From the NCBI GenBank assembly GCA_050251815.1, contig JBFWMB010000005.1, positions 17,787 through 81,786 of the forward strand: a DNA stretch of 64,000 nucleotides. The letters run 5' to 3'. Origin of the DNA: Salinivirgaceae bacterium (lineage in GTDB: Bacteria; Bacteroidota; Bacteroidia; Bacteroidales; SZUA-534). The notes under the pieces were generated by a model, which saw only the letters and a list, made by a program, of their open reading frames with translations, was not told where the DNA came from and did no database searches. The stretch's first letter is position 1; every line of letters begins with the position of its first letter. This document shows positions 1 through 64,000 of the stretch, in pieces. Made by a program: the position numbers and the translations under genes.

Positions 1-527
1 ACCTGAACGCCTTTTACAAAAAAAGCACCATTGACTTCCGTTTTTCCAAAAAAATATCCTGCATATTTATCAGGAACAGTAACTTGGTAAGCGGTTGTAC
101 CAAAAATAGCAGCTCCATTTCTTGTACCCTCTAACCTTCCGTAAACAGCATAGTTTCTACCTTCAGCACCATTACCGGCAGAACCAAATACTCCAAAGGA
201 ATCACCACTCCGGGTTGTGCTACTATACGCTTGTCCCCATATTCCGATCAAATATCCCTGACTTTGCCTGGCATCACTATAAATACCATAAAGCCATGAT
301 GAAGAACTTGCAGGGACACCAATTTTGGTATAAATTCCCCCGGTATTTCCGAGACTATAAAAATAACCGGTGTAACCCGTGCTTCCAACATGATTGATGG
401 ATAGCTTTGAATTGACTGTACCAGAAACACCAATTCCAACTTTATTATTAGATCCTACTTCAATCTGAGAGTATCCAAAAAAACTAACTAGTATTAGACT
501 AAAAAAAACAACAGCTATCTTTTTCAT
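1..527 (-). CDS. Secreted Gly/Tyr-rich beta-repeat protein, tail-fibre-domain-like (5' part only; runs off the window edge)
   Basis: Not in the ORF track. Translated by hand from ATG at 527: MKKIAVVFFSLILVSFFGYSQIEVGSNNKVGIGV...YGIYSDA...IGIWGQA...FGVFGSA...YAVYGRL...AAIFGT...YAGYFFGKTEVNG. It has a signal peptide, a KVGIG motif and repeated YG(I/V)YG strands. No stop occurs before position 1. Confidence 0.75.
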   Translation of the reverse strand, partial: MKKIAVVFFSLILVSFFGYSQIEVGSNNKVGIGVSGTVNSKLSINHVGSTGYTGYFYSLGNTGGIYTKIGVPASSSSWLYGIYSDARQSQGYLIGIWGQAYSSTTRSGDSFGVFGSAGNGAEGRNYAVYGRLEGTRNGAAIFGTTAYQVTVPDKYAGYFFGKTEVNGAFFVKGVQ

Positions 528-603
528 TTCTATATAGGTTTAAATTATTGAATGATTAATAGTTTGAGCAGCTAAAAATAAAAAGGGAGGGTGCAATAAT
601 ACT

Positions 604-861
604 TCACTTTTGAAAAGTACCCTTATTTAAATGTTTTCTAAATAGCTTTCCAAAGCCCACTTCATCGCTGAAATAATACGACTGAGACTCCCTACTGTAT
701 TTGATATGCATTCCCATCAAGCGAAAATCACGTAAATCAAGTAATAATTGCCTTTTCGATATTCCTAACTTTTTTGAAAAAGCTATGGTATCGCCTGTAC
801 TTCGATGAAGAATTAGCTCATTCATATGAACCATTCGTTCTGCATACTTAAGGATTGACAT
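604..861 (-). CDS. Small helix-turn-helix DNA-binding protein
   Basis: MSILKYAERMVHMNELILHRSTGDTIAFSKKLGISKRQLLLDLRDFRLMGMHIKYSRESQSYYF matches the TG...FA.KLGIS.R....L...G..I.Y....SY.Y pattern of small Bacteroidota HTH proteins. An upstream start at 891 is also possible. Confidence 0.75.
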   Translation of the reverse strand: MSILKYAERMVHMNELILHRSTGDTIAFSKKLGISKRQLLLDLRDFRLMGMHIKYSRESQSYYFSDEVGFGKLFRKHLNKGTFQK

Positions 862-1129
862 AACTAAAATTATTAAATACACGTGCTCCATATATTTATT
901 CTAAAAACGAAAAAACATAATCGCTATAATTTTGATTTAGACCTGTTTAAAAACCCGCAGTCATTGAAAACAAAGGCGAAAAAAAATTAAAAAAAATTTA
1001 CATCAATTTTATTTTTGTTAAATAAAATCAAGACTGAGCTATTACTTTTTTTCCAACCGGCAACCTTTTGCATAACCTGTTTATTATTCCAAAAAGTTTG
1101 ACCATTTTTGCAGCCTAATACATTTTGCT

Positions 1130-2302
1130 ATGATTCTTTTCGAAGAAGCCGTACATATCGTCTTGCAAAAGGCATCGCTTACTCCCACTGAAAGTATTCC
1201 TTTTTCAGAAAGTGCGGGGCGTATGCTGGCCTCCGATGTACTTTCGGATATGGACATGCCGCCTTTCGACAAAGCTGCCATGGACGGTTTTGCCATCCGC
1301 GAAAGCGAAATAAACCACGACCTTGAAATTATTGAAACCATTGCTGCAGGTCAAACACCTCAAAAGGAAGTTAGCCCGGGCACTGCTGCTCGTATTATGA
1401 CCGGAGCACCGGTTCCCAAAGGAGCCGATTTTGTGATTCAGGTGGAACTTTCGGAAACTACCTGCAACAACCGCGTGGCTTTTAACGGGCATCCCAAAAA
1501 CAACATCATCTACCAGGGTAGCGACGTAAAAACCGGTGATGTGGTGTTGCCTAAAGGACAAGTTATCGATGCCCGGCATATAGCCGTGCTGGCCTCAGTG
1601 GGTTGCACGCAGGTTGATGTGTATAAAAAACCGCTGGTTGGAATTATTTCAACCGGTGATGAGATTGTAGAGCCCAACCAAAAGCCAACGCCTTCGCAAA
1701 TCCGCAACAGCAACGGCCATCAATTGGTTGCCCAGGTAAGCGCCAGTGGTGCTGAACCCCGCTACTACGGCATTTTAAAAGACAATTACCAGCTAACGCG
1801 TGCTGCCATCGAAAAAGGCATGAACGAATGCGATGTGCTGCTGTTAACCGGCGGAGTGAGCATGGGCGATTTCGACTTTGTTCCTAAAATTATGAGCGAT
1901 TTGGGCATCGATATTCTTTTTGATAAGGTGGCCGTTCAACCCGGAAAACCTACCACCTTTGGAGTTAAAGGCAACAAAGTGGTTTTTGGCTTACCCGGAA
2001 ATCCGGTCTCATCATTTATTCAATTCGATATTCTGGTCAAGCCTTTCCTCTACAAAAGCATGAATGCCAATTGGTTCGACCGAACCGTAAAATTGCCGTT
2101 GGCCAGCGACTATGTGCGCAAAAAGGCCGATCGAAGCGCTTACATTCCGGTTACTATCAATAACAAAAGTCAGGTTGTTCCTGCCGATTATCATGGTTCG
2201 GCACATATTTTTGCCTTGCCGCAAAGTCACGGTGTGGCCATTATTCCGCGGGGAGTTTTTCAATTAAAAGCAGGAGATTTGATCGATGTACGATTGTTTT
2301 AG
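1130..2302 (+). CDS. moeA: Molybdopterin molybdotransferase MoeA (gephyrin-like)
   Basis: PPFDKAAMDGFA, IMTGAPVP, STGDEI, GGVSMGDFD, QPGKP and GLPGNPVS motifs. Confidence 0.95.
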   Translation: MILFEEAVHIVLQKASLTPTESIPFSESAGRMLASDVLSDMDMPPFDKAAMDGFAIRESEINHDLEIIETIAAGQTPQKEVSPGTAARIMTGAPVPKGADFVIQVELSETTCNNRVAFNGHPKNNIIYQGSDVKTGDVVLPKGQVIDARHIAVLASVGCTQVDVYKKPLVGIISTGDEIVEPNQKPTPSQIRNSNGHQLVAQVSASGAEPRYYGILKDNYQLTRAAIEKGMNECDVLLLTGGVSMGDFDFVPKIMSDLGIDILFDKVAVQPGKPTTFGVKGNKVVFGLPGNPVSSFIQFDILVKPFLYKSMNANWFDRTVKLPLASDYVRKKADRSAYIPVTINNKSQVVPADYHGSAHIFALPQSHGVAIIPRGVFQLKAGDLIDVRLF

Positions 2303-3086
2303 CCGAAAAATAAATTACCTACGCGTATCGGTTACCGACCGCTGCAACTTCCGCTGCACCTATTGTATGCCTGCCGAAGGGGTTGAATTGCTAAAGCATG
2401 ACGACATTCTATCGTTCGACGAAATTGTTGAAACCATAACATACGGCGTTTCGCAAGGCATTACCAAGGTACGGCTTACCGGAGGCGAACCGCTGGTTCG
2501 GAAAGGCATAGTTAATTTGGTGCAGATGATTCGTTCCATCGAGGGCATCACCGACTTATCGATGACCACCAACGGAGTATTGCTCGCTGAACTGGCGCAA
2601 GCCCTTAAAGAAGCCGGATTGCAACGGGTAAACATCAGCCTCGACACGTTGGATCCGGAACGCTTTAAACAACTTACCCGCGTTGGGAATCTGCAGGATG
2701 TGTTGAATGGCATTGAAGCAGCAAAAAAAGCCGGACTGACTCCCATTAAACTCAATTGCGTGGTAAAAAACTCAGGCCAGGAGCCTGATGCGCTAATGGT
2801 TACTAAATTTGCCAAAGAAAACAACTTACAGGTGCGCTACATCCACGAGATGGATTTGGCCAAAGGAACTTTCAGTGTGGTTGAAGGTGGCGATGGAGGA
2901 AATTGTGCCATCTGTAACCGGCTGCGCTTAACTGCCAACGGAAACATTATGCCTTGTTTGTTTAGCAACAAGGGCTATAACATTCGCGAACTGGGAATTG
3001 AAGAAGCCTACCATCAGGCATTGCTTAAAAAGCCCAAAAGCGGAAAAGTAAATAACAAAGGAAGCTTTTATAACATTGGCGGATAA
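2286..3086 (+). CDS. moaA: GTP 3',8-cyclase MoaA (radical SAM; short form)
   Basis: YLRVSVTDRCNFRCTYCMP, LTGGEPL, C-terminal CAICNRLRLTANG..PC cluster motif and terminal IGG. Confidence 0.92.
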   Translation: MYDCFSRKINYLRVSVTDRCNFRCTYCMPAEGVELLKHDDILSFDEIVETITYGVSQGITKVRLTGGEPLVRKGIVNLVQMIRSIEGITDLSMTTNGVLLAELAQALKEAGLQRVNISLDTLDPERFKQLTRVGNLQDVLNGIEAAKKAGLTPIKLNCVVKNSGQEPDALMVTKFAKENNLQVRYIHEMDLAKGTFSVVEGGDGGNCAICNRLRLTANGNIMPCLFSNKGYNIRELGIEEAYHQALLKKPKSGKVNNKGSFYNIGG

Positions 3087-3108
3087 TAATTTTTAGAAAA
3101 CAAACACC

Positions 3109-3558
3109 ATGAGCAAAGAATTAAGCCATACCGACCAGCAGGGAAAAGCCAATATGGTAGATGTGGGACACAAGCCCCAACAAACCCGTACAGCAAAAGC
3201 ATCCGGGGTCATTCGCCTTCAGCCAAAAACTATTGAACTGATACGCGAAAACCAGCTAAAAAAGGGCGATGTACTTACCATAGCCGAAATTGCAGGCATA
3301 CAGGCCGGGAAGCGGACCTCGGAATTAATTCCCCTATGTCATCCGCTGCTGATAACTAAACTCGATGTTAAGGCTCAATTAACCGACACTGGTGTTCACT
3401 GCGAAAGTTTTGCCAAATGCATCGGGCAAACCGGTATTGAAATGGAAGCACTGACAGCAGTTAGCGTTGCGCTGCTAACCATTTACGACATGTGTAAAGC
3501 GGTGGATAAAGGAATGGTGATTGAAGCAGTTCATCTGGTTGAAAAAACCAAAAAATAG
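3109..3558 (+). CDS. moaC: Cyclic pyranopterin monophosphate synthase MoaC
   Basis: LSH...ANMVDV, KKGDVL, LIPLCH, TGIEMEALT and IYDMCKAVDK motifs. Confidence 0.96.
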   Translation: MSKELSHTDQQGKANMVDVGHKPQQTRTAKASGVIRLQPKTIELIRENQLKKGDVLTIAEIAGIQAGKRTSELIPLCHPLLITKLDVKAQLTDTGVHCESFAKCIGQTGIEMEALTAVSVALLTIYDMCKAVDKGMVIEAVHLVEKTKK

Positions 3559-3783
3559 GCTCACTGCTAATTCAGCATCCAGGAAAAAATAAAAGTAATT
3601 GTGCGTTCTTAAACGAGAAGTTGAATACAATAGTTTTCCCAATAAGTTGCAGTTGCAAAAAGGCTAACAGCATAACTATTAACTCCCTGACGCAGTTCAA
3701 TATTTCGTTTTTTTTGCGATGCAAAACACCAGGAAACCGGAAAATAATGAAAGTTAGATTTTAGCATACATGCATTATTTTAA

Positions 3784-3791
3784 TACATTTG
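3784..3791 (+). promoter_or_regulatory. Bacteroidota sigma-70 -7 element (TACATTTG)
   Basis: Matches TAnnTTTG, 20 nt before the ATG at 3812, which supports that start. Confidence 0.5.
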
Positions 3792-3811
3792 CTAAATTCA
3801 AGAAACAGACT

Positions 3812-6037
3812 ATGTCCACTTTAACAAACAACAAAAAATTTGGAACTGCACCGGTATTTTTTACCGCCATTTCAACCATATTAGGAGCTATCCTTTTTTT
3901 AAGATTTGGTTTTGCCGTAGGTACTCTGGGTTTTTGGGGCGTAATTTTAATTATCTTATTGGGCCATTTAGTTACCATTCCCACCGCCCTGGCCATTTCA
4001 GAATTAGCAACCAATAAGCGGGTTGAAGGAGGTGGCGAGTATTTTATTATTTCCCGTTCGTTTGGTTTAAATATTGGAGCGACTATTGGTATTGCATTGT
4101 TTCTTTCACAAGCTATCAGTGTAGCTTTTTATGTGATAGCATTTACGGAAGCCTTCGATTTTTTCTTTCAATTTATCGCCGAACGCTTTAATATGGAACT
4201 TCAAAGGCAATTCATCAGCATACCAGCTATGTTTGTTCTTGCTGTTTTAATTTTAAAAAAAGGAGCAAACATGGGTGTAAAGGCTCTTTATTTTGTGGTT
4301 GCCATATTAGGAATCTCATTGGTGCTATTTTTTTTAGGCGATACCCCTCACGCAAATATTTCAGGATTTAGTCTTGAAAATGCAGAATTACGAAATATGG
4401 ATCAGTTCTTTATAGTATTTGCCATTATTTTTCCTGCATTTACCGGAATGACAGCTGGTGTGGGTCTATCGGGCGATTTAAAAAAACCATCCAAATCAAT
4501 TCCAATAGGAACCACCGCGGCTACTTTTATAGGGATGATTCTTTACGTCTTTATTGTCTACAAATTAGCCCTTTCGGCCAACATCGACGATTTGACCAAC
4601 AATCAGTTAATTATGGCTCAAATTGCTATAGGCGGTGCATTTTTTATTCCCTTAGGACTGGCTGCTTCAACCATATCTTCAGCACTGGGCTCAATTATGG
4701 TTGCTCCGCGAACACTTCAAGCTCTGGCTTTAGACAATGCTTTTCCAATAAAAAAAATGAACCGCTGGTTGGCTAAAGAACGCACAAAAGACAATGAACC
4801 TTTTAATGCCTCACTAATCACCATTTTAATTGCTTTTGTATTTGTTGCCTTAGGTGATGTTAACTTTGTTGCCAGTATTATCTCAATGTTTTTTATGGTA
4901 ACTTATGGGTCGCTTTGCCTGATCAGTTTTTTAAATCATTTTGGCTCATCGCCTTCCTACCGTCCTTCGTTTAAATCAAAATGGTTCTTATCGCTTATTG
5001 GCTTTGTTGTTTCAGTTTGGGTCATGTTCAAAATCAACACCCCTTATGCGCTATTGGCTTTTACCTTAATGATATTATTGTATTTATACATTAAAAGCTA
5101 TCACAAAAACCGACGTGGCTTAGAAGGTATTTATGCCAATACCGTTTACCAGCTAAGCCGAAACCTCCATGTGTTTATACAAAAAAACAGGGATAAAGAT
5201 TCCTATAAAGAGTGGAGACCCAGTGCTATTTGTATCTCAAAAAGTTCCTTTGAACGCGAGAATGCATTTAAATTGCTGGATTGGATATCATACAAATTTG
5301 GTTTTGGAACCTACCTGCATCACATCAACGGTTATTACTCAAAAGCAACTCATTTACAGGCAGAAACGGAGCTTACCAAGCTAATAAATAAAGTGTTGCG
5401 CAAAGGCAGCCATTTATATGTCGACACAATTATTTCGCCGTCAAACACCTCGGCTATAGCACAAGCCATTCAGATACCGGGTATTTCGGGCATGGAAAAT
5501 AATCTGGTGATTTTTGAATTCGATAAAAACAGCCAGGAAAACCTTCATGAAATAATCGATAACATTTCGCTGGTTTCGGCCGGAAATTTTGATATCGGGG
5601 TATTAGCCAGCAGCCGCAAAGAAATAAACTACAAAAACGGCATCCACCTGTGGATTAGAACCATTGATACCGAAAATGCAAATTTACTTATATTGCTAAG
5701 CTTTGTTATTCTGGGTCATCCTGACTGGAGAAAAGCTGATATTAAAGTATTCAATTTAGTTAAAAAGCAGGAATTTGAAGAAGCAAAAAAACAAATGAAA
5801 AACCTGGTAGTAGAAGGTCGCCTGCCAATTACGGAAAAAAATATTGAAGTGCTGATTCAGGATGAAAGCATTTCATCAAAAACACTCATCAATGAGAAAT
5901 CCGAAAATGCCGGATTTACTATAATTGGATTCAGGCTGGAATCTCTTAAACACGAAAAAGAAAAAATATTTACCGGCTACCAAAATCTTGGAAATATACT
6001 TTTTGTACACTCTCATTTTCAAAAAACTATTGAATAG
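3812..6037 (+). CDS. Cation-chloride cotransporter (SLC12/CCC-like, APC superfamily)
   Basis: GGGEYFIISRSFG, FPAFTGMTAG..LSGDLKKPSKSIPIGT, PSYRPSF and WRP motifs, about 12 TM segments and a large cytoplasmic C-terminal domain. Confidence 0.85.
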   Translation: MSTLTNNKKFGTAPVFFTAISTILGAILFLRFGFAVGTLGFWGVILIILLGHLVTIPTALAISELATNKRVEGGGEYFIISRSFGLNIGATIGIALFLSQAISVAFYVIAFTEAFDFFFQFIAERFNMELQRQFISIPAMFVLAVLILKKGANMGVKALYFVVAILGISLVLFFLGDTPHANISGFSLENAELRNMDQFFIVFAIIFPAFTGMTAGVGLSGDLKKPSKSIPIGTTAATFIGMILYVFIVYKLALSANIDDLTNNQLIMAQIAIGGAFFIPLGLAASTISSALGSIMVAPRTLQALALDNAFPIKKMNRWLAKERTKDNEPFNASLITILIAFVFVALGDVNFVASIISMFFMVTYGSLCLISFLNHFGSSPSYRPSFKSKWFLSLIGFVVSVWVMFKINTPYALLAFTLMILLYLYIKSYHKNRRGLEGIYANTVYQLSRNLHVFIQKNRDKDSYKEWRPSAICISKSSFERENAFKLLDWISYKFGFGTYLHHINGYYSKATHLQAETELTKLINKVLRKGSHLYVDTIISPSNTSAIAQAIQIPGISGMENNLVIFEFDKNSQENLHEIIDNISLVSAGNFDIGVLASSRKEINYKNGIHLWIRTIDTENANLLILLSFVILGHPDWRKADIKVFNLVKKQEFEEAKKQMKNLVVEGRLPITEKNIEVLIQDESISSKTLINEKSENAGFTIIGFRLESLKHEKEKIFTGYQNLGNILFVHSHFQKTIE

Positions 6038-6100
6038 CTGTTTATATAATAAGCATGCAAAAACTTTTTTGATATATTTAAAGTCTTAAAAAATACAAGT

Positions 6101-6475
6101 ATGTTACCTCTCATTCTCGACAAAACACAGGACACTCCCGGAGTAATACTCGATGCGGCACAAAAACATTTCTGGTTTACAGGAACTTCAATCCCTGAAA
6201 ACACCCATAAATTTTTTGAACCTGTTTTTGTCTGGATAGAAAACTATTTAAAAGAACCCAATCAGGAAACGATTGTAAACTTTAAGATGACTTACTTTAA
6301 TACCTCATCAACCAAATCGCTACTCGATTTGATGATACTTTTTAAGGAACTGGCTAAAAACGGAAAATCACTGATTATCAACTGGTATTTTCCCAACGAA
6401 GACGAGGATATGTACGAAGCCGGTCTGGGTTTTTCAAAAATGGTCCGTTTCCCGTTCAATTTTATCAATTATTAA
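6101..6475 (+). CDS. SiaC-family (DUF1987) regulatory phosphoprotein
   Basis: TP.V...G.SIPEN...FF.PV..WI, YFNTSS.K and WY....DEDM.E.G motifs. Confidence 0.85.
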   Translation: MLPLILDKTQDTPGVILDAAQKHFWFTGTSIPENTHKFFEPVFVWIENYLKEPNQETIVNFKMTYFNTSSTKSLLDLMILFKELAKNGKSLIINWYFPNEDEDMYEAGLGFSKMVRFPFNFINY

Positions 6476-6488
6476 TCTATTATAAGTT

Positions 6489-6938
6489 ATGTCTGATCAC
6501 ATAGAAGTTGTTTCAGTAAATATTTCAGAGAAAAAAGGGACCATAAAAACTCCCCGTCCGAGCATCGACCTGAATGAAAAGGGCGTTGCCCTGGATGCAC
6601 ATGCCGGCGATTGGCATCGGCAGGTGAGCTTACTGGCCGAGGAAAGCATCCGGAGTTTTGAACCCAAACTGGGACGCCCCATTGAATTTGGCGAATTTGC
6701 CGAAAACATAACCACCCGCGGAATTGTGCTTTACAAAACCACTCCGGGCGACAAATTTATAATTGGCGAAACCGAATTGGAAGTTACCCAAATTGGCAAA
6801 ATATGTCATGGCGACGATTGCCAGATTTTTCAGGCTGTTGGCAAATGCGTAATGCCCAAGGAAGGCATCTTTTGCAAGGTAATAAAAGGCGGTTCCATTA
6901 AACCCGGCGACCGTATTAAATACATAAAAAGCTCATAA
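6489..6938 (+). CDS. MOSC domain protein (putative sulfur carrier)
   Basis: VSVNISEKKG, DAHAGDWHRQVSLL, GEFAENITT, EVTQIGKICH..C.I....G.CVMPKEGIF motifs. Confidence 0.9.
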   Translation: MSDHIEVVSVNISEKKGTIKTPRPSIDLNEKGVALDAHAGDWHRQVSLLAEESIRSFEPKLGRPIEFGEFAENITTRGIVLYKTTPGDKFIIGETELEVTQIGKICHGDDCQIFQAVGKCVMPKEGIFCKVIKGGSIKPGDRIKYIKSS

Positions 6939-6961
6939 TAAACACTTAAAAGCCTACCGCA

Positions 6962-7801
6962 GTGAAAGTAAACACCATTTACCGGATTACAAGCCACAAG
7001 CAACATGTCGAGGTTGATGACGTTTCTACCTCACCCCATAAAGTGTCGAAACAGGTTTTGATTTTCGAAGATCTACTACCTGAACCCGATGTGTTAAAAT
7101 CATTTACCGGCGAAACTGCCGTAGGAACCATCCTGGTTCTCGACGCCTTCGATAAAGAGCCGTTCAATCCCTTCGATGCCATTACCGGAGCCGAAAGTAA
7201 TTTACAGGTGGTAAAAACTTTAGTATTTAGTGGAATCACCGGTGTACTTTGTCTACCCGAAGATTATCAGACTTTTTATATCGGTCAGGATCTGATTCAC
7301 TTACCCAAATTATTCACTGCCCGGGTGGTTACTTTAAGCGACCGTGCTCACCGGGGGATTTACGAAGATAAAAGCGGACCGCTGATTGTGGAAGAACTCA
7401 ACCGCTTTTTTTATAAAGCCAATAAAAAAGCCGCCATTAAACATACCATAATTCCCGACAATGCCGACGAACTGGGACTAATTCTGGAAGAATGTAAAAT
7501 CGGTAAAACCGATTTGCTAATCACAACCGGAGGAACAGGCATCGGCAAACGCGACATTACGGTGGAAACTGTACGGATGCACATGGATAAAGAGATTCCC
7601 GGCATTATGGATATGATTCGTTTAAAATACGGAGCCGAAAAACCCAATGCTTTATTAAGCCGAAGTATAGCAGGAACCATGAATCAAACCCTGTTTTACA
7701 CCTTGCCGGGAAGTCCAAAAGCCTGCGAAGAATATTTATCAGAAATTTTTAAAACCCTGGATCATTTATTTTACATGATTCATGGATTCGATGTACATTA
7801 A
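6962..7801 (+). CDS. mogA: Molybdopterin adenylyltransferase (MogA/MoaB family) with a degenerate MOSC-like N-terminal extension
   Basis: VVTLSDRAHRGIYEDKSG, TTGGTGIGKRDIT, KEIPG, ALLSR and LPGSPKA motifs. GTG start. Confidence 0.8.
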   Translation: MKVNTIYRITSHKQHVEVDDVSTSPHKVSKQVLIFEDLLPEPDVLKSFTGETAVGTILVLDAFDKEPFNPFDAITGAESNLQVVKTLVFSGITGVLCLPEDYQTFYIGQDLIHLPKLFTARVVTLSDRAHRGIYEDKSGPLIVEELNRFFYKANKKAAIKHTIIPDNADELGLILEECKIGKTDLLITTGGTGIGKRDITVETVRMHMDKEIPGIMDMIRLKYGAEKPNALLSRSIAGTMNQTLFYTLPGSPKACEEYLSEIFKTLDHLFYMIHGFDVH

Positions 7802-7819
7802 TTCTTAAACTAAACCTAA

Positions 7820-8908
7820 ATGAACAAATTAATCCCCTTACTGCTTATTGCACTGGTTTCGTGCAGTGCACCAAAAACTAACGAGTTTCAAATCCACGGA
7901 AAAATTGCGGGTAAAACACCCAACAAAGCATACTTGCAAGTTTATGAAAACGGAAGTATGCAAGTACTCGACTCATCGACATTTACCAAAGGTGAATTCC
8001 GTTTTAGCGGATCGGTTGATTTCCCCGATAACTATATTATTCAGTTGGGACAGGAACGCAACTACATCAATCTGTTTGTCGAAAATTCAAAAATTAAAAT
8101 TACCGCTCATATCGACAGCCTGGATAATGCAATAATTACGGGTTCAGAAACCCAAAATCAATGGCTGGCTTACCAGAACGTTAAAGAACCTTTCGAAACC
8201 CAGTTGGGCGAAGTGTATCAATTGTTTAAAACCGAAACCGATGCCACCATAAAAGCGGAATTGGAACAACAATACGACTCTATTGATGCGGTTAAAAACA
8301 ATAGGGTTAAAGAATGGATAAGTGCCAATGGTACTTCAGTTTTGGCTCCTTACATTATCCGTCGCGAACTGGTTTACTACCTCGAGATGGATGAGCTGGA
8401 AGCCTTGCTAAATGCTATTTCACCCGAATTGATTCAGTACAAATACACCAAAGAATTACACGAAAGACTGGAAACGCTACGTACCCTGCAACCGGGAAAA
8501 CCCGCACCAGAATTTTCGCAAAACAATCCCGAAGGAGAACCGGTAAACTTAAGCGATTTTAAAGGAAAATATTTGCTTATCGACTTCTGGGCTTCGTGGT
8601 GTGGTCCTTGCCGCAGGGCTAACCCTACCGTTGTAGCCATGCACAACAAGTACAAAAATAAAGGATTCACCATACTGGGCGTGTCGATGGACAAGGATCG
8701 TGAAAAATGGCTTCAGGCTATTGAAGACGATAAATTGAACTGGTCGCAGGTGTCTGATCTTGGCGGATGGACCAATCCGGTGGGAAAATTATATGGTGTA
8801 AACAGCATTCCACACGCCATTCTTATCGATCCCGATGGAAACATCGTTAAACGGGGTGTTCATCCAAACGAATTGGATGAACTATTGGGAACCTTACTTA
8901 AAAAATAA
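7820..8908 (+). CDS. TlpA-family thiol:disulfide oxidoreductase lipoprotein (DUF4369 + AhpC/TSA)
   Basis: Lipobox LVSC, APEFSQ, IDFWASWCGPC, GVSMD and IPHAILID motifs. Confidence 0.9.
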   Translation: MNKLIPLLLIALVSCSAPKTNEFQIHGKIAGKTPNKAYLQVYENGSMQVLDSSTFTKGEFRFSGSVDFPDNYIIQLGQERNYINLFVENSKIKITAHIDSLDNAIITGSETQNQWLAYQNVKEPFETQLGEVYQLFKTETDATIKAELEQQYDSIDAVKNNRVKEWISANGTSVLAPYIIRRELVYYLEMDELEALLNAISPELIQYKYTKELHERLETLRTLQPGKPAPEFSQNNPEGEPVNLSDFKGKYLLIDFWASWCGPCRRANPTVVAMHNKYKNKGFTILGVSMDKDREKWLQAIEDDKLNWSQVSDLGGWTNPVGKLYGVNSIPHAILIDPDGNIVKRGVHPNELDELLGTLLKK

Positions 8909-8950
8909 ACACCAGTAAAATACTCAGGGAATTAGACACTTGCTAACTCC

Positions 8951-9559
8951 ATGAGTATTTTCAATTCATATCCGGCACTTATGGAACCAAATCGTCAACA
9001 AGCCTTTGAACTGCTATTGGAATACAATCAGACACCCGGCTTAATAAAACACGCGCTCGCTGTGGAAGCTACCATGCGCCATTTTGCCCGCCATTTTGGC
9101 GAAGATGAAGAGCTTTGGGGAATCATCGGGTTAATTCACGATTTGGATTACGAAAAATATCCCGAGCAACATTGCCAGATGACTGAAAAAATACTGCGCG
9201 AAAACCATTGGCCGGAGTCTCATATCCGAGCAGTTCTGAGTCACGCCTGGGAATCTTGTACCGATATAAAACCCGAAACGCTGCTTGAAAGAACACTCTA
9301 CACCATCGACGAGTTAACCGGACTGGTAACTACTTCGGCGCTGGTACGTCCATCGAAAAGTATTCTCGATATGAATGCCAAATCGGTTAAAAAGAAATGG
9401 AACGACAAGCGCTTTGCTGCAAAAATTGATCGCTCAATAATTGAAAAGGGGGCTCAACTGATGGCGATGGATTTAACCGAGATTATTACCCTTACGATAC
9501 AGGGCATGGCTAAAATTGCCGATCAATTGGAACTCGACGGGCGCCTGGCACAGGAATAA
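8951..9559 (+). CDS. HD-domain (HDIG) hydrolase
   Basis: KHALAVE, GLIHDLDYE, DELTGL and RPSKS motifs. Confidence 0.85.
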   Translation: MSIFNSYPALMEPNRQQAFELLLEYNQTPGLIKHALAVEATMRHFARHFGEDEELWGIIGLIHDLDYEKYPEQHCQMTEKILRENHWPESHIRAVLSHAWESCTDIKPETLLERTLYTIDELTGLVTTSALVRPSKSILDMNAKSVKKKWNDKRFAAKIDRSIIEKGAQLMAMDLTEIITLTIQGMAKIADQLELDGRLAQE

Positions 9560-9574
9560 AATTTAGCTATTCAC

Positions 9575-10864
9575 CTAGTTATATTTAGAGTTAATTACCT
9601 GGTAACCCACCAGGCGATCGTAATTAAGGCTGATATTGCGATGGTAAACCCAAATCAAATAATCATTCTCGGTCTCAAAGTGCGAACCTTCCAACACAGA
9701 TTCATCAGTAGCTTTGGTGTATGTGTCAGCGTAAACAAAAACATAATTATAATACCCCTGTTTTAAAAGTATCCGGGCTTGATAGGTTTTTGTATCAAAA
9801 TTGTAAGACAACTCATTTTCGGGCTGCAATTGCCAGTGATTAAAACTCCCATAAACAAATAGTTTTCCACTCAGCATCGGTTCGGGCATAAGCAAATCAA
9901 AATGCACCCAGGCATAATCGGCCGATTTCCATGAATCCTCGCTGGAATTAAGATTGATAAGATATTTTCCATTCATATCCTCTTCCCAAAAATAATGTTT
10001 ATAACTGCGCCTTTCATGCATTTTAACCTGCACATGATATATGGAATCTACATACGCCACCTGATTAATATTAAGCCCGCCCCGATGTATGTCGGAAAAA
10101 TTTATAAGGTAATACTCGTTTCCTCCTTTAAAAACCTGCTGACCCGAAAAACCATACACCAACTCGTTGTCGCGAACAAAGGCTGGTTTCAAATCAGAAA
10201 TTAACCGGTCGGGCCGGTTGTTCTGTGAGATAAGCACCTTTACCTCGTTAAACGGATCGTTTATGGTCAATTGATGATGGATAATACTGAGTTGTACCTC
10301 CTGACTATTGTTACGAACATCGGCTGCAACCGGGCGCTCCACTTTAGCCTGAACCGACACCAAAGGTTCATATACTGAGAAACGAAGCATAAGAACCGTT
10401 TGTTCCGGTTTATCTGATTCGATAACCCTGAAAATATAATTGCCGGAAACCTTGAACTGCACCTCGCTATTCGGCAAATCGACCCGATAATGAACGTAAG
10501 GAATTCTTGTATTTACCGAATAATCGTAATCGTAAATGGCATTCTCGTTAAACCCATCCATAAACTCGTTGGAGAATAATTCAGAAACCGTCCAATCAGC
10601 ATTGCAATGTATAATCTGGTACGAATAATCGACCGCTTCAGAACTCAGATCATCAAAAGAGAAATGCAACAACGCATCACCTTCCAGTTCAATTGCCGGA
10701 TACGATTGTTCGTTTCCTTTTACAAATACCCGTGCAGTTTTTATTGATGGTTTAATTTGCGCGTTTGAATAAACCCCCTCTTTTTGAACGGGTTGTGCAA
10801 ATCCATGGCTCATAAAAAGAAAATAAAATATCCACACAAAAAATTGAGCTCCCAAGGTTTTCAT
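9575..10864 (-). CDS. DUF5103 protein (type IX secretion plug-like)
   Basis: Signal peptide, FSFDDL, HCNADW..S, YVHY, SGNY, GGNEY, LLKQGYYNY and EG.HFETENDY motifs. Confidence 0.8.
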   Translation of the reverse strand: MKTLGAQFFVWIFYFLFMSHGFAQPVQKEGVYSNAQIKPSIKTARVFVKGNEQSYPAIELEGDALLHFSFDDLSSEAVDYSYQIIHCNADWTVSELFSNEFMDGFNENAIYDYDYSVNTRIPYVHYRVDLPNSEVQFKVSGNYIFRVIESDKPEQTVLMLRFSVYEPLVSVQAKVERPVAADVRNNSQEVQLSIIHHQLTINDPFNEVKVLISQNNRPDRLISDLKPAFVRDNELVYGFSGQQVFKGGNEYYLINFSDIHRGGLNINQVAYVDSIYHVQVKMHERRSYKHYFWEEDMNGKYLINLNSSEDSWKSADYAWVHFDLLMPEPMLSGKLFVYGSFNHWQLQPENELSYNFDTKTYQARILLKQGYYNYVFVYADTYTKATDESVLEGSHFETENDYLIWVYHRNISLNYDRLVGYQVINSKYN

Positions 10865-11138
10865 ACTTAATCATTAATTATTCTCCAGCAATATATATTA
10901 ATAAATACAAAAAATAAAAGTGGACTGACACTTCTCTATAAAAAATCGATAAAACCATGAAGCAAACAAAGTAATAGTTTTATAAAATATTTTTTACAAC
11001 ATCAAAAAAAGCGTTTTTCCTGTTCATTCTTGACTGAAAAATAAAAAACCGTTTACCAAAAAAAATGTTAACTATTCACATATTTAGCATTTTAGCTATT
11101 TTAAGTATCCAAAGCGCATACTTACATTTCATCCATAA

Positions 11139-11152
11139 TTGATTTAGATCAA
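11139..11152. promoter_or_regulatory. CRP/FNR-family binding box upstream of nqrA (TTGAT-TTAG-ATCAA)
   Basis: Exact match to TTGAT-N4-ATCAA. A second box, CTGAC-CCAG-GTCAA, lies at 11189-11202. Confidence 0.5.
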
Positions 11153-11228
11153 TAAAAATATGACTTTTACCAATACCAAAACCTGACTCTGACCCAGGTC
11201 AAATTATTTTATAGTGTACATTTTTGGT

Positions 11229-11236
11229 TATCTTTG
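11229..11236 (+). promoter_or_regulatory. Sigma-70 -7 element for the nqr operon (TATCTTTG)
   Basis: TAnnTTTG 30 nt before the nqrA ATG. Confidence 0.6.
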
Positions 11237-11266
11237 TCTGAATTTTATTAAACATATCACCGCAAT

Positions 11267-12625
11267 ATGCCACATAAAATAAAAACTCGTAAAGGGCTAA
11301 ACATCCCACTAAAGGGAAAGGCCGAAAAGATTTTAATCCAGAGCAATTTAAACGATAGTTTAGTTGCATTAAAACCTACCGATTTTCCATCGTTTACACC
11401 GAAGGCAGCATTGAAAGAGGGCGACAAAGTTCAAGCCGGTTCAGTTTTATTTTTCAATAAATACAAGCCTGAGGTAAAAGTGACTTCACCCGTAAGCGGT
11501 ACGCTTAAGCGTGTGGTTCGTGGCGAACGCAGGAAAATTCTGGAGTTTGTGATTGAGCCTGATGGTAATCAGGACTATGTATCGTTCAACCCCGGTAATT
11601 TAGCTGAATTATCGCGTGAACAAGTTATTAATCTCTTACTGGAATCAGGTGTGTGGCCATTTATCAGGCAACGTCCGTTCGATGTGATTGCCAATCCACA
11701 GGACCAACCGAAAGCCATTTTTATTTCAGGCTTCGACAGTTCACCTTTGGCACCTGACTACGATTTTATACTGAACGATCAGGAAGCCGATTTCCAGAAA
11801 GGTATCGATGCACTTAGCAAGCTCACCACAGGAAAAATTCACTTAACCGTAAACGGAGCTTACCCGGTAAGCAAGGTATACTCATCGGTTAAGGGCGTTG
11901 AGCTAAACAGCATTGCAGGACCACATCCGGCAGGAAACGTTGGTATACAAATGCACCACATCGATCCAATAAATAAAGGTGAAGTAGCCTGGCACGTAAA
12001 TCCACAGGATGTGCTGATTATTGGCCGACTGTTTGCCAAAGGTATTTTTGATGCCAGCAAAACCATTGCCTTAACCGGATCGGAAGTAGAAAAACCCCGC
12101 TATTACAAAACCATTTTAGGAAGCTCCATCGAAGCGTTCGTAAAAGAAAATGTAAGCAAAGAAGGTAACCTGCGTTACATCAGCGGCAACGTGCTTACCG
12201 GCACACGCATAGTAAACGACGGCTATTTGGGATTCTACCACAACCAAATTACAGTGATTCCCGAGGGCGACGACTACGAATTCTTTGGCTGGGCCTTACC
12301 CGGATTCAAAAAATTCAGTACTTCACGCACCTTCTTTTCATGGTTGATGCCAGGTAAGGAATACCGCATGAATGCAAACCTTCACGGGGGTGAACGGCCT
12401 TTTGTCTTCACCGAAGAATACGAGAAAGTACTCCCAATGGATATATTACCCGTTTATTTACTAAAAGCCATTATGGTCGAAGACATTGACCAAATGGAAG
12501 CGTTAGGCATTTATGAAGTAGGCGAAGAGGATTTTGCCCTGTGCGAATTCAATTGTACCTCAAAAATTCCGGTTCAGCAAACCCTGCGCAAAGGATTTGA
12601 TTTAATGATCCGCGAAACCAGCTAA
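11267..12625 (+). CDS. nqrA: Na+-translocating NADH:quinone reductase subunit A
   Basis: KGLNIPLKG, SPVSG, RQRPF, GPHPAGNVG and C...C.SKI motifs; first gene of the operon. Confidence 0.96.
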   Translation: MPHKIKTRKGLNIPLKGKAEKILIQSNLNDSLVALKPTDFPSFTPKAALKEGDKVQAGSVLFFNKYKPEVKVTSPVSGTLKRVVRGERRKILEFVIEPDGNQDYVSFNPGNLAELSREQVINLLLESGVWPFIRQRPFDVIANPQDQPKAIFISGFDSSPLAPDYDFILNDQEADFQKGIDALSKLTTGKIHLTVNGAYPVSKVYSSVKGVELNSIAGPHPAGNVGIQMHHIDPINKGEVAWHVNPQDVLIIGRLFAKGIFDASKTIALTGSEVEKPRYYKTILGSSIEAFVKENVSKEGNLRYISGNVLTGTRIVNDGYLGFYHNQITVIPEGDDYEFFGWALPGFKKFSTSRTFFSWLMPGKEYRMNANLHGGERPFVFTEEYEKVLPMDILPVYLLKAIMVEDIDQMEALGIYEVGEEDFALCEFNCTSKIPVQQTLRKGFDLMIRETS

Positions 12626-12670
12626 GCTTTGTAAATTAAGAATAGTAATAAATACGAAAATATATTTCGA

Positions 12671-13813
12671 ATGAAATCATTAAGAAAACAATTTGATAAA
12701 CTGAAGCCAAATTTTGAAAAGGGCGGCAAACTTGCTCCGTTTCGTTCATTTTTTGACGCTATCGAAACCCTGTTTTTTGTTCCCAATACAACTTCAAAAA
12801 GCGGGGTCCACATCCACGATCATAAGGACTCCAAACGTCTGATGATAATTGTGGTTTTTGCCATGATTCCCGCTTTACTGTTTGGTATGTGGAACACCGG
12901 CTACCAGCATTTTTTATCGTTGGGTCAGAGTGTTGATATCTGGACTGCCTTTTGGTACGGCTTTTTACAGGTACTGCCAATTATAATTGTATCGTATGCC
13001 GTTGGTTTGGGAATCGAAATTGTAATTGCCCAGATGCGCGGACACGAAGTGAAAGAAGGATTTTTTGTAAGCGGTATGCTTATTCCTTTAATTCTTCCGG
13101 TTGAAACACCGCTTTGGATGGTTGCCGTGGCTACTGCCTTTGCTGTAATTATAGGCGTTGAAGCCTTTGGAGGTGCAGGAATGAACATACTAAACCCGGC
13201 CTTAACAGCCCGTGCATTCCTGTTTTTTGCGTATCCCTCGCATATGAGTGGCGATGCCGTTTGGATTGCCGACAAAGCCGATGGCTTTTCAGGAGCAACT
13301 CCTTTAGCTGAAGCCGCCGCCGGACATATTCAAAACCTGCCAAGCCCAGCCGATATGTTTTTTGGCTTTATTCCGGGTTCCATTGGAGAAACCTCGACCC
13401 TGGCCATACTTATCGGAGCCTTTATTTTAATTTACACCGGTGTAGGAAGCTGGAAAATCATGCTCTCAGTGGGTATTGGTGGTTTGGCAATGGGATTGTT
13501 ATTAAATGCATTGGCAGTAAATCCATTCATGGAACTACCGGCATATTACCATTTACTGATGGGAGGTTTTGCTTTTGGTGCTGTATTTATGGCTACCGAT
13601 CCGGTTACCGCTGCCCAAACCAACCGGGGAAAATACATTTATGGATTCCTCATTGGATTAATGGCCGTGCTTATTCGGGTATTTAACCCTGCGTATCCTG
13701 AAGGTATGATGCTTGCCATTCTACTATTGAACGTGTTTGCACCGCTAATTGATCACTACGTTGTTCAGGGAAATATTAAGAGAAGATTAAAACGTGCATC
13801 AGTTAAAGCTTAA
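12671..13813 (+). CDS. nqrB: Na+-NQR subunit B
   Basis: FGG.GMNILNPAL, SGAT FMN site, GSIGETS and MATDPVT motifs. Confidence 0.96.
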   Translation: MKSLRKQFDKLKPNFEKGGKLAPFRSFFDAIETLFFVPNTTSKSGVHIHDHKDSKRLMIIVVFAMIPALLFGMWNTGYQHFLSLGQSVDIWTAFWYGFLQVLPIIIVSYAVGLGIEIVIAQMRGHEVKEGFFVSGMLIPLILPVETPLWMVAVATAFAVIIGVEAFGGAGMNILNPALTARAFLFFAYPSHMSGDAVWIADKADGFSGATPLAEAAAGHIQNLPSPADMFFGFIPGSIGETSTLAILIGAFILIYTGVGSWKIMLSVGIGGLAMGLLLNALAVNPFMELPAYYHLLMGGFAFGAVFMATDPVTAAQTNRGKYIYGFLIGLMAVLIRVFNPAYPEGMMLAILLLNVFAPLIDHYVVQGNIKRRLKRASVKA

Positions 13814-13818
13814 GAATT

Positions 13819-14541
13819 ATGGATACAAACAGTAATAAATATACGTTCATGTATGCCGCAATTATGGTTATTATAGCGGCTGCCATTCTTTCGAGCGCGG
13901 CAATTGTTCTCAAAAAACCGCAACAAAAGAATGTTGAAATTGAAAAGAAATCGAACATCCTGACTTCGGTGAACAAAGGCTTGGATGCTGCCAATGCTGC
14001 CGACAAAAACGCTTACATTGAAGCAGAATACGAGAAATACATTACCGAAAGTTATATTGTTAATGCTGCGGGTGAACGCATCGAAGGGGATGCTTTTACC
14101 ATTGACTTAAACAAAGAATTGGCCGAAGCAGATGCTAATAAGCGATTACCGGTATTTGTATGCCACGATGATGACGGAAGTGTGAAATATGTATTACCTG
14201 TGCGTGGAAAAGGACTTTGGGGCCCCATTTGGGGATACATTGCCCTGGAAAGCGACATGAATACCATTTTCGGAGCCAATTTCGACCACAAAGGGGAAAC
14301 CCCTGGTTTGGGAGCCGAAATCAATCAAAAATTCTTTCAGGAACCTTTTAAAGGAGAAAAACTATTCGACGAGACGGGCAAATTTGTTTCGATTCAGGTA
14401 GTAAAAGGTGGAGCTAAACCCGATGACTTGCATGCAGTTGATGCCATTTCGGGGGGAACAATCACCAGTAAAGGTCTTGAAGCCATGCTAAAAGACAATT
14501 TGAGCTTATACGAGAATTTCTTAAAAAATCAAAATAAATAG
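13819..14541 (+). CDS. nqrC: Na+-NQR subunit C
   Basis: [20 protein letters not shown] and [11 protein letters not shown] (FMN site) motifs. Confidence 0.96.
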
Positions 14542-14543
14542 TT

Positions 14544-15197
14544 ATGAGTGAAAAAGAACCTTTATTTTCACCGAAAAACCGTAAACTGATTTTTAATCCG
14601 CTCAGCAAAGAGAATCCCATTACCGTTCAGGTACTCGGTATATGCTCGGCTTTAGCGGTAACAGTTAAAATGAAACCGGCTTTTGTTATGTCAGTTTCTG
14701 TAATTGCGGTACTTGCGTTAGCCAACGTGATTGTATCCTTACTCCGAAATACCATTCCAAACCGGATACGGATTATTGTACAATTGGTAGTTATCGCCCT
14801 GTTGGTAATTCTGGTCGACCAGATACTAAAGGCTTATGTTTACGATGTTAGTAAGCAATTGTCGGTATTCGTTGGTCTTATTATAACCAACTGTATTATC
14901 ATGGGTCGTTTGGAAGCTTTTGCCCTGGGTAACAAACCCTGGCCCTCGTTCCTCGACGGTATAGGTAATGGTGCCGGTTACGGATTAATATTAATGATTG
15001 TAGCCTTTTTTCGTGAATTGTTCGGGAGTGGAAGCATCTTTGGGTTCCACGTAATTCCCGATGCCTGGTACGTTAAAAACGGTGGATTTTACGAAAACAA
15101 TGGCCTGATGGTGTTGTCGCCCATGGCCTTAATTGTAGTAGGTGTTATTATTTGGGTACACCGCAGTAGAAATAGAGATTTAATCGAAGGAAAATAA
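14544..15197 (+). CDS. nqrD: Na+-NQR subunit D
   Basis: [12 protein letters not shown] and [13 protein letters not shown] motifs. Confidence 0.96.
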
Positions 15198-15206
15198 TAT
15201 AGACTT

Positions 15207-15824
15207 ATGGAAAATTTAGTAAATATATTTGTCAAGTCGATATTTATTGATAACATGATCTTTGCCTACTTCCTGGGCATGTGTTCATACCTTGCAGTTT
15301 CAAAAACTGTAAAAACTTCAGTAGGTTTAGGTTTGGCTGTAATTTTTGTGCTGGGAATCACCGTTCCGGTCGATTACCTGCTACACAATTATGTATTACG
15401 CGAAGGTGCTTTATCATGGTTAGGCGAAGAATTTGCCACCGTTGATTTAAGCTTCTTAAGCTTTATCATGTTTATCGCTGTAATTGCATCTATGGTGCAA
15501 TTGGTCGAGATGATTGTGGAGAAATTTGCTCCATCATTGTATTCGTCGTTAGGAATTTTCCTTCCGCTGATTGCAGTAAACTGTGCCATTCTTGGAGGTT
15601 CGCTGTTTATGCAGGAACGCGATTACAACTCAATTGCCGAAGCTACATCCTTTGGACTGGGTTCAGGTGTGGGTTGGTTCCTGGCCATTATTGGTATTGC
15701 AGCCATACGCGAAAAGATTCGCTACTCTGACGTTCCCGCACCCCTGCGTGGACTAGGCATTACATTTATTATTACCGGACTTATGGGATTGGCTTTCATG
15801 AGTTTTATGGGAATAACATTATAA
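15207..15824 (+). CDS. nqrE: Na+-NQR subunit E
   Basis: [23 protein letters not shown] and LRGLGITF motifs. Confidence 0.96.
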
Positions 15825-15843
15825 CACTGAAAAAGATAGTATT

Positions 15844-17103
15844 ATGACGATATTAGCAATCAACGGATTAATCATTGGTTCAAGCATAGCTATTTTCCTG
15901 TTCGTGCTGTTACTGCTGGTTTCTATTTTATTATATGCCAAAAAGAAACTAACTCCAAGTGGCGAGGTAACCATCAACATTAACGACGGCGACCGGGAAC
16001 TGGTAGTTGAACCCGGAAGCACTTTGCTATCGACCCTGGGAAACAATAAAATATTCCTTCCCTCTGCTTGTGGTGGTGGTGGTACTTGTGCCATGTGTAA
16101 ATGCCAGGTAGATGAAGGAGCAGGCTCTATTCTTCCTACTGAAACCGGTTACTTTACACGAAAAGAGCAACAGGACAACTGGCGTCTGGCTTGTCAGGTT
16201 AAGGTAAAAGACAACATTAAAATGCATGTCCACAAAGAGATTCTTGGAATCAAAAAATGGGAATGCGAAGTGGTGTCGAACAACAACGTGGCTACCTTTA
16301 TTAAGGAGTTTGTGGTTAAATTGCCCGAAGGCGAAACCCTCGATTTCAAATCGGGTGGATACATCCAGATTGATGTTCCTAAAATTGAAGTGGACTTTAA
16401 AGACATGGAAATTGGTGAAAAATTCCGTGAAGACTGGGAAAAGATGGGCATTTTCGATTTAAAAATGAAAAACCCGGAACCTACTTTCCGAGCTTACTCC
16501 ATGGCCAATCACCCGGCTGAAGGAAACATTGTAATGTTGAACATTCGTATTGCCACTCCCCCATGGGACCGCAATAAAAACCAGTTTATGAATGTGAACC
16601 CGGGTATTTGTTCTTCGTTTATATTCTCGCGCAAACCCGGCGATAAAGTAACCATTTCAGGGCCTTACGGAGAATTCTTTATCAAGGAAACCGAACGTGA
16701 AATGATGTTTATTGGTGGTGGTGCCGGTATGGCTCCCATGCGCTCACACATCTTCCACTTGTTTAAAACAGCAAAAACCGGACGCAAAACTACTTTCTGG
16801 TACGGTGCCCGTTCCATGAAAGAGGTTTTCTACAAAGAAGAATTTGATGCCATAGCTGCCGAATTCCCAAATTTTGAATGGCACCTGGCCCTTTCGGAAC
16901 CGCTTCCTGAAGATAACTGGCAAGGACCAACCGGATTTATTCATCAGGTAATTTTAGATAATTACCTAACCAAACACGAGGAACCCGAAGATATTGAATA
17001 CTACCTTTGTGGACCTCCAATGATGAACGATGCGGTAAACAAAATGCTTTACAATCTGGGTGTTCCCGATGAAATGATAGCATTCGACGATTTTGGATCA
17101 TAA
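15844..17103 (+). CDS. nqrF: Na+-NQR subunit F
   Basis: SACGGGGTCAMC (2Fe-2S), RAYSMAN, GGGAGMAP, CGPP and DDFG motifs. Confidence 0.97.
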   Translation: MTILAINGLIIGSSIAIFLFVLLLLVSILLYAKKKLTPSGEVTININDGDRELVVEPGSTLLSTLGNNKIFLPSACGGGGTCAMCKCQVDEGAGSILPTETGYFTRKEQQDNWRLACQVKVKDNIKMHVHKEILGIKKWECEVVSNNNVATFIKEFVVKLPEGETLDFKSGGYIQIDVPKIEVDFKDMEIGEKFREDWEKMGIFDLKMKNPEPTFRAYSMANHPAEGNIVMLNIRIATPPWDRNKNQFMNVNPGICSSFIFSRKPGDKVTISGPYGEFFIKETEREMMFIGGGAGMAPMRSHIFHLFKTAKTGRKTTFWYGARSMKEVFYKEEFDAIAAEFPNFEWHLALSEPLPEDNWQGPTGFIHQVILDNYLTKHEEPEDIEYYLCGPPMMNDAVNKMLYNLGVPDEMIAFDDFGS

Positions 17104-17119
17104 TCCAGAACATAAATAC

Positions 17120-17155
17120 AAAAAACCATCTCACGCTGTGCAGATGGTTTTTTTT
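17120..17155 (+). terminator. Intrinsic terminator after nqrF
   Basis: AAAAAACCATCT-cacgctgtgc-AGATGGTTTTTT inverted repeat with a T tract. Confidence 0.8.
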
Positions 17156-17185
17156 GTACTTTTAAGCCCATAAAAACCTATTGCA

Positions 17186-18178
17186 ATGAGATTCTTACTT
17201 ATAACCCTGATTGTACCTATTTTAATAAGTAGCTGTACCCAAAAACCCACGTACATAAAAAACGAAGGGTATGTTTTTGGAACTACCTATCATTTTACTT
17301 ACGAAAGCCAAACCAATTACGAACCGGAACTTAAAGCACTTTTGAACGAATTTAACCGCTCGCTGAGTACATACGACCCAAATTCCATCATTAGTCGCAT
17401 AAATAAAAACGATACCACCGTGGTTGCCGATTCGTTCTTTATGCAATGCTTCGAAAAGTCGATGGAGATTTCTAAAATCACCGATGGGGCTTTTGATTTA
17501 ACCGTGGCTCCTGTGGTTAATGCCTGGGGTTTTGGTTTCGATGAATCGAAAAAAGCCGACTCAGCACTTATTGACAGCCTGATGCGCTCTGTGGGTTACG
17601 AAAAAGTAGTGCTTAAAAATAAAAAAATAATCAAGCAATTTGCGGGAACCATGCTCGATGCAAGCGCTGTTGCCAAAGGTCAGGGCGTTGATGTAGCCGC
17701 TGGCTATCTCGAAAAACAAGGCATCCTGAATTACATGGTCGAAATTGGTGGCGAGGTTCGCGTAAAAGGAACCAATGCAAGCGGAACCTACTGGAAAATC
17801 GGAATCGACAAACCCATTGAAGACCCTACGGCAAGTAATCGGGAATTGCAGGATGTTGTATTACTCACAAATAAAAGCATGGCCACTTCGGGCAACTACC
17901 GGCAATTTTATGAAAAAGACGGGATGATTTATTCGCACACCATCAATCCTAAAACCGGTTATCCGGCCCGTAACAGTTTATTAAGTGCATCGGTAATTGC
18001 TGCTGATTGCATGACTGCCGATGCCTTTGCTACCGCCTTTATGGTGATGGGCATCGATAAAAGCATTGCTTTAAGCAAAGACCTCGATTACCTGGAAGTG
18101 TATTTTATTTATGCCGACTCAAGTAATACCATGCAGACTTTTGCATCGGAAAAGTTTAAGGAGCTTATTGCAAGGTAA
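17186..18178 (+). CDS. apbE: FAD:protein FMN transferase ApbE (lipoprotein)
   Basis: Lipobox ISSC, GAFDLTV, AKGQGVD, EIGGE, ATSGNY, HTINPKTG and ADAFATA motifs; directly after nqrF. Confidence 0.95.
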   Translation: MRFLLITLIVPILISSCTQKPTYIKNEGYVFGTTYHFTYESQTNYEPELKALLNEFNRSLSTYDPNSIISRINKNDTTVVADSFFMQCFEKSMEISKITDGAFDLTVAPVVNAWGFGFDESKKADSALIDSLMRSVGYEKVVLKNKKIIKQFAGTMLDASAVAKGQGVDVAAGYLEKQGILNYMVEIGGEVRVKGTNASGTYWKIGIDKPIEDPTASNRELQDVVLLTNKSMATSGNYRQFYEKDGMIYSHTINPKTGYPARNSLLSASVIAADCMTADAFATAFMVMGIDKSIALSKDLDYLEVYFIYADSSNTMQTFASEKFKELIAR

Positions 18179-18188
18179 TATACTTTTG

Positions 18189-18310
18189 AATTCAAAACAG
18201 GTACTTACCAAATTTAAAAAGGTTCTTACCAATTTAAAAATAGGTCTGGACTAATTTCAAAAAAGGTGCGGAAAAATTTTAAAATAGGTACTTAAGTAAT
18301 TTTACAAGGA
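18189..18310. repeat. Degenerate ~20-23 bp tandem repeat (about 6 units, consensus AATTTnAAAAnAGGTnC...)
   Basis: Units start at 18189, 18211, 18231, 18253, 18275 and 18298. Confidence 0.65.
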
Positions 18311-18349
18311 CCCAATCGGTTTCAATTTATCCCCTGCAATTTTTACAGA

Positions 18350-18378
18350 AAAAAATAGCGCAATAAAAAATTGCGCTA
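18350..18378 (-). terminator. Intrinsic terminator, probably bidirectional, between apbE and the small minus-strand genes
   Basis: TAGCGCAAT-aaaaa-ATTGCGCTA hairpin preceded by an A run (T tract on the minus strand). Confidence 0.7.
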
Positions 18379-18404
18379 CGATTATATAAAAAAATCGATT
18401 TAGC

Positions 18405-18572
18405 TTACGATTCGCAGCTGCTAACGCAACTTCCTGTTTTTCCATCGGGACCGGGAATGGAGCAGCCGCACGATTTTTTTAATTCACGCCCCTCTTTACG
18501 GCTTAAGGTAACGGCAAACAGGCCACCCATCACTAAGGCAAGTATGGCAATGGTTACAAATATCTGAAACAT
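18405..18572 (-). CDS. 55-aa single-TM, 4-Cys protein, NqrM-like
   Basis: Not in the ORF track. Hand translation: MFQIFVTIAILALVMGGLFAVTLSRKEGRELKKSCGCSIPGPDGKTGSCVSSCES*. N-terminal TM segment, K.SCG motif and 4 Cys, adjacent to nqr/apbE. Confidence 0.7.
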   Translation of the reverse strand: MFQIFVTIAILALVMGGLFAVTLSRKEGRELKKSCGCSIPGPDGKTGSCVSSCES

Positions 18573-18633
18573 GTTTTTTTGTTTTAAAGTTATACCTGGT
18601 AAAGGAATAAACCCTGAAATTGTTTAGCAGAAC

Positions 18634-18855
18634 CTACTCTTTTACCACCGATAAACGTTTAAAACGCAATTCTTCTTTAACCTTTTTCTGTTCCAGCTTG
18701 TCCATGGTTTTGGCACAAACAATGCCCAACTTGCGCATATCGCGGTTGTGGCCCACATGCGTTTCCGGAAAACGCTTCTTCCTGAAAACAATATTAAATG
18801 CCATACCCAAAAACGCCAGTCCCAACAATGCTATAGCAAGAAGCACAATTTCCAT
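18634..18855 (-). CDS. Small single-TM conserved hypothetical protein (FPETHVGHN...GI.CA motif)
   Basis: 73 aa with an N-terminal TM segment and a basic tail. TATCTTTG -7 element on the minus strand at 18918-18925. Confidence 0.75.
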   Translation of the reverse strand: MEIVLLAIALLGLAFLGMAFNIVFRKKRFPETHVGHNRDMRKLGIVCAKTMDKLEQKKVKEELRFKRLSVVKE

Positions 18856-19082
18856 AGTTTCAAATTTATAGTGAATTAAACCTGTAAAAAAAAACCAACC
18901 TGTTTACATTGGTGATGCAAAGATAAAAAAAGTTCATGCTTTCAAAACATGTTTTTTGCAATGAACAATCAGAAAACATAACCGTTCTACAAGCGAAATT
19001 TAACGTAACCTTTGCTTCTTAATAAAACATTCAGGATTGGCATTCAATGTTTTAAAAGTTTAAAGACGAAAACACAAATATT

Positions 19083-21506
19083 ATGAGTACTACAAATAAA
19101 GCGTTACAGGGTATAGGATTGACAAAGGATGAAGTATTAAGTGATTACAAACTGGCACTCATTAGCCGTAACGTAAGTATTATTGGCCGTCGCGAAGTGT
19201 TGACCGGAAAAGCCAAATTTGGAATCTTTGGCGACGGAAAAGAAATTCCCCAACTGGCTATGGCCAGGCAATTTAAAAATGGTGACTGGCGATCGGGTTA
19301 CTACCGCGACCAAACCTTTATGTTTGCCACAGGCATGTCATCGCCTTTTGAATTCTTTGCCCAATTGTACGGCGACACCAACCTGGAGAACAACCCAAGC
19401 AATGCCGGCCGCTCATTCAACAACCACTGGGGAACCCGCATAATCGATAACGAAGGCAACTGGATTGACCAAACCCAATCAAAAAATACAGCTGCCGATT
19501 TATCGCCCACAGCCGGACAAATGCCCCGGCTTATTGGATTGGGCTACGCCTCGAAACTTTACCGAAACAATCCCGAATTAAAAGGCCTTAAAAAGTTTTC
19601 AGTCAACGGAAACGAAGTAGCTTTTGGTACCATTGGCGATGCCAGCACATCGGAAGGTCATTTTTTTGAAACACTAAATGCTGCCGGAGTATTACAGATT
19701 CCCCTGGCTGTTTCGGTTTGGGACGATGGGTACGGAATTTCCGTTTCGAAAAAATACCAAACCACCAAGGAAAGCATCTCCGAACTTTTGTCCGGGATGG
19801 AACCTACTGCTGACAAAAAAGGGGTTAAAATTTATAAAGCTAAAGGCTGGAATTATCCGGAATTAATTACTATTTACAAAGAAGGCATTGAACAGTGCCG
19901 TACCAATCATCAGCCCACACTGTTCCATATCGAAGAAATTACCCAGCCGCAGGGCCATTCCACATCGGGTTCGCACGAGCGTTACAAATCGAATAAACGA
20001 CTCGAATGGGAAAAAGCATACGACGGTATTGCCCAAATGCGCTTGTGGCTGCTCAACGAAAAAATTGCCAACGAGTCAGAATTAACAACCATTGAAAAAG
20101 AAGCCGAAACCGTGGCCAAAGAGGCCCGGAAAAAAGCCTGGAAAGCGTTTACCGAGCCCATAATCAAAGAAAAAGAATTGTTGCTTTCCATCATCGAAAA
20201 GCGTAACTGCCAATGCAAAACCGAGGGGATTGACAAGGTAGCTTATTACGCCAATCAGTTGCGCAACATTTCGTTTCCCATTCGTAAAGACAATTTTGCC
20301 ACGGCAAAAAAGATACTGCGCCACGTTTGTTCCGATTGCAGCATCCGTAAAGACTTGCAGGCAGAATTAACCCAATGGCTTAGCCGGAATTATGCCGAAA
20401 ACCAGGAACGCTACAGCACCTTTTTACATAACGAACACAGCAAATCGGCACTTAAAGTGAATGCGGTGCCTGCCCTTTATTCCGACAGTTCGCCCCTGGT
20501 AAATGGCCGCGAAATTCTCCGCGATAACTACCATGTACTCTTCCAAAAGGAACCCCGGCTGGTAATTTTTGGTGAAGATACCGGAAAAATCGGCGGTGTA
20601 AACCAAACGCTTGAAGGCTTGCAGGAAAAGTTCGGTGAACTGCGGATTACCGATACCGGAATACGTGAAACAACCATCATCGGCCAGGGAATTGGACTGG
20701 CTATGCGTGGATTGCGCCCCATTGCTGAGATTCAATACTTCGATTATATTTTGTATGGGTTACAAACCATGAGCGACGACCTGGCTACATTAAGCTGGCG
20801 TACCAAAGGCGGACAAATTGCCCCGCTAATCATCAGCACTCGAGGCCATCGCCTCGAAGGAATCTGGCATTCGGGCTCACCATTAAGTATGGTTATTAAT
20901 TCAATCCGTGGAATTTATGTTTGTACACCCCGCAACATGACTCAGGCTGCCGGAATGTACAACACACTGCTCGAGGGCGAAGACCCGGCCTTGGTAATTG
21001 AACCCCTAAACGGATACCGCCTAAAAGAAAAGCGTCCCGACAACCTGGGTGAATTCAAAATTCCTTTGGGAAAACCTGAAATATTAAATTCAGGAAACGA
21101 TGTTACCCTGGTAACCTATGGCTCATGTGTGCGCATTGCCGAAGATGCGGTGGAACAGCTGAAAGAGTTTAATATTTCGGTCGATTTGATTGATGTGCAA
21201 ACCCTGCTCCCTTTCGATTTGGATCAAGTGATTGTTGAATCGATAAAAAAGACTGGAAAAGTTGTGTTCTTTGACGAAGATGTACCCGGAGGTGCCACAG
21301 CCTACATGATGAAAAAAGTGCTGGAAGATCAGAAAGCTTATTTCTATCTGGATGCAGCCCCGAAAACACTTTGCGCAAAAGACCACCGACCGGCTTATGG
21401 AACCGATGGCGATTACATTTCGAATCCGAATGCTGAAGATGTTTTTGAAACCATCTATAATATGATGCATGAAACCAATCCAGTAAAATTCCCAACTCTT
21501 TACTGA
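19083..21506 (+). CDS. Fused 2-oxoacid (branched-chain type) dehydrogenase E1 alpha/beta
   Basis: GKAKFGIFGDGKE, GDASTSEG (TPP-binding), GHSTSGSHERY, DTGIRE, AEIQYFDY and C-terminal transketolase-like domain. Confidence 0.9.
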   Translation: MSTTNKALQGIGLTKDEVLSDYKLALISRNVSIIGRREVLTGKAKFGIFGDGKEIPQLAMARQFKNGDWRSGYYRDQTFMFATGMSSPFEFFAQLYGDTNLENNPSNAGRSFNNHWGTRIIDNEGNWIDQTQSKNTAADLSPTAGQMPRLIGLGYASKLYRNNPELKGLKKFSVNGNEVAFGTIGDASTSEGHFFETLNAAGVLQIPLAVSVWDDGYGISVSKKYQTTKESISELLSGMEPTADKKGVKIYKAKGWNYPELITIYKEGIEQCRTNHQPTLFHIEEITQPQGHSTSGSHERYKSNKRLEWEKAYDGIAQMRLWLLNEKIANESELTTIEKEAETVAKEARKKAWKAFTEPIIKEKELLLSIIEKRNCQCKTEGIDKVAYYANQLRNISFPIRKDNFATAKKILRHVCSDCSIRKDLQAELTQWLSRNYAENQERYSTFLHNEHSKSALKVNAVPALYSDSSPLVNGREILRDNYHVLFQKEPRLVIFGEDTGKIGGVNQTLEGLQEKFGELRITDTGIRETTIIGQGIGLAMRGLRPIAEIQYFDYILYGLQTMSDDLATLSWRTKGGQIAPLIISTRGHRLEGIWHSGSPLSMVINSIRGIYVCTPRNMTQAAGMYNTLLEGEDPALVIEPLNGYRLKEKRPDNLGEFKIPLGKPEILNSGNDVTLVTYGSCVRIAEDAVEQLKEFNISVDLIDVQTLLPFDLDQVIVESIKKTGKVVFFDEDVPGGATAYMMKKVLEDQKAYFYLDAAPKTLCAKDHRPAYGTDGDYISNPNAEDVFETIYNMMHETNPVKFPTLY

Positions 21507-23417
21507 TTAAGCCGTATCGGTTTTTTTCCCTAGAAGCTTGACCAGAAAGAACAGCACTACAATTCCGGCCGGAAAGGTTATCCACGATGGAATTCCCATG
21601 GCTCCGGGTAAAACGCCAATAAAAGCAGCCACTGCACCCACAGTAAGTGCATAGGGCATTTGCGTACGCACGTGTTCTATGTGCGGACATTGGCTGGCCA
21701 GGGAGCTTAGAATTGTTGTATCGGAAATGGGAGAACAATGATCGCCCAAAACCGAACCGGCTAACACATTGGCTACCACATTATAAAAAATAGCCAGTGA
21801 ATTATCGTGGGTAAAGCTAAATTCCTGAGTTATCAGCCAGGTTGCCGGCAGCAAAAGCGGATACAGAATAGCCATGGTTCCCCATGACGAACCCGTACTA
21901 AATGCCACCAGAGCGGCCAAAATAAAAGTTATCAATGGGACCAAAACCGGCGAAAGGCTGGCTTCGACAATCAGGTTTGAAATAAAACTGGCGGTGTGCA
22001 TATGTTCTGTTACCAGGGCAATACTCCAGGCCAGTACCAGAATTACAATGGCAGTTAACATGGTCTTATAACCTTCGACCAGGCTATCGATAGTTTCAGA
22101 AAGGGATAATAGTTTTTGACCCACAGTTAATACTATGGCAACTCCGGCAGCCAGTAACGACGACCAGAGCAATGCCTTGTAAGAATCGGAATTGCCAATA
22201 ATTGTCGATAATTTTGTTGCCCACGAAATCTCAGAATTAGCTACCAATTGGGCATCCCAACCAGTATACAATAATCCGGTAATGGTTCCCACAATTACAA
22301 CAAATACGGGAATAGCCGCATTATACCAGCGGGGCTTAATAAAACTACTTTCACTATTATCAATGCCAGACTCATTTTCCGTTGAAAGGGTATTTCGGGC
22401 GTTAATTTCGGCAAAATACATAAGCCCGTAATCGACTCTGCGATAAATCAGAAAAAAGATAAAAACCAGGGTGAACACCGGATAAAAAGAATAGGCCAGC
22501 GAATTAAAAAACACTTCGTACGGTGACAGGTTTAATCCGATGTGGGATATTCCCGATTGAATGTAACTCAGTTCAGCACCAATCCAAGTGGTAACAAAAG
22601 CTATGGCCGCTACAGGAGCAGCAGTACTATCGACAATATAAGCCAGTTTCTGCCGCGATATTTTTAAACGATCGGTAACGGGCCGCATGGTATTTCCAAC
22701 AACCAGGGTATTGGCATAATCGTCGAAAAAAATGGCAATGCCCAGCAACCAGGTAACCAGTTGACCTGAACGGGCTGTTGTAGCATATTTTGTTAATTTA
22801 TTTACCACACCCTGCATTCCACCGTTTTTAGTAATTATAGCCACCATGCCCCCTATCATCATCGAAAAAACAATAATGGCAATATGCCCGGGATCGCGCA
22901 AGGAATCAATAATATATGTATCGATAATTGATAAAAACCCTTTAGGAATCCCAAGCCAAACAGAACCTGTTTGGTAGGTGAATATAATAGATGTGCCAAC
23001 CAGTATTCCGGTGATTAATGAGGTAATTACCTCGCGAAACATAAGTGCCATCAATATGGCAATTAAAGGTGGTAGTATTGAAAGCCAGAGCGGAATAGGG
23101 TTTACAGGAATGCTTAGCTGATGCTCAGTAATTAGAATTTCACATTTTTTAGTAAACTTATGGTTTAGTGAGCCCTGTCCATTAACCAAATCAATCCGAT
23201 AGACTATATTATCAATACTAACATCCAGAAACAAAAGCGAATCGGCGGGGTAAGTTTTAAAAACTAATTCAGTTTCAATTCCTTTAACAAGAATATCAGG
23301 CATAGTAACTGAAACCCGATTGTTTTGTCCAAACAAATTACCCGTAAGCAAAAGGCCGACAGCAAGTATAATTCCGATTCCCAACTTTTTTGAACTAAAA
23401 TGTGGATAAAATACCAT
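21507..23417 (-). CDS. Na+/H+ antiporter NhaC-family protein with an N-terminal extracytoplasmic domain
   Basis: IFFDDYAN, YIVDSTAAP, FSTGSSWGT, GDHCSPISDTT and HVRTQ.PYA motifs. Confidence 0.9.
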   Translation of the reverse strand: MVFYPHFSSKKLGIGIILAVGLLLTGNLFGQNNRVSVTMPDILVKGIETELVFKTYPADSLLFLDVSIDNIVYRIDLVNGQGSLNHKFTKKCEILITEHQLSIPVNPIPLWLSILPPLIAILMALMFREVITSLITGILVGTSIIFTYQTGSVWLGIPKGFLSIIDTYIIDSLRDPGHIAIIVFSMMIGGMVAIITKNGGMQGVVNKLTKYATTARSGQLVTWLLGIAIFFDDYANTLVVGNTMRPVTDRLKISRQKLAYIVDSTAAPVAAIAFVTTWIGAELSYIQSGISHIGLNLSPYEVFFNSLAYSFYPVFTLVFIFFLIYRRVDYGLMYFAEINARNTLSTENESGIDNSESSFIKPRWYNAAIPVFVVIVGTITGLLYTGWDAQLVANSEISWATKLSTIIGNSDSYKALLWSSLLAAGVAIVLTVGQKLLSLSETIDSLVEGYKTMLTAIVILVLAWSIALVTEHMHTASFISNLIVEASLSPVLVPLITFILAALVAFSTGSSWGTMAILYPLLLPATWLITQEFSFTHDNSLAIFYNVVANVLAGSVLGDHCSPISDTTILSSLASQCPHIEHVRTQMPYALTVGAVAAFIGVLPGAMGIPSWITFPAGIVVLFFLVKLLGKKTDTA

Positions 23418-23422
23418 GTATC

Positions 23423-25840
23423 TTAGTTTTTTAGGAACCTGTTTTTTAAAGCGGTAAATAGCGATTTGCTTTCCTCATCGTCGTCGTAATAACCAGAACC
23501 GTAGCCGTAGCCATAACCGTAACCATAGCCGTAACCGTAGCCATAACCGTAGCCATAGCCATATTTTTTCCCGTAATAGCCCGGTACTTTCACATCGTTT
23601 ATTAAAATGTTAAAATCGGGTATATTGGGTTTCTCGTTCAAATCGTTAATCAGGTCGAGTACATCTTTATGTGAATAGTTCTGGCGAATAACAAACACAT
23701 TGACGTCAGAAAACTGTGCAAACAATAAAGCATCAGATACCAAAGCAATGGGAGGTGTGTCGACTACAATAAAATCGAAATTTGCACGGGCGTAAGTAAC
23801 AAAATCAATCAGCGCCTGCGTTTCGAGCAAGCGGGCCGGATTTGGCGGAACCGGTCCTGAAACCACTACCGATAAACCTTCAACCGAAGTGGGCACAATG
23901 ATATCTTCAATTTTTTCTTTCCCGATTAAGTAAGAACTTAATCCAATGGTATTTTCAATATCGAAATGTCGGTGAATCCGCGGTTTACGTAAATCCATTC
24001 CCACCAGCAGGGTTTTCTTTCCGGTTAAGGCAATAATAGACGCCAGGTTTAGCGAGCAAAAAGTTTTGCCCTCACCACTAATGGTTGAGGTAACGGTAAT
24101 TACTTTTGCATCCTCTTTCAACAACAAATATTGCAGGTTTGTTTTTATGGTTCGGAACGATTCGGAAATGGCTGATTTCGGGTTATCGACCACCACCAGT
24201 TCTGTTTGCTTGCTGTTATGGCCCACTACTCCAAGAATAGGCGCTTTGGTTCGTTCTTCCACATCTTTTTTCGACAATATCTTATTGTTGAAATAATCGC
24301 GAAGAATGATAATGAGGAAAGGAACAAACAAACCAATAACCAATGAAATCATGTAGTTTAGCCGGCTTTTGGGAGCAATTAGTGCAGCCTGTTCAACCCT
24401 TGCTTTATCGAGCACTTTGGCACTGGGGATGTTTGAAGCCATGGTTATACCCGATTCTGCACGTTTTTCGAGCAGGTAGGTATAAATCTGATCGTTCAAA
24501 TCGAATCGGCGCTGAATATTAATTAAGCGTCGCTCGTTCAAAGGCAGTTTTGCAATCTCAACATTTAACACCTTAATTCGTTGCGCTAAATCGTCAATGG
24601 CAATCTGGTTGGTTTGAATCAGATTCTTTACATTTTCTTCAATCATCTTGCGGACTTCGGCTGTTTTGGAATTTAAAATATCCAGTTTGGGATTGCTTTT
24701 TACCGATTGCAGCTGCAAACCCACGCGCTCGGCATTCAGACTGTTTAACTGCATTATCAGATTCACCAGCAATTGGTCGCGCACCCCGACCGATGTGGGA
24801 ACAATTACATGTTCATCATCGCGTTTGCTGTTCAGGTAATCGAGTAGGTATTTGTAATATTTCGATTCAATCAAAAGCACGGCCTTGTCCGATTCCAGTC
24901 GTTCAAACTGGTCGTAGAGGGTTTTTCCCTCCTGCGACAAATCGATAATGCGGTTTTCAGTTCTAAACGCCTGCAGGTTTCCTTCGGCCACACTCAACGA
25001 ATCAACAACAGCACTAATTTGCTCATCGATAAAATGGATGGTATTCAGGGCTATCTGGTTTTTTTCTTCCAATTCGGAACGAATAAACACCTCGGCCAAT
25101 TTATTCAGGTAGCGGGCTTCCTTTTCGGCCACATAGCCGGTAGTTGAAAGCGTAAGTATGGTACCTTCCTCGTCGAACAAGCCAATGCCCAGTTTATTCC
25201 GGTATTGATTGGCCAGGTAATCGAGGTTATTTATGTAGAAATAATACTTGTCGGTGGTTGACTGATGAAAATTCTCCGGATTACGAATGGTGATATTAAA
25301 ACTGAACCAATCGTTTTCAAATTGCTCGCCAAAACTTAATTCTTTTCTGATGGGTTGCTCGGCCTCTATTTCTAAAAGGTATGTATCGGCAGAAAGAATG
25401 CTAACATAAATTGGAACCCCATATTGCTGATAATGATCCGGATTAAGGTTTACCTGGAGGCGATCGGGGCGGTACAATTCCGGATCGCGAATGCGACCGA
25501 TTCCATAGTAGGTTATCTCAAAATCGAGTTCATCGAGCACGGTACGGTTTAAATCGAAGGAACGAAGTATACCAAAATTATTTTTAAGGTTGGTTCCCTG
25601 TTTAAACAATTCGAGTCCTTGAATCATCTCGTCGCTGTAATACGAATTGGAACCCATTTCGCGAATAAGCAAGGTTGAACTCACCTGAAATACCCGGTCG
25701 CTATAGCGATTAATAAGATAAGCGGCCGAAACAGATACAAAAACAGCCAAGGCAAACCAATACCAATTGATTAGTATCTTAAAAATGTATTTTTTAATGT
25801 CGATGGTTTCCTCCTTGTAGATATCGTCGAACTCAGCCAT
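23423..25840 (-). CDS. wzc: Polysaccharide co-polymerase / tyrosine autokinase Wzc
   Basis: Two TM segments, coiled-coil periplasmic domain, ESFRTIKTNL, GEGKTF, DLRKP, DTPP and a C-terminal Tyr cluster. Confidence 0.93.
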   Translation of the reverse strand: MAEFDDIYKEETIDIKKYIFKILINWYWFALAVFVSVSAAYLINRYSDRVFQVSSTLLIREMGSNSYYSDEMIQGLELFKQGTNLKNNFGILRSFDLNRTVLDELDFEITYYGIGRIRDPELYRPDRLQVNLNPDHYQQYGVPIYVSILSADTYLLEIEAEQPIRKELSFGEQFENDWFSFNITIRNPENFHQSTTDKYYFYINNLDYLANQYRNKLGIGLFDEEGTILTLSTTGYVAEKEARYLNKLAEVFIRSELEEKNQIALNTIHFIDEQISAVVDSLSVAEGNLQAFRTENRIIDLSQEGKTLYDQFERLESDKAVLLIESKYYKYLLDYLNSKRDDEHVIVPTSVGVRDQLLVNLIMQLNSLNAERVGLQLQSVKSNPKLDILNSKTAEVRKMIEENVKNLIQTNQIAIDDLAQRIKVLNVEIAKLPLNERRLINIQRRFDLNDQIYTYLLEKRAESGITMASNIPSAKVLDKARVEQAALIAPKSRLNYMISLVIGLFVPFLIIILRDYFNNKILSKKDVEERTKAPILGVVGHNSKQTELVVVDNPKSAISESFRTIKTNLQYLLLKEDAKVITVTSTISGEGKTFCSLNLASIIALTGKKTLLVGMDLRKPRIHRHFDIENTIGLSSYLIGKEKIEDIIVPTSVEGLSVVVSGPVPPNPARLLETQALIDFVTYARANFDFIVVDTPPIALVSDALLFAQFSDVNVFVIRQNYSHKDVLDLINDLNEKPNIPDFNILINDVKVPGYYGKKYGYGYGYGYGYGYGYGYGYGYGSGYYDDDEESKSLFTALKNRFLKN
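23498..23563 (-). repeat. (Tyr-Gly)x11 coding repeat in the Wzc phospho-tyrosine tail
   Basis: Eleven hexamers RCCRTA on the plus strand with mixed synonymous codons. Confidence 0.9.
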
Positions 25841-25843
25841 AAT

Positions 25844-26626
25844 TTAGTACGATATATAAGTTAATAATAGCAATAGGGTAGTAAGTCCGCTAAGTACAAC
25901 ACTTACCGTAGGTGAATTGATGCTGACCATTTTGGCTCGCAAAGGTTTCACATAAATCACATCGCCGGGTTTCAACCAAAAATATTCGCTGGCCATAAAA
26001 TCGGTCGAGGTTAAATCGAGCAATGCGGTTTGCGAACCTGAGACTGTTTTGCGAATCACCAATACCTCTTTGGCGTTGCCGTAATTCGAAATATCGCCGG
26101 CTTTGGCCAGGGCTTCGAGTAAATGTACATCTTTCTTATAAAAAGCATAGGTCGACGGCCTTTGCACCTCACCCAAAACAGAAATCTCATAACTCAACAA
26201 TCGCACATCTACCACCGCACCAATCAGGTATTCGTCGATAATTTTTTGCAGGGTATTGCGGGCCTGTGTAAGCGACTGACCAACCAGATGCACTTTACCG
26301 ATTACCGGCAATTCAATATTTCCTTCATGATCAATCAGGTAACCCTGAATAAAAAGCGACAACTCGTTAAACGTTCCCGACGATGCCGCCGATGATTTTT
26401 TAAAAGATTCGGTCTGTCCCAGTTCCACACCAAAAATATTGATGTAAATATTATCGCCAATTTGCAAAATAATTTCTTCAGGAATAGTATGGTTTACCTG
26501 TAAACCAATAGAGTCATCGCGCTGAAAGGTTTCCTGAAAATAAAGGGTGGTTTTGTAACGGGCGCAGTTACTAAACAGCACACCAGTAAGCAAGAGTAAA
26601 AAGTATAAACGAAAATTCCGATTCAT
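25844..26626 (-). CDS. wza: Polysaccharide export outer-membrane lipoprotein Wza
   Basis: Lipobox FSNC, GNIELPVIG, VLGEV, EALAKAGD and LKPGDVIYV motifs. TATGTTTG -7 element at 26647-26654 (minus). Confidence 0.9.
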   Translation of the reverse strand: MNRNFRLYFLLLLTGVLFSNCARYKTTLYFQETFQRDDSIGLQVNHTIPEEIILQIGDNIYINIFGVELGQTESFKKSSAASSGTFNELSLFIQGYLIDHEGNIELPVIGKVHLVGQSLTQARNTLQKIIDEYLIGAVVDVRLLSYEISVLGEVQRPSTYAFYKKDVHLLEALAKAGDISNYGNAKEVLVIRKTVSGSQTALLDLTSTDFMASEYFWLKPGDVIYVKPLRAKMVSINSPTVSVVLSGLTTLLLLLTYISY

Positions 26627-26838
26627 GGATTTATATTTTCAAAGTACAAACATAAATAACAAATTGATGTAAGCCAATAAAAAAGCAACATAAACAATAA
26701 ATTGCAAGATAGCAGCATTTTTGGTCAATTCAGAACTTCACTTTATCAAAAAAGCAGGCTACACTATTAATATATGTAATATTTCAACTATTTTTGAACT
26801 CGCACGTATATAAGATTCGTAAATTAACTTATTTAGAT

Positions 26839-29800
26839 ATGAAGAGGTTTGGTTTTATTGTTTCCCTTCTAACAAGCATCCTATTTTCTGAAACCATGTA
26901 TGGTCAGGAACCAACAGTTCAGGTTTCTAATTTAGCTGTAACAAATGCTACCCCATCATCAATAACACTCTCCTGGACCAATGGCAATGGAGAAAACACT
27001 CTAATTTTATGCAAAGAAGTTGAATTAACCGTTTATGCAATTCCTGACACTTATAGTTTTTTAGCTGACGCAAATTATGGAGATGGAGATTATTTAACCG
27101 CTACTTCAGGCATGCCTCCAACTACTACTTATAATTATATAGTTTACAACGGCAATGGAAGCAGCATAACCGTGACTGGACTTATGGATGCCACTAAATA
27201 TATGTTTTATGCTGTAACCTATAATGGTAGTGGTGGAACTGAGGACTATTTAAATTCTTATGAAACAAACTACCTTTCTCATTTTTCCTCTCCATTTCAA
27301 GCCTCTGATATTACCTTTTCAAGCATTCAGGCAGATGCTATAACTGCATCCTACACATCTGGTAGCGGGGGCAATCGGATTGTATTGGTAAAAGCTGGTA
27401 GCCCTGTAGATGCTGACCCTGTAGATAATACGCAATACACTGCAAATACTGTTTTTGGTTCCGGACAACAACTGGGTACAGGTAATTACGTGGTGGCAAA
27501 GGGTGATAACAACAGTGTAACAGTAACTGGTTTAACAGCCGGAATTACCTACCATTTTAAAGTTTATGAATATATCTCGGACGGAACCAATCGCGATTAC
27601 CGCACCGATGGTTTCGATGAAGTAACTGATAATCCCAACTCACAGATAACCCTTAAGCCAGAACCCACCACCCAGGCTTCTGATATAAGCTTTACCAGTA
27701 CAGGTTCAAGCGAAGTAAGTTTAACTTGGACTGCCGGAAACGGCGATGGCAGCATGGTAGTTGTACGTGCAGAAGGAACTACCGAGGTTGATCCTGTGGA
27801 CTTTAATGATTATACAGCAAATACCGCTATTGGTAGTGCCGGCACCACCGGGGCTGGTAATTTTGTGGTATTTAAAGGTCTCGGCACCAGCGTAACAGTA
27901 ACCGGTCTTACTCCCGAAACCACCTACCACTTCAAAGTTTACGAATTCAATAACGAAGGTGCACTCTCTAACTATAAAATTGACGGCTATCCTTCCGGTA
28001 CAAATCCAAATTCTACAACTACCCTTAAAGGCCAACCAGCCCAGGCTTCTGAACTGGTTTTTACCAACATTACAGAAAACTCCATGACGGTGAGTTGGAC
28101 CACTGGTGGTGGGGATGGTGCCGTTCTAATTGCACGCGAGGCCAGTGCAATAGCTGATTTCCCCATTGACGGAACACCTTATTCCGGAGATTTGGCATTT
28201 GGTTCCGGAGCCAATCTGGGCAACAACACCTTTGTACTATACAATGGTATAGCCGAAACAGCTGACATTACCGGACTTAGCCTGGGTACCACGTATCACT
28301 TTATGGTATGTGAATATAATAATTCTGGAACTGAAACGGATTACAACACCAACCCGGGAACCAATAATCCCGGCAGTCAGTCCACGCTTAAAACCTTTCC
28401 AACCACTCAGGCAACAGCTATTACAATTACCGACATTCAGGCCAATCAGTTTACGCTAACCTGGACTAACGGCGATGGCGACAATCGGGTGGTTCTAATG
28501 AAGCAGGGTGCTGCAGTAAATGCTATTCCTGCTGATGGGACTAATTATACCGCCAACACGGTTTTTGGTGCCGGAAACCAACTTGGTACAGGTAATTATG
28601 TGGTTTTTAATGGTTCCACCAACAGTGTTACCGTTACCGGACTCGATGCCAACACCAACTATTACGCTAAAGTATTTGAATACAATAATACCGGGACTGA
28701 TATACTTTTTAAAACCGATGATTTTTCAGATTTCAATCCGGCCAGTGCAAAAACACTACCTACGCTTCAAGCTAGCGAACTGGTATTTAGCAATGTGCAA
28801 AACAACTCCATCGATTTAAGCTGGACCCGGGGCAATGGGGATAGTGTATTGGTAGTAGCCAAAGCAGGAACCACCCTGACCGAAACACCCACCGAAGGCA
28901 CAATTTATACTGCCAACGGCACCTTTGAGAGCGGTGAAACAATTGCTCCCGGCGTGTATGTAGTTTATTCGGGAACAGGAACTTCCGTATCCGTAGATGG
29001 TTTAGCAGCCAGCACCGATTACGTTTTTAAAGCCTTTGAATTCAACAATAGTGAACCCTATACTTCCTATTTAAACACCGATGGCAGTAGCAACAATCCG
29101 GCCACACAATCAACCACAGGAGATGAACCTACAACACAAGCCAGCGCTGTTTCATTTGCAAATACAAGCTCGACCCAAACCGACGTGAGCTGGACAGCAG
29201 GAAATGGTGACGGACGCATTGTGCTGGCTTATGAGGGAGATACCCTTTCAGCCCTTCCGGTTGACGGAACTACTTATACCGCCAATGCGATATTTGGAAG
29301 CGGTTCCGAAATAGGAACCGGTAACTTTGTAGTTGCTTTGGGTGATGTTATCTCAGAAACAGTTACCGGACTTACTCCGGAATCAGAATATCAATTCAGG
29401 GTTTTTGAGTATTCAGGTAGTGGTAGTTCTATTAATTACCTTACTTCTGCTGGAAGCGATAACCCAGATAGTGTAACCACACTGGTAGGAAAACCTATTA
29501 TTCAAGCCAGTAATGTTACATATGACCAATTGGATACTGAAAGCTACCGGGTAAATTGGACTCACGGCAGTGGAGACAGTCTTTTGGTTGTTGCCGTTGC
29601 AGGTACGTTTACCACAAGCGAAAATCCGGTGGACGAAACCGATTATGTAGCTGATGCAGCCTTTGGAAGCGGTACACTCATTGGCAGTGGACGTGTTGTT
29701 TACAAAGGAATCTCTGCTGATGGTTCTGTAATTGTTACCAATTTAACAGCGGCCACCAATTATTCTTTTAAGGTATTTGAATACAACTCAATCGGGGGAA

Positions 29801-32800
29801 TTCCTTATTACCAAACTGCTGATGGAACCGACAATCCCACGTCGCGCTCTACCTTAGAAACTGAACCTACTACTCAGGCAGGAACAATAAATTTTTCAAG
29901 TGTGGGTGCCACTCAGCTTACGTTGGACTGGTCACCAAGGGGAAATGGTACCAATGTAATTGTTATTGCCCGTGAATCCGCAGATATATTGACCCATCCC
30001 GTTGATGGAACAAGTTATAGTGGCAATAACGATTTTACCTTAGCTGAAGTCTATGCTACCGATCATCGCGTGGTTTTCAACGGTTCTGGAACCGGAGCCA
30101 CCATCACCAATCTGAATCCAAACGCTACCTATTATTTCAGAGCTTATGAATACAATGGCTCAGCATCTACCTGTAATTATCTAACTTCCTCAGGAGGTTC
30201 AAGCAATACTACCACCATAAAAGCTGAACCAACCTTACAAGCCGGTAATTTTTCATTTTCAGTTATTAATACAACTTCATTCACGGTAAATTGGAACCGT
30301 GGTAATGGCGACAATGTCTTTATTGTTGCCAGCACTACTCCTATCAATCAGGTACCGGCTGATGGAATTGATACCTGTACGGTAAGTTCCGTTTTTGGTC
30401 AAGGGTCTGAAATAGCGCTGGAATCAGGAATTTTTGCTGTTTATAAAGGAACAGCTTCCGCCGTTGATATTAGTGGTTTAACCAGCGCTACGCAATACTA
30501 TTTCAGGGCTTTTGAATACAACAATACAGGTACTGACATTGATTATTTAACAACACCTGATAATTCAGCCTCACAATTTACCTTGTCAACTGAACCTACC
30601 GTGCAGGTTAGTGCTTTTGGCAATACGGTTTATAATGACACCATTTCGCTAGACTGGATAAACGGAAACGGAACCGGACGAATTATTCTGGCAAAACATG
30701 GCAATGCGGTAGATGCAAGCCCCACAGATGGAGTTGAATACACAGCCAGTGCCATCTTTGGTTCAGGAACTGAATTAGGTACCGGCAATTATGTAGTATA
30801 TGCTGGAAACCTACCTGATACGGTTCGCATTACCGGACTCCTGGCTTCAGAAACTTATTATTTTCAGGCTTTTGAATACGATAATACCGGAGCACTTAAC
30901 TATTTATTAACCGATGCTCCCACAACATCGGCTACCACCGGAACCAAAGGTGTTCCATCGGTTCAGGCATCTGAAATAAACTTTACCAATCTGGCTTCCG
31001 ATAACTTTACCATTAACTGGATCAATGGAAATGGAGAGAACCGCCTGGTAGTTATGCGCGAAGGCGAACAGGGAACTATTAGTACTCCTGTTGATAATAC
31101 CAATTATGTGGCTAGCAATGATTGGACCACAAAAGGAACCGAGTTGGAATCATCAGGTTACTATACCGTTTACAATGGTTCAGGGAGTTCAGTTTCCGTA
31201 AGCAATTTAACACCAAACACTACCTACTGGGTTTATGTGTTTGAATACAACAACCCAGCTGGTTTTGAAAGCTATAATACAAACACCGAAACCAATAATC
31301 CTGCGAATGGAACAACCCTTAAAACGATTCCAACTGGACAGTCCTGGGGAATAAGCAGTGGAACCATTACCTCAAATTCCATTAACATTTCCTGGACTCG
31401 TGGTAACGGAGATAACTGCATTGCGGTAATAAATACGTCCAATAGCTTTTCAGCCTACGATGGTTTCGATCCCCTTGCCAATGCCAATTACATCGGCAGT
31501 GGCGAGCAAGTGATTTACAATGGCACCGGAAGTTCCGTTACCGTAAGCGGTTTAGATGGCTCAAGCACCTATTGGTTTAAAGTGATGGAATACAACAATT
31601 CAGAAACTTACACCCTGTATCATTCGGCTGATACTACTGACAACCCAATTAGCTTTGCAACACTTGGTACAGCAACCTGGGTTGGAACCACCACCGATTG
31701 GACAACTAACACCAACTGGTCTCCGACAGCTGTTCCAACTTCACTGCAAAGCGTAATCATTTCATCAGGACAAAGTGCTTATCCGGAACTAAGTTCATCG
31801 CATAGTGTTGACAATATGGTAATTGAAGCCGGTGCAACTATTACCATTGCCGATGGTGGCCACTTAAACATTACCCGCGATTTATTGCTCGAAAGCCCAA
31901 CGAGCAGCGGTTCAAGTGGTGCTTTGGTTATTCCGGGTTCAGGAACTATTTCTGTAGGAGGAACCTCAACCATGGAACGCTACAACCCGAACCCATTAAG
32001 CAGGCGTTTTCTTTCATTTCCTACCCCACCCAGCATCAGCACCTTTAATAATTATTATGTATTTGGCTGGGAGGAACCCAATATAAATTGGATCGACATG
32101 AACGGAGGCCCTTCAATTGCTACAATGCAAGGTTTGCTGGTCTGGGACGGTCCGCAAATGATAACTTTCACAGGTGCTTTTAATAATGGCAACCAAAGCA
32201 TTAATGTAACCAACAGCTCACCGGGCGATGGAAGCTACGGCTGGAACCTGGTAGGAAATCCTTACCCCAGCACCATTGATTGGGATGCGGCATCGGGATG
32301 GACATTAAACAATGTAGATGCTACCGCTTATTATTATAATGGTTCAACCTATGACACCTGGAACTCAGGTTCACATTCCGGAACCGGAGGTGGAACCCAA
32401 TACATTGCGGCCGGACAGGGATTTTTTGTACATGCTTCGGCCAATGGCTCATTGGGAATGACCAATGAGGTTCGGGTAACCAATACACAAAATCTGCTAA
32501 AAACAGCCGAAACCGAGAAGCAATTGATACGCATCGAAACAGCAAATAACAATCTTACCAGCGATGCCTTATTGCTATTTTATTCCGATGCTACCGATGA
32601 TTTTGATGCACAGTATGATGCCTACAAATTAACGGGCGATTTGCCTGAACTTGCAGAAGTTTACTTTATCAACAAAACAGATCAGCTGGCCATCAACACT
32701 TTTGCTGCCAATAAACTGGCTGAACTAAACGAAACCCCTCAACTAGTATTTCCATTGGGACTATTAAACCAGACTTCGGGAATTGTTAACTTCCGTATTT

Positions 32801-33213
32801 CCGAAAAACGGAATATACCATCAGACATAAATATTTATGTATATGATGCACTTACCAATGGATACACCAACCTGAATGAAGTGGATTACGAATTATTTAT
32901 TGCCGGAGAAACCAATTACATCGAAGATCGTTTTGAACTTGTATTGTCGAAGAATGCACTTTCAATTAACAACGAAAATTTAGACGTAAAAATATGGTCG
33001 TTTGCCAGTGAAAAAACTATTTTCATAAAAAGCAGTCAGGCAATTGAAACAAGTTCAAGGGTTTATCTGTATGATCTTACAGGCCGTTTATTAAACACCA
33101 ACACGTGGAATGGCTTAGGTTTACAGGAGTTTAAAGTAGAAGCTGCAGGCACCTATATAATTAAAATTCAAGTTGAAAAAAATATAATAACGCAAAAAGT
33201 AGTTGTTCAATAA
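26839..33213 (+). CDS. Large T9SS type-A cargo surface protein with 13 tandem FN3-like repeats
   Basis: Signal peptide from MKRFG. Thirteen ~120-125-aa repeats (P..QAS...W..GNGD...P.DG..Y.A...FG.G...VVY.G...V.GL...Y.F..FEYN), a GWNLVGNPYPSTIDW block, FD..YDAYK and a C-terminal GTYIIKI...TQKVVVQ T9SS CTD. Confidence 0.9.
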   Translation: MKRFGFIVSLLTSILFSETMYGQEPTVQVSNLAVTNATPSSITLSWTNGNGENTLILCKEVELTVYAIPDTYSFLADANYGDGDYLTATSGMPPTTTYNYIVYNGNGSSITVTGLMDATKYMFYAVTYNGSGGTEDYLNSYETNYLSHFSSPFQASDITFSSIQADAITASYTSGSGGNRIVLVKAGSPVDADPVDNTQYTANTVFGSGQQLGTGNYVVAKGDNNSVTVTGLTAGITYHFKVYEYISDGTNRDYRTDGFDEVTDNPNSQITLKPEPTTQASDISFTSTGSSEVSLTWTAGNGDGSMVVVRAEGTTEVDPVDFNDYTANTAIGSAGTTGAGNFVVFKGLGTSVTVTGLTPETTYHFKVYEFNNEGALSNYKIDGYPSGTNPNSTTTLKGQPAQASELVFTNITENSMTVSWTTGGGDGAVLIAREASAIADFPIDGTPYSGDLAFGSGANLGNNTFVLYNGIAETADITGLSLGTTYHFMVCEYNNSGTETDYNTNPGTNNPGSQSTLKTFPTTQATAITITDIQANQFTLTWTNGDGDNRVVLMKQGAAVNAIPADGTNYTANTVFGAGNQLGTGNYVVFNGSTNSVTVTGLDANTNYYAKVFEYNNTGTDILFKTDDFSDFNPASAKTLPTLQASELVFSNVQNNSIDLSWTRGNGDSVLVVAKAGTTLTETPTEGTIYTANGTFESGETIAPGVYVVYSGTGTSVSVDGLAASTDYVFKAFEFNNSEPYTSYLNTDGSSNNPATQSTTGDEPTTQASAVSFANTSSTQTDVSWTAGNGDGRIVLAYEGDTLSALPVDGTTYTANAIFGSGSEIGTGNFVVALGDVISETVTGLTPESEYQFRVFEYSGSGSSINYLTSAGSDNPDSVTTLVGKPIIQASNVTYDQLDTESYRVNWTHGSGDSLLVVAVAGTFTTSENPVDETDYVADAAFGSGTLIGSGRVVYKGISADGSVIVTNLTAATNYSFKVFEYNSIGGIPYYQTADGTDNPTSRSTLETEPTTQAGTINFSSVGATQLTLDWSPRGNGTNVIVIARESADILTHPVDGTSYSGNNDFTLAEVYATDHRVVFNGSGTGATITNLNPNATYYFRAYEYNGSASTCNYLTSSGGSSNTTTIKAEPTLQAGNFSFSVINTTSFTVNWNRGNGDNVFIVASTTPINQVPADGIDTCTVSSVFGQGSEIALESGIFAVYKGTASAVDISGLTSATQYYFRAFEYNNTGTDIDYLTTPDNSASQFTLSTEPTVQVSAFGNTVYNDTISLDWINGNGTGRIILAKHGNAVDASPTDGVEYTASAIFGSGTELGTGNYVVYAGNLPDTVRITGLLASETYYFQAFEYDNTGALNYLLTDAPTTSATTGTKGVPSVQASEINFTNLASDNFTINWINGNGENRLVVMREGEQGTISTPVDNTNYVASNDWTTKGTELESSGYYTVYNGSGSSVSVSNLTPNTTYWVYVFEYNNPAGFESYNTNTETNNPANGTTLKTIPTGQSWGISSGTITSNSINISWTRGNGDNCIAVINTSNSFSAYDGFDPLANANYIGSGEQVIYNGTGSSVTVSGLDGSSTYWFKVMEYNNSETYTLYHSADTTDNPISFATLGTATWVGTTTDWTTNTNWSPTAVPTSLQSVIISSGQSAYPELSSSHSVDNMVIEAGATITIADGGHLNITRDLLLESPTSSGSSGALVIPGSGTISVGGTSTMERYNPNPLSRRFLSFPTPPSISTFNNYYVFGWEEPNINWIDMNGGPSIATMQGLLVWDGPQMITFTGAFNNGNQSINVTNSSPGDGSYGWNLVGNPYPSTIDWDAASGWTLNNVDATAYYYNGSTYDTWNSGSHSGTGGGTQYIAAGQGFFVHASANGSLGMTNEVRVTNTQNLLKTAETEKQLIRIETANNNLTSDALLLFYSDATDDFDAQYDAYKLTGDLPELAEVYFINKTDQLAINTFAANKLAELNETPQLVFPLGLLNQTSGIVNFRISEKRNIPSDINIYVYDALTNGYTNLNEVDYELFIAGETNYIEDRFELVLSKNALSINNENLDVKIWSFASEKTIFIKSSQAIETSSRVYLYDLTGRLLNTNTWNGLGLQEFKVEAAGTYIIKIQVEKNIITQKVVVQ

Positions 33214-33257
33214 AATAATTTTTATCACTTTTGCAGATTGAGCAGAATAATTAGCCA

Positions 33258-33548
33258 ATGATAGTTAAAGTAACAAAATATATTACTGCTTTACTTTTTT
33301 TACTATTTTTTCCAAGTTTATTGTTTGCCGATGGCACCAAGCCTTCGTCGACCAGTAAAAGCGGGAATTTTAAAAAAAGTAGTTTCTCAAAGCAGAATAG
33401 CTGGAGCTCAGGCGGGAAGGCCCTTACTCCTCCCAATCCGGATGACGCAACGGGAGGAACCAAAGTGCCAATTTCCGGGGGGCTTACTTTCCTACTCATT
33501 GGCAGTACCTTATATTTGGTTAAGCGAGTGAAGGATGAAAACAAATAA
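33258..33548 (+). CDS. Small secreted protein with a PID-CTERM-like sorting signal
   Basis: Signal peptide ending LLFA, a ~45-aa S/K/P-rich linker, then VPISGG + hydrophobic helix LTFLLIGSTLYLV + basic KRVK. This is the tripartite exosortase-type signal. Confidence 0.8.
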   Translation: MIVKVTKYITALLFLLFFPSLLFADGTKPSSTSKSGNFKKSSFSKQNSWSSGGKALTPPNPDDATGGTKVPISGGLTFLLIGSTLYLVKRVKDENK

Positions 33549-33557
33549 TCCTTTTTC

Positions 33558-34175
33558 ATGCCTTTATTCAAATCAATCAATCAACTAAAGATTTCTGATT
33601 CACTGATAAAAGAAATTCTGCAGTACCTTTTTTCATTTACTATTGCCTGGGTAATTGCCAGTTTAATTTCTGACTTTCCGTTTTTTGCCGAACCCATCGA
33701 AAAATCAGGTTTTACTGAATACTACCGTGATTTTTTAATGGGCTTAACCAATCAACAACTGCACGGGTTGGGACATCAAACCTTTTGGTACAACAACACA
33801 CTGGGAATTGAAGGAACCGCCGGATTAATATTTGCCTACGGATGCCTGGGTTACCGAATTCTGGCGTTTTTTATCGTATTTATCATCCTTCAGTTCGGAC
33901 GATTTTTTCATAAAATCTGGTATTTGCTATTGGGAATTTTCCTGATTACCTGGATAAATTCTCTTAGGGTAGTAATAATTGCTTTGGGCCAATTACACAA
34001 TCCCGAATACACTGTTTTGTTGCACGATACGATATCGCCCGTTTTAATGTATCCTCTATTACTGGCCCTTTGGATAATCTGGCTAAAAACCTTTGGAAAA
34101 GCACCTACAACAGATACCCTGTTGTATAAAATGGTAAAATTTATAGCCAATGCGCCCTTGTTTAATTCAAAATAA
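33558..34175 (+). CDS. Exosortase/archaeosortase-family transpeptidase
   Basis: Multi-TM protein with Cys (YGCLG), Arg (INSLRV) and His (LLHD) in the exosortase triad order; next to the sorting-signal gene. Confidence 0.85.
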   Translation: MPLFKSINQLKISDSLIKEILQYLFSFTIAWVIASLISDFPFFAEPIEKSGFTEYYRDFLMGLTNQQLHGLGHQTFWYNNTLGIEGTAGLIFAYGCLGYRILAFFIVFIILQFGRFFHKIWYLLLGIFLITWINSLRVVIIALGQLHNPEYTVLLHDTISPVLMYPLLLALWIIWLKTFGKAPTTDTLLYKMVKFIANAPLFNSK

Positions 34176-34223
34176 TTTTAAATTTACTTTGGGATTAAGA
34201 TTGGTAACAAAAAAAACCAAAGT

Positions 34224-34814
34224 ATGGGAATCGAGATTAATTTATTTAACATTAACCACTACCTGGCCAAAATTGGAAAAGGTAAATGCCTCATCTCGGA
34301 ACCTTTTTCACCCGATTCTTATTTTGGACGTTCGGTGGTTTTAATTACCGAACATAGTGAAAATGAAGGTACATTGGGTTATATTCTAAACAAACCCATC
34401 GATGTTCCCATCCACGAATTATTTCCCGATTTTCCAACCTTTAATGCTCCCTGTTTTGTGGGCGGACCGGTAAACCCTGAGACCATTCATTATTTGCATA
34501 CCCGTATCGATTTATTGCCCGAGAGCACTCCGGTAACCAATGGAATTTATTGGGGAGGCGATTTTGATTTACTTAAAGAACACATTCAAAATGGGATGAT
34601 AAGGCCCAGTGAGATACGTTTTTACCTTGGTTATAGCGGTTGGGCACCCCAGCAATTACAGCAGGAAATTGATGATAAGTTTTGGATTGTCAGTCCGATT
34701 TCTTCAACAAAAATTATGCATGCCAATCAAAATACCTGGAAAGAATTGCTGAATGAGATGGGCGATTCTTATTCCATTTGGGCCAATGCCCCAACCAATC
34801 CGGGTATGAATTAA
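34224..34814 (+). CDS. YqgE/AlgH (DUF179) family protein
   Basis: FGRSVVLI.EH, GYILNKP, GGPV, GYSGW..QL..E and P..N motifs. Confidence 0.92.
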   Translation: MGIEINLFNINHYLAKIGKGKCLISEPFSPDSYFGRSVVLITEHSENEGTLGYILNKPIDVPIHELFPDFPTFNAPCFVGGPVNPETIHYLHTRIDLLPESTPVTNGIYWGGDFDLLKEHIQNGMIRPSEIRFYLGYSGWAPQQLQQEIDDKFWIVSPISSTKIMHANQNTWKELLNEMGDSYSIWANAPTNPGMN

Positions 34815-35668
34815 GAAAAAGCCTGGTTATTAAGCCTTTCGAGCAACATTTGACTTTTCTTTTTAAAATACCTACGATTTTGAAAGCCAATTACACTGCG
34901 GATTCCACTTACAGCATTTGTTAAAAATATTTCGTCCATTTGGTGCAGATCCTCAGCCATTAGTAACGCATCATCGTTTACCAGAAACCCCAATCCAGAA
35001 GCAATTTTTAGAATCTGTTTACGCATGACTCCCTCCACAGGTCCCAACTTTAACGAAGGAGTAAACAATTCATTCCCCCGGATGGCAAACATATTGGACG
35101 AAGTGGCTTCAATCAAAAAATTGTCGGCTGAAACAAGTAAAACATCATCAAACGAATGACGCTGCGCATATAATGAAGCTAAAATATAAAATTGCGCGTT
35201 CAACGATTTTATTTGCAAATAGGGCACATTAGGTTTGGAAAACGTATTGTAAACCCCCAAAACCAAACCCTGATGGAGCATTTCATAGGGCCCTTTGCCC
35301 AGGTATTTTGCTTCAATAAAAATATCTGTTGCATTCTTATCGGGTAGATACAAACCGGCTCCTCCTCTTACAAAGACAGCTTTAACGCGAGCAGCCTGAA
35401 ATAATTTATTACGCGAAAGCAAACCTGAGATTTGTTTGTCAAAAAAATCGAGTGAGAAATAATCGGGTAAATGCATTTCGAGGGTAGCTGCCGCTTTCAC
35501 TATTCGCTGATAATGATCGGCTATAAATTGGGTTTTTAGGCCGTTGGCATGCATGGTTTCAAAAAAACCATCGCCATAGCGAAAAGCACGGTTCTGCAAA
35601 CCAATGGGCAATTCCGATTCGGCCAGGTAATGTTTATTAAATGCACATATCTTGTATTCATTGGCCAT
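34811..35668 (-). CDS. Aminotransferase class IV (4-amino-4-deoxychorismate lyase-like)
   Basis: NRAFRYGDGFFET, KS.N, EATSSN.F, G.MR and EIFLTNA motifs. Confidence 0.88.
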   Translation of the reverse strand: MANEYKICAFNKHYLAESELPIGLQNRAFRYGDGFFETMHANGLKTQFIADHYQRIVKAAATLEMHLPDYFSLDFFDKQISGLLSRNKLFQAARVKAVFVRGGAGLYLPDKNATDIFIEAKYLGKGPYEMLHQGLVLGVYNTFSKPNVPYLQIKSLNAQFYILASLYAQRHSFDDVLLVSADNFLIEATSSNMFAIRGNELFTPSLKLGPVEGVMRKQILKIASGLGFLVNDDALLMAEDLHQMDEIFLTNAVSGIRSVIGFQNRRYFKKKSQMLLERLNNQAFS

Positions 35669-36152
35669 GCAGTAATTCGGGCAAAATGGTTAACAAACTT
35701 TGATTGCTTTTAATTCGGATTCCGCGTATTCCGGCATTCCGCGCTGCTTCCATATCCTTATCGTTATCGCCAACAAATAGTGCATTATTTGCATCAATAG
35801 TAAAACGCGCCATGGCTTTTTCAATGAGCAGGGAACCGGGTTTACGACACAAACAATTTTCAAAATCGCTGTGGTGTGGGCAATAATAAATATCAAGGAT
35901 GGAAATTCCGGCTTTATTCATTAAAGATAAAAACTTTGAATGAACCTTTTCAACATCAGTTTTTGAATAGGTTCCTCGTGCTATTCCTCCCTGGTTTGAA
36001 ATTACAACAAACTCGTATCCTGCCAAAGTCAATTTTTGCATGGCATCGACAAACCCCTCGTTCAAAACAAAATCGTCGGGACGGTAAATATAATAGTGAC
36101 CGGTATCGTTATTAATTACGCCATCTCTATCTAAAAACAAGACTTTTCGCAT
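35658..36152 (-). CDS. gmhB: D,D-heptose-1,7-bisphosphate phosphatase (HAD IIIA)
   Basis: FLDRDGVIN, SNQGG, YCPH....C.CRKP and GD...D motifs. Confidence 0.85.
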   Translation of the reverse strand: MRKVLFLDRDGVINNDTGHYYIYRPDDFVLNEGFVDAMQKLTLAGYEFVVISNQGGIARGTYSKTDVEKVHSKFLSLMNKAGISILDIYYCPHHSDFENCLCRKPGSLLIEKAMARFTIDANNALFVGDNDKDMEAARNAGIRGIRIKSNQSLLTILPELLHGQ

Positions 36153-36168
36153 GGCTCAATAATTATAT

Positions 36169-36774
36169 CTACGGGAGAAGCTGATTAATAAAATGTGTAA
36201 ATAACCCCGGTTTTATCAAAATTGGAAAAACAAAACCAAAAACGGCGCCCCAAAAATGGGCATCGTGACCAATATTATCGATATTCTTTTTACCCATGTA
36301 ATACGAATACCCCAAATATAGCAAACCAAACATAATGCCCGGAATGGGCACAATAGCCATAAAATATATTTTGCTTAAGGGAGCAAAAAAGATGCTGGCA
36401 AAAGTTACAGCCGACACAGCACCCGAAGCGCCAACGGCATTGTAATGGGGATTGTCTTTTTCTTTAAACAGGGTAAAAACCGAAGACACCACAATGGCTC
36501 CGAAATACAAAACTAAAAACAATAAAGTGCTACTAGCACCTATAAAGTGGTGAAAATAGTATTCCAGTGCCTGCCCAAAGGAATAAAACACCAACATGTT
36601 AATTATTAAATGCTCCCAGTTGGCGTGCAAAAAAGCATGGGTAAAAAGCCGGTACCATTGCCTGCGATGCACAATCTGATAGGGATTCAGGTTGTATCGG
36701 TACATTAACTCAGGCCGGCTAAAGGCTGCAATAGAAAATATTGCAGTAACTACAATGATTAGAATACTTATCAT
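36169..36774 (-). CDS. Rhomboid intramembrane serine protease
   Basis: WYR, HAFLHA..HL..NM, GASG and AHFWGA motifs. Confidence 0.92.
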   Translation of the reverse strand: MISILIIVVTAIFSIAAFSRPELMYRYNLNPYQIVHRRQWYRLFTHAFLHANWEHLIINMLVFYSFGQALEYYFHHFIGASSTLLFLVLYFGAIVVSSVFTLFKEKDNPHYNAVGASGAVSAVTFASIFFAPLSKIYFMAIVPIPGIMFGLLYLGYSYYMGKKNIDNIGHDAHFWGAVFGFVFPILIKPGLFTHFINQLLP

Positions 36775-36780
36775 AAACAA

Positions 36781-37155
36781 TTAATTTCGGGGGCTAAATT
36801 CAAAAGGAATTTCAAGAATTGAAGCAAAATCGAGACCCAGGCGCAACATATCTTCATCGATATTTTCGTAGGCCCATTCAACCGAAATGTGACGTCCCCG
36901 GTTGTACATGTCGTTTAGCTTGCGCAATACATTAAAAACCATGTGATGCGAAGAAGTACTCAGGTATCTGAAAAATAATTTGCATTGGCAATTATCTAAA
37001 TGACTGCCTTCGTTATCGAGCCATTCAATAATCGGCTTATACACCCTGTTCACATCTTCAGGTGTTGAATTTCCGGCAATTTGAAAGATTGCCAAATCCG
37101 CATCCATCAGTACATCCGGACAATCTTCGGTAGCTTCAATTTTTAAATAACCCAA
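36781..37155 (-). CDS. SiaC-family (DUF1987) protein, second copy
   Basis: P.V...I.G.S.PED...YKPII.W, YLSTSS and W.Y...DEDM..G.DF motifs. TTG start. Confidence 0.8.
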   Translation of the reverse strand: MGYLKIEATEDCPDVLMDADLAIFQIAGNSTPEDVNRVYKPIIEWLDNEGSHLDNCQCKLFFRYLSTSSHHMVFNVLRKLNDMYNRGRHISVEWAYENIDEDMLRLGLDFASILEIPFEFSPRN

Positions 37156-37166
37156 AATACGTTGTT

Positions 37167-37685
37167 TTAAAATTTGTGACTAAGTTGCTGATAAATCTCC
37201 AGATTCTCATCATCAAATATAGCAAAAATAACCTTTTCGATGGTGGAATCTTCCGACAGAAACCGGCTAACCGCAGTCAGTGCAACTTCGGCTGCTTCAC
37301 TTTTTGGATAGCCATAAATTCCTGTACTAATATTTGGAAAAGCAATACTTTTTAACTTCTTGGCAACCGCGTGTTTTAATGCGTTCTGATAGCACAAAGC
37401 CAGCAATTCCGCTTCACCACTATTACCTCCATGCCAAACCGGGCCCACGGTATGTATTACAAAAGGAGCCTTTAAGCGGTATCCGGAAGTTACTTTTGCA
37501 GCGCCGGTAGCACAACCATTTAATGTTTTGCATTCTTTCAGCAATTCGGGACCCGCTGCACGGTGAATGGCACCATCGACACCTCCCCCTCCCAATAAAC
37601 TATTGTTTGCGGCATTTACCACAGCATCGACCTGCAATTGTGTGATATCAGTTTTAATAATTTTTATTTTTTGCTGAAAACCCAT
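37167..37685 (-). CDS. ymdB: Macro-domain O-acetyl-ADP-ribose deacetylase
   Basis: [29 protein letters not shown] and [12 protein letters not shown] motifs. Confidence 0.9.
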
Positions 37686-37689
37686 GAAA

Positions 37690-40140
37690 TTAACGTAAGG
37701 TTGCGGCAAATTTTTGGTCGAAATTACGAATGATATTATTCATAATTTTATCTATTTGCTTATCTGTAAGTGTTTTTGTTTCGTCTTGCAAAATAAAACT
37801 CAAGGCATACGATTTCTTTCCCTCACCCAGGTTTTTGCCTTCGTAAACATCAAAAAGCGACACTTCTTTTAATAATTTACGCTCGGTACGCAAAGCTTCC
37901 TGCTTTAAATCATCGAAGCTTACGTTGTTTTGAAGTAAAAGTGACAAATCGCGGCGAACTTCAGGAAATTTAGCCAACTCTTTGAATTCTACTTTTGCAT
38001 TACGAACAGCTTTCAGCAATTTATCCCAATTAATTTCAGCAAAATATATGTCTTGTTTCAGTTCGAACTGTTTTCGTACTTTTCGGTTTACCAAACCCAG
38101 AACAGCAAGTTCCATTTTATTGTACTCCATCACCAAAGCTTCGGTAAATAATTCATTGGAAATGTAACGAAAACTCACCTTCTCCATTACAATACCCAGG
38201 CGCTCCATTACATGTTCAACGTTTCGCTTTAAGTAATAAAAACTAACCGGTTCTTGTTTAAGCAGCCACGATTCGGGAGCTCTGTTTCCCGAAACACAAA
38301 GCGCCAGACGTTCGCCCTGCATGTATTTTTGTAAGGGGTTTTGTATTTCCTGATTGCTGTTTAATGCATACACATTGCCAAACTCAAAAAATTTTAAATC
38401 GGGATGTTGCCTGTTACTGTTAAAAGCAATTGCTTCGAGTGCACCAAAAAGTAACGTTTGACGCATAGAATTTAAATCCTGACTTAGCGGATTAGCCAAT
38501 GTTACGGTCTGCTCTTTAGGAAAAACATTCAAGTTTTCGTAATAAGCTGCTTTAGTTAACGAGTTTGCCATCATTTCTGTAAAGCCAACTGCAACCAGCT
38601 GATTGGCAATCAATTCTTTTTGCACAATGGGATCGGGTTTTGCAGCATAAGCAAGGGTTGCATTCACCTGTTCGCTCATTGGAACGGCATTGTATCCGTA
38701 AATACGCAATATTTCTTCAATTACATCGGCCTCACGTTGCACATCGACCCGATACGGAGGAACCTTTAAAAAAAGTTCATCGCCCATCACTTTTTCAATT
38801 TTAATTTCGAGCGCTTCCAGAATTTTGCTTACCACTTCTAACGAAAGTTCCAGACCGATTAAACGTTTTACCTGCTTTAACCGAAGCGTAATATCATAAT
38901 CGGCAACAGGCTGGGGATAAATATCAACAATTTCGCTGCTAATGGTTCCGCCGGCAACTTCCTTAATAAGCAAGGCAGCTCGTTTTAAGGCGTAAATGGT
39001 AATGTTGGGATCAACGCCTCTTTCGAACCGGAACGAAGCATCGGTATTTAATCCATGACGACGTGCTGTTTTACGCACATAAACCGGATTAAAACAAGCA
39101 CTTTCAAGGAAAATACTTTGAGTTTTTGGGGTAACACCTGATTCAACACCACCAAAAACTCCGGCAATACACATGCCTTCTTCGGCATTACAAATCATCA
39201 GATCGTTTGCATCGAGTTTACGTTCCTCCTCGTCGAGGGTAGTAAACAACGTGTTGTTTTCCAGTGTCTTAACTACCACCTTATTTCCTTTTATGAAAGC
39301 AGCATCAAAGGCATGTAAAGGCTGACCCAATTCGTGTAGCACATAATTGGTCACATCAACCACATTGTTAATGGGATTTAGCCCTATTGCTTTTAAGCGA
39401 TGCTTCAACCAATCAGGCGATTCAGTGACGGTAAGTCCAGTTAATGTAACTCCGGCATAGCGAATACAAGCTTCGGGAGTTTCAACCTGAACATCAATGG
39501 GTAAATTCTTATTATCTGTCTTAAATTCCGAAATATCGGGCAAGGTATAATCGATAGTTTTAATTTGTTTTAATGCTGCAGTTATATCGCGGGCTACTCC
39601 AACATGTGAAGCTGCGTCGATGCGATTGGGAGTAAGATCAACTTCAAAAACCACATCGTTTTCTATATTAAAATACTGACTTGCCGGAGTACCATTCTTA
39701 AGTTCATTGGGCAGGACCATAATCCCTTCGTGAGCAGTTCCCACACCAATTTCAACTTCAGAACAAATCATTCCGTGGGACTCTTCACCACGAATTTTTG
39801 ATTTCTTTATCTCAAAACTTTCGTTTCCACTGTATAGTTTTGTTCCCACAGTAGCAACCACAACTTTTTGTCCGGCAGCCACATTAGGAGCTCCACATAC
39901 AACTGAAGTTGGTACACCGTTGCCTAAATCGACAGTGGTTAAACTTAAATGATCGGAATTTGGATGTGGAACACAAGTCAAAACTTCACCAATCACCAAC
40001 CCCTGCAATCCGCCCTGAATTGATTGGTAAGTTTCCACATTTCCCACTTCCAACCCCAGAGATGTTAACAATGAAGCAAGTTTTTCGGGTTCTAAATCAA
40101 TATTTATGTATTGTTTCAGCCAATTATAAGAAATCTTCAT
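37690..40140 (-). CDS. pheT: Phenylalanine--tRNA ligase beta subunit
   Basis: [25 protein letters not shown] and RRDLS motifs, with a C-terminal FDX-ACB domain. Confidence 0.98.
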
Positions 40141-40482
40141 AAATGCCTATTTTTTTTATTTTGTCGAGCAACAAAAGTAAAGTTTTTTTTAAAATTTGAG
40201 CTTAAAACCCAACGGTAATTCAATATTTTATGAAGTTCGGGTCAGGCACCTTCTTAACCAAACAAAACTGAAACAAAAACGCAACAGATCGTGTTAAATA
40301 ACCTTTTCATATAAAATTTGGTCGAAACTAATTAGTCATTGCCATGCATTTAAAAATTTAGCATCTATATTTGCAAAAACGAAACAGATCAGTCTGTTTT
40401 CAATTGTTGAGATACGCACAAGTAGTTTAAAGTGTGTACCAAATAAAAATAAGATTGCGAATTTATAACGACAAGAACCATC

Positions 40483-41274
40483 ATGATAAAAAACACTACA
40501 AATAAACCACTTATTCTGGTTACCAACGACGACGGCTATTTTGCTCCGGGCTTGAAAGAATTAATTGATATGGTAAAGCCTTATGGCAATGTACTTGTTG
40601 TTGCCCCCGAACAGGGAGTATCGGGAATGTCGCATGCCATTACCATAAAATCGCCCCTACGTGCCACTCTATTGGAGCAAAACAACGGACTTACCATTTA
40701 TAAGGTAAATGGAACGCCGGTTGATTGTGTAAAAATGGCCTTAAACCAAATTGCCGATAGGAAACCCGACATTTTGGTTTCAGGTATTAATCACGGATCT
40801 AATTCTTCAATAAGCGTTATTTATTCAGGTACCATGGGGGGTGCTATTGAAGGAAGTTTAAATAAAATTCCTTCTATCGGTTTTTCACTTTGCTCGCACC
40901 GGATGGATGCTGATTTTGGTCTGGTTAAAACCTATGGGGAACAAATTTTCACCAAAGTGCTTCAAAATGGGCTTCCCGATTATACCTGTCTTAATGTAAA
41001 CTTTCCGGTAATTTCAAAAGAAGATTTTAAAGGAATTAAAGTTTGCCGCCAGGCTCGAGGTGTTTGGCGCGAAGAGTACGACAAACGTACCGATCCGCAC
41101 GGGGGTGAGTACTATTGGTTAACCGGGAATTTCAGCAACGGTGAAAATGGTTCAACCGACACCGACGAATGGGCACTGGCAAATAATTTTGCTTCAATAG
41201 TTCCGGTTAAAACCGACTTTACCGATTTTGAATCAATAAAAAAATTAGAAGCTTATAATTTTAGCATTTCATAA
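40483..41274 (+). CDS. surE: 5'/3'-nucleotidase SurE
   Basis: LVTNDDG, GTPVDCV, SGINHG.N and YSGT motifs. TATATTTG -7 element at 40366-40373. Confidence 0.96.
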   Translation: MIKNTTNKPLILVTNDDGYFAPGLKELIDMVKPYGNVLVVAPEQGVSGMSHAITIKSPLRATLLEQNNGLTIYKVNGTPVDCVKMALNQIADRKPDILVSGINHGSNSSISVIYSGTMGGAIEGSLNKIPSIGFSLCSHRMDADFGLVKTYGEQIFTKVLQNGLPDYTCLNVNFPVISKEDFKGIKVCRQARGVWREEYDKRTDPHGGEYYWLTGNFSNGENGSTDTDEWALANNFASIVPVKTDFTDFESIKKLEAYNFSIS

Positions 41275-41277
41275 GTC

Positions 41278-41574
41278 ATGCAAAAAAAAGATTCTGTTTC
41301 ACTGGGTGTTTTTGTAGGTCTTATGCTACCCCTTATCCTGGTGGCTGCATTTGTAGTTTATTCCTACAAAACCACCGGATTAAATTCACTTATATCTGTA
41401 GTTAAACATTACCAGGCTTACAATATTTTATATAAGATTCTTTCGGTTAGTCTAATGCCCGGCGCCGGACTGTTTTTTTACTGGAGCCGCATTAACAAAT
41501 TGAACCAGGCTCGCGGTGTACTTATGATGTCACTGTTTTACGGAATAATGGTGCTTGTTTTATATATGACTTAA
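41278..41574 (+). CDS. Small membrane protein (about 3 TM)
   Basis: Hydrophobic 98-aa ORF tightly packed between surE and lpxB; ARGV motif. Confidence 0.75.
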   Translation: MQKKDSVSLGVFVGLMLPLILVAAFVVYSYKTTGLNSLISVVKHYQAYNILYKILSVSLMPGAGLFFYWSRINKLNQARGVLMMSLFYGIMVLVLYMT

Positions 41575-41584
41575 ACTCATTGTT

Positions 41585-42712
41585 ATGAAATATTATTTAA
41601 TAGCCGGGGAAGCCAGTGGCGATTTGCACGGGTCCAATTTAATGAAGTCGCTTCAGTCGGTTGATTCTGAGGCTCAATTCCGTTTTTGGGGCGGTGATTT
41701 AATGGCCCGGTATGGCGGAACTCCGGTAAAACATATCAGCGAACTGGCATTTATGGGATTTGTAAAAGTACTTACCAATCTGCCGACGATTATTAAAAAT
41801 CTAAAGCTCTGCAAGCAAGATATACTTGATTTTAATCCCGATGTTATTATTTTAATTGATTATGCCGGATTCAATCTTAAGATTGCCCAATTTGCCAAAT
41901 CAGAAAACTTTAAAGTACATTATTACATTTCTCCTAAAATATGGGCATGGAAAACCAATCGGATAAAACTTATTAAAAAATATGTGGACAAGATGTTCAC
42001 CATTTTACCTTTTGAGACCCAGTTTTACAAAAAATACCAATTCAATGTAAACTATGTGGGCAATCCGGTTAATGATGCCATATTTGCTCACGAAGGTTAC
42101 AATCAGACTTTTGAAGAATTTACTGCAGAACATCGGCTGGATGAACGACCAAAAATTGCTTTACTGGCGGGAAGTCGTAAACAGGAAGTACGACTGATGC
42201 TGCCAGTAATGATTGAAGTGAGCCATTTTTTCCCCAATTACCAATTTGTTGTTGCCGGAGCTCCGGGACTTGATTTGGCTTTTTATAAACAACATTTGGG
42301 CGCCCACAACATTCCCATACTTTTTAATCACACATACGAATTACTAAAACACAGCAAAGCTGCCCTCGTTACCTCAGGCACCGCCACATTGGAAACCGGT
42401 TTATTAAATGTTCCTCAGATTGTTTGTTACAAAACAAACATCGGAAATTTCCTGTATGCCATTGGACGAAAAATACTCAAAGTTAAATGGCTTTCGTTGG
42501 TAAATTTAATTCTTGAATACGAAGCCGTTCAGGAATTAACACAAAAAACATTCAAAAAAGAATACCTGGTAAAAGAACTAAATGCCTTATTGCACAATCA
42601 TACGTATCGCAATAAAATTCTTTCCGATTACAGCCTTCTCAGGGAAAAAATTGGAGGTCCGGGAGCTTCTGACAGAGCAGCCTTACAAATTTTTGACGAT
42701 TTAAAAGGCTAA
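41585..42712 (+). CDS. lpxB: Lipid-A-disaccharide synthase
   Basis: IAGEASGDLHG, IDYAGFN, SPKIWAW, GSR..E and SGTATLE motifs. Confidence 0.96.
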   Translation: MKYYLIAGEASGDLHGSNLMKSLQSVDSEAQFRFWGGDLMARYGGTPVKHISELAFMGFVKVLTNLPTIIKNLKLCKQDILDFNPDVIILIDYAGFNLKIAQFAKSENFKVHYYISPKIWAWKTNRIKLIKKYVDKMFTILPFETQFYKKYQFNVNYVGNPVNDAIFAHEGYNQTFEEFTAEHRLDERPKIALLAGSRKQEVRLMLPVMIEVSHFFPNYQFVVAGAPGLDLAFYKQHLGAHNIPILFNHTYELLKHSKAALVTSGTATLETGLLNVPQIVCYKTNIGNFLYAIGRKILKVKWLSLVNLILEYEAVQELTQKTFKKEYLVKELNALLHNHTYRNKILSDYSLLREKIGGPGASDRAALQIFDDLKG

Positions 42713-42742
42713 GCATTTCAATTTAAAAATTTACCCCAATTC

Positions 42743-43915
42743 ATGAATTCATTTGGTTTAACTTTTTCGCTCGTTTTTTTTCTGATAATAGGAACACAAG
42801 CCCAGCAGCAACAGGTAAAAGTTGCTCTTTTTTCTCACCAAAGCATAAAAAACCTTGCCATTGAACCCTTCGATGGCAAATACCAAATTATTGCGGACAA
42901 TCACAAACCCATTAAAGTAAAAAAAAATCATAAGCTGTATTTTACGTTGGTGGGCGATTCTATTTCACTTTGGGAACAAAACAACCACTTAGGATATTTC
43001 AAAAACCTATATATGATGGGTTTGGGTCGAATTAATTCATGTAAAATAGAACTTACCAATCCACTTTTTGATTCACGTATGTACGAAGGAGATTTTTACA
43101 TAAGCACTAACGGAGAAAAAGTAAGCATTGTAAATGATGTTTCCATTGACAGCTACCTGGCAGGTGTTGTTGAATCTGAATCGGGACCCAATGCACCTTA
43201 TGAATTTTACAAGTCGCAAGCCATTATCAGCCGAACCTATTTGCTCGAGTTAATATCGCGCCAGGGAAAAAACAACTACCAACTAAACGACGATGTAAAT
43301 CACCAGGTGTACAAAGGCATGAGCCTTAAAAATCCTTTGATAAAACAAGCCGTTTTACATACCAGCGGATTGGTAATTACCGACACAGCCAATCAGCTGA
43401 TTACTGCAACTTTTCATTCCAACTCCGGCGGACAAACTTTAAATTCTGAAGATGTATGGTTGTCATCAAAATCGTACCTGAAAGGAGCCGAGGACCCCTA
43501 CAGTTTAAACCAACGCAATACATTCTGGACAGATACACTGCTGGTTACCTATTGGCTCAATTACCTGAAAAGCAATGGTTTTGATATAGATTCTGAAGAC
43601 GCAAAAATTGACAACCTGTATTTTGAACAGCCTTTACGGACAAAATATTATGTTTACGAAAACGATACACTATCATTACGTAAAATCAGGGAAGATTTAA
43701 AACTGCGTTCCACCTGGTTTTCGTTTAAACCCGAAGGAAATTACCTTATTTTTATTGGACGGGGCTATGGGCACGGGGTTGGACTTTCACAGGAAGGCGC
43801 TATGCAAATGGCACGTGAGAACCACTCATTTCTCGACATCATTCACTTTTATTACAAACAGGTAAAAGTAGTTCACTTTAGTCAAACCACTGACAAATTG
43901 AATACTAAATCATAA
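42743..43915 (+). CDS. SpoIID/LytB-domain lytic transglycosylase
   Basis: YLAGVVESE, KSQAIISRTY, QVY, LRST and GRGYGHGVGLSQEGA motifs. Confidence 0.9.
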   Translation: MNSFGLTFSLVFFLIIGTQAQQQQVKVALFSHQSIKNLAIEPFDGKYQIIADNHKPIKVKKNHKLYFTLVGDSISLWEQNNHLGYFKNLYMMGLGRINSCKIELTNPLFDSRMYEGDFYISTNGEKVSIVNDVSIDSYLAGVVESESGPNAPYEFYKSQAIISRTYLLELISRQGKNNYQLNDDVNHQVYKGMSLKNPLIKQAVLHTSGLVITDTANQLITATFHSNSGGQTLNSEDVWLSSKSYLKGAEDPYSLNQRNTFWTDTLLVTYWLNYLKSNGFDIDSEDAKIDNLYFEQPLRTKYYVYENDTLSLRKIREDLKLRSTWFSFKPEGNYLIFIGRGYGHGVGLSQEGAMQMARENHSFLDIIHFYYKQVKVVHFSQTTDKLNTKS

Positions 43916-44076
43916 ATTGGTACAGGTATAGTAATTTATTATATTTGACTTTTGGGTTATTAGCCAAAAAATAAGTTTACAAGACAATGAAACTTTACAA
44001 CATAAAAAATTATTGGATTTCGAATAATTCATATATTATATAGTTGAATTACAATGTTTAACAAAATAGTATTCTC

Positions 44077-45201
44077 GTGAAAATTAGTTCAAATTTTGAT
44101 GGTGGAAATATTGAAGTGCTTAGTATAAATGACCACACCAATATTCAATTAAAAATAAGTAAAGACACCCATGCTGATTATTTTCAGTGGTTTTATTTTC
44201 GTCTTCAGGGAGCTGAGGGCTATCCCTGTAAAATGAAAATCGTAAACGCCGGCGAAGCTTCATTCCCCGAAGGATTTGAAAACTATTACGCCCGGGCATC
44301 GTACGACCGGGTAACCTGGTTTCAGATACCAACAAACTTCGATGGAAAAACACTAACTATCGATTTGATGCCCAAATACAATTCGGTGTATATCGCTTAT
44401 TTTGCACCATTTAGTTACGAACAACACCTCGATATGGTTCATCAGGCGCAATTGTCGCCACGTTGTGTTTTAACCAGCCTGGGTGATACGGTAGAAGGTC
44501 GCGATATCGACTTTTTAATCGCTGGTGAACCCGCCCCAAATAAAAAGAAAATCTGGGTAATTGCGCGTCAGCACCCGGGCGAAACCATGGCCGAATGGTT
44601 TATGCAAGGTTTTATAAATCGATTGCTCGACAGCGATGATCCGGCTTCCATACAACTACTCAATAAAGCAGTATTTTATTTGGTGCCTAACATAAATATC
44701 GATGGCAGCATTCACGGAAATCTCAGAGCCAATGCCAAAGGCATTAACCTGAATCGCGAATGGGCTGAACCTAGCCTGGAAAAAAGTCCGGAAGTTTACT
44801 ATATAAAAAATAAGATGGAAGAAACCGGAGTCGATCTTAATCTTGATATTCATGGTGATGAAGGATTGCCTTATGTTTTTCTTTCAGGTATTGAAGGAAT
44901 ACCCTCGTACGATGCAAAACTGCAACATTTAACTGAAAAGTTTTCAAATACCTGGAAGCAAATAAGTCCCGATTTTCAGGATGTAGAAGGCTATCCGAAA
45001 AACGAACCCAAAAAAGCCAACCTGGCCATTTGCTCAAAAAATATTGGTGAACAATTTAAATGTCTTTCACAAACTATTGAAATGCCTTTTAAACAAAACA
45101 ACAATATTCCAGACCCAATTTTTGGTTGGTCCCCCGATCGTTCCGAAAAGTTGGGTGAGTCGCTAATAAACACCTTACTTTTAATGGTCGATGATTTGTA
45201 A
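44077..45201 (+). CDS. M14-type cytosolic zinc carboxypeptidase
   Basis: ISSNFDGGN, QWFYF, ARQHPGE, GNLR, NLNR, DIHGDE and EMPFK motifs. GTG start. Confidence 0.9.
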   Translation: MKISSNFDGGNIEVLSINDHTNIQLKISKDTHADYFQWFYFRLQGAEGYPCKMKIVNAGEASFPEGFENYYARASYDRVTWFQIPTNFDGKTLTIDLMPKYNSVYIAYFAPFSYEQHLDMVHQAQLSPRCVLTSLGDTVEGRDIDFLIAGEPAPNKKKIWVIARQHPGETMAEWFMQGFINRLLDSDDPASIQLLNKAVFYLVPNINIDGSIHGNLRANAKGINLNREWAEPSLEKSPEVYYIKNKMEETGVDLNLDIHGDEGLPYVFLSGIEGIPSYDAKLQHLTEKFSNTWKQISPDFQDVEGYPKNEPKKANLAICSKNIGEQFKCLSQTIEMPFKQNNNIPDPIFGWSPDRSEKLGESLINTLLLMVDDL

Positions 45202-45374
45202 TTAATTTTACAATATAATTAACCAAGTTACGACTATTAAAAAAACAACAAATAATTACTTACGGTTTAGGGAAAACATATAATGCACAAACTAAAAACA
45301 GAAAACAACTTGAATTAAAAATCAGCTAACCAGTACCTGTAAAAAACAAAATTGAAAAAAAAGATCAATTAAAA

Positions 45375-45403
45375 TGTAACAAATTGAACTTCATTGCGTT
45401 TAA
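45375..45403 (+). promoter_or_regulatory. Putative ECF-sigma promoter (TGTAAC-N16-CGTTTAA)
   Basis: AAC-N16-CGT spacing typical of ECF promoters. A twin motif lies at 57687-57715 on the minus strand. Confidence 0.45.
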
Positions 45404-45463
45404 TCTACAAGTTAATTGACATTTTTAAATTACATTTCAAAGCCAATAATACATATTTATGTT

Positions 45464-45480
45464 TTGGCATTGTTTTTGAT
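45464..45480 (+). promoter_or_regulatory. Putative sigma-54 -24/-12 promoter (TTGGCATTGTTTTTGAT)
   Basis: TGGCA at -24 and TTGA at -12 with 12-nt spacing between GG (45466) and GA (45478). The -12 has GA instead of the canonical GC. Confidence 0.55.
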
Positions 45481-45490
45481 ATTAAAGAAT

Positions 45491-45621
45491 TAATCAGGTA
45501 CGTAATCTTTAAATAGTTGTTAAATGTTGTTTGTTGTTATACCATTCCTCTGGTAAAGAAAATCATAAATACTACCTGATTATTACACGAAAAGCTTTCT
45601 CCCCGAAAGCTTTTCTTTTTT
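45491..45621 (+). ncRNA. Candidate structured small RNA
   Basis: Perfect 10-bp closing stem TAATCAGGTA/TACCTGATTA, an internal UUGUU-rich loop, a TACCA/TGGTA hairpin, then a terminator. It starts about 12 nt after the sigma-54-like site. Confidence 0.5.
45589..45621 (+). terminator. Intrinsic terminator
   Basis: GAAAAGCTTTC-tcccc-GAAAGCTTTTC followed by T6. Confidence 0.85.
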
Positions 45622-45720
45622 AATTTACTAATGAAATAATCAATTCATCTTTTGTTAACATTCCGATAAAAACCAACTAATCTTAAACCGGTTTCTTTGT
45701 TCCAAACAAAAAAAGAAACT

Positions 45721-46074
45721 ATGAATTCAAAACACTTTACATCTTTCTTACTTTTACTGGTTTCATTCAGCCTAGCTCTTTCCGCCAAAAACAATCCAAC
45801 CAGGATTTATGGAACAGTGCAGGAAAACAATGAAGGAAAAACACAAGCCGTGGCTTTTGCTTATGTTTATATCGAAAACTCAACCTACTGTACCTATACC
45901 GACAGCGATGGAAACTTTGAAATGGAAGCACCATCAGGTACCCACACCCTGAAAGTTGTTTTTAAAGGATATAAAACGGCGGAACAAAAAGTAAAACCAG
46001 GGAACGACAAAGAGCTTAAGGTTACTCTTCAGCCCGAAGCTCCGACTTTTGCTGAAAATATCTCAGTTAACTAA
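45721..46074 (+). CDS. Standalone secreted carboxypeptidase-regulatory-like (CarboxypepD_reg) domain protein
   Basis: Signal peptide, then I.GTV......VAFAYVYI......TDSDGNF......G...L.V.F.GY motif. Confidence 0.8.
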   Translation: MNSKHFTSFLLLLVSFSLALSAKNNPTRIYGTVQENNEGKTQAVAFAYVYIENSTYCTYTDSDGNFEMEAPSGTHTLKVVFKGYKTAEQKVKPGNDKELKVTLQPEAPTFAENISVN

Positions 46075-46089
46075 AAATCCTTTCCCGGT

Positions 46090-47580
46090 TTAATACTCCA
46101 ATTCTTTTAAATCGAATTCGAGGGGCTGTTGCTGCTGAAAATCAAAAAGTGTGTACTGACGAATATTATAATAATAGGTCCAATAAGTTTTTTGAGCCTG
46201 AATGTACGAGCGTTGCGCCAAATCCTTCTCCTGCGAGGCAATATTCAAATCGAGTACGCCTATTTTACCTATTAAAAACCGCTGTTTGGTAACCTCGTAG
46301 CGCTTTCTGGCAATCTCATCAGCTTTTGATGCAATTAACACCTGGTCGTCCTGTTCATTAAACTGCATGACCTTAAGTAATACCTGTTGTTCAAAATCGA
46401 TGCGTGCTTGTTCAACCTGTGTTTTTACTACTTCCTGCTGACTTTGCGCCATTCGGTAGCGGCCTTTTCCCTGTCCCCAATCCAAAATAGGAATACGAAT
46501 ACCTAAATTGGCCTGTTGTTGATTTTCGGGTCTTTCATATGCTCCCGACAAGTAACCCGATGCCTGATTTAATCCAAATGAAGCATACAGTTCTGCATTA
46601 AACCGATTTTCAGCTTTTGCTTTGGCTACATCGCGTTCCGATTCAATTATCTGTCGCTGAAGTGAAAGAATGGTACCGCTATTTTCAACCGCTTGCTGAA
46701 TGGCTTCGTCGGTTTGAATTTCAAAAGCTGGCACTGAATCCTCAAGTACCAGCTGAATATCAACCAAATCGTTAAATCCTAAAAACGAACGTAAGCGAAA
46801 TTTACTGACAGCTAAATTAATTTTTGATTGCGCCAAATCCGATTTTGAGTTTAACAAGGCCAATTCACTCTGCAGCAAATCGTTCTCAGCAATAGTTCCA
46901 ATATTGTAGCGCCCCTGACTTATTTTAAAAATGGTATCGTTGTTATTGAAGTTCATTTCGGCAATATCAACGTTTAACTGACTCAGGGCTAAATCGTAAA
47001 AGTAGCTCACCGCTTTTTCTGATATCTCTTCCAGCTTACGGATGTATTCTTTTTTTGCTTCTTGGTATTTTAGGGGTTCTATTTTTTTCTCCCAGCGAAA
47101 CTGATTAAACTGCAAGGTGGGTTGGCTGTAGCCAATCATTAACGGAATAGAACGAAAAACCGTAGTATCGGTAACCAAATTATCGAAACGAGCCAAACCA
47201 CTTTCTATATAAAAATAGCCACCTGTAAAACCTACATTCTGATTTATTTGTGCTGAGACCGATGAAGTGTTATCCTGGACACTAATATAGCGTGTACTTC
47301 CATCGTCTTGCGAAACAGGCATGTAAGAGCGAGAAAATCCCAGTAAGGTGCTATTTAATGCCAGCGAAGGTAATCTGCTTGCTTTGTATGAACGAAACTC
47401 CCAATAGCTTGAACGAAAACGGTGCTTTGCCAATACCGCATCGGGCGATTGTTCTTTAGCCAAAACCAACACTTGTTCAAGTGTTAAGGTCTTATTTTGA
47501 GCAATTCCCTTTTTACCTGAACCAAAAAACAGGTTCACAAAAAGTAGGATTATTATTATTTGCAATTGATGAAATCTCAT
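46090..47580 (-). CDS. TolC-family outer membrane efflux protein
   Basis: Signal peptide, LP.L.L, IPI.DWG, RY..G and RF..GKI.VLDL helical repeats. Confidence 0.9.
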   Translation of the reverse strand: MRFHQLQIIIILLFVNLFFGSGKKGIAQNKTLTLEQVLVLAKEQSPDAVLAKHRFRSSYWEFRSYKASRLPSLALNSTLLGFSRSYMPVSQDDGSTRYISVQDNTSSVSAQINQNVGFTGGYFYIESGLARFDNLVTDTTVFRSIPLMIGYSQPTLQFNQFRWEKKIEPLKYQEAKKEYIRKLEEISEKAVSYFYDLALSQLNVDIAEMNFNNNDTIFKISQGRYNIGTIAENDLLQSELALLNSKSDLAQSKINLAVSKFRLRSFLGFNDLVDIQLVLEDSVPAFEIQTDEAIQQAVENSGTILSLQRQIIESERDVAKAKAENRFNAELYASFGLNQASGYLSGAYERPENQQQANLGIRIPILDWGQGKGRYRMAQSQQEVVKTQVEQARIDFEQQVLLKVMQFNEQDDQVLIASKADEIARKRYEVTKQRFLIGKIGVLDLNIASQEKDLAQRSYIQAQKTYWTYYYNIRQYTLFDFQQQQPLEFDLKELEY

Positions 47581-47604
47581 ACCCAAGCGTATTACATTAA
47601 ACAA

Positions 47605-48915
47605 TTATTCTGAACGCAAACTAACAACCGGATCCTGCTGAGCAGCTCTGCGAGCCGGCATGTACCCAAAAATTACCCCAACACTTACTGAAATACCAAA
47701 AGCAATAATCACTGAACCGGGATTTACCACAGTAAGAATACCGGCAAAATGGGTTACCATCGACGACATGATAAAACCAAGCAGAATTCCAATCAATCCT
47801 CCGGAAATACTAATAATGGTTGATTCGGCAATAAACTGAACGATAATATCTTTTCGGGTTGCTCCAAGTGCCATTCGGGTTCCAATTTCTTTAATGCGTT
47901 CCAATACCGAGGCCAACATGATATTCATAATACCAATACCGCCAACCAATAGTGAGATTCCTGCAATGGCCCCCAAAACAATATTAAAAATATCTTTGGT
48001 GCGCTGTTGTTGCTTAAGCAATAACTCCGGAACAATAATTTCATAATCGATAACCCCCTGATGCCTGCGTTCCAAGATACGGGAAATAATTTTTGTAGTT
48101 TGTTGTAAATGTTCAGTTTCATCAACCTGAACCACAATTTTATCGAGTTGATGGTAATTTGGTTTTAAGGTGCTTTTATTTTCCTCTTCATCATCACTTT
48201 TTAAATCAAGCGCCGTTATCAAAGCCCGGTTTTCAACCCGCAATAACATGGTTTGCACCGGAATATAAATTACATCCTGCCCGGTACTCAAACCTAATTT
48301 GCCTGTACTTTCGCCCACTGAGCGTTTTTCGGCAACACCCACAATCTTAAACCAAACATTACCACATTTAATGCTGTTTCCAATTACCTGAATAGAGGAG
48401 AAAAACCGTATGGCTAAATCTTCACTAATAATGCAAACCGGCAAGCCATGCAATTGCTGACAATCAGTAAACATGGCTCCTGAAAGTAACTGAATATTAA
48501 ACAAATCGAAAAAAGCAGGAGCTACACCATGCAATTTTGCCGAACGACGAATTCCGGTCTGAACTACATAAGTGTCTTTTGTTATTTGAGGACTTAAGGT
48601 GCGAATTACGGGAATTACTTCACGAATGGCTTCCATATCGCTCATGTTAAGTCCGGGTGAATATTTATTCGATGGCTGCAGTGTTTCATCAGCTTCAACT
48701 TCCTGAGTCTCAATCACCGGTTGAATAATAATATTATTTACACCAACCATTTTCATCTGCTCCAAAATTTCCTGCTGTGCCCCATTTCCGATAGCCAGCA
48801 TGCTAATAACCGCAGCAACTCCAAAAATAATTCCCAAAGCAGTTAGTATGGATTTTATTTTATTGGCTAATATGGCTTCAAAAGCAATGGCAATGTCGTT
48901 TAGGTAACGTTCCAT
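47605..48915 (-). CDS. MacB/FtsX-like ABC transporter permease (no ATPase domain)
   Basis: LTALGIIFGVAAVI, ISLLVGGIGIMNIML, ERIKEIG.RMALGA and PARRAA motifs. Confidence 0.92.
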   Translation of the reverse strand: MERYLNDIAIAFEAILANKIKSILTALGIIFGVAAVISMLAIGNGAQQEILEQMKMVGVNNIIIQPVIETQEVEADETLQPSNKYSPGLNMSDMEAIREVIPVIRTLSPQITKDTYVVQTGIRRSAKLHGVAPAFFDLFNIQLLSGAMFTDCQQLHGLPVCIISEDLAIRFFSSIQVIGNSIKCGNVWFKIVGVAEKRSVGESTGKLGLSTGQDVIYIPVQTMLLRVENRALITALDLKSDDEEENKSTLKPNYHQLDKIVVQVDETEHLQQTTKIISRILERRHQGVIDYEIIVPELLLKQQQRTKDIFNIVLGAIAGISLLVGGIGIMNIMLASVLERIKEIGTRMALGATRKDIIVQFIAESTIISISGGLIGILLGFIMSSMVTHFAGILTVVNPGSVIIAFGISVSVGVIFGYMPARRAAQQDPVVSLRSE

Positions 48916-48927
48916 TAATTCTATGAT

Positions 48928-50169
48928 TTATAAAGAAATAAGATTTAAGCTTTCTTCATTTTCAGGAATTGTAAGCATTACCTTATCACCTGCACTCAAT
49001 CCTTTTTCAATTATTACCCGATTTTCATTAGCCGGTCCAACTTTTACCTGCTTTTTAAGTTTGCGCAAGCCCTCGTTAATGTATACCCAGTTTATTGAGT
49101 CATCGCCAAAAACGGCATCAATTGGCAGATGGATTACCGAATCGAATTGTGCAATTAGAATGGAATTACTGGTTGTCATGGCAGGCTTTAATAAGCTATC
49201 GGTTCCGTGAATTTTAATGGTTACTTCAAAAACTTTAGCGTCGCCATTGGGTAATTGTTCCCCAATATTTGCCACACCAATCACCTCGCCCTCGAGTTTT
49301 AATTCGGGGAAGGCATCAACCCCAATATCAACGGTTTGGCCGGTAGCTACTTTACTGATATCGATTTCATTTACATACGTTTTTGAGATCATACTGCTCA
49401 TATCGGGTAACTCGGCCACTACCGGCTCCCAGGAACTTATTTGATCGCCTTCTTTTATTTTTGTTCCTCGCCAATTACGGTTGTAAATAACCATCCCCGA
49501 TTTGGGCGCCATAATCTCAAACTGGTCGAGTACTTTTATTACGGCTTCTTTTCGTCGAATGGTTTTATCGAGATTAATTTGCACCTCCTGCATTTTAGCA
49601 TTTGCCTGTGCAACTTTTATCTTATAATTTTCGAGTGCCTGCGTATAATTTCGCTCGGCTTTAGCCAGATTTATTTCTTCTTGCCTGATGGTTGCCGGGG
49701 GTTCAAACTTTGACTGTTCCAATTTTATTTTTGACTCTTCGAGAGCAAATTTCAGGTTAATGAGGTTATCGCGCAAACCTCTTAATTCGAGCGTGGTATC
49801 GAGCTTTGTATTTGTAAAACGGGTTTCGGCTACTTCAAGTTCCGATTCAATATCTTTTAACTGATCGGTAGCCTCGGTACGATCGAGTGAGGCAACCCAC
49901 TGACCTGAATCAACCACTGTTCCTTCAGCAATTAATTTCGATATTTTTACGTTCCAGATACGAATCATACGTAATCCGGAAGGACCCAGTATTTTTTCAG
50001 AGTTCTCTGCCTCAAGCTCACCGGTGGTACTTACCTCAATTCTAAATGGCCCTGATTCAGCACTTACTTCAATGGAAGCTTCTTTAACTTCGCTGCTTTT
50101 ACCAAAAACCAACATTAGAATTAAAACCCCAAGAACAACTGCTGAGGCTATATAAAGTCGTTTCTTCAC
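48928..50169 (-). CDS. Efflux periplasmic adaptor (MFP/HlyD-like)
   Basis: N-terminal anchor, lipoyl-like EGTVVD.G, coiled coil, APKSGMV, VNEIDISKV and LKPAMT motifs. Confidence 0.9.
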   Translation of the reverse strand: MKKRLYIASAVVLGVLILMLVFGKSSEVKEASIEVSAESGPFRIEVSTTGELEAENSEKILGPSGLRMIRIWNVKISKLIAEGTVVDSGQWVASLDRTEATDQLKDIESELEVAETRFTNTKLDTTLELRGLRDNLINLKFALEESKIKLEQSKFEPPATIRQEEINLAKAERNYTQALENYKIKVAQANAKMQEVQINLDKTIRRKEAVIKVLDQFEIMAPKSGMVIYNRNWRGTKIKEGDQISSWEPVVAELPDMSSMISKTYVNEIDISKVATGQTVDIGVDAFPELKLEGEVIGVANIGEQLPNGDAKVFEVTIKIHGTDSLLKPAMTTSNSILIAQFDSVIHLPIDAVFGDDSINWVYINEGLRKLKKQVKVGPANENRVIIEKGLSAGDKVMLTIPENEESLNLISL

Positions 50170-50261
50170 AATCTGATTGTTTTAAAATTTCGATTTAAGG
50201 TTCAAATATAATTATTGTTTGGGAACAGTATGGAGAAAATACCAATTCTTTAGGAAGAACC

Positions 50262-50762
50262 CTATTTATCAAGAATTATTGTATCGGTATGAATGGTATT
50301 ACTTTTATTTAAGGCCATGTCGTATTGAGTAAGGGTTAAAAAGAAATTGGTGTATTCATTTTGAACGCCAACAAACGGACCATAGTCAATAAAAATATCG
50401 GCTTTTAAAGCCTTATCGTGCCCCAAATCACCGACAAAAGGAATTTTTAACCATCTTAACGTGTCAAGGATTGAATCATCGAGCTTATACATTGTATCTT
50501 GAAAATGATAGAGTTCTATATAACAATTTCCGATGTAACCCGGTCGGAAAATGGGACCGATATCGCCGTCACCATCAATTAGGTAATAGTGAATTTTAAA
50601 ATAACGTGCTGTTCCAAGCGCATCACCTGAATCGATTACCTGTAGTTCTCTGAATTCAATATAAGGTTCTGCCGGATAATTGGTTTGTTCCAATTCACAG
50701 GACAAAACAAGTAAAAACATCAATGCAAAAAAAAGCCATTTAATCTCCTTGCTGCCAATCAT
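50262..50762 (-). CDS. Hypothetical lipoprotein (DGDGDIG motif)
   Basis: Lipobox VLSC, P.EPYIEF, IDGDGDIG and D.ALNKSNTI.T motifs. The start is uncertain. Confidence 0.7.
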   Translation of the reverse strand: MIGSKEIKWLFFALMFLLVLSCELEQTNYPAEPYIEFRELQVIDSGDALGTARYFKIHYYLIDGDGDIGPIFRPGYIGNCYIELYHFQDTMYKLDDSILDTLRWLKIPFVGDLGHDKALKADIFIDYGPFVGVQNEYTNFFLTLTQYDMALNKSNTIHTDTIILDK

Positions 50763-51123
50763 CCAATAGCCTCCGTTCTTTTTTGGTTGGACGTCCTGCT
50801 CCCCGTTCACGAAAACCTCCTAAATTTTGTCGCATCATATCCAGTTTAATTACTTCCTGTTCAGGAGTAATATCTTCCATATAATTACATACCAGCTTGG
50901 CTCCCACCCGATTTTTCAGTAACCCGGTAACCTTATAGCGAAATAGCACCGGAGGTTTTTTAACCTCAATCACATCGCCAATTTTTACTATCCGCGAGGG
51001 TTTGGCTTCGTCGCCATTTATGTACACCCTTCCTTTTTTACAGGCCTCAGTTGCCAAACTGCGGGTTTTGAAAACCCTAACTGCCCAAAGCCATTTATCG
51101 ATACGTAAATCTGAATCACTCAA
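50740..51123 (-). CDS. hslR: Ribosome-associated heat shock protein Hsp15 (S4 domain)
   Basis: RIDKWLWAVRVFKTRSLA and GAGRPTKKERR motifs. Confidence 0.93.
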   Translation of the reverse strand: MSDSDLRIDKWLWAVRVFKTRSLATEACKKGRVYINGDEAKPSRIVKIGDVIEVKKPPVLFRYKVTGLLKNRVGAKLVCNYMEDITPEQEVIKLDMMRQNLGGFRERGAGRPTKKERRLLDDWQQGD

Positions 51124-51347
51124 AATATTGCAATTTTAATTCCAGTAAGACAAAATTAGTTCGATTGGCTGGCATTAACAACTCCGTTATAAAAAATATA
51201 ATTTATGCCTAAATTATTTTTAATTTTCCAAATTTGAGACCCCCAATAATACACCAGCTGCATTATGATTGCAGGAAAACAAATGCATTCGTATAATATT
51301 TTTAGTTTTGTATAGTTATAATTGAGATTTTAGCTGTTTCCGAATTT

Positions 51348-53837
51348 ATGAGCATTATATTGAGTAAAACCAGAAACGTAAACTTACCAAAAACAACTTT
51401 TCGTAATTCTTTCCGATGGATTGCGATTATCAAAACAATATTAATCACATTATTAGTATCGACAAACATTAAAGCCCAGGAACTTAATGTAAAATATCAA
51501 ATAGGCGGGCGCGAGATACATTCAATGAGTCCGGCTGTTTTGGATACATTATTTGAAGAAGTAATTGGTCGCCTGGTTTTGGATGAAATTAATTCTGTGC
51601 TTGAATCGAGAGGACTCTACCCAAAAACCGAAGTGGAACTACTAAAGAAGGCTGCGGTTGACCAGGCTGTTTACATGGCACAAATTAATGATAATGCCGT
51701 GGAGAGAAATGAAAAAGAAAATAAATTTACCGAAGACAGAATTGCCACCTACGGAGGTTCAAAACACGGAAGGGAACTCACTGGCAAAACACTTATTGCC
51801 AAAGGAACCACTAATTATTCGTATGCTAAAATTGCCGATGATATTGTTTTTGGCTGGTTCTCGAGTTCAAAAACCAAAGCGCTTATCGAAGATTTGGCTT
51901 ACCCTATAGTTGGTGTTGGCGCCAAAACCGATGCTGATGCTAAGCGGGTTTATGTTTCTTTGGTTCTGGGTAACTACAAATCGTTCAATCAGGGAGCCGC
52001 ATTAGCCCATCAATTGCCGGTTCCTTTCAGTACAAAAACCTTTGGGCTTAAAGAACCCGAAAACGGAAATTGCAAGAAAATTCAACGCATGGACAACTTA
52101 TCGGAGTTTCAAAAAAAGCTTTCGGTTGAAAATGGCATTATTTATCTGGAAACTGACGATGAACGAACGCTACAAAAGCTCCTGAACGAGAAAAAAGACG
52201 GCCTGGCAATTGATATTATCCAAAAAGAACAATTTCCTTGCAATAAACCAAATATTATTGACCACAACAACTTAAACCAGGGTGTGCTTACCAAAAGAAT
52301 CTATTCAAAAAAACTTTTCAAAACCAATCTGGCCATAGATGATGAAAACAAGTTTGCTTTTAAAACTCCTTTGGGTAACCTCCCCGAAAATTTAAACGAT
52401 ACGTATGAATTGGGCTTGGTGGTAATTAAAAATAAAAACTACTGCACCACTTTGTTTCCAACCTTTATAATTGAACCCCAGGGTCGATTTACAAAAAACC
52501 TGGCACTATTGGCCGATACCATAACCATTAATTCAAGGTTTGCCTACCAGCCGGTTGCCGACACCCTGAAGCGTTCATTTAAAATTCCTTTCGAAAACAA
52601 AAAATACACTTATAATTCTGAAGATATTGAACCATTTCTTAAGCTTCTGAACGAACCCAAATTCACCATTCTTAATTTGAAAATAACTGCCTATTCATCG
52701 GTTGAAGGAGGAGAAAAAGAAAATCGCATGCTACAAATCAGGCGGGCAGAAAGCATCGTAACTGCACTGGAAGAAAGTCAGGACAAACCAATAAAGGCAG
52801 AAATTATTACAGGATATAACCTTAGCGATTTTATTAATGACATCGACAGTTCAGAATACCAACATCTGGCCAACAAATCCTTAACTGAAATTCAGCAATA
52901 TATTAAAGAAAAGCAATTGAACGATGCACTGGAACCTTATCTGCAAAACCATCGCTATGCTTTAATTGAACTTCAAATAGCACACAATATTCGTGGTGAA
53001 AACGAATGGCCTTTTGTATTGCATAATTTTAACAAAGCCATTAAAGAAGAAGATCGGGCCCTGGCGCTTTCCATACAAAAATTCATTATCAAACAGGTTT
53101 TAAGCCGGCGTTATGAGCCAAAAGTGTTATCGGAACTTTTAATTCCCGAAACTGAGGATTACGCCGGAATGAAAATGAACCATGTCTGGCTACAATATAC
53201 TACACAACAAATAAGCAAAGAAGCTTTTCAAATGCAAGTAAAACAGCTGTATGAGCTTGATCCGGACAACGAATACATTGCCTTTAACGATATTTACCTT
53301 GATATTACACAAAAACCAGTTAGTAATTTGGGAGAAGCCTCGCTGCTTCAAACACGCATCGATCGATTGTATTACACGCCTTTAACAAAAAAAACGGTTG
53401 ACGGATTAAACCTGAAACATCAATTCCGAATTATAAATTACATCGATTCTGTAGGAGAATCAAAGTCAATGCGTGCTAAAGCCATTGAAAAAATTAAAGA
53501 AATAACCGACATGCAAAGTGAGGGAATGGAAAATTCGATGAAATTTGCTGAACTTTACATCGAAAATCAGGATATTGAAAGCGCTTTGAAAACTCTTGAA
53601 CCGTGGGTAAGTCATCCGAAAGCTACTGAAAACCTGGTCTACGCATTCTTATCGTTGTGCAGTCAAAAGTTGGAAACCATGCATACGCCCCAATTTAATT
53701 ATGCCATGCGAAAAGCTCAGCACTTGAACCCGGAACGTTTTTGCAGCTTATTCGACGGGAAACATTTCACCTTGTTGGTTCTTGAAAACGAAGGAGTAAA
53801 ACAGCTCTACTGCAAATCGTGCAAAGCAAACCCATAG
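51348..53837 (+). CDS. Large exported protein: degenerate CAP-like + OmpA-like + helical/TPR-like regions
   Basis: L..AA.DQA.YM...RI..YGG...W..S......GVG (CAP-like); F......I.AYSSVEG....N..LQ.RRAESI (OmpA C-terminal-like); helical C-terminus. The start may lie further downstream. Confidence 0.7.
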   Translation: MSIILSKTRNVNLPKTTFRNSFRWIAIIKTILITLLVSTNIKAQELNVKYQIGGREIHSMSPAVLDTLFEEVIGRLVLDEINSVLESRGLYPKTEVELLKKAAVDQAVYMAQINDNAVERNEKENKFTEDRIATYGGSKHGRELTGKTLIAKGTTNYSYAKIADDIVFGWFSSSKTKALIEDLAYPIVGVGAKTDADAKRVYVSLVLGNYKSFNQGAALAHQLPVPFSTKTFGLKEPENGNCKKIQRMDNLSEFQKKLSVENGIIYLETDDERTLQKLLNEKKDGLAIDIIQKEQFPCNKPNIIDHNNLNQGVLTKRIYSKKLFKTNLAIDDENKFAFKTPLGNLPENLNDTYELGLVVIKNKNYCTTLFPTFIIEPQGRFTKNLALLADTITINSRFAYQPVADTLKRSFKIPFENKKYTYNSEDIEPFLKLLNEPKFTILNLKITAYSSVEGGEKENRMLQIRRAESIVTALEESQDKPIKAEIITGYNLSDFINDIDSSEYQHLANKSLTEIQQYIKEKQLNDALEPYLQNHRYALIELQIAHNIRGENEWPFVLHNFNKAIKEEDRALALSIQKFIIKQVLSRRYEPKVLSELLIPETEDYAGMKMNHVWLQYTTQQISKEAFQMQVKQLYELDPDNEYIAFNDIYLDITQKPVSNLGEASLLQTRIDRLYYTPLTKKTVDGLNLKHQFRIINYIDSVGESKSMRAKAIEKIKEITDMQSEGMENSMKFAELYIENQDIESALKTLEPWVSHPKATENLVYAFLSLCSQKLETMHTPQFNYAMRKAQHLNPERFCSLFDGKHFTLLVLENEGVKQLYCKSCKANP

Positions 53838-53857
53838 AAAGTAGTTCGATTAAGAAT

Positions 53858-54421
53858 CTACTTGTTGTTATAAAAATTCATGGTACGCTGAATACCCAGG
53901 GTAGGAAAAGCCAGAATGGCTTCGGTACACAGTTTAATGCGCTCGGGCAATTGTTTAAGTTCCTCATCACCCCAGGCTCCAAGAACATAATCGACCTGTT
54001 GACCTTTTGAAAATTCATTTCCGATACCAAAGCGTAAACGGGCATATTGGTCGGTTTCAAGCAACTCATTTATACTTTTCAACCCATTATGTCCCGCATC
54101 GCTTCCTTTAGCGCGGATTCGAATTTTGCCGAAAGGCAAAGCCAAATCATCGGTTACAACCAGTAAATTTTCAATAGGGATTTTTTCTTTCTGAAGCCAG
54201 TAATGAAGGGCCTTACCACTCAAATTCATGTAAGTGGTTGGTTTTATGAGTACTAAAATACGCCCACGGTGTTTTATTTCGGCCACCATAGCTCGACGAC
54301 CGTCTGTAAAAACAGTATTGGACGCTTCGGCTAAAGCGTCCAATACTTTGAATCCAATATTGTGACGGGTTTCGGAATATTCTTGTCCAATATTTCCTAA
54401 CCCTGCAATAAGGTATTTCAT
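53858..54421 (-). CDS. pth: Peptidyl-tRNA hydrolase
   Basis: [21 protein letters not shown] and GHNGLK motifs. Confidence 0.97.
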
Positions 54422-54432
54422 TTGTTAGTCGA

Positions 54433-55014
54433 TTACTTAGTTCCTTCAGCTTGTTGTTTTGCTGACATAGCGCTACGAGTAAGACGAACTGTTGTTACAA
54501 CGGCATTTTTAGGATCTAATAATTCCAGGTTTTTGAAGCTTAACTCACCAACTTTAATCGATTTACCAAGCATTAACGCTGTAATATCGACATCAAGCGT
54601 ATCTGGGAAATCTTTTGGGAAGCCTTTAACACGCAGTTTACGCATTTTAAGCATCAATTTACCCCCTTGCTTCACACCTTCAGAAACTCCTGTAAGTTTA
54701 ACCGGAATCTGGATGTTCATTAATTTAGTGTCAGATATCTCAAGAAAATCAACATGCTCAATCTCATCTGTAACTGAATTGAACTGAATGTTCTGCATAG
54801 CAGCACGGAATTTTTTTCCATCAACTTCAAGGTTTACCAAATAAACATTGGGGGTATAAACCAAATCCTTGAAATCTTTAGATACCACTGAAAAATGAAT
54901 ATTCTCAGCACCACCATACAATACACAGGGAACTAATTCCTGTTTTCTTAACTCACGAGTTGATTTTTTACCAAGCTCTGTCCGTTTGTTTCCTTTTAAA
55001 TCAAAGGTTTTCAT
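54433..55014 (-). CDS. rplY: 50S ribosomal protein L25/Ctc
   Basis: GKK..RELR, VPCVLYG, HVDF and GVKQGG motifs; prs-rplY-pth synteny. Confidence 0.96.
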   Translation of the reverse strand: MKTFDLKGNKRTELGKKSTRELRKQELVPCVLYGGAENIHFSVVSKDFKDLVYTPNVYLVNLEVDGKKFRAAMQNIQFNSVTDEIEHVDFLEISDTKLMNIQIPVKLTGVSEGVKQGGKLMLKMRKLRVKGFPKDFPDTLDVDITALMLGKSIKVGELSFKNLELLDPKNAVVTTVRLTRSAMSAKQQAEGTK

Positions 55015-55028
55015 GTTCTAAAAACTTT

Positions 55029-55064
55029 ATGTGCTACCTGAGACCAAGTCCCCCATTACACGTT
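55029..55064 (-). promoter_or_regulatory. Candidate rplY leader hairpin (5S loop-E-like)
   Basis: GUGU-AAUGG-GGGAC-UUG-GUCUC-AGGUA-GCAC lies between the TATCTTTG promoter element (55087-55094) and the rplY ATG. Confidence 0.4.
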
Positions 55065-55140
55065 AGACAATTAAAATTTGCGGCTGCAAAGATATAAATT
55101 TCAATTGATTAAAAACCGTATTGTTCAAAAAAAATAAATT

Positions 55141-55175
55141 AAAAAAGCATCTTCAACTAATATCGAAAATGCTTT
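55141..55175 (-). terminator. Probable terminator after prs
   Basis: Imperfect AAAGCAT.TTC...GAA.ATGCTTT inverted repeat with a T tract on the minus strand. Confidence 0.5.
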
Positions 55176-55195
55176 ATATTCTTTGTCCGTTTTTT

Positions 55196-56134
55196 CTAGA
55201 AAATAAAGTTTGAGCTGATTGACCGCTGATTGTAAACACTTTTTATTGTATTTGCAAATAAATCGGCCACAGGCAACACGGTAATTTTATCACATTGTTT
55301 TTTTAGCGGAATGGTATCAGTAACAATCAGTTCAGTAATATCAGAACGTTCAATACGTTCGTAAGCCGGACCCGAAAGTATAGGATGTGTAGCCATAACC
55401 CGTACACTTCTGGCACCGCTGTCCATCATAATACTTGCCGCTTTGGTAATGGTTCCGGCCGTATCGACCATATCGTCAACAATAACCACATTTTTATCCA
55501 TCACATCGCCAATTACACGCATGTCGCCAATTTCGTTTGCTTTTGAGCGGCTTTTATGGCTGATAACTACTGGCGTTCCCAGATAGGTTGAATAGGCATA
55601 AGCTCTTTTGGTTCCACCCATATCGGGAGCTGCAATGGTTAAATTATCGAGATTTAGTGAGCGCAGGTAAGGCGTAAAAATTGACGATGCATACAGGTGG
55701 TCGACTGGAATATTGAAAAAACCCTGAATCTGGTCAGCATGCAAATCCATAGTCATAACCCTTGATACACCCGCAGCTTCGAGTAAATCGGCAATTAATT
55801 TAGCGCCTATTGAAACCCGGGGCTTGTCTTTTCTGTCCTGGCGGGCAAAGCCAAAATACGGAATAACGGCTACAATTTTATATGCCGAGGCCCGTTTGGC
55901 CGCATCAATCATTAATAACAATTCAAGCAAATTATCAGAAGGCTGAAACGTTGATTGAATAATAAAAACATGGGAACCGCGAACCGTTTCTTCATACAAA
56001 GGTTGGAATTCTCCATCGCTAAAACGTTGTACTGAAGTTCTGCCTAAATTTGTGCCATAACATTCGGCAATTTTCTCGGCAAGGTATTTGGTTTGCGTAC
56101 CAGAAAAAAGTTTAATTGGAGCCGTAAGAGACAT
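55196..56134 (-). CDS. prs: Ribose-phosphate pyrophosphokinase
   Basis: FSDGE, PYFGFARQDRK, DLHADQIQGFF and DDMVDTAGT motifs. Confidence 0.97.
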   Translation of the reverse strand: MSLTAPIKLFSGTQTKYLAEKIAECYGTNLGRTSVQRFSDGEFQPLYEETVRGSHVFIIQSTFQPSDNLLELLLMIDAAKRASAYKIVAVIPYFGFARQDRKDKPRVSIGAKLIADLLEAAGVSRVMTMDLHADQIQGFFNIPVDHLYASSIFTPYLRSLNLDNLTIAAPDMGGTKRAYAYSTYLGTPVVISHKSRSKANEIGDMRVIGDVMDKNVVIVDDMVDTAGTITKAASIMMDSGARSVRVMATHPILSGPAYERIERSDITELIVTDTIPLKKQCDKITVLPVADLFANTIKSVYNQRSISSNFIF

Positions 56135-56356
56135 AACGAATTGGTTTTCTGAATTTTAAGATTACTAAAACACGGCACAAAATTATAAAATAAATGAGAC
56201 ACGCCGCATTTTTTTTATCTTTTTAATAACAAGTTATTTACTGTTGTTTAACTCTAAAAACATTTTATCGCAAAAAAAATAAAAATGACGTCCACACTTC
56301 TGTCTGAATGTCAAACACTTTATGCTATTGCCAAACATTTGCAGCAAGCCATTTAC

Positions 56357-56968
56357 TTAATCAACCACCCAGGGATTTTCAGTATTGATTTGATGAATGT
56401 AACCAAGCAATTCTTCTTTGCCTAATTTGGTTTCGGACGAGGTGATAAAATATTGGGGTAATTGCTCCCAATGTTTTAACAATTCTTTTTTATAAACCGC
56501 TATATTTTTAGCCAAAGCAGTTTTCGACAATTTATCGGCTTTGGTAAAAGCCAAAGCCAATGGAACACCATTTGTTCCAAGCCATTCTAAAAATTCCAAA
56601 TCAATTTTTTGCGGCTCCAACCGGGAATCGAGCAAAACAAACACACAGTATAAATTGGTTCGCATCAGCAAATAATCCTGAATAAATTTTTGCCATTTGG
56701 TGCGCATTTTTTTCGATACTTTGGCATAACCATAGCCAGGCAAATCGACCAGATACCACTTATTATCGATAATAAAATGATTTATTAACTGGGTTTTACC
56801 GGGTTGCCCCGATACTTTAGCCAATTTGGAATGGTTGGCCAGCATGTTTATTAACGATGATTTCCCCACATTGGAACGCCCAATAAAGGCATATTCGGGC
56901 ATGTTTGCTTCCGGACACTTTTTATAATCGGTATTACTAATTACAAATTCTGCTTTTTGTATTTCCAT
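56357..56968 (-). CDS. yihA: Ribosome biogenesis GTPase YihA/YsxC
   Basis: [22 protein letters not shown] and TKADK motifs. Confidence 0.96.
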
Positions 56969-56971
56969 AAT

Positions 56972-57658
56972 TTAAAAGGGTTCAAGCATACCAATAGTTC
57001 CTTTAAAAAGTGTATTTCTATCGATAAACCGGGGTTGTTGTAAATATTTTAGGGTTGCACCAAACATTACTTTTGCCTTAAGTTTTTCAGAAACATTCAC
57101 CTCGGCCGTGCCTCCAAGCATTTTAGCAAATAAATTTTCGGAAACCAAATCGGTAGCAATGTATGAACCTCCGGTTGCCGTTTTTAGCTTTACCGAGCGG
57201 CTTACTCCGGTTAAGCGAACAAAAGCTCCTTTATTTACATTTACTGTGGCTGAATCGGTTTTAATAAGTAAATCGAGTTCGCATCCGGTTTTTGCTTCCA
57301 GATTAAAATCCGCTGCTTCAATTTCGCCTTTATTATACACTTTGGCTCCAGCATTTACAACAACCTCGTTAATATCGGTAAAATACACTGTGGCTTGTAC
57401 TTTTATCGATGGTGGAAATTCATAAAGCAACCTTAACTCAAGAGTCGAATCTTTTACTTCGAATTTTACTTTTTCCACATCAAAAGTTCCTGATTCCAGA
57501 AGAATAGAAGCTTCGCCGGCCTTTTCGAGCCGAACTTCAATTTTACCAAATACCTTAACTTTATTAAATGCATCGAGTTTTTGAGCAACCTGAGCCTTTA
57601 CTCCAAAAATTGAAAACAATAGAAATAATAATGAGAAAAGAAGTTTCCTGGTGTCCAT
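56972..57658 (-). CDS. Secreted head-GIN (DUF2807) beta-helix protein
   Basis: Signal peptide, F..V.V.G.I.V.L and repeated short beta-strand motifs. Confidence 0.75.
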   Translation of the reverse strand: MDTRKLLFSLLFLLFSIFGVKAQVAQKLDAFNKVKVFGKIEVRLEKAGEASILLESGTFDVEKVKFEVKDSTLELRLLYEFPPSIKVQATVYFTDINEVVVNAGAKVYNKGEIEAADFNLEAKTGCELDLLIKTDSATVNVNKGAFVRLTGVSRSVKLKTATGGSYIATDLVSENLFAKMLGGTAEVNVSEKLKAKVMFGATLKYLQQPRFIDRNTLFKGTIGMLEPF

Positions 57659-57686
57659 ATGTTATTTTTTAGTTACTTACTTAAAG

Positions 57687-57715
57687 TTAAACGCATTGAC
57701 TTTAGTATTGTTTTA
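57687..57715 (-). promoter_or_regulatory. Putative ECF-sigma promoter (TAAAAC-N16-CGTTTAA)
   Basis: Same spacing and same TGCGTTTAA -10 as the motif at 45375; about 30 nt upstream of the DUF2807 gene. Confidence 0.45.
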
Positions 57716-57720
57716 AATAC

Positions 57721-58716
57721 TTATTCCATAGGCAGATAAACTTCGAGCACCCTAGTTTCAGGTGTAAGCGGCTGCAAGGTGATTTCGTCAATCAGGGCAG
57801 GAACTAAAACAGTTTCTCCTTTACTCAAACGAACCGGGGACTGGTTGGGTGAAAAATGAATATCCAAATCGCCATCAATACCCATAAAAACCACAAACGA
57901 ATCGAGCCATGCATAATTAAGTACTATTTTTTGATTCAGCTTTAATAAATTGGTGGTAAAATATTTACACGACTGAACTTCGTTTCGCTGATTATTTTCC
58001 TGACGATATAGTGTTTTGAGTTGCTCGGGTTGTTCAAAATCAATGGCCTCAATTGCCAATTCTGTATGCAACTCCCGTTGATTCCCATCGGCATCAACCC
58101 TATCCCAATCGTAAATGCGATAAGTTAAATCCGATGTTTGCTGGATTTCGGCAAATAAAATTCCGGGACCAGTAGCATGAACCCGGCCGGCCGGCATAAA
58201 AAACACATCGCCTTTATGCACTTTTTCGCGATGCAACACATCTCCAATTTTTCCGGAATTTAAAACCTGAAGATATTTCTCCTTATCGAGCTTTTGGTTA
58301 AACCCTATAATAAGTTCGGCATCATCTTCGGCATCCATAATGTACCACATTTCGGTTTTTCCAAACGAATTATGTCGTTCAAGGGCCATTTCATCGTCGG
58401 GATGCACCTGAACCGAAAGGTAATCGTTCGCATCAATAAACTTTATTAACAGCGGAAAATTTATGCCAAATTGCGCATAAACTCTATCACCAATCAAATC
58501 GCCCATATATATTTCAACCAGTTCCAGCAAATCGTTTCCGGCTAAAAAACCATTATTTACCACCGACACACTGCCATCATATGCTGACAATTCCCAGCTT
58601 TCGCCCACCTTTTCGAGCGTTCCAACATTTTTACCCAAAACCTCTTTCAGTCGCTTACCTCCCCATATTTTTTCTTTTAATACGGGTTCAAATTTTAATG
58701 GATATAATTCATTCAT
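57721..58716 (-). CDS. manA: Mannose-6-phosphate isomerase type I
   Basis: IWGG, GESWE, FPLLIKFIDA, LSVQVHP, KTEMWY and EIQQTSD.TYRIYDW motifs. Confidence 0.94.
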   Translation of the reverse strand: MNELYPLKFEPVLKEKIWGGKRLKEVLGKNVGTLEKVGESWELSAYDGSVSVVNNGFLAGNDLLELVEIYMGDLIGDRVYAQFGINFPLLIKFIDANDYLSVQVHPDDEMALERHNSFGKTEMWYIMDAEDDAELIIGFNQKLDKEKYLQVLNSGKIGDVLHREKVHKGDVFFMPAGRVHATGPGILFAEIQQTSDLTYRIYDWDRVDADGNQRELHTELAIEAIDFEQPEQLKTLYRQENNQRNEVQSCKYFTTNLLKLNQKIVLNYAWLDSFVVFMGIDGDLDIHFSPNQSPVRLSKGETVLVPALIDEITLQPLTPETRVLEVYLPME

Positions 58717-58929
58717 TCTTAATATTTTCTATAAATAGTTATACTGTATCAATGATTTTTCCGATGCAAAAATAGCAAACCCTTATCAGGCAACAATTAT
58801 TTAACGAATGAATTAATAAACTATTTCTTAAAAGTGGTAAAACTGCTTTTTTATAAAAAATGAGAACGCTAAAAGTTAAAAGTTGTATCTTGCAGCACAC
58901 AATTTATCACACAAAACCTACAAATAAAC

Positions 58930-59547
58930 ATGCTTGTAATTGGTATTGCCGGAGGCACAGGTTCAGGAAAGACAACAGTTGTAAAAAAAATAATGTCGAG
59001 CCTTACTGCTGACGAAGTTGCGCTGGTAACTCAGGATTCTTACTATAAAGACAATGGCCACCTGCCCCTTGAAGAACGACAGAAAATTAACTTTGACCAC
59101 CCCGATGCCATTGAGTTTGACTTGCTAACCAGGCATGTTCACGCATTAAAAAACGGTCAATCGGTTGAAGAACCCATATACAGTTACCTGACCTGTACCC
59201 GTGCTAAAGAAACCAAAACAGTAAAACCTAAAAAAGTAATTATTGTTGAAGGAATTTTGATTCTGGGGCACCAGGCTTTGCGCGAGTTGTTCGATATAAA
59301 AGTATTTGTATCGGCCGATGCCGACGATCGTTTAATTCGGGTTATAAACCGCGACATTATTGAACGCGGACGTACCGTTGATGTGGTACTCGAACGATAT
59401 CACCAATCGGTTAAACCCATGCACCTTCAATTTATTGAACCCACCAAACGTTATGCCGACCTGATAATTCCACAAGGCGGGCACAACAAGGTGGCAATTG
59501 ATATATTAACAACCATTATAAAACTCAATTTGCAAAAAGAAAATTGA
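58930..59547 (+). CDS. udk: Uridine kinase
   Basis: GIAGGTGSGKTT, QDSYY, NFDHP and FIEPTKRYAD motifs. Confidence 0.96.
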   Translation: MLVIGIAGGTGSGKTTVVKKIMSSLTADEVALVTQDSYYKDNGHLPLEERQKINFDHPDAIEFDLLTRHVHALKNGQSVEEPIYSYLTCTRAKETKTVKPKKVIIVEGILILGHQALRELFDIKVFVSADADDRLIRVINRDIIERGRTVDVVLERYHQSVKPMHLQFIEPTKRYADLIIPQGGHNKVAIDILTTIIKLNLQKEN

Positions 59548-59548
59548 C

Positions 59549-60286
59549 ATGGCCGATAAAATAAAAGAAGAAAATATTCTTTTTATTGATATCGAAACAG
59601 CAGCGCAGCAAAAGAATTACAACGATTTGAACGAGCGTTTGAAAGAACTTTGGGCAAAAAAAATGCGCTGGTACATGGATAAAGAGTCGAAAACAGCCGA
59701 AGAATTATACGAAAAGGCAGCTATTTGGGCAGAGTTTGGAAAAGTAGTTTGCATTTCGGCCGGCTACATAACCAAGAAGAACGGGGAGCGCATTTTTCGA
59801 CTAAAATCATTTTATGGACATAACGAAAAGGAATTACTCACCAATTTTTCAGCTTTATTAAACCAGCATTTTAACAAAGACAAGCACCTGCTTTGCGCAC
59901 ACAATGGCAAAGAGTTTGATTTTCCTTACCTCTCGCGCCGCATGTTGGTAAACGGTGTGAGCCTGCCCAAACTACTCGACAATGCAGGCAAAAAACCCTG
60001 GGAAATTAAACACATCGACACCTTGGAATTATGGAAGTTTGGCGACGTTAAACACTACACCTCACTCGATTTACTTGCTGCAATTTTCAACATCCCCTCA
60101 CCAAAAGACCAGATTGACGGCAGCAAGGTAAATCAGGTCTACTGGGAAGAACAAAACCTGGCAAAAATTGCCGAATACTGCCAAAAAGATGTGGTCACCA
60201 TTTGCAAACTGTATCTTAAGCTAAATGGCGAACAGGAAACTGAAATGCTGCCCATTGAAATTGCCAATCCGGCTATCAGCAATTAA
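59549..60286 (+). CDS. PolB-like 3'-5' exonuclease (DEDD)
   Basis: FIDIET, HNGKEFDFP, DTLELW and YCQKDV motifs. Confidence 0.9.
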   Translation: MADKIKEENILFIDIETAAQQKNYNDLNERLKELWAKKMRWYMDKESKTAEELYEKAAIWAEFGKVVCISAGYITKKNGERIFRLKSFYGHNEKELLTNFSALLNQHFNKDKHLLCAHNGKEFDFPYLSRRMLVNGVSLPKLLDNAGKKPWEIKHIDTLELWKFGDVKHYTSLDLLAAIFNIPSPKDQIDGSKVNQVYWEEQNLAKIAEYCQKDVVTICKLYLKLNGEQETEMLPIEIANPAISN

Positions 60287-61083
60287 AGTAAAAAGTTTTT
60301 TACCAGTGTCAAAAAGGCTTCGGGTTCTTCAGCATGCACCCAGTGGCTTGCCAATGGAATGGTTTCAATCCGCACGTTTCGAAACCATTCTCTGATAAGC
60401 GTTTCATCCTTCTCGCGGATATAGTCTGATTGCCCACCCCGAATAAAAAGAGCAGCATAACGGAAATCTTCCAAACCAGCGGCTTCATCTTCAACACCTA
60501 TTAAAACCTGGGGCAAACTCTGGTAAAGCACATCGAGGTTAATTTTCCAGCTAAAACTTTTATCTTTATTACGATGCAGGTTTTTTAACAAGAACTGCCT
60601 GATACGATTCGAATTAATCTGTTTAGCCAACAGAGCATCGGCTTCGTTCCTGCTTTTTAGTTTTTGTAAATCGACCGAAAACAGGGCTTTCATAATAGTT
60701 TGGTGATCGGCTATCTGACTGTCGCCCGAATCGGATGAATAACTGCGCGGACTGATATCGACAATTACCAGGTTTTTTACCCGTTCGGGATTTAATGCCG
60801 TAAACATCATGGCAACTTTTCCACCCATGGAATGCCCAATAATATTGGCCGAATAAATCTGTTGTTCGTTCATAAACTCAATCAAATCGTCGGTCATTAC
60901 CTGGTAATTATGTTCCGGAAGGTGCGGTGAATCGCCATGGTTCCGCAAATCGGGCAAATAAACCGAGAAAAAATCCATCAATTCACGGGCAACAGAAACC
61001 CAGTTATCGGATGAACCATACAAACCGTGTAAAATTATCAGGGGTTCTCCGGCACCATATTTCTTAAAACTTAGTTTGGCCAT
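60283..61083 (-). CDS. Alpha/beta hydrolase (YbfF-like esterase)
   Basis: LHGL.GS.DNW, DLRNHG, GHSMGG and HWVHAE motifs. Confidence 0.9.
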   Translation of the reverse strand: MAKLSFKKYGAGEPLIILHGLYGSSDNWVSVARELMDFFSVYLPDLRNHGDSPHLPEHNYQVMTDDLIEFMNEQQIYSANIIGHSMGGKVAMMFTALNPERVKNLVIVDISPRSYSSDSGDSQIADHQTIMKALFSVDLQKLKSRNEADALLAKQINSNRIRQFLLKNLHRNKDKSFSWKINLDVLYQSLPQVLIGVEDEAAGLEDFRYAALFIRGGQSDYIREKDETLIREWFRNVRIETIPLASHWVHAEEPEAFLTLVKNFLL

Positions 61084-61191
61084 AGCTTATAAAACAAATT
61101 AATCGCAACAAATGTCATATTTATCAAACAAAAATATAATAATGTTCAAATTTCTCTATTTTTACAGAGCCTCAAAAAAAAGTAATGAAAA

Positions 61192-61857
61192 ATGATTGCG
61201 ATTGATTTAATTTCGGATGTAGTACCTGCAATACACAAAAACGACACTGCCAGCGAGGCTTTGAACTGGATGGATGTGTTCCGGGTTTCGCATTTGCCCA
61301 TTGTAGTCGATGAGGAGTACCTGGGTTTGATTTCGGAAACCGACATTTTCGATATGAATAATCCCGACAAGCGGGTTATGGATCATGAACTTTCATTGCC
61401 CCGGCCTTTTATTACCGAAAATCAACATATATACGAAGCCGCAGTTTTGGTTGCCAAATACAAATTAACTGTTATTCCGGTTTTAACTACCGATGAAAAA
61501 TACCTTGGCATAATTACCATTAACGATTTGGCACAAGAATTTTCACACTTAATGTCAGCAAATAATCCGGGTGGAATTATTGTTTTGGAATTACGCACCA
61601 ACGATTATTCGCTAAGCGAAATTGCACAAATTGTTGAAGGGAACGATGTTAAAATACTGAGTTTGTATGTTAAAACCACTCCAACTAACGAATTTGTTGA
61701 GATAACCCTAAAATTAAATAAAAACGACATATCGGCTGTAATTCAAACATTTGAACGCTACAGCTACAAAATAAAAGCCACCTATGCCGAAAGCAAAGAA
61801 ATTGATGTGATGCTAAAGGAGCGGCTCGATTCATTCCTAAAATATTTGAACACTTAG
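61192..61857 (+). CDS. CBS-domain protein (AcuB-like)
   Basis: Tandem CBS repeats (HLPIV, YLGLI, VIPVL, YLGII) plus an ACT-like C-terminus. Confidence 0.85.
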   Translation: MIAIDLISDVVPAIHKNDTASEALNWMDVFRVSHLPIVVDEEYLGLISETDIFDMNNPDKRVMDHELSLPRPFITENQHIYEAAVLVAKYKLTVIPVLTTDEKYLGIITINDLAQEFSHLMSANNPGGIIVLELRTNDYSLSEIAQIVEGNDVKILSLYVKTTPTNEFVEITLKLNKNDISAVIQTFERYSYKIKATYAESKEIDVMLKERLDSFLKYLNT

Positions 61858-63278
61858 TGAGATTCTATTCTATATTACCGATACCATCGTTTCTAATTTT
61901 GTTACTTGTTGTATTGGTGGGTTCAGCTCAAAGCAAACCATTACCCGCCGATACCAATAGAATTATTATTGCAAAACTTGTAATTGCCGGAAACAAAACA
62001 ACCAAAGAGTCGGTTATCCGGCGTGAGTTGCTTTTCAAATCGGGCGACACCATAGCTGTAGAAAATTTTAACTTTTTTATTGAAAAATCGAAAGAAAATT
62101 TACTAAATACCGCTCTCTTTAATTATGTGTATATAAATACCTTTCGCGAATCTCCCACACAGGTATCAGTTTATATTTTGCTTGAAGAACGCTGGTATTT
62201 ATGGCCTTATGTGATTTTTGAACATGCCGACCGAAATTTTAGTGCCTTTTTAAATGAAAAAGACTGGTCGCGCATTAACTATGGCGTGATGCTGGTTAAG
62301 AACAACTTTAGAGGAAAGCGCCAAACAGTAAAAGTAAAATTTCGCCTGGGATACAAAGAGCAATATCAGATTTATTACGACAATCCTTACCTTTCAAAAA
62401 ATCAAAAACATGGATTTACCACCGACATAACCTACTTCAGACAGAAGCAGGTTCAATACATTACCCTAAACGACAAACCTCAACAGTATAGCAATTTCTC
62501 CGACTACATGCTAACGCATCAGAGTTATAATTTTACTTATTATTTTAGAAACAAGCATTACACCGTACACAAACTAAGTACAAACTTAACTAAGGCTTCG
62601 ATAGCTGATACCATTGTGTCGCTGAATCCCAATTTTTTTGGAAATAATAAAAACCAACTTCGCTATTTTTCTCTGGCCTACATGATGGATCACGACAAAA
62701 GAGATTATAAATACTATCCTTTAACAGGATACAATGTAACTTTTTCGCTCGCCAGAAAAGGATTGAATCTTTTTAATACCGATCAGATAGCTATATGGGA
62801 TCTCCAAACAGCTGCATATACCTATTTTAAAATTTACAATCGTTGGTATACGGGAACAGGAGGCAAATTAAAACTATCGACCCGCGAGAAACAACCCTAT
62901 TTTATCGAAGGGGCATTGGGTTACGATGAGTTCCTTCGTTCTTTTGAATACAACCTGATTGATGGTCAACATTACATGATTAACCGGGCATTTTTAAAAT
63001 ACGAAGTAATACCTACTCGAGTAAAAGTAATTGAATCGTGGAACTGGGCAAAATTCAATAAAATTCATTACGCACTATACACCAATGTATTCTTCGACCA
63101 TGGCTATGTTTACGATATTTCGCCCGACCCATCGAACAAACTCCCCAACCAATATTTGTACAGCTTTGGTTTGGGAATCGATTTGGTCACCTATTACGAT
63201 CAGGTTTTTCGTTTTGAATATTCGGTAAATCCCAAAGGTCCCGATGGATTTTTTATTCACCTTGGAAAGGCCTTTTAG
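61857..63278 (+). CDS. POTRA + Omp85/BamA-TamA-family outer membrane protein
   Basis: GNKTTKESVIRREL (POTRA), EERWY.WP, N.RG and a beta-barrel with terminal Phe. GTG start. Confidence 0.85.
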   Translation: MRFYSILPIPSFLILLLVVLVGSAQSKPLPADTNRIIIAKLVIAGNKTTKESVIRRELLFKSGDTIAVENFNFFIEKSKENLLNTALFNYVYINTFRESPTQVSVYILLEERWYLWPYVIFEHADRNFSAFLNEKDWSRINYGVMLVKNNFRGKRQTVKVKFRLGYKEQYQIYYDNPYLSKNQKHGFTTDITYFRQKQVQYITLNDKPQQYSNFSDYMLTHQSYNFTYYFRNKHYTVHKLSTNLTKASIADTIVSLNPNFFGNNKNQLRYFSLAYMMDHDKRDYKYYPLTGYNVTFSLARKGLNLFNTDQIAIWDLQTAAYTYFKIYNRWYTGTGGKLKLSTREKQPYFIEGALGYDEFLRSFEYNLIDGQHYMINRAFLKYEVIPTRVKVIESWNWAKFNKIHYALYTNVFFDHGYVYDISPDPSNKLPNQYLYSFGLGIDLVTYYDQVFRFEYSVNPKGPDGFFIHLGKAF

Positions 63279-63336
63279 GGCGATAAAAAATGTTATCTTC
63301 GCAACATAATTTAATTAATCATAAAATACCACAATT

Positions 63337-64000
63337 GTGAAAATAGGATTGTTTGGCATCCAGGCAACTGAAAATTGCAAATATGTTTTAAATCAATTGG
63401 TTAAAATATTAATTGAAAAAAAAGCACAGCTTTGGATACATCCTTTTTTTTTCGAACTATTTTCAGCAATTCAAAAACAATTCAAAGTCCCTGTTGACGC
63501 CATTATACAATCTGAAAAAATTCCTGCCGATTTAAACTACCTAATCACCATTGGTGGCGATGGTACTTTTTTAGAAGCCGTATCGGCAATCAATTTACAA
63601 AAAATTCCCTTATTGGGTGTAAATACGGGCAGACTGGGATTTCTGGCCGATGTTTCACCCGGTGAAATTCCTGAAGCTATTGAAGCTTTATACAAAAATG
63701 AATTCAGAATCGAAGAACGAAGTGTACTTAAAGCTAAACTTTTCCCGGAACAAAATATTACTTTTCCCTTTGCATTAAACGATTTAACCGTTCATAAACG
63801 CGACACGTCGAGCATGATAGCTATTCAGGCTTATATTGACGATGTGTTTCTAACCCAATACTGGGCCGATGGATTAATCATTGCAACTCCCACGGGTTCA
63901 ACGGCTTATTCTATGAGTGCCGGAGGACCAATTGTTACACCAGAGTCGAATAATTTTATTATTACCCCCATTGCATCGCACAACCTAACCGTGCGACCAC
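63337..64000 (+). CDS. nadK: NAD kinase (partial, runs off the window edge)
   Basis: Not in the ORF track. Hand translation from GTG at 63337 gives IGGDGTFL, GVNTGRLGFL, ALND, ADGLIIATPTGSTAYSMSAGGP and PIASH motifs. Confidence 0.95.
   Translation, partial: MKIGLFGIQATENCKYVLNQLVKILIEKKAQLWIHPFFFELFSAIQKQFKVPVDAIIQSEKIPADLNYLITIGGDGTFLEAVSAINLQKIPLLGVNTGRLGFLADVSPGEIPEAIEALYKNEFRIEERSVLKAKLFPEQNITFPFALNDLTVHKRDTSSMIAIQAYIDDVFLTQYWADGLIIATPTGSTAYSMSAGGPIVTPESNNFIITPIASHNLTVRP

Follow-up and report, generated by a model that had tools for sequence, protein, structure and literature searches.

A divergent PID-CTERM/XrtX-type exosortase system genetically linked to a RemA-like T9SS adhesin in a Salinivirgaceae bacterium

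Background

In the PEP-CTERM/XrtA (EpsH) and rhombosortase/GlyGly-CTERM systems, an inner-membrane enzyme cuts off the C-terminal helix of a protein and transfers that protein to an acceptor. Processing by rhombosortase is described as being followed by T2SS secretion and surface retention (PMC7468200). Among the Bacteroidota, mutants in XrtF (exosortase F, Fjoh_1448/1449), like T9SS mutants, are described as impaired in surface colonisation and biofilm (PMC10936215). Our literature searches returned no known substrate or function for any Bacteroidota exosortase and no paper on the PID-CTERM/XrtX system (NF046080/NF046081), which, as far as we found, is known only as database models. On the T9SS side, type-B CTD cargo of F. 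johnsoniae is reported with its own PorP/SprF-like shuttle gene directly downstream, one to one, and RemA is described as a surface-anchored, mobile adhesin (both PMC12618676) that reportedly binds galactose-containing EPS (PMC8481357).

Here we analyse a locus in the window, i.e. the whole 64,000-nucleotide stretch of Salinivirgaceae DNA, which holds a divergent, single-substrate version of the Bacteroidota PID-CTERM/XrtX-type exosortase system, genetically coupled to a single T9SS cargo (a RemA-like adhesin with FN3 repeats) and to a Wzc-Wza pair for polysaccharide export. The locus resembles PID-CTERM/XrtX in its Pro motif with GG, helix and basic tail, in its very small substrate, and in an exosortase of ~170-205 aa with Cys/Arg/His for which XrtX is the best-scoring named model. 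It differs in its P-I-S-G-G motif and longer mature part (~48 aa), and in having one substrate adjoining the enzyme, whereas canonical genomes carry 1-12 substrates scattered away from XrtX. XrtF is a Bacteroidota exosortase of similar size, but the present enzyme falls short of the XrtF model (TIGR04128, 49.5 < 90). An EPS linkage is common to PEP-CTERM/XrtA and this locus; however, PEP-CTERM and GlyGly-CTERM signals lie on the secreted protein itself, whereas here the signal lies on a separate micro-protein and the adhesin carries a T9SS CTD. As in the type-B system, a dedicated small partner is encoded directly downstream of the cargo, but the CTD here is of type A, and the partner is a 55-110-aa peptide and putative inner-membrane exosortase substrate rather than an outer-membrane beta-barrel.

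Results and discussion

Layout of the locus

The features of the locus are listed in Table 1. The three genes of the trio share the + strand, with spacers of 44 nt between cargo and micro-gene and 9 nt between micro-gene and exosortase, so that the layout described in an earlier note on this DNA holds in the ORF coordinates and sequence. A promoter and terminator scan of 26500-35000, using models that omit Bacteroidota promoters, returned sites no more numerous than in shuffles, and no terminator on the + strand within the trio. Cargo, micro-protein and exosortase very probably form one functional module. In the window this arrangement takes its most compact form, with a single enzyme, peptide and adhesin next to the Wza/Wzc pair.

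Table 1. Coordinates of features at the exosortase locus, numbered from the first letter of the window
Feature	Position	Strand	Remarks
Wzc-like polysaccharide co-polymerase / tyrosine autokinase	23423..25840	-	805 aa; divergent from trio
Wza-like outer-membrane polysaccharide export protein	25844..26626	-	260 aa
T9SS type-A cargo	26839..33213	+	2,124 aa; signal peptide, FN3-type repeats, RemA-like domain, CTD; open frame 26794..33213 opens at TTG 26794, start taken at ATG 26839 (MKRFGF...)
RemA/RemZ-like pre-CTD domain	31981..32910	+	~305 profile positions; alignments A3/A4
T9SS type-A CTD of cargo	33028..33210	+	TIGR04183 31.4 bits, cut-off 23; residues 2079-2139 of the longer ORF (P0001)
Micro-protein	33258..33548	+	96 aa; whole open frame
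Predicted signal peptide of micro-protein	33258-33329	+	residues 1-24, by eye
Sorting signal of micro-protein	33465-33545	+	V70-P-I-S-G-G75, 13-residue hydrophobic stretch, KRVKDENK
Exosortase, unnamed subfamily	33558..34175	+	205 aa; whole open frame; TIGR04178 40.7 bits in protein search, cut-off 23
Cys96 of exosortase	33843-33845	+	invariant in 19 clade members
Arg137 of exosortase	33966-33968	+	invariant in 19 clade members
His156 of exosortase	34023-34025	+	invariant in 19 clade members
AlgH/YqgE-family gene	34224..34814	+	PF02622 143 bits

The Wzc-like protein passes the Pfam models GNVR (38.7 > 27.7) and AAA_31 (39.1 > 27) and TIGR01007 (152.9 > 108), and the Wza-like protein passes Poly_export (53.2 > 28) and SLBB_2 (42.6 > 27). 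The pair stays below the curated equivalog cut-offs for Wzc and for the export proteins of the XrtA system, and therefore only the general Wza/Wzc families apply. In the clade to which this exosortase belongs (hereafter the own clade), every locus with sufficient flanking sequence (10 of 10) has the pair next to the trio, with Wzc identities of 53-73%. Downstream, the AlgH gene follows the exosortase in most own-clade loci, with the exception of L064 and L107, and in genome G515 it stands in an unrelated context; it is probably not part of the trio system but a frequent, non-obligatory neighbour. The possibility that the rhomboid gene at 36169-36780 encodes a rhombosortase was dismissed on its score (38.9 < 84).

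The micro-protein

Between its predicted signal peptide, whose N-terminus ends ..LLFA, and its sorting signal, the micro-protein has a conserved, S/K/P-rich mature part of ~48 aa (residues 25-~72, cleavage sites judged by eye). Comparison among three close relatives gave more codons with synonymous than non-synonymous changes both in the mature part (9-11 vs 2-4) and in the tail (6-7 vs 0-1); the micro-gene is a real coding sequence under purifying selection. The earlier description of a 96-aa protein built of a signal peptide and a VPISGG-TM-KRVK signal is thus borne out at the level of sequence. Homologues of 90-110 aa are conserved in several families, and the cultured species Salinivirga cyanobacteriivorans has a recorded relative of the peptide. 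Within the own clade the mature part is Lys-rich, has a non-Gln N-terminus and carries a conserved G-N-F-x-K..F-S-K motif.

The architecture of the micro-protein is that of PID-CTERM proteins, with signal peptide, Pro motif and GG, helix, C-terminal basic tail and a cognate exosortase. The likeness to PID-CTERM claimed for its signal is supported, although the micro-protein is not a member by the model. In its favour, 64-94-aa micro-genes adjoin the exosortase in Bacteroidales sister clades, and the two sister-clade micro-proteins tested (L059 and L040) pass the PID-CTERM model NF046080 with 47-51 bits against a cut-off of 26; one own-clade micro-protein reads PIPIDGG, and an HMM of the micro-protein tail scores PID-type micro-proteins at 18-30 bits. 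On the other hand, the own micro-protein gave no match to NF046080 at E<=1, the best match in the six-frame translation of its genome being 11.3 bits at another place, and four other own-clade micro-proteins and L054 were also missed by this model. Searches of Pfam and NCBIfam likewise returned no match for the micro-protein. The tiny size of the substrate does not set this locus apart: in five canonical XrtX genomes the open frames that hold the 29 PID-CTERM matches are all 57-183 aa long, and those of the Bacteroidales matches listed are 33-144 aa long.

The exosortase and its substrate range

Conserved Cys, Arg and His are the catalytic residues of exosortases. The three residues are invariant among the clade members compared, and the exosortase signature TIGR04178 is passed in the protein search, in agreement with the earlier reading of this gene as a Cys/Arg/His exosortase. 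All named subfamily models stay below their cut-offs, including XrtX (NF046081, 66.8 < 170) and XrtY (NF046083, 46.2 < 160) in addition to XrtF. In the HMM searches that the earlier note proposed, against PID-CTERM and exosortase models, the locus thus passes TIGR04178 but not NF046080 or XrtX. The 19 closest representatives (P0005, P0012-P0029) score 60-100 bits on the XrtX model, compared with 192-201 for canonical XrtX. A quick tree places the own clade (28 rows, SH-aLRT 92) with Bacteroidales sister clades that have PID-type micro-genes, apart from canonical XrtX (SH-aLRT 99) and from a low-scoring group (98). We classify the enzyme by these scores as a superfamily member of an unnamed subfamily, nearest XrtX. 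A profile of the exosortase found no match among PDB sequences.

In a six-frame search the exosortase (44 bits) is the sole exo/archaeosortase match in its genome. HMMs of the micro-protein or of its tail retrieved only the micro-gene among 43,653 six-frame ORFs, and a regular-expression scan of the genome for more substrates gave the micro-gene and two implausible matches. The description of the exosortase as dedicated is upheld by these searches; the micro-protein is the only recognisable substrate of the genome's only exosortase, which probably trims it, by analogy with related systems. In the own family, the exosortase is present in 14 of 33 genomes and the full-length cargo domain in the same 14. 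We attach little importance to this coincidence: a single deletion can remove neighbouring genes together, and the genomes are related.

The cargo and its RemA-like domain

The cargo contains 10-11 FN3-type repeats (PF00041, 151.6 bits over 10 stretches; PF16656, 155.1 bits over 11 stretches). Its CTD passes TIGR04183, while the Pfam model PF18962 remains under threshold (13.6, threshold 27), and the genome has 60 type-A CTDs above the TIGR04183 cut-off, that of the cargo included. On the strength of this score and these 60 domains the protein is assigned as a T9SS type-A cargo, and the earlier call of a ~2,124-aa cargo agrees with the length obtained from the ATG. Orthologues at the equivalent locus position in other genomes range from 730 to 2,426 aa.

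Ahead of the CTD lies a domain with the motifs GWNLVGNPYPSxIDW and GGxxYIAAxQGFFV, which is covered by no Pfam or NCBIfam model; tblastn found no paralogue of the cargo C-terminus in the genome. Compared with PDB sequences, a profile of this domain matched RemZ (E 1.7e-20), RemA (E 4.5e-19) and Mfa5 (E 6.1e-10); for RemA/RemZ the homology spans ~300 positions, with the motifs LLGNPYPSAI and YIAAGQGFFV in common. The profile matches thus identify the ~305-aa pre-CTD domain as homologous to the same region of RemA/RemZ of F. johnsoniae and Mfa5 of P. gingivalis, a relationship that is new here. In all of these proteins, which like the cargo are assigned as T9SS-secreted surface adhesins, the ~300-aa region stands just ahead of a type-A CTD. 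They differ in their N-terminal parts, which consist of FN3 repeats in the cargo but are described as a lectin domain in RemA (PMC12618676) and a vWA domain in Mfa5 (PMC7835359). As reported for the solved RemA/RemZ/Mfa5-type entries, the homologous region is unresolved in the structures (PMC10994853, PMC7835359).

Pairing of micro-gene and cargo across genomes

The micro-gene and an A3-type cargo lie directly upstream of the exosortase in 15 of the 17 own-clade loci. One further locus (G802) has a 480-aa gene between micro-gene and exosortase and another is at a contig start, so that the micro-gene directly follows a RemA-like cargo in 16 of 17, G802 included. Other families also have this trio (L119, L120, L156, L178 and L226). 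Among the five canonical XrtX genomes, 25 of 29 PID-CTERM genes immediately follow an ORF on the same strand whose product ends in a T9SS CTD, and all 10 of the cargo tails tested pass TIGR04183; the other four comprise two with an A4-like gene directly downstream, one that is not adjacent and one at a contig start. Chance would predict ~2% for such pairing, given 325 CTD genes in ~17 Mb, or ~2% of genes. In a systematic Bacteroidales sample (20 PID-CTERM matches in 20 genomes, 18 evaluable), 13 of 18 follow a cargo with a full-length A3-type match (164-243 bits), 2 adjoin the exosortase and 3 have neither as a neighbour.

A split form of the trio is found in family f193, where in four of five genomes the micro-gene lies 6-33 bp downstream of an A3-type cargo and the locus has no exosortase; in genome G654 the exosortase is 367 kb from the pair. 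When the trio is split in this family, the micro-gene thus remains beside the cargo rather than the exosortase. There are also at least 11 Bacteroidales genomes in which a PID micro-gene lies beside an exosortase with the cargo not nearby. PID matches were found in 87 of 401 genomes, 67 of these 87 having an exosortase match at E<=1e-20, though related genomes are not independent.

It should be noted that many within-genome pairs are recent paralogues with near-identical tails, and the counts therefore overstate independent events. Micro-genes were called from ORFs and regular expressions, which missed at least four beside exosortases that the PID model later found (G421, G609, G482 and G562), and of the 114 exosortase places across genomes, G467, G568 and G714 were left out of the locus reading. 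The genetic coupling of micro-gene and cargo is real and general across the phylum. The refuting condition of the earlier note, an absence of cross-genome linkage, does not hold, since the pairing recurs far above chance and specifically with cargo bearing the GWNLVGNPYPS domain. The domain as such is widespread and in many loci lacks a micro-gene. It is present in 224 of 401 Bacteroidales genomes, the top-scoring Bacteroidales domain loci have a micro-gene behind in 0 of 7 cases, the canonical XrtX genomes have 49 domain matches against 29 micro-genes (roughly half without one), and 13 of 14 domain loci in five Flavobacteriia-like genomes have none behind. The domain therefore does not require the peptide.

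Possible roles of the peptide

By comparison with exosortase, archaeosortase and rhombosortase systems, the 96-aa protein would be exported by Sec, lose its signal peptide and be held in the inner membrane via its C-terminal helix. The exosortase Cys would then cut at or near P-I-S-G-G and transfer the new C-terminus to an acceptor, such as a lipid head-group or amino-sugar, to give a ~48-aa (elsewhere ~10-30-aa) proline/glycine-rich peptide bearing an anchor. The gene pairing suggests that the processed peptide is a dedicated partner of the adhesin encoded upstream. Its most likely role would be that of a tether or adaptor: by engaging the RemA-like pre-CTD domain, it would keep the adhesin on the surface or position it there, and the polysaccharide exported by Wza/Wzc may take part in this. 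Such an arrangement would parallel that of type-B T9SS cargo with its own PorP/SprF partner directly downstream. We consider an exosortase-processed peptide acting as dedicated adhesin partner, likely a tether or adaptor, to be the best overall explanation, with about an even chance of being right; for an anchor or adaptor function of the peptide towards the cargo, we put the odds at or slightly below that. Besides the many domain loci that lack a micro-gene and the PID micro-genes that adjoin an exosortase away from any cargo, two points count against these readings: processing would occur at the inner membrane while the proposed anchoring role is at the cell surface, and both the own micro-protein and the own exosortase fail the curated models.

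The one-to-one arrangement of micro-gene and upstream cargo, like that reported for type-B shuttle genes (PMC12618676), and the shortness of the peptides, too small for a fold of their own, would also suit a periplasmic escort. An uncleaved micro-protein in the inner membrane would bind the new adhesin through its RemA-like domain or CTD and hand it to the T9SS, the exosortase merely releasing or recycling it, and would be a chaperone or targeting factor, not a surface anchor. This is unlikely, given that many genes for cargo with this domain have no micro-gene and that a transpeptidase-type Cys/Arg/His enzyme seems more than a release step needs. Following the proposal made for PEP-CTERM/EPS systems, the exosortase could instead link a basic peptide to the polymer exported by Wza/Wzc, or let the peptide bind it, with the adhesin only a co-regulated matrix partner that does not contact the peptide. 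The conserved Wzc-Wza pair in all ten own-clade loci, the Lys-rich own-clade peptide and the classical ties of exosortases to EPS loci, as described in PMC7468200 and PMC10936215, are consistent with such a matrix component. We judge it quite unlikely, however, as no Wza/Wzc lies near the cargo/micro-gene pairs in the loci read outside the own clade, canonical mature peptides are rich in Pro and Gly and contain at most a few basic residues, and the micro-gene of the split trio goes with the cargo.

Covalent coupling of the two products, in which the exosortase puts the peptide on the adhesin or PorU joins the adhesin C-terminus to a peptide amine, is distinctly improbable. In the PorU version the peptide would take the place of the A-LPS linking sugar that carries an amino acid, and PorU-type attachment is described as using a seryl or glycyl amine on that sugar (PMC7468200). 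The many Lys residues and non-Gln N-terminus of the own-clade peptide would fit, but in canonical peptides Gln is the first residue behind the predicted signal cut and Lys is mostly absent. In Bacteroidota, an N-terminal Gln exposed by the signal cut is probably cyclised, which together with the scarcity of Lys would leave no amine on canonical peptides. Finally, adjacency might reflect nothing but inherited synteny or cassette duplication, with the micro-protein serving an unrelated role in signalling or at the membrane. The housekeeping genes nearby, for AlgH, a class-IV aminotransferase, a HAD phosphatase and a rhomboid protein, are likewise syntenic over the same distances, and paralogous expansion inflates the pairing counts. 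Yet the pairing is found in two classes and many families against ~2% by chance, and persists without flanking synteny (L064, L107) and away from the exosortase, which makes an absence of functional coupling extremely improbable.

Implications

The pairing of micro-gene and adhesin suggests a so far undescribed mechanism by which adhesins are fitted to the surface of the cell. We propose tentatively, and as less probable than the local reading above, that micro-proteins of the PID-CTERM type are made by exosortases into anchors or adaptors of RemA-like T9SS adhesins. If true, this would add a third way of fixing T9SS cargo beside PorU/A-LPS and PorP/SprF, would provide the first function for XrtX-type exosortases of Bacteroidota, and would explain the surface retention, and perhaps the movement, of type-A adhesins of the RemA kind. 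The phylum-wide rule of a micro-gene behind a RemA-like cargo, kept when the exosortase moves, joins the question of exosortase function to that of adhesin retention in one directly testable hypothesis that involves few genes.

The three-gene locus and its surroundings

The earlier note had described three co-oriented genes separated by gaps of 44 nt (cargo to micro-gene) and 9 nt (micro-gene to exosortase gene), and the ORF coordinates confirm this arrangement. In a domain-model scan, the cargo protein shows a signal peptide followed by 10-11 FN3-type repeats, and its C-terminal 410 residues are closed by a T9SS type-A sorting domain (CTD; TIGR04183, 31.4 bits, cut-off 23), one of 60 over that cut-off in the genome. 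The gap at 33214-33257 contains ...CACTTTTG..., which is near the Bacteroidota -7 promoter motif (TAnnTTTG); given this resemblance, the micro-gene and exosortase gene might have an additional promoter of their own.

Features of the window at and around the trio
Feature	Position	Strand	Remark
SiaC-family paralogue	6101-6475	+	124 aa
Wzc-like gene	23423-25840	-	divergent from cargo gene
Wza-like gene	25844-26626	-	divergent from cargo gene
Cargo gene	26794/26839..33213	+	ORF call
Micro-gene	33258..33548	+	ORF call, 96 residues
Exosortase gene	33558..34175	+	ORF call, 205 aa
Rhomboid-family protease gene	36169-36780	-	
SiaC-family paralogue	36781-37155	-	124 aa

The Wzc-like and Wza-like pair is retained beside the trio in 10/10 loci with enough flank from the own clade (the exosortase clade that includes the window's), and is absent from the other-clade loci inspected. 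Two own-family genomes carry a second, distant pair a few kb from the conserved one (L063, 3712-6808; L109, 1003-4130), with 31-32% identity to that of the window. The genes 3' of the trio (AlgH, a class-IV aminotransferase-fold gene, a GmhB-like phosphatase and the rhomboid) are syntenic in many relatives, though not all. The rhomboid lies close to the exosortase gene, with synteny kept in L063, L066 and L067 (54-64% identity); its best model is rhombosortase, but its score of 38.9 is far under the cut-off of 84 and this identification was rejected. The two SiaC-family (biofilm regulation phosphoprotein) paralogues fall under the equivalog cut-off (85.4 and 65.8 against 150), and the exosortase gene is four genes from one of them.

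An unnamed exosortase with a single recognisable substrate

The polytopic exosortase passes the exosortase/archaeosortase signature model (40.7, cut-off 23) and fails every named exosortase subfamily model (XrtX 66.8/170, XrtF 49.5/90, XrtY 46.2/160). Cys96, Arg137 and His156, the catalytic residues of the superfamily, are invariant across the 19 clade members aligned. Searching 1.84 billion representatives returned 346 relatives at E<=1e-3, 28 of them at E<=1e-10, with true XrtX proteins first turning up at E~1e-10. Of these relatives, the 19 closest that were scanned (P0005, P0012-P0029) carry no subfamily name; their best model is XrtX at 60-100 bits. The closest named relatives of the window are Salinivirgaceae MAGs.

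Placement relied on whole-genome searches and on a maximum-likelihood tree of 65 exosortases, obtained by a quick rather than careful search with SH-aLRT support only and a midpoint root. The own clade comprises 28 rows (support 92) from families f1, f162, f165 and f193 and one f153 genome. Its neighbour is a Bacteroidales group with PID-type micro-genes adjoining the exosortases, and both are set apart from canonical XrtX (the named NCBIfam exosortase X, here in a different class of the phylum; support 99) and from a group of low-scoring exosortases (98). At L178 (G573), L185 (G462) and L191 (G700) the exosortase domain forms part of a longer ORF (361-373 aa) that may be a fusion; L178 additionally has a cargo gene and a 73-aa micro-gene upstream.

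The genome has one exosortase with a single recognisable substrate: this is the sole exo/archaeosortase gene of a 99% complete genome, and HMMs of the micro-protein and its tail found no further such substrate when run against the 43,653 six-frame ORFs of the 176 contigs, the full set.

The micro-protein family

The micro-protein begins with a signal-like N-terminus ending in LLFA, continues with a Ser/Lys/Pro-rich middle and closes with V-P-I-S-G-G, a hydrophobic stretch of 13 residues and KRVKDENK. Purifying selection acts on the micro-gene: when three close relatives are compared, 9-11 codons of the mature part changed synonymously and 2-4 non-synonymously, against 6-7 and 0-1 in the tail; micro-protein identity is 92% between relatives with 82-88% exosortase identity. 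Own-clade homologues (90-110 aa) have in common a signal peptide, a basic region bearing a conserved G-N-F-x-K-x-x-F-S-K-like motif, P-P-D-P, a Gly run, and an end of the form P-[IV]-P-[IV]-[SGAD]-[GN]-G, helix and basic tail. For 18 database relatives of the own-clade family, one of them from Salinivirga cyanobacteriivorans, the name is 'hypothetical protein' wherever a source gives one.

In the sister clades, the exosortase is adjoined by a 64-94-aa protein made of a signal, AQPPPPP..., PIDGG, a helix and KKL. The suggestion that the sorting signal is PID-CTERM-like is supported by the two of these that were scored, which pass the model (L059 and L040; 47-51 bits with NF046080, cut-off 26), and by an own-clade member with PIPIDGG; none of the own-clade micro-proteins tested passes the model. 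PID-CTERM frames span 57-183 aa in 29/29 matches from five canonical XrtX genomes and 33-144 aa among the 150 Bacteroidales matches listed. Hence, a tiny substrate is the rule for this signal and no peculiarity of the window.

The domain preceding the cargo CTD

Some 305 positions ahead of the cargo CTD hold the motifs GWNLVGNPYPSxIDW and GGxxYIAAxQGFFV, with 29-37% identity across the cargo genes of five loci, and are covered by no Pfam or NCBIfam model. Compared with PDB sequences, the profile matches RemZ (residues 672-1009 of 1114, E 1.7e-20), RemA (1006-1330 of 1436, E 4.5e-19) and Mfa5 (783-931 of 1027, E 6.1e-10). The matched part is not resolved in these entries: the CTD alone is well resolved for RemZ (PMC10994853), and only about residues 99-664 for Mfa5 (PMC7835359). 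PMC12618676 and PMC8481357 describe RemA as an auxiliary adhesin of gliding, mobile, anchored at the surface and in part released, with galactose-containing EPS as its ligand. The domain is single-copy in the window genome and widespread elsewhere (at least 718 matches in 224/401 sampled Bacteroidales genomes).

Pairing of the micro-gene with the adhesin gene

The substrate gene is bound more tightly to the RemA-like T9SS adhesin gene than to the enzyme gene, and the cross-genome linkage of micro-gene and T9SS cargo on which the earlier note's proposal depended was found. In the own clade, 15/17 loci with high-scoring exosortases have a micro-gene at -43 to +52 bp with an A3-type cargo gene (one with the RemA-like domain) immediately before it. 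One of the 17 exosortases lies at a contig start, and G802 has the order cargo, micro-gene, inserted 480-aa gene, exosortase (L112, 12809-14251); the tail of the inserted product resembles the Fibrobacter 'major paralogous domain'. At L064 and L107 the trio is retained though the downstream synteny (AlgH etc.) is gone. The same order occurs outside the own-clade families with short peptides in G679 (61 aa), G451 (67 aa), G573 (73 aa) and, with one gene inserted, G548 (55 aa); in G279 (72 aa) cargo and micro-gene keep their order with the exosortase 3 kb off. At L119 (3162-5372, G679) the cargo gene appears split, with the RemA-like domain on a 673-aa ORF and the CTD-like end on another of 62 aa, which may reflect a frameshift or assembly error.

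In canonical XrtX genomes, the XrtX gene is not adjacent to PID-CTERM genes. In five of these genomes, 25/29 PID-CTERM genes immediately follow a same-strand ORF with a terminal T9SS CTD, the majority of these ORFs matching the pre-CTD profiles A3/A4; of the other four, two are immediately followed by an A4-like gene, one is non-adjacent and one is at a contig start. All cargo tails scored pass TIGR04183 (10/10). Across the approximately 17 Mb of these genomes there are 325 CTD matches, equivalent to some 2% of genes, and 49 pre-CTD domain matches. For Bacteroidales, every fifth eligible PID-CTERM match was taken, one per genome, from 150 listed of 196. Among 18 evaluable matches of the 20 sampled, 13 have a full-length A3-type cargo (164-243 bits) 14-149 bp ahead, two adjoin an exosortase and three adjoin neither. 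PID-positive genomes number 87/401, and 67/87 have an exosortase match at E<=1e-20, related genomes not being independent; the remaining 20 may have weaker matches.

The exosortases of family f193 nest within the own clade, yet no micro-gene adjoins them. It lies elsewhere, 6-33 bp behind an A3-type cargo in 4/5 genomes (the fifth match is at a contig start), and in G654 367 kb separate this site from the exosortase. Therefore, where the trio is broken up, the micro-gene remains beside the adhesin gene. Ahead of the G654 exosortase (L066, 13423-14169) is a 248-aa secreted protein with a long Ser/Lys/Arg-rich C-terminus, in which helix and sorting motif are absent.

Several results run against the pairing. 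No micro-gene follows the domain-bearing cargo in the 7 top Bacteroidales loci, and such cargo lacks one in about half of cases in canonical XrtX genomes and at 13/14 loci in five Flavobacteriia-like genomes. Conversely, a PID micro-gene adjoins an exosortase with no RemA-like cargo nearby in at least 11 genomes. In the order sample, an adjoining micro-gene was seen at 22 of 111 exosortase places examined (out of 114), a pattern-based count that missed at least 4 later shown by the PID model; the majority of low-scoring exosortases have none. Many cargo/micro-gene pairs within one genome are near-identical paralogues. In a Bacteroidales exosortase subgroup (L043, L044, L047, L048, L049; f107, f124, f130; support 98) no micro-gene lies ahead, and a ~275-aa lipoprotein-like gene, possibly another type of partner or substrate, ends 0-252 bp before the exosortase. 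At L068 (2087-4357, G495), where no T9SS cargo is close by, three small genes for lipoprotein-like products (182, 255 and 223 aa) come after a 108-aa micro-gene and exosortase.

Novelty and possible role

PID-CTERM and XrtX are both named in NCBIfam. No paper mentioning them was found in the literature searched; matches to 'XrtX' look unrelated by title. Nor was the micro-gene/T9SS cargo pairing found described in the literature joining exosortases and type IX secretion, as far as it was searched. The phylum-wide pairing thus appears undescribed in the searchable literature, and the window system is new in its combination of features: the exosortase subfamily is unnamed, the motif has diverged, the mature peptide is long and conserved, there is a single substrate, and a Wza/Wzc pair is linked to the trio.

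By analogy with exosortases, archaeosortases and rhombosortases, the micro-protein would be exported and retained by the helix at its C-terminus; cleavage at the Pro-x-x-Gly-Gly motif would then create a new C-terminus, to be handed to a lipid or sugar acceptor. Section 20 of PMC7468200 summarises part of this established biology. That the two genes merely share synteny is highly improbable in our estimation. We also give little credence to covalent coupling of peptide and cargo: its amine-acceptor form suits the Lys-rich own-clade peptide, but misfits the canonical peptides, which begin with Gln and mostly lack Lys. The peptide is rather improbable as a matrix component, and unlikely to be an escort.

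We infer instead from the gene pairing that the short Pro/Gly-rich product would be a dedicated tether or adaptor of its paired adhesin. Such a role is plausible in the light of two precedents: type-B cargo has a cognate PorP/SprF partner gene directly downstream (PMC12618676), and rhombosortase processing comes before secretion by the T2SS and retention at the surface (PMC7468200, section 20). The processed peptide would probably engage the aromatic motifs conserved in the pre-CTD domain, and in the window's clade it may act jointly with the Wza/Wzc polymer.

Follow-up and report, generated by a model that had tools for sequence, protein, structure and literature searches.

Does the 519-nt gap between the end of one coding sequence at position 45201 and the next ATG at 45721 hold a gene of its own and, if it does, what might that gene be for? 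The question comes from an earlier note on the window (by which we mean the whole 64-kb stretch of DNA analysed here, from a genome that we label G000, the other G numbers being its relatives), which had described a promoter-like element, a stem, a loop, a hairpin, a terminator and a small open reading frame in this gap, all of which, the gap included, were confirmed in position. The answer to the first part is yes, in that the element is a stand-alone gene for a predicted RNA of ~130 nt. Its neighbour on the 5' side is an M14 carboxypeptidase gene (44077-45201), and on the 3' side, 100 nt away in G000, a small CarboxypepD_reg-like gene (45721-46074) begins. The answer to the second part has to be given more cautiously, and depends on what is conserved upstream of the RNA and on what its loop can pair with.

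The predicted RNA and its family

The predicted transcript is read from the forward strand (45490..45621), with a start that the -24/-12 geometry of the upstream element places at ~45489-45492 and an end at the U-tract of a terminator. An outer stem of 12-13 bp, P1, is formed by a 5' arm at 45491..45504 and a 3' arm at 45570..45582, recognisable both from the sequence itself and from covariation; within it a 10-bp core, 45491-45500 (TAATCAGGTA), is perfectly complementary to 45573-45582 (TACCTGATTA), and is extended across a C bulge by GTA at 45502-45504 with TAC at 45570-45572. P1 encloses a single-stranded, U/G-rich seed region (45510..45539) with repeated UUGUU/GUUGUU units and a predicted unpaired probability of ~0.2-0.8, in which a run of 26 nt (45513-45538) is invariant among homologues. 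A small hairpin, P2, follows at 45540..45555 (TACCA at 45540-45544, the loop ttcctc, and TGGTA at 45551-45555), and the RNA is closed by an intrinsic terminator at 45589..45621, with an 11-bp stem (45589-45615), a 5-nt loop and a T6 tail. The fold of this sRNA exceeds chance: the 134-nt stretch has a folding energy of -30.7 kcal/mol, against -15.6 +/- 2.9 kcal/mol in 200 dinucleotide shuffles (z = -5.2), none of which folded as stably as the native sequence. The earlier note had recognised no known RNA family here, and the Rfam comparison bears it out, since the Rfam 15 covariance models gave no match at the gathering score anywhere in the 64-kb window. A search of 45150-45760 in E-value mode returned four matches, of which three fall on the terminator hairpin and all are below threshold, with E of at least 1.3 and scores of 12.6-23.4 bits where the gathering scores are 49-55.

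How widely is this RNA distributed? A DNA search of 41 related genomes with window positions 45462-45617 gave full-length matches in 11 genomes, which belong to four genera of one family, and a partial copy that lies at the end of a contig in G020. From the 11 full-length homologues a covariance model was built, which found one copy per genome, at 127-153 bits, in 11 of the 33 genomes of the family; the weak matches of the model in G042 and G044 (35.5 bits) have the terminator, lack the seed and were set aside as non-homologous. Among 185,579 species genomes only 10 contain the exact 21-mer of the loop; all 10 are metagenome-assembled and are labelled as Salinivirgaceae, Bacteroidales, Marinilabiliales, "Bacteroidetes" and, in one case, Rikenella microfusus. 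Metagenome contigs supplied two new variants, which brings the number of distinct homologues to 13, every one of them from MAGs or metagenomes of the Salinivirgaceae type, while two of seven metagenome pattern matches (L128 and L131) were low-complexity GT-rich DNA that the covariance model does not match. The habitats in which DNA of the locus is met are landfill, sludge or wastewater.

The comparison of these 13 sequences, as the earlier note had proposed, speaks for the structure. Across them 97% of cells are paired, and nine of the 27 modelled pairs change on both sides yet stay paired, a number that none of 500 column shuffles reached (mean 5.2 +/- 1.1 double-changed pairs) and that compares with 0-2 in slid controls. 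The covarying pairs are located in P1 (5 of 12 modelled pairs, with 95.5% of cells paired) and in the terminator (4 of 11, with 100% paired), and the G-U pairs of the stems are compatible with the + strand only. P2 is conserved, with 94% of cells paired, but none of its four pairs covaries, which means that it is neither proved nor disproved by comparison. On this comparative evidence the RNA is a real, conserved and previously undescribed sRNA family of one clade of uncultured Salinivirgaceae (Bacteroidales).

The neighbourhood agrees with a gene that is independent of those around it. The preceding gene at every one of the 11 homologous loci is either SpoIID-like or, at five of them, the M14 peptidase gene, and the small CarboxypepD_reg-like gene lies downstream at only three. 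In four genomes (G003, G007, G014 and G016) a convergent TolC-like gene follows directly 3' of the sRNA, which argues that the sRNA is neither a leader nor a 3' UTR. The separate transcript that the earlier note had thought probable is supported in this respect, the locus having conserved promoter-like elements and a terminator of its own.

Promoter-like elements upstream of the RNA

Directly ahead of the RNA lies a sigma-54-type -24/-12 promoter-like element (45464..45480, + strand; TTGGCATTGTTTTTGAT, or TTGGCAT-TGTT-TTTGAT), with GG at 45466-45467 and TTGA at 45476-45479. The GG expected at -24 is part of a TGGCAT at 45465-45470 that reads TGGCAY in all 13 homologues, and since it stands at -24 it puts the predicted +1 at the first base of P1. 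The second half, TTG, follows after exactly five nucleotides in 13 of 13, in keeping with the 10-bp spacing from GG to GC, and the motif as a whole lies 22-26 nt ahead of the first position of the covariance model, while the four to five bases that separate its halves vary. What departs from the textbook is the GC at -12 (TTGCW), in which the C is replaced by A in 12 homologues and by G in one.

This departure appears to be a habit of the lineage. In G000 the genes hsp20, htpG, dnaK, lon, grpE and clpB and a thioredoxin gene (trx) have the same motif 43-83 nt upstream of their ATG; the heat-shock genes of this genome carry the TTGA form too, and groES2 has TGGCAC-N5-ATGA. Upstream of dnaK, a strict regular expression matches 17 of 30 relatives across the order and the element can be seen by eye in all 30, the other 13 having close variants in the same place, in most of which TGGCAY-N5-TTG continues with T or G; TTGC takes the place of TTGA in one dnaK orthologue of the order. 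The motif is not over-represented across the genome, with 18 matches in G000, which by our estimate is about the number that composition predicts, and its intergenic excess is modest (8 of the 18 are intergenic for N5 followed by A, against 0-6 for 19 other combinations of spacer and base). The significance of the motif lies in its conservation and in the identity of the genes downstream. Those genes are of a kind already linked to sigma-54 in the phylum: in the accessible part of PMC12316311, predicted sigma-54 promoters are enriched in Bacteroidota before the GroEL, IbpA, GroES, GrpE, DnaJ, DnaK and HSP90 COGs and likewise before COG0542, COG0466 and COG1066, which are COGs of ATP-dependent proteases, and the same paper cites a reference for sigma-54-dependent grpE/groES that, by its reference list, is Sabree et al. 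2009. The PM2 promoter, a non-canonical Bacteroides promoter with near-palindromic -10/-30 boxes as PMC7366714 describes it in its available portion, was considered and does not fit the element.

Is the sigma factor there to be used? The earlier note had asked for rpoN, and it is present in G000 as a 495-aa open frame with a Sigma54_DBD match of 174.6 bits, accompanied by four Sigma54_activat enhancer-binding proteins (230-244 bits); 32 of the 33 family genomes have rpoN, including all 11 that carry the sRNA. We infer that the element is a lineage-typical sigma-54-type promoter, one that groups the sRNA with proteostasis genes. The sigma-54 promoter suggested by the earlier note therefore stands as an element that all 13 homologues share at a fixed spacing, but its -12 half reads TTGA rather than TTGC, and dependence on sigma-54 itself is a likelihood drawn from these comparisons. 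Upstream of the sRNA there is no conservation of the TGTCA repeats that are found with the heat-shock promoters, and the sRNA may accordingly answer to a different activator and a different signal.

ECF sigma factors recognise promoters with a -35 'AAC' and a -10 'CGT' separated by a spacer of ~16 nt, and a bipartite element of precisely this type lies further upstream (45375..45399, + strand; TGTAACA, with AAC at 45378-45380, 16 nt, and CGT at 45397-45399), at about -113 to -90 relative to the predicted start. The ECF-like promoter of the earlier note is in this sense upheld, as 11 of 13 homologues have AAC-N16-CGT exactly and the other two have GAC-N16-TGT and AAC-N17-CGT, with no conservation of the sequence that separates the halves. 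When G000 was scanned for [GT]TAACA-N15-CGT, 11 intergenic sites were found, which neither form a coherent regulon nor point to an autoregulated sigma gene. AAC-N16-CGT could be an ECF promoter that gives a second, longer transcript, or it could instead be a site for an enhancer-binding protein. Among the sequencing runs listed for the locus none is truly of RNA. Two compost runs designated 'TRANSCRIPTOMIC' contain contigs of 151 and 166 nt over 45456-45599 and 45364-45529; these include promoter DNA, and the runs are probably DNA.

A long complement in a susC leader

What is the loop complementary to? Its 22 nt at 45510-45531 have a perfect complement at G000:C1:18369-18390, that is, at -43 to -22 of the leader of a SusC-like gene (1105 aa; G000:C1:15030-18347, minus strand) that is followed by a SusD-like_2 gene. 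It came to light in the DNA search of the related genomes, which in one after another gave a second, exact match of 22 nt. The 22-mer complement occurs once in the 4.36-Mb genome, and no other complement to the sRNA, whichever part is taken, is longer than 16 nt, a length that a reversed-sequence control reaches as well. The orthologous susC leader carries the site in 10 of the 11 sRNA-bearing genomes and in four genera (exactly in eight, and in variant or internally duplicated form in G009 and G011), a co-occurrence that falls within one clade, whose related genomes are not independent of one another. No site was found in the susC leader of G003, which has the sRNA and whose genome is 90% complete in 780 contigs. 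Family genomes without the sRNA do have the orthologous gene, with a leader that lacks the AACAACAUUUAAC part.

Each sRNA with its own leader gives a predicted duplex energy of -28 to -38 kcal/mol; in the susC mRNA the prediction leaves the target site unpaired and draws the start codon into an AU-rich hairpin. If ORF starts are ranked by duplex energy only, the susC leader is second of 3326, not first, and the genome shows no enrichment of short complementary seeds (587, where the reversed control gives 840). The case for this target is therefore carried by the length, the uniqueness and the conservation of one site, and because the seed is invariant there is no covariation between sRNA and target to be counted. 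Partial complementarity is also seen in a gene for a T9SS-secreted M4 protease (G000:C21), a gene present in only 4 of the 33 family genomes, and in a second SusC-like gene (G000:C12).

What does the target do? Its closest solved structure is BT_2264 (E = 1.3e-118), the complex of which is thought to import peptides, and the large BT_2264-like, TonB-dependent importer of the outer membrane encoded here probably takes up peptides as well; its neighbours are histidine-degradation genes (FTCD and an amidohydrolase). As for the machinery that might act on a duplex, G000 encodes RNase III and one RRM (RRM_1) protein, and no Hfq was found in it. Judged by its letters, the locus has the attributes of a trans-acting base-pairing sRNA, namely a gene of its own, a terminator, a seed predicted to be accessible and a conserved complement elsewhere. 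The base-pairing role foreseen in the earlier note thus gains one specific and conserved 22-nt complement, but the target is on another contig and not among the A/C-rich leaders of the window that the note had suggested.

Proposed circuit, its rivals and its relatives

How might these parts work together? We propose that the sRNA is most likely transcribed from the sigma-54-type -24/-12 promoter (TGGCAY-N5-TTGA), starting at the foot of the outer stem, and that it would in this way share the promoter type of the chaperone and protease genes of the lineage (dnaK, grpE, clpB, htpG, lon and hsp20), with the conserved ECF-type element ~75 nt upstream perhaps adding a second, envelope-stress input. 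The loop would form a 22-bp perfect duplex with the susC leader at -43 to -22, and this duplex would either block the loading of ribosomes on an unstructured, A/C-rich leader or create a substrate for RNase III, so that less of a bulky beta-barrel protein is supplied under protein-folding or envelope stress. That induction of the sRNA goes with the stress regulon, and that by pairing with the susC leader it reduces the synthesis of SusC/SusD, is the reading that we prefer and think probable, by a margin that leaves ample room for doubt. The duplex ends 21 nt before the AUG, which is outside the usual 30S footprint, and for this reason repression is not a given and activation is possible.

Other readings of the locus differ first of all in what they take the RNA to be. 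It might be a dual-function RNA or an mRNA for the peptide MLFVVIPFLW, whose 10-codon ORF does exist at 45524-45556 on the + strand, or else a cis-acting leader or 3' UTR of a neighbour, with the CarboxypepD_reg-like gene only 100 nt downstream in G000. Frameshifts, however, alter the length and the C-terminal sequence of the ORF in 7 of the 13 homologues, the 10 codons being kept in the other six while the rest have 11-18 codons with unrelated tails, and the first five codons are simply the invariant seed; a frame conserved in length and sequence, as a small protein would have, is not what these homologues carry, and the ORF is probably not a gene. A cis-acting leader fits poorly with a downstream small gene at three of the 11 loci and a convergent one at four, and a 3' UTR with an upstream gene that varies (SpoIID-like or M14) while the promoter-like elements of the RNA stay conserved. 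The dual function that the earlier note had thought possible is accordingly unlikely, and to this whole group of readings we would give next to no credence. The note had also thought of a protein sponge, a decoy whose UUGUU tract titrates an RNA-binding protein such as an RRM-type Rbp, with the susC complementarity being incidental or secondary. The repeated UUGUU/GUUGUU units of the loop would suit such a role, as would a genome with a single RRM_1 protein and no detected Hfq, and RbpB binds FopS-family sRNAs in B. thetaiotaomicron according to the accessible text of PMC11697453. A genome-unique, perfect 22-nt complement kept in 10 genomes of four genera is nevertheless hard to explain without pairing, and short repeated motifs usually suffice for a sponge, yet here 26 consecutive nucleotides are invariant; the sponge found no positive support in our analysis, and we regard it as highly unlikely.

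The remaining two readings accept a real sRNA and part ways with ours over its promoter or over the sign of its effect. The primary sigma factor of Bacteroidota recognises a -7 box of the form TAnnTTTG, and the TTTG of the element might be the 3' half of such a box, with TGGCA as a regulator site; alternatively, the ECF-type promoter might be the only one and yield a ~210-nt precursor. The missing canonical GC at -12 speaks for a promoter other than sigma-54, as do the distance from TTTG to the predicted start, which also suits a -7 box, the conservation of AAC-N16-CGT in 11 of 13 homologues and a genome-wide count of the sigma-54-like motif that is at chance. Against this, the 'TA' of a -7 box is present in just one of nine distinct spacer variants and no conserved -33 TTTG is found 19-21 nt upstream, whereas an invariant TGGCAY at a fixed distance of 5 nt is exactly a -24 element, the bipartite motif also stands before at least seven chaperone or protease genes, and one dnaK orthologue shows the swap from TTGA to TTGC; an ECF-only precursor is further opposed by the 65 nt between the ECF-like element and TGGCA, which vary in sequence and length as a spacer would and an RNA would not. 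We consider transcription by something other than sigma-54 unlikely, while conceding that it is the sort of alternative that deserves to be taken seriously. The same RNA and the same pairing might also serve to activate susC/susD, through protection of the 5' end from decay or through remodelling of the weak AU hairpin at the AUG, in response to a nutritional signal (limitation of nitrogen or peptides, by way of an NtrC-type activator) and not to a proteotoxic one. The duplex at -43 to -22 would lie beyond the core window of ribosome binding and close to where the 5' end of the mRNA is predicted, and the start codon is within the predicted AU-rich hairpin; a nutritional signal would moreover agree with a BT_2264-like target beside histidine-degradation genes, with an M14 carboxypeptidase gene ahead of the sRNA at 5 of 11 loci, with a promoter devoid of heat-shock-type TGTCA repeats and with the fact that sigma-54 regulons are often linked to nitrogen. 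A perfect 22-bp duplex is, on the other hand, a textbook substrate for the RNase III that is encoded here, the target site is already predicted to be unpaired and offers no obvious inhibitory structure to be opened, and the sRNA-susC cases studied by experiment, so far as the accessible part of PMC11697453 describes them, all repress. Activation is a rival to be reckoned with, though it strikes us as unlikely, and repression under stress is the reading to carry forward.

There are several known systems with which such a repressive circuit can be compared, and the closest are the FopS and GibS sRNAs of Bacteroides thetaiotaomicron (PMC11697453 and PMC7366714, each as described in its accessible part). 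Like the sRNA of the proposed circuit, these are intergenic sRNAs of Bacteroidales that act in trans by pairing at the 5' end of polycistronic PUL/susC mRNAs and repress SusC-type transporters, in an Hfq-free organism with RRM-type RNA-binding proteins, and the FopS sRNAs in particular repress translation of susC by pairing in its 5' region (PMC11697453, accessible text). By the same sources FopS is a family of 14 copies with a canonical primary-sigma promoter and GibS has a 'PM2' promoter, whereas the Salinivirgaceae sRNA is single-copy and has a sigma-54-type promoter-like element together with an ECF-type one; FopS, as there described, places a short seed at the translation initiation region, whereas the predicted duplex here is a perfect 22 bp that ends 21 nt before the AUG. 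FopS and GibS come from gut Bacteroides and the present sRNA from Salinivirgaceae MAGs. The relation would be one of functional analogy only, the two being set apart by their descriptions and not by their sequences.

The sigma-E-dependent, porin-repressing sRNAs of Enterobacteria (MicA, RybB and MicL) offer a second comparison. To these can be added the FoxI and FoxJ sRNAs of Fusobacterium, which are named in the available portion of PMC13750123. The logic that we propose is the same: transcription of the sRNA would depend on a stress sigma factor that also serves folding and quality-control genes, and the sRNA would stop the synthesis of an abundant outer-membrane beta-barrel protein. The circuit suggested here would differ from these in having a sigma-54-type and perhaps an ECF input and not RpoE alone, in a genome in which no Hfq was found, and in having one dominant, long-duplex target by prediction in place of many short-seed targets. 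Sigma-54-dependent sRNAs are themselves familiar from Proteobacteria, where Qrr1-5 (with LuxO), GlmY, CrcZ and NrsZ are examples, and in these likewise a -24/-12 promoter lies directly before an sRNA that is short and structured and ends in an intrinsic terminator, with the signal set by an enhancer-binding protein. They belong to another phylum, share no homology of sequence or structure with the present RNA, and differ from it in that its -12 element is TTGA. The regulon predicted in PMC12316311 contains the same gene classes (dnaK, grpE, clpB, htpG, lon and hsp20) as those with the sRNA-type motif in G000, with enrichment in Bacteroidia and Flavobacteriia; it is a PSSM prediction for protein-coding genes that, in the accessible part of the paper, names no sRNA, and the sRNA promoter differs from those of the heat-shock genes in being without TGTCA repeats. 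A search of the literature that extended to sources other than subscription journals and supplements returned no paper on an sRNA of Salinivirgaceae or on a sigma-54-dependent sRNA of Bacteroidota.

All of this can be drawn together into a bolder proposal, which we advance tentatively and ourselves find rather doubtful as a whole. The sRNA might be the first regulatory RNA of Bacteroidota that depends on sigma-54, and might form the non-coding arm of the sigma-54 heat-shock/proteostasis regulon of the phylum, with a function that parallels the sigma-E/MicA-RybB circuit. When folding or the envelope is under stress, signalled through a sigma-54 activator and an ECF sigma factor, the unusually long 22-bp duplex would turn off the conserved BT_2264-like SusC/SusD peptide importer, the 5' regulatory cassette of which would stay intact while the barrel is swapped by recombination.

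Why should this matter? To our knowledge, a function has been established for very few sRNAs of Bacteroidota, and all of those come from gut Bacteroides, while what we know of heat and envelope-stress sensing and of the role of sigma-54 in this phylum consists largely of predictions. The reach of the finding is limited by its confinement to one clade of uncultured Salinivirgaceae, within which the locus presents a compact and testable circuit: a chaperone-type promoter, a covarying sRNA fold and a single, unambiguous mRNA target that encodes a major TonB-dependent importer. If confirmed, it would open the TTGA variant of the -12 element to experiment, and the rule by which sRNAs serve stress sigma factors in stopping the synthesis of outer-membrane proteins would then reach to a phylum without Hfq or envelope control of the RpoE type.

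Sigma-54-type motifs elsewhere in the genome

The sigma-54-type promoter-like motif of the predicted sRNA (window 45490..45621, forward strand) is not peculiar to it, since in the source genome, G000, a TGGCAN-N5-TTGA motif is common to dnaK, htpG, hsp20, lon, trx, grpE, clpB and groES2 (where its form is TGGCAC-N5-ATGA), with sites at C9:2470, C40:15225, C6:4840, C115:4170, C11:34612, C42:10832, C58:13037 and, on C6, upstream of groES2. The genes bearing it are a coherent set of chaperones and proteases. At many of them, TGTCA direct repeats with an 8-nt period lie 35-60 nt upstream of the motif and could constitute an activator site, and dnaK and htpG also have CCCGAAAT in common directly 3' of it.

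A sigma-54-like motif also opens both copies of an element found at C7:26850-27250 and C130:2075-2480 of the same genome, each of which starts with gtgcctaacagcttt-TTTTGGCATGT..TTTG[AC] and continues into an ORF-poor stretch carrying repeated 'cccatcatt(a)at' units. Neither copy has a match in Rfam, and the element may be a further non-coding transcript of sigma-54 type or a repeat element.

Neighbours of the sRNA gene

Just 3' of the sRNA, window positions 45721-46074 encode a 117-aa secreted protein that consists of one CarboxypepD_reg-like/PEGA domain, of the kind that SusC proteins carry as their N-terminal extension, and this gene is present at only 3 of the 11 homologous loci (G000 and its relatives G001 and G004). 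Two relatives have mobile-type insertions next to the sRNA: in G009 (locus L006) a gene for a HigB-like toxin, and in G005 (L003) one for a regulator of the AbiEi antitoxin type. The intergenic site seems to accept insertions without loss of the sRNA.

Predicted or possible targets, and a mosaic susC

Partial complementarity to the U/G-rich sRNA seed is found in the leader of a gene for a thermolysin-like M4 protease (G000, C21:8275-11703; 1143 aa, carrying GEVED and fn3 domains as well as a T9SS sorting tail), where UUAACAACAACUGUUUAACAACUA lies ~23 nt upstream of the AUG; only 4 of the 33 family genomes have this gene.

The leader of the predicted target susC (G000, C1:15030-18347, minus strand) is almost invariant along its whole length between genera. 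In two of these, represented by G009 (L065) and G011 (L063), the A/C-rich unit AACAAC-A-TT-AACAAC is in tandem duplicate, which is predicted to supply additional partial registers for sRNA binding. Around the start codon, in the translation initiation region (C1:18300-18370), an AU-only hairpin (UAAAUUU...AAAUUUA) is predicted, which could respond to temperature or to a factor, independently of the sRNA.

Comparison of the susC region of G000 (C1:15030-18750; loci L066 and L070) with that of its congener G001 gives 98-100% identity over the upstream 400 nt and 100% over residues 1-100, after which identity in the plug and barrel drops to ~35-40%; between genera, the first 400 aa are 56% to 80% identical, in a manner unrelated to kinship. 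On these alignments the target susC is a mosaic gene, in which a cassette of 5' regulatory region and N-terminus seems to have been retained while the barrel was swapped.
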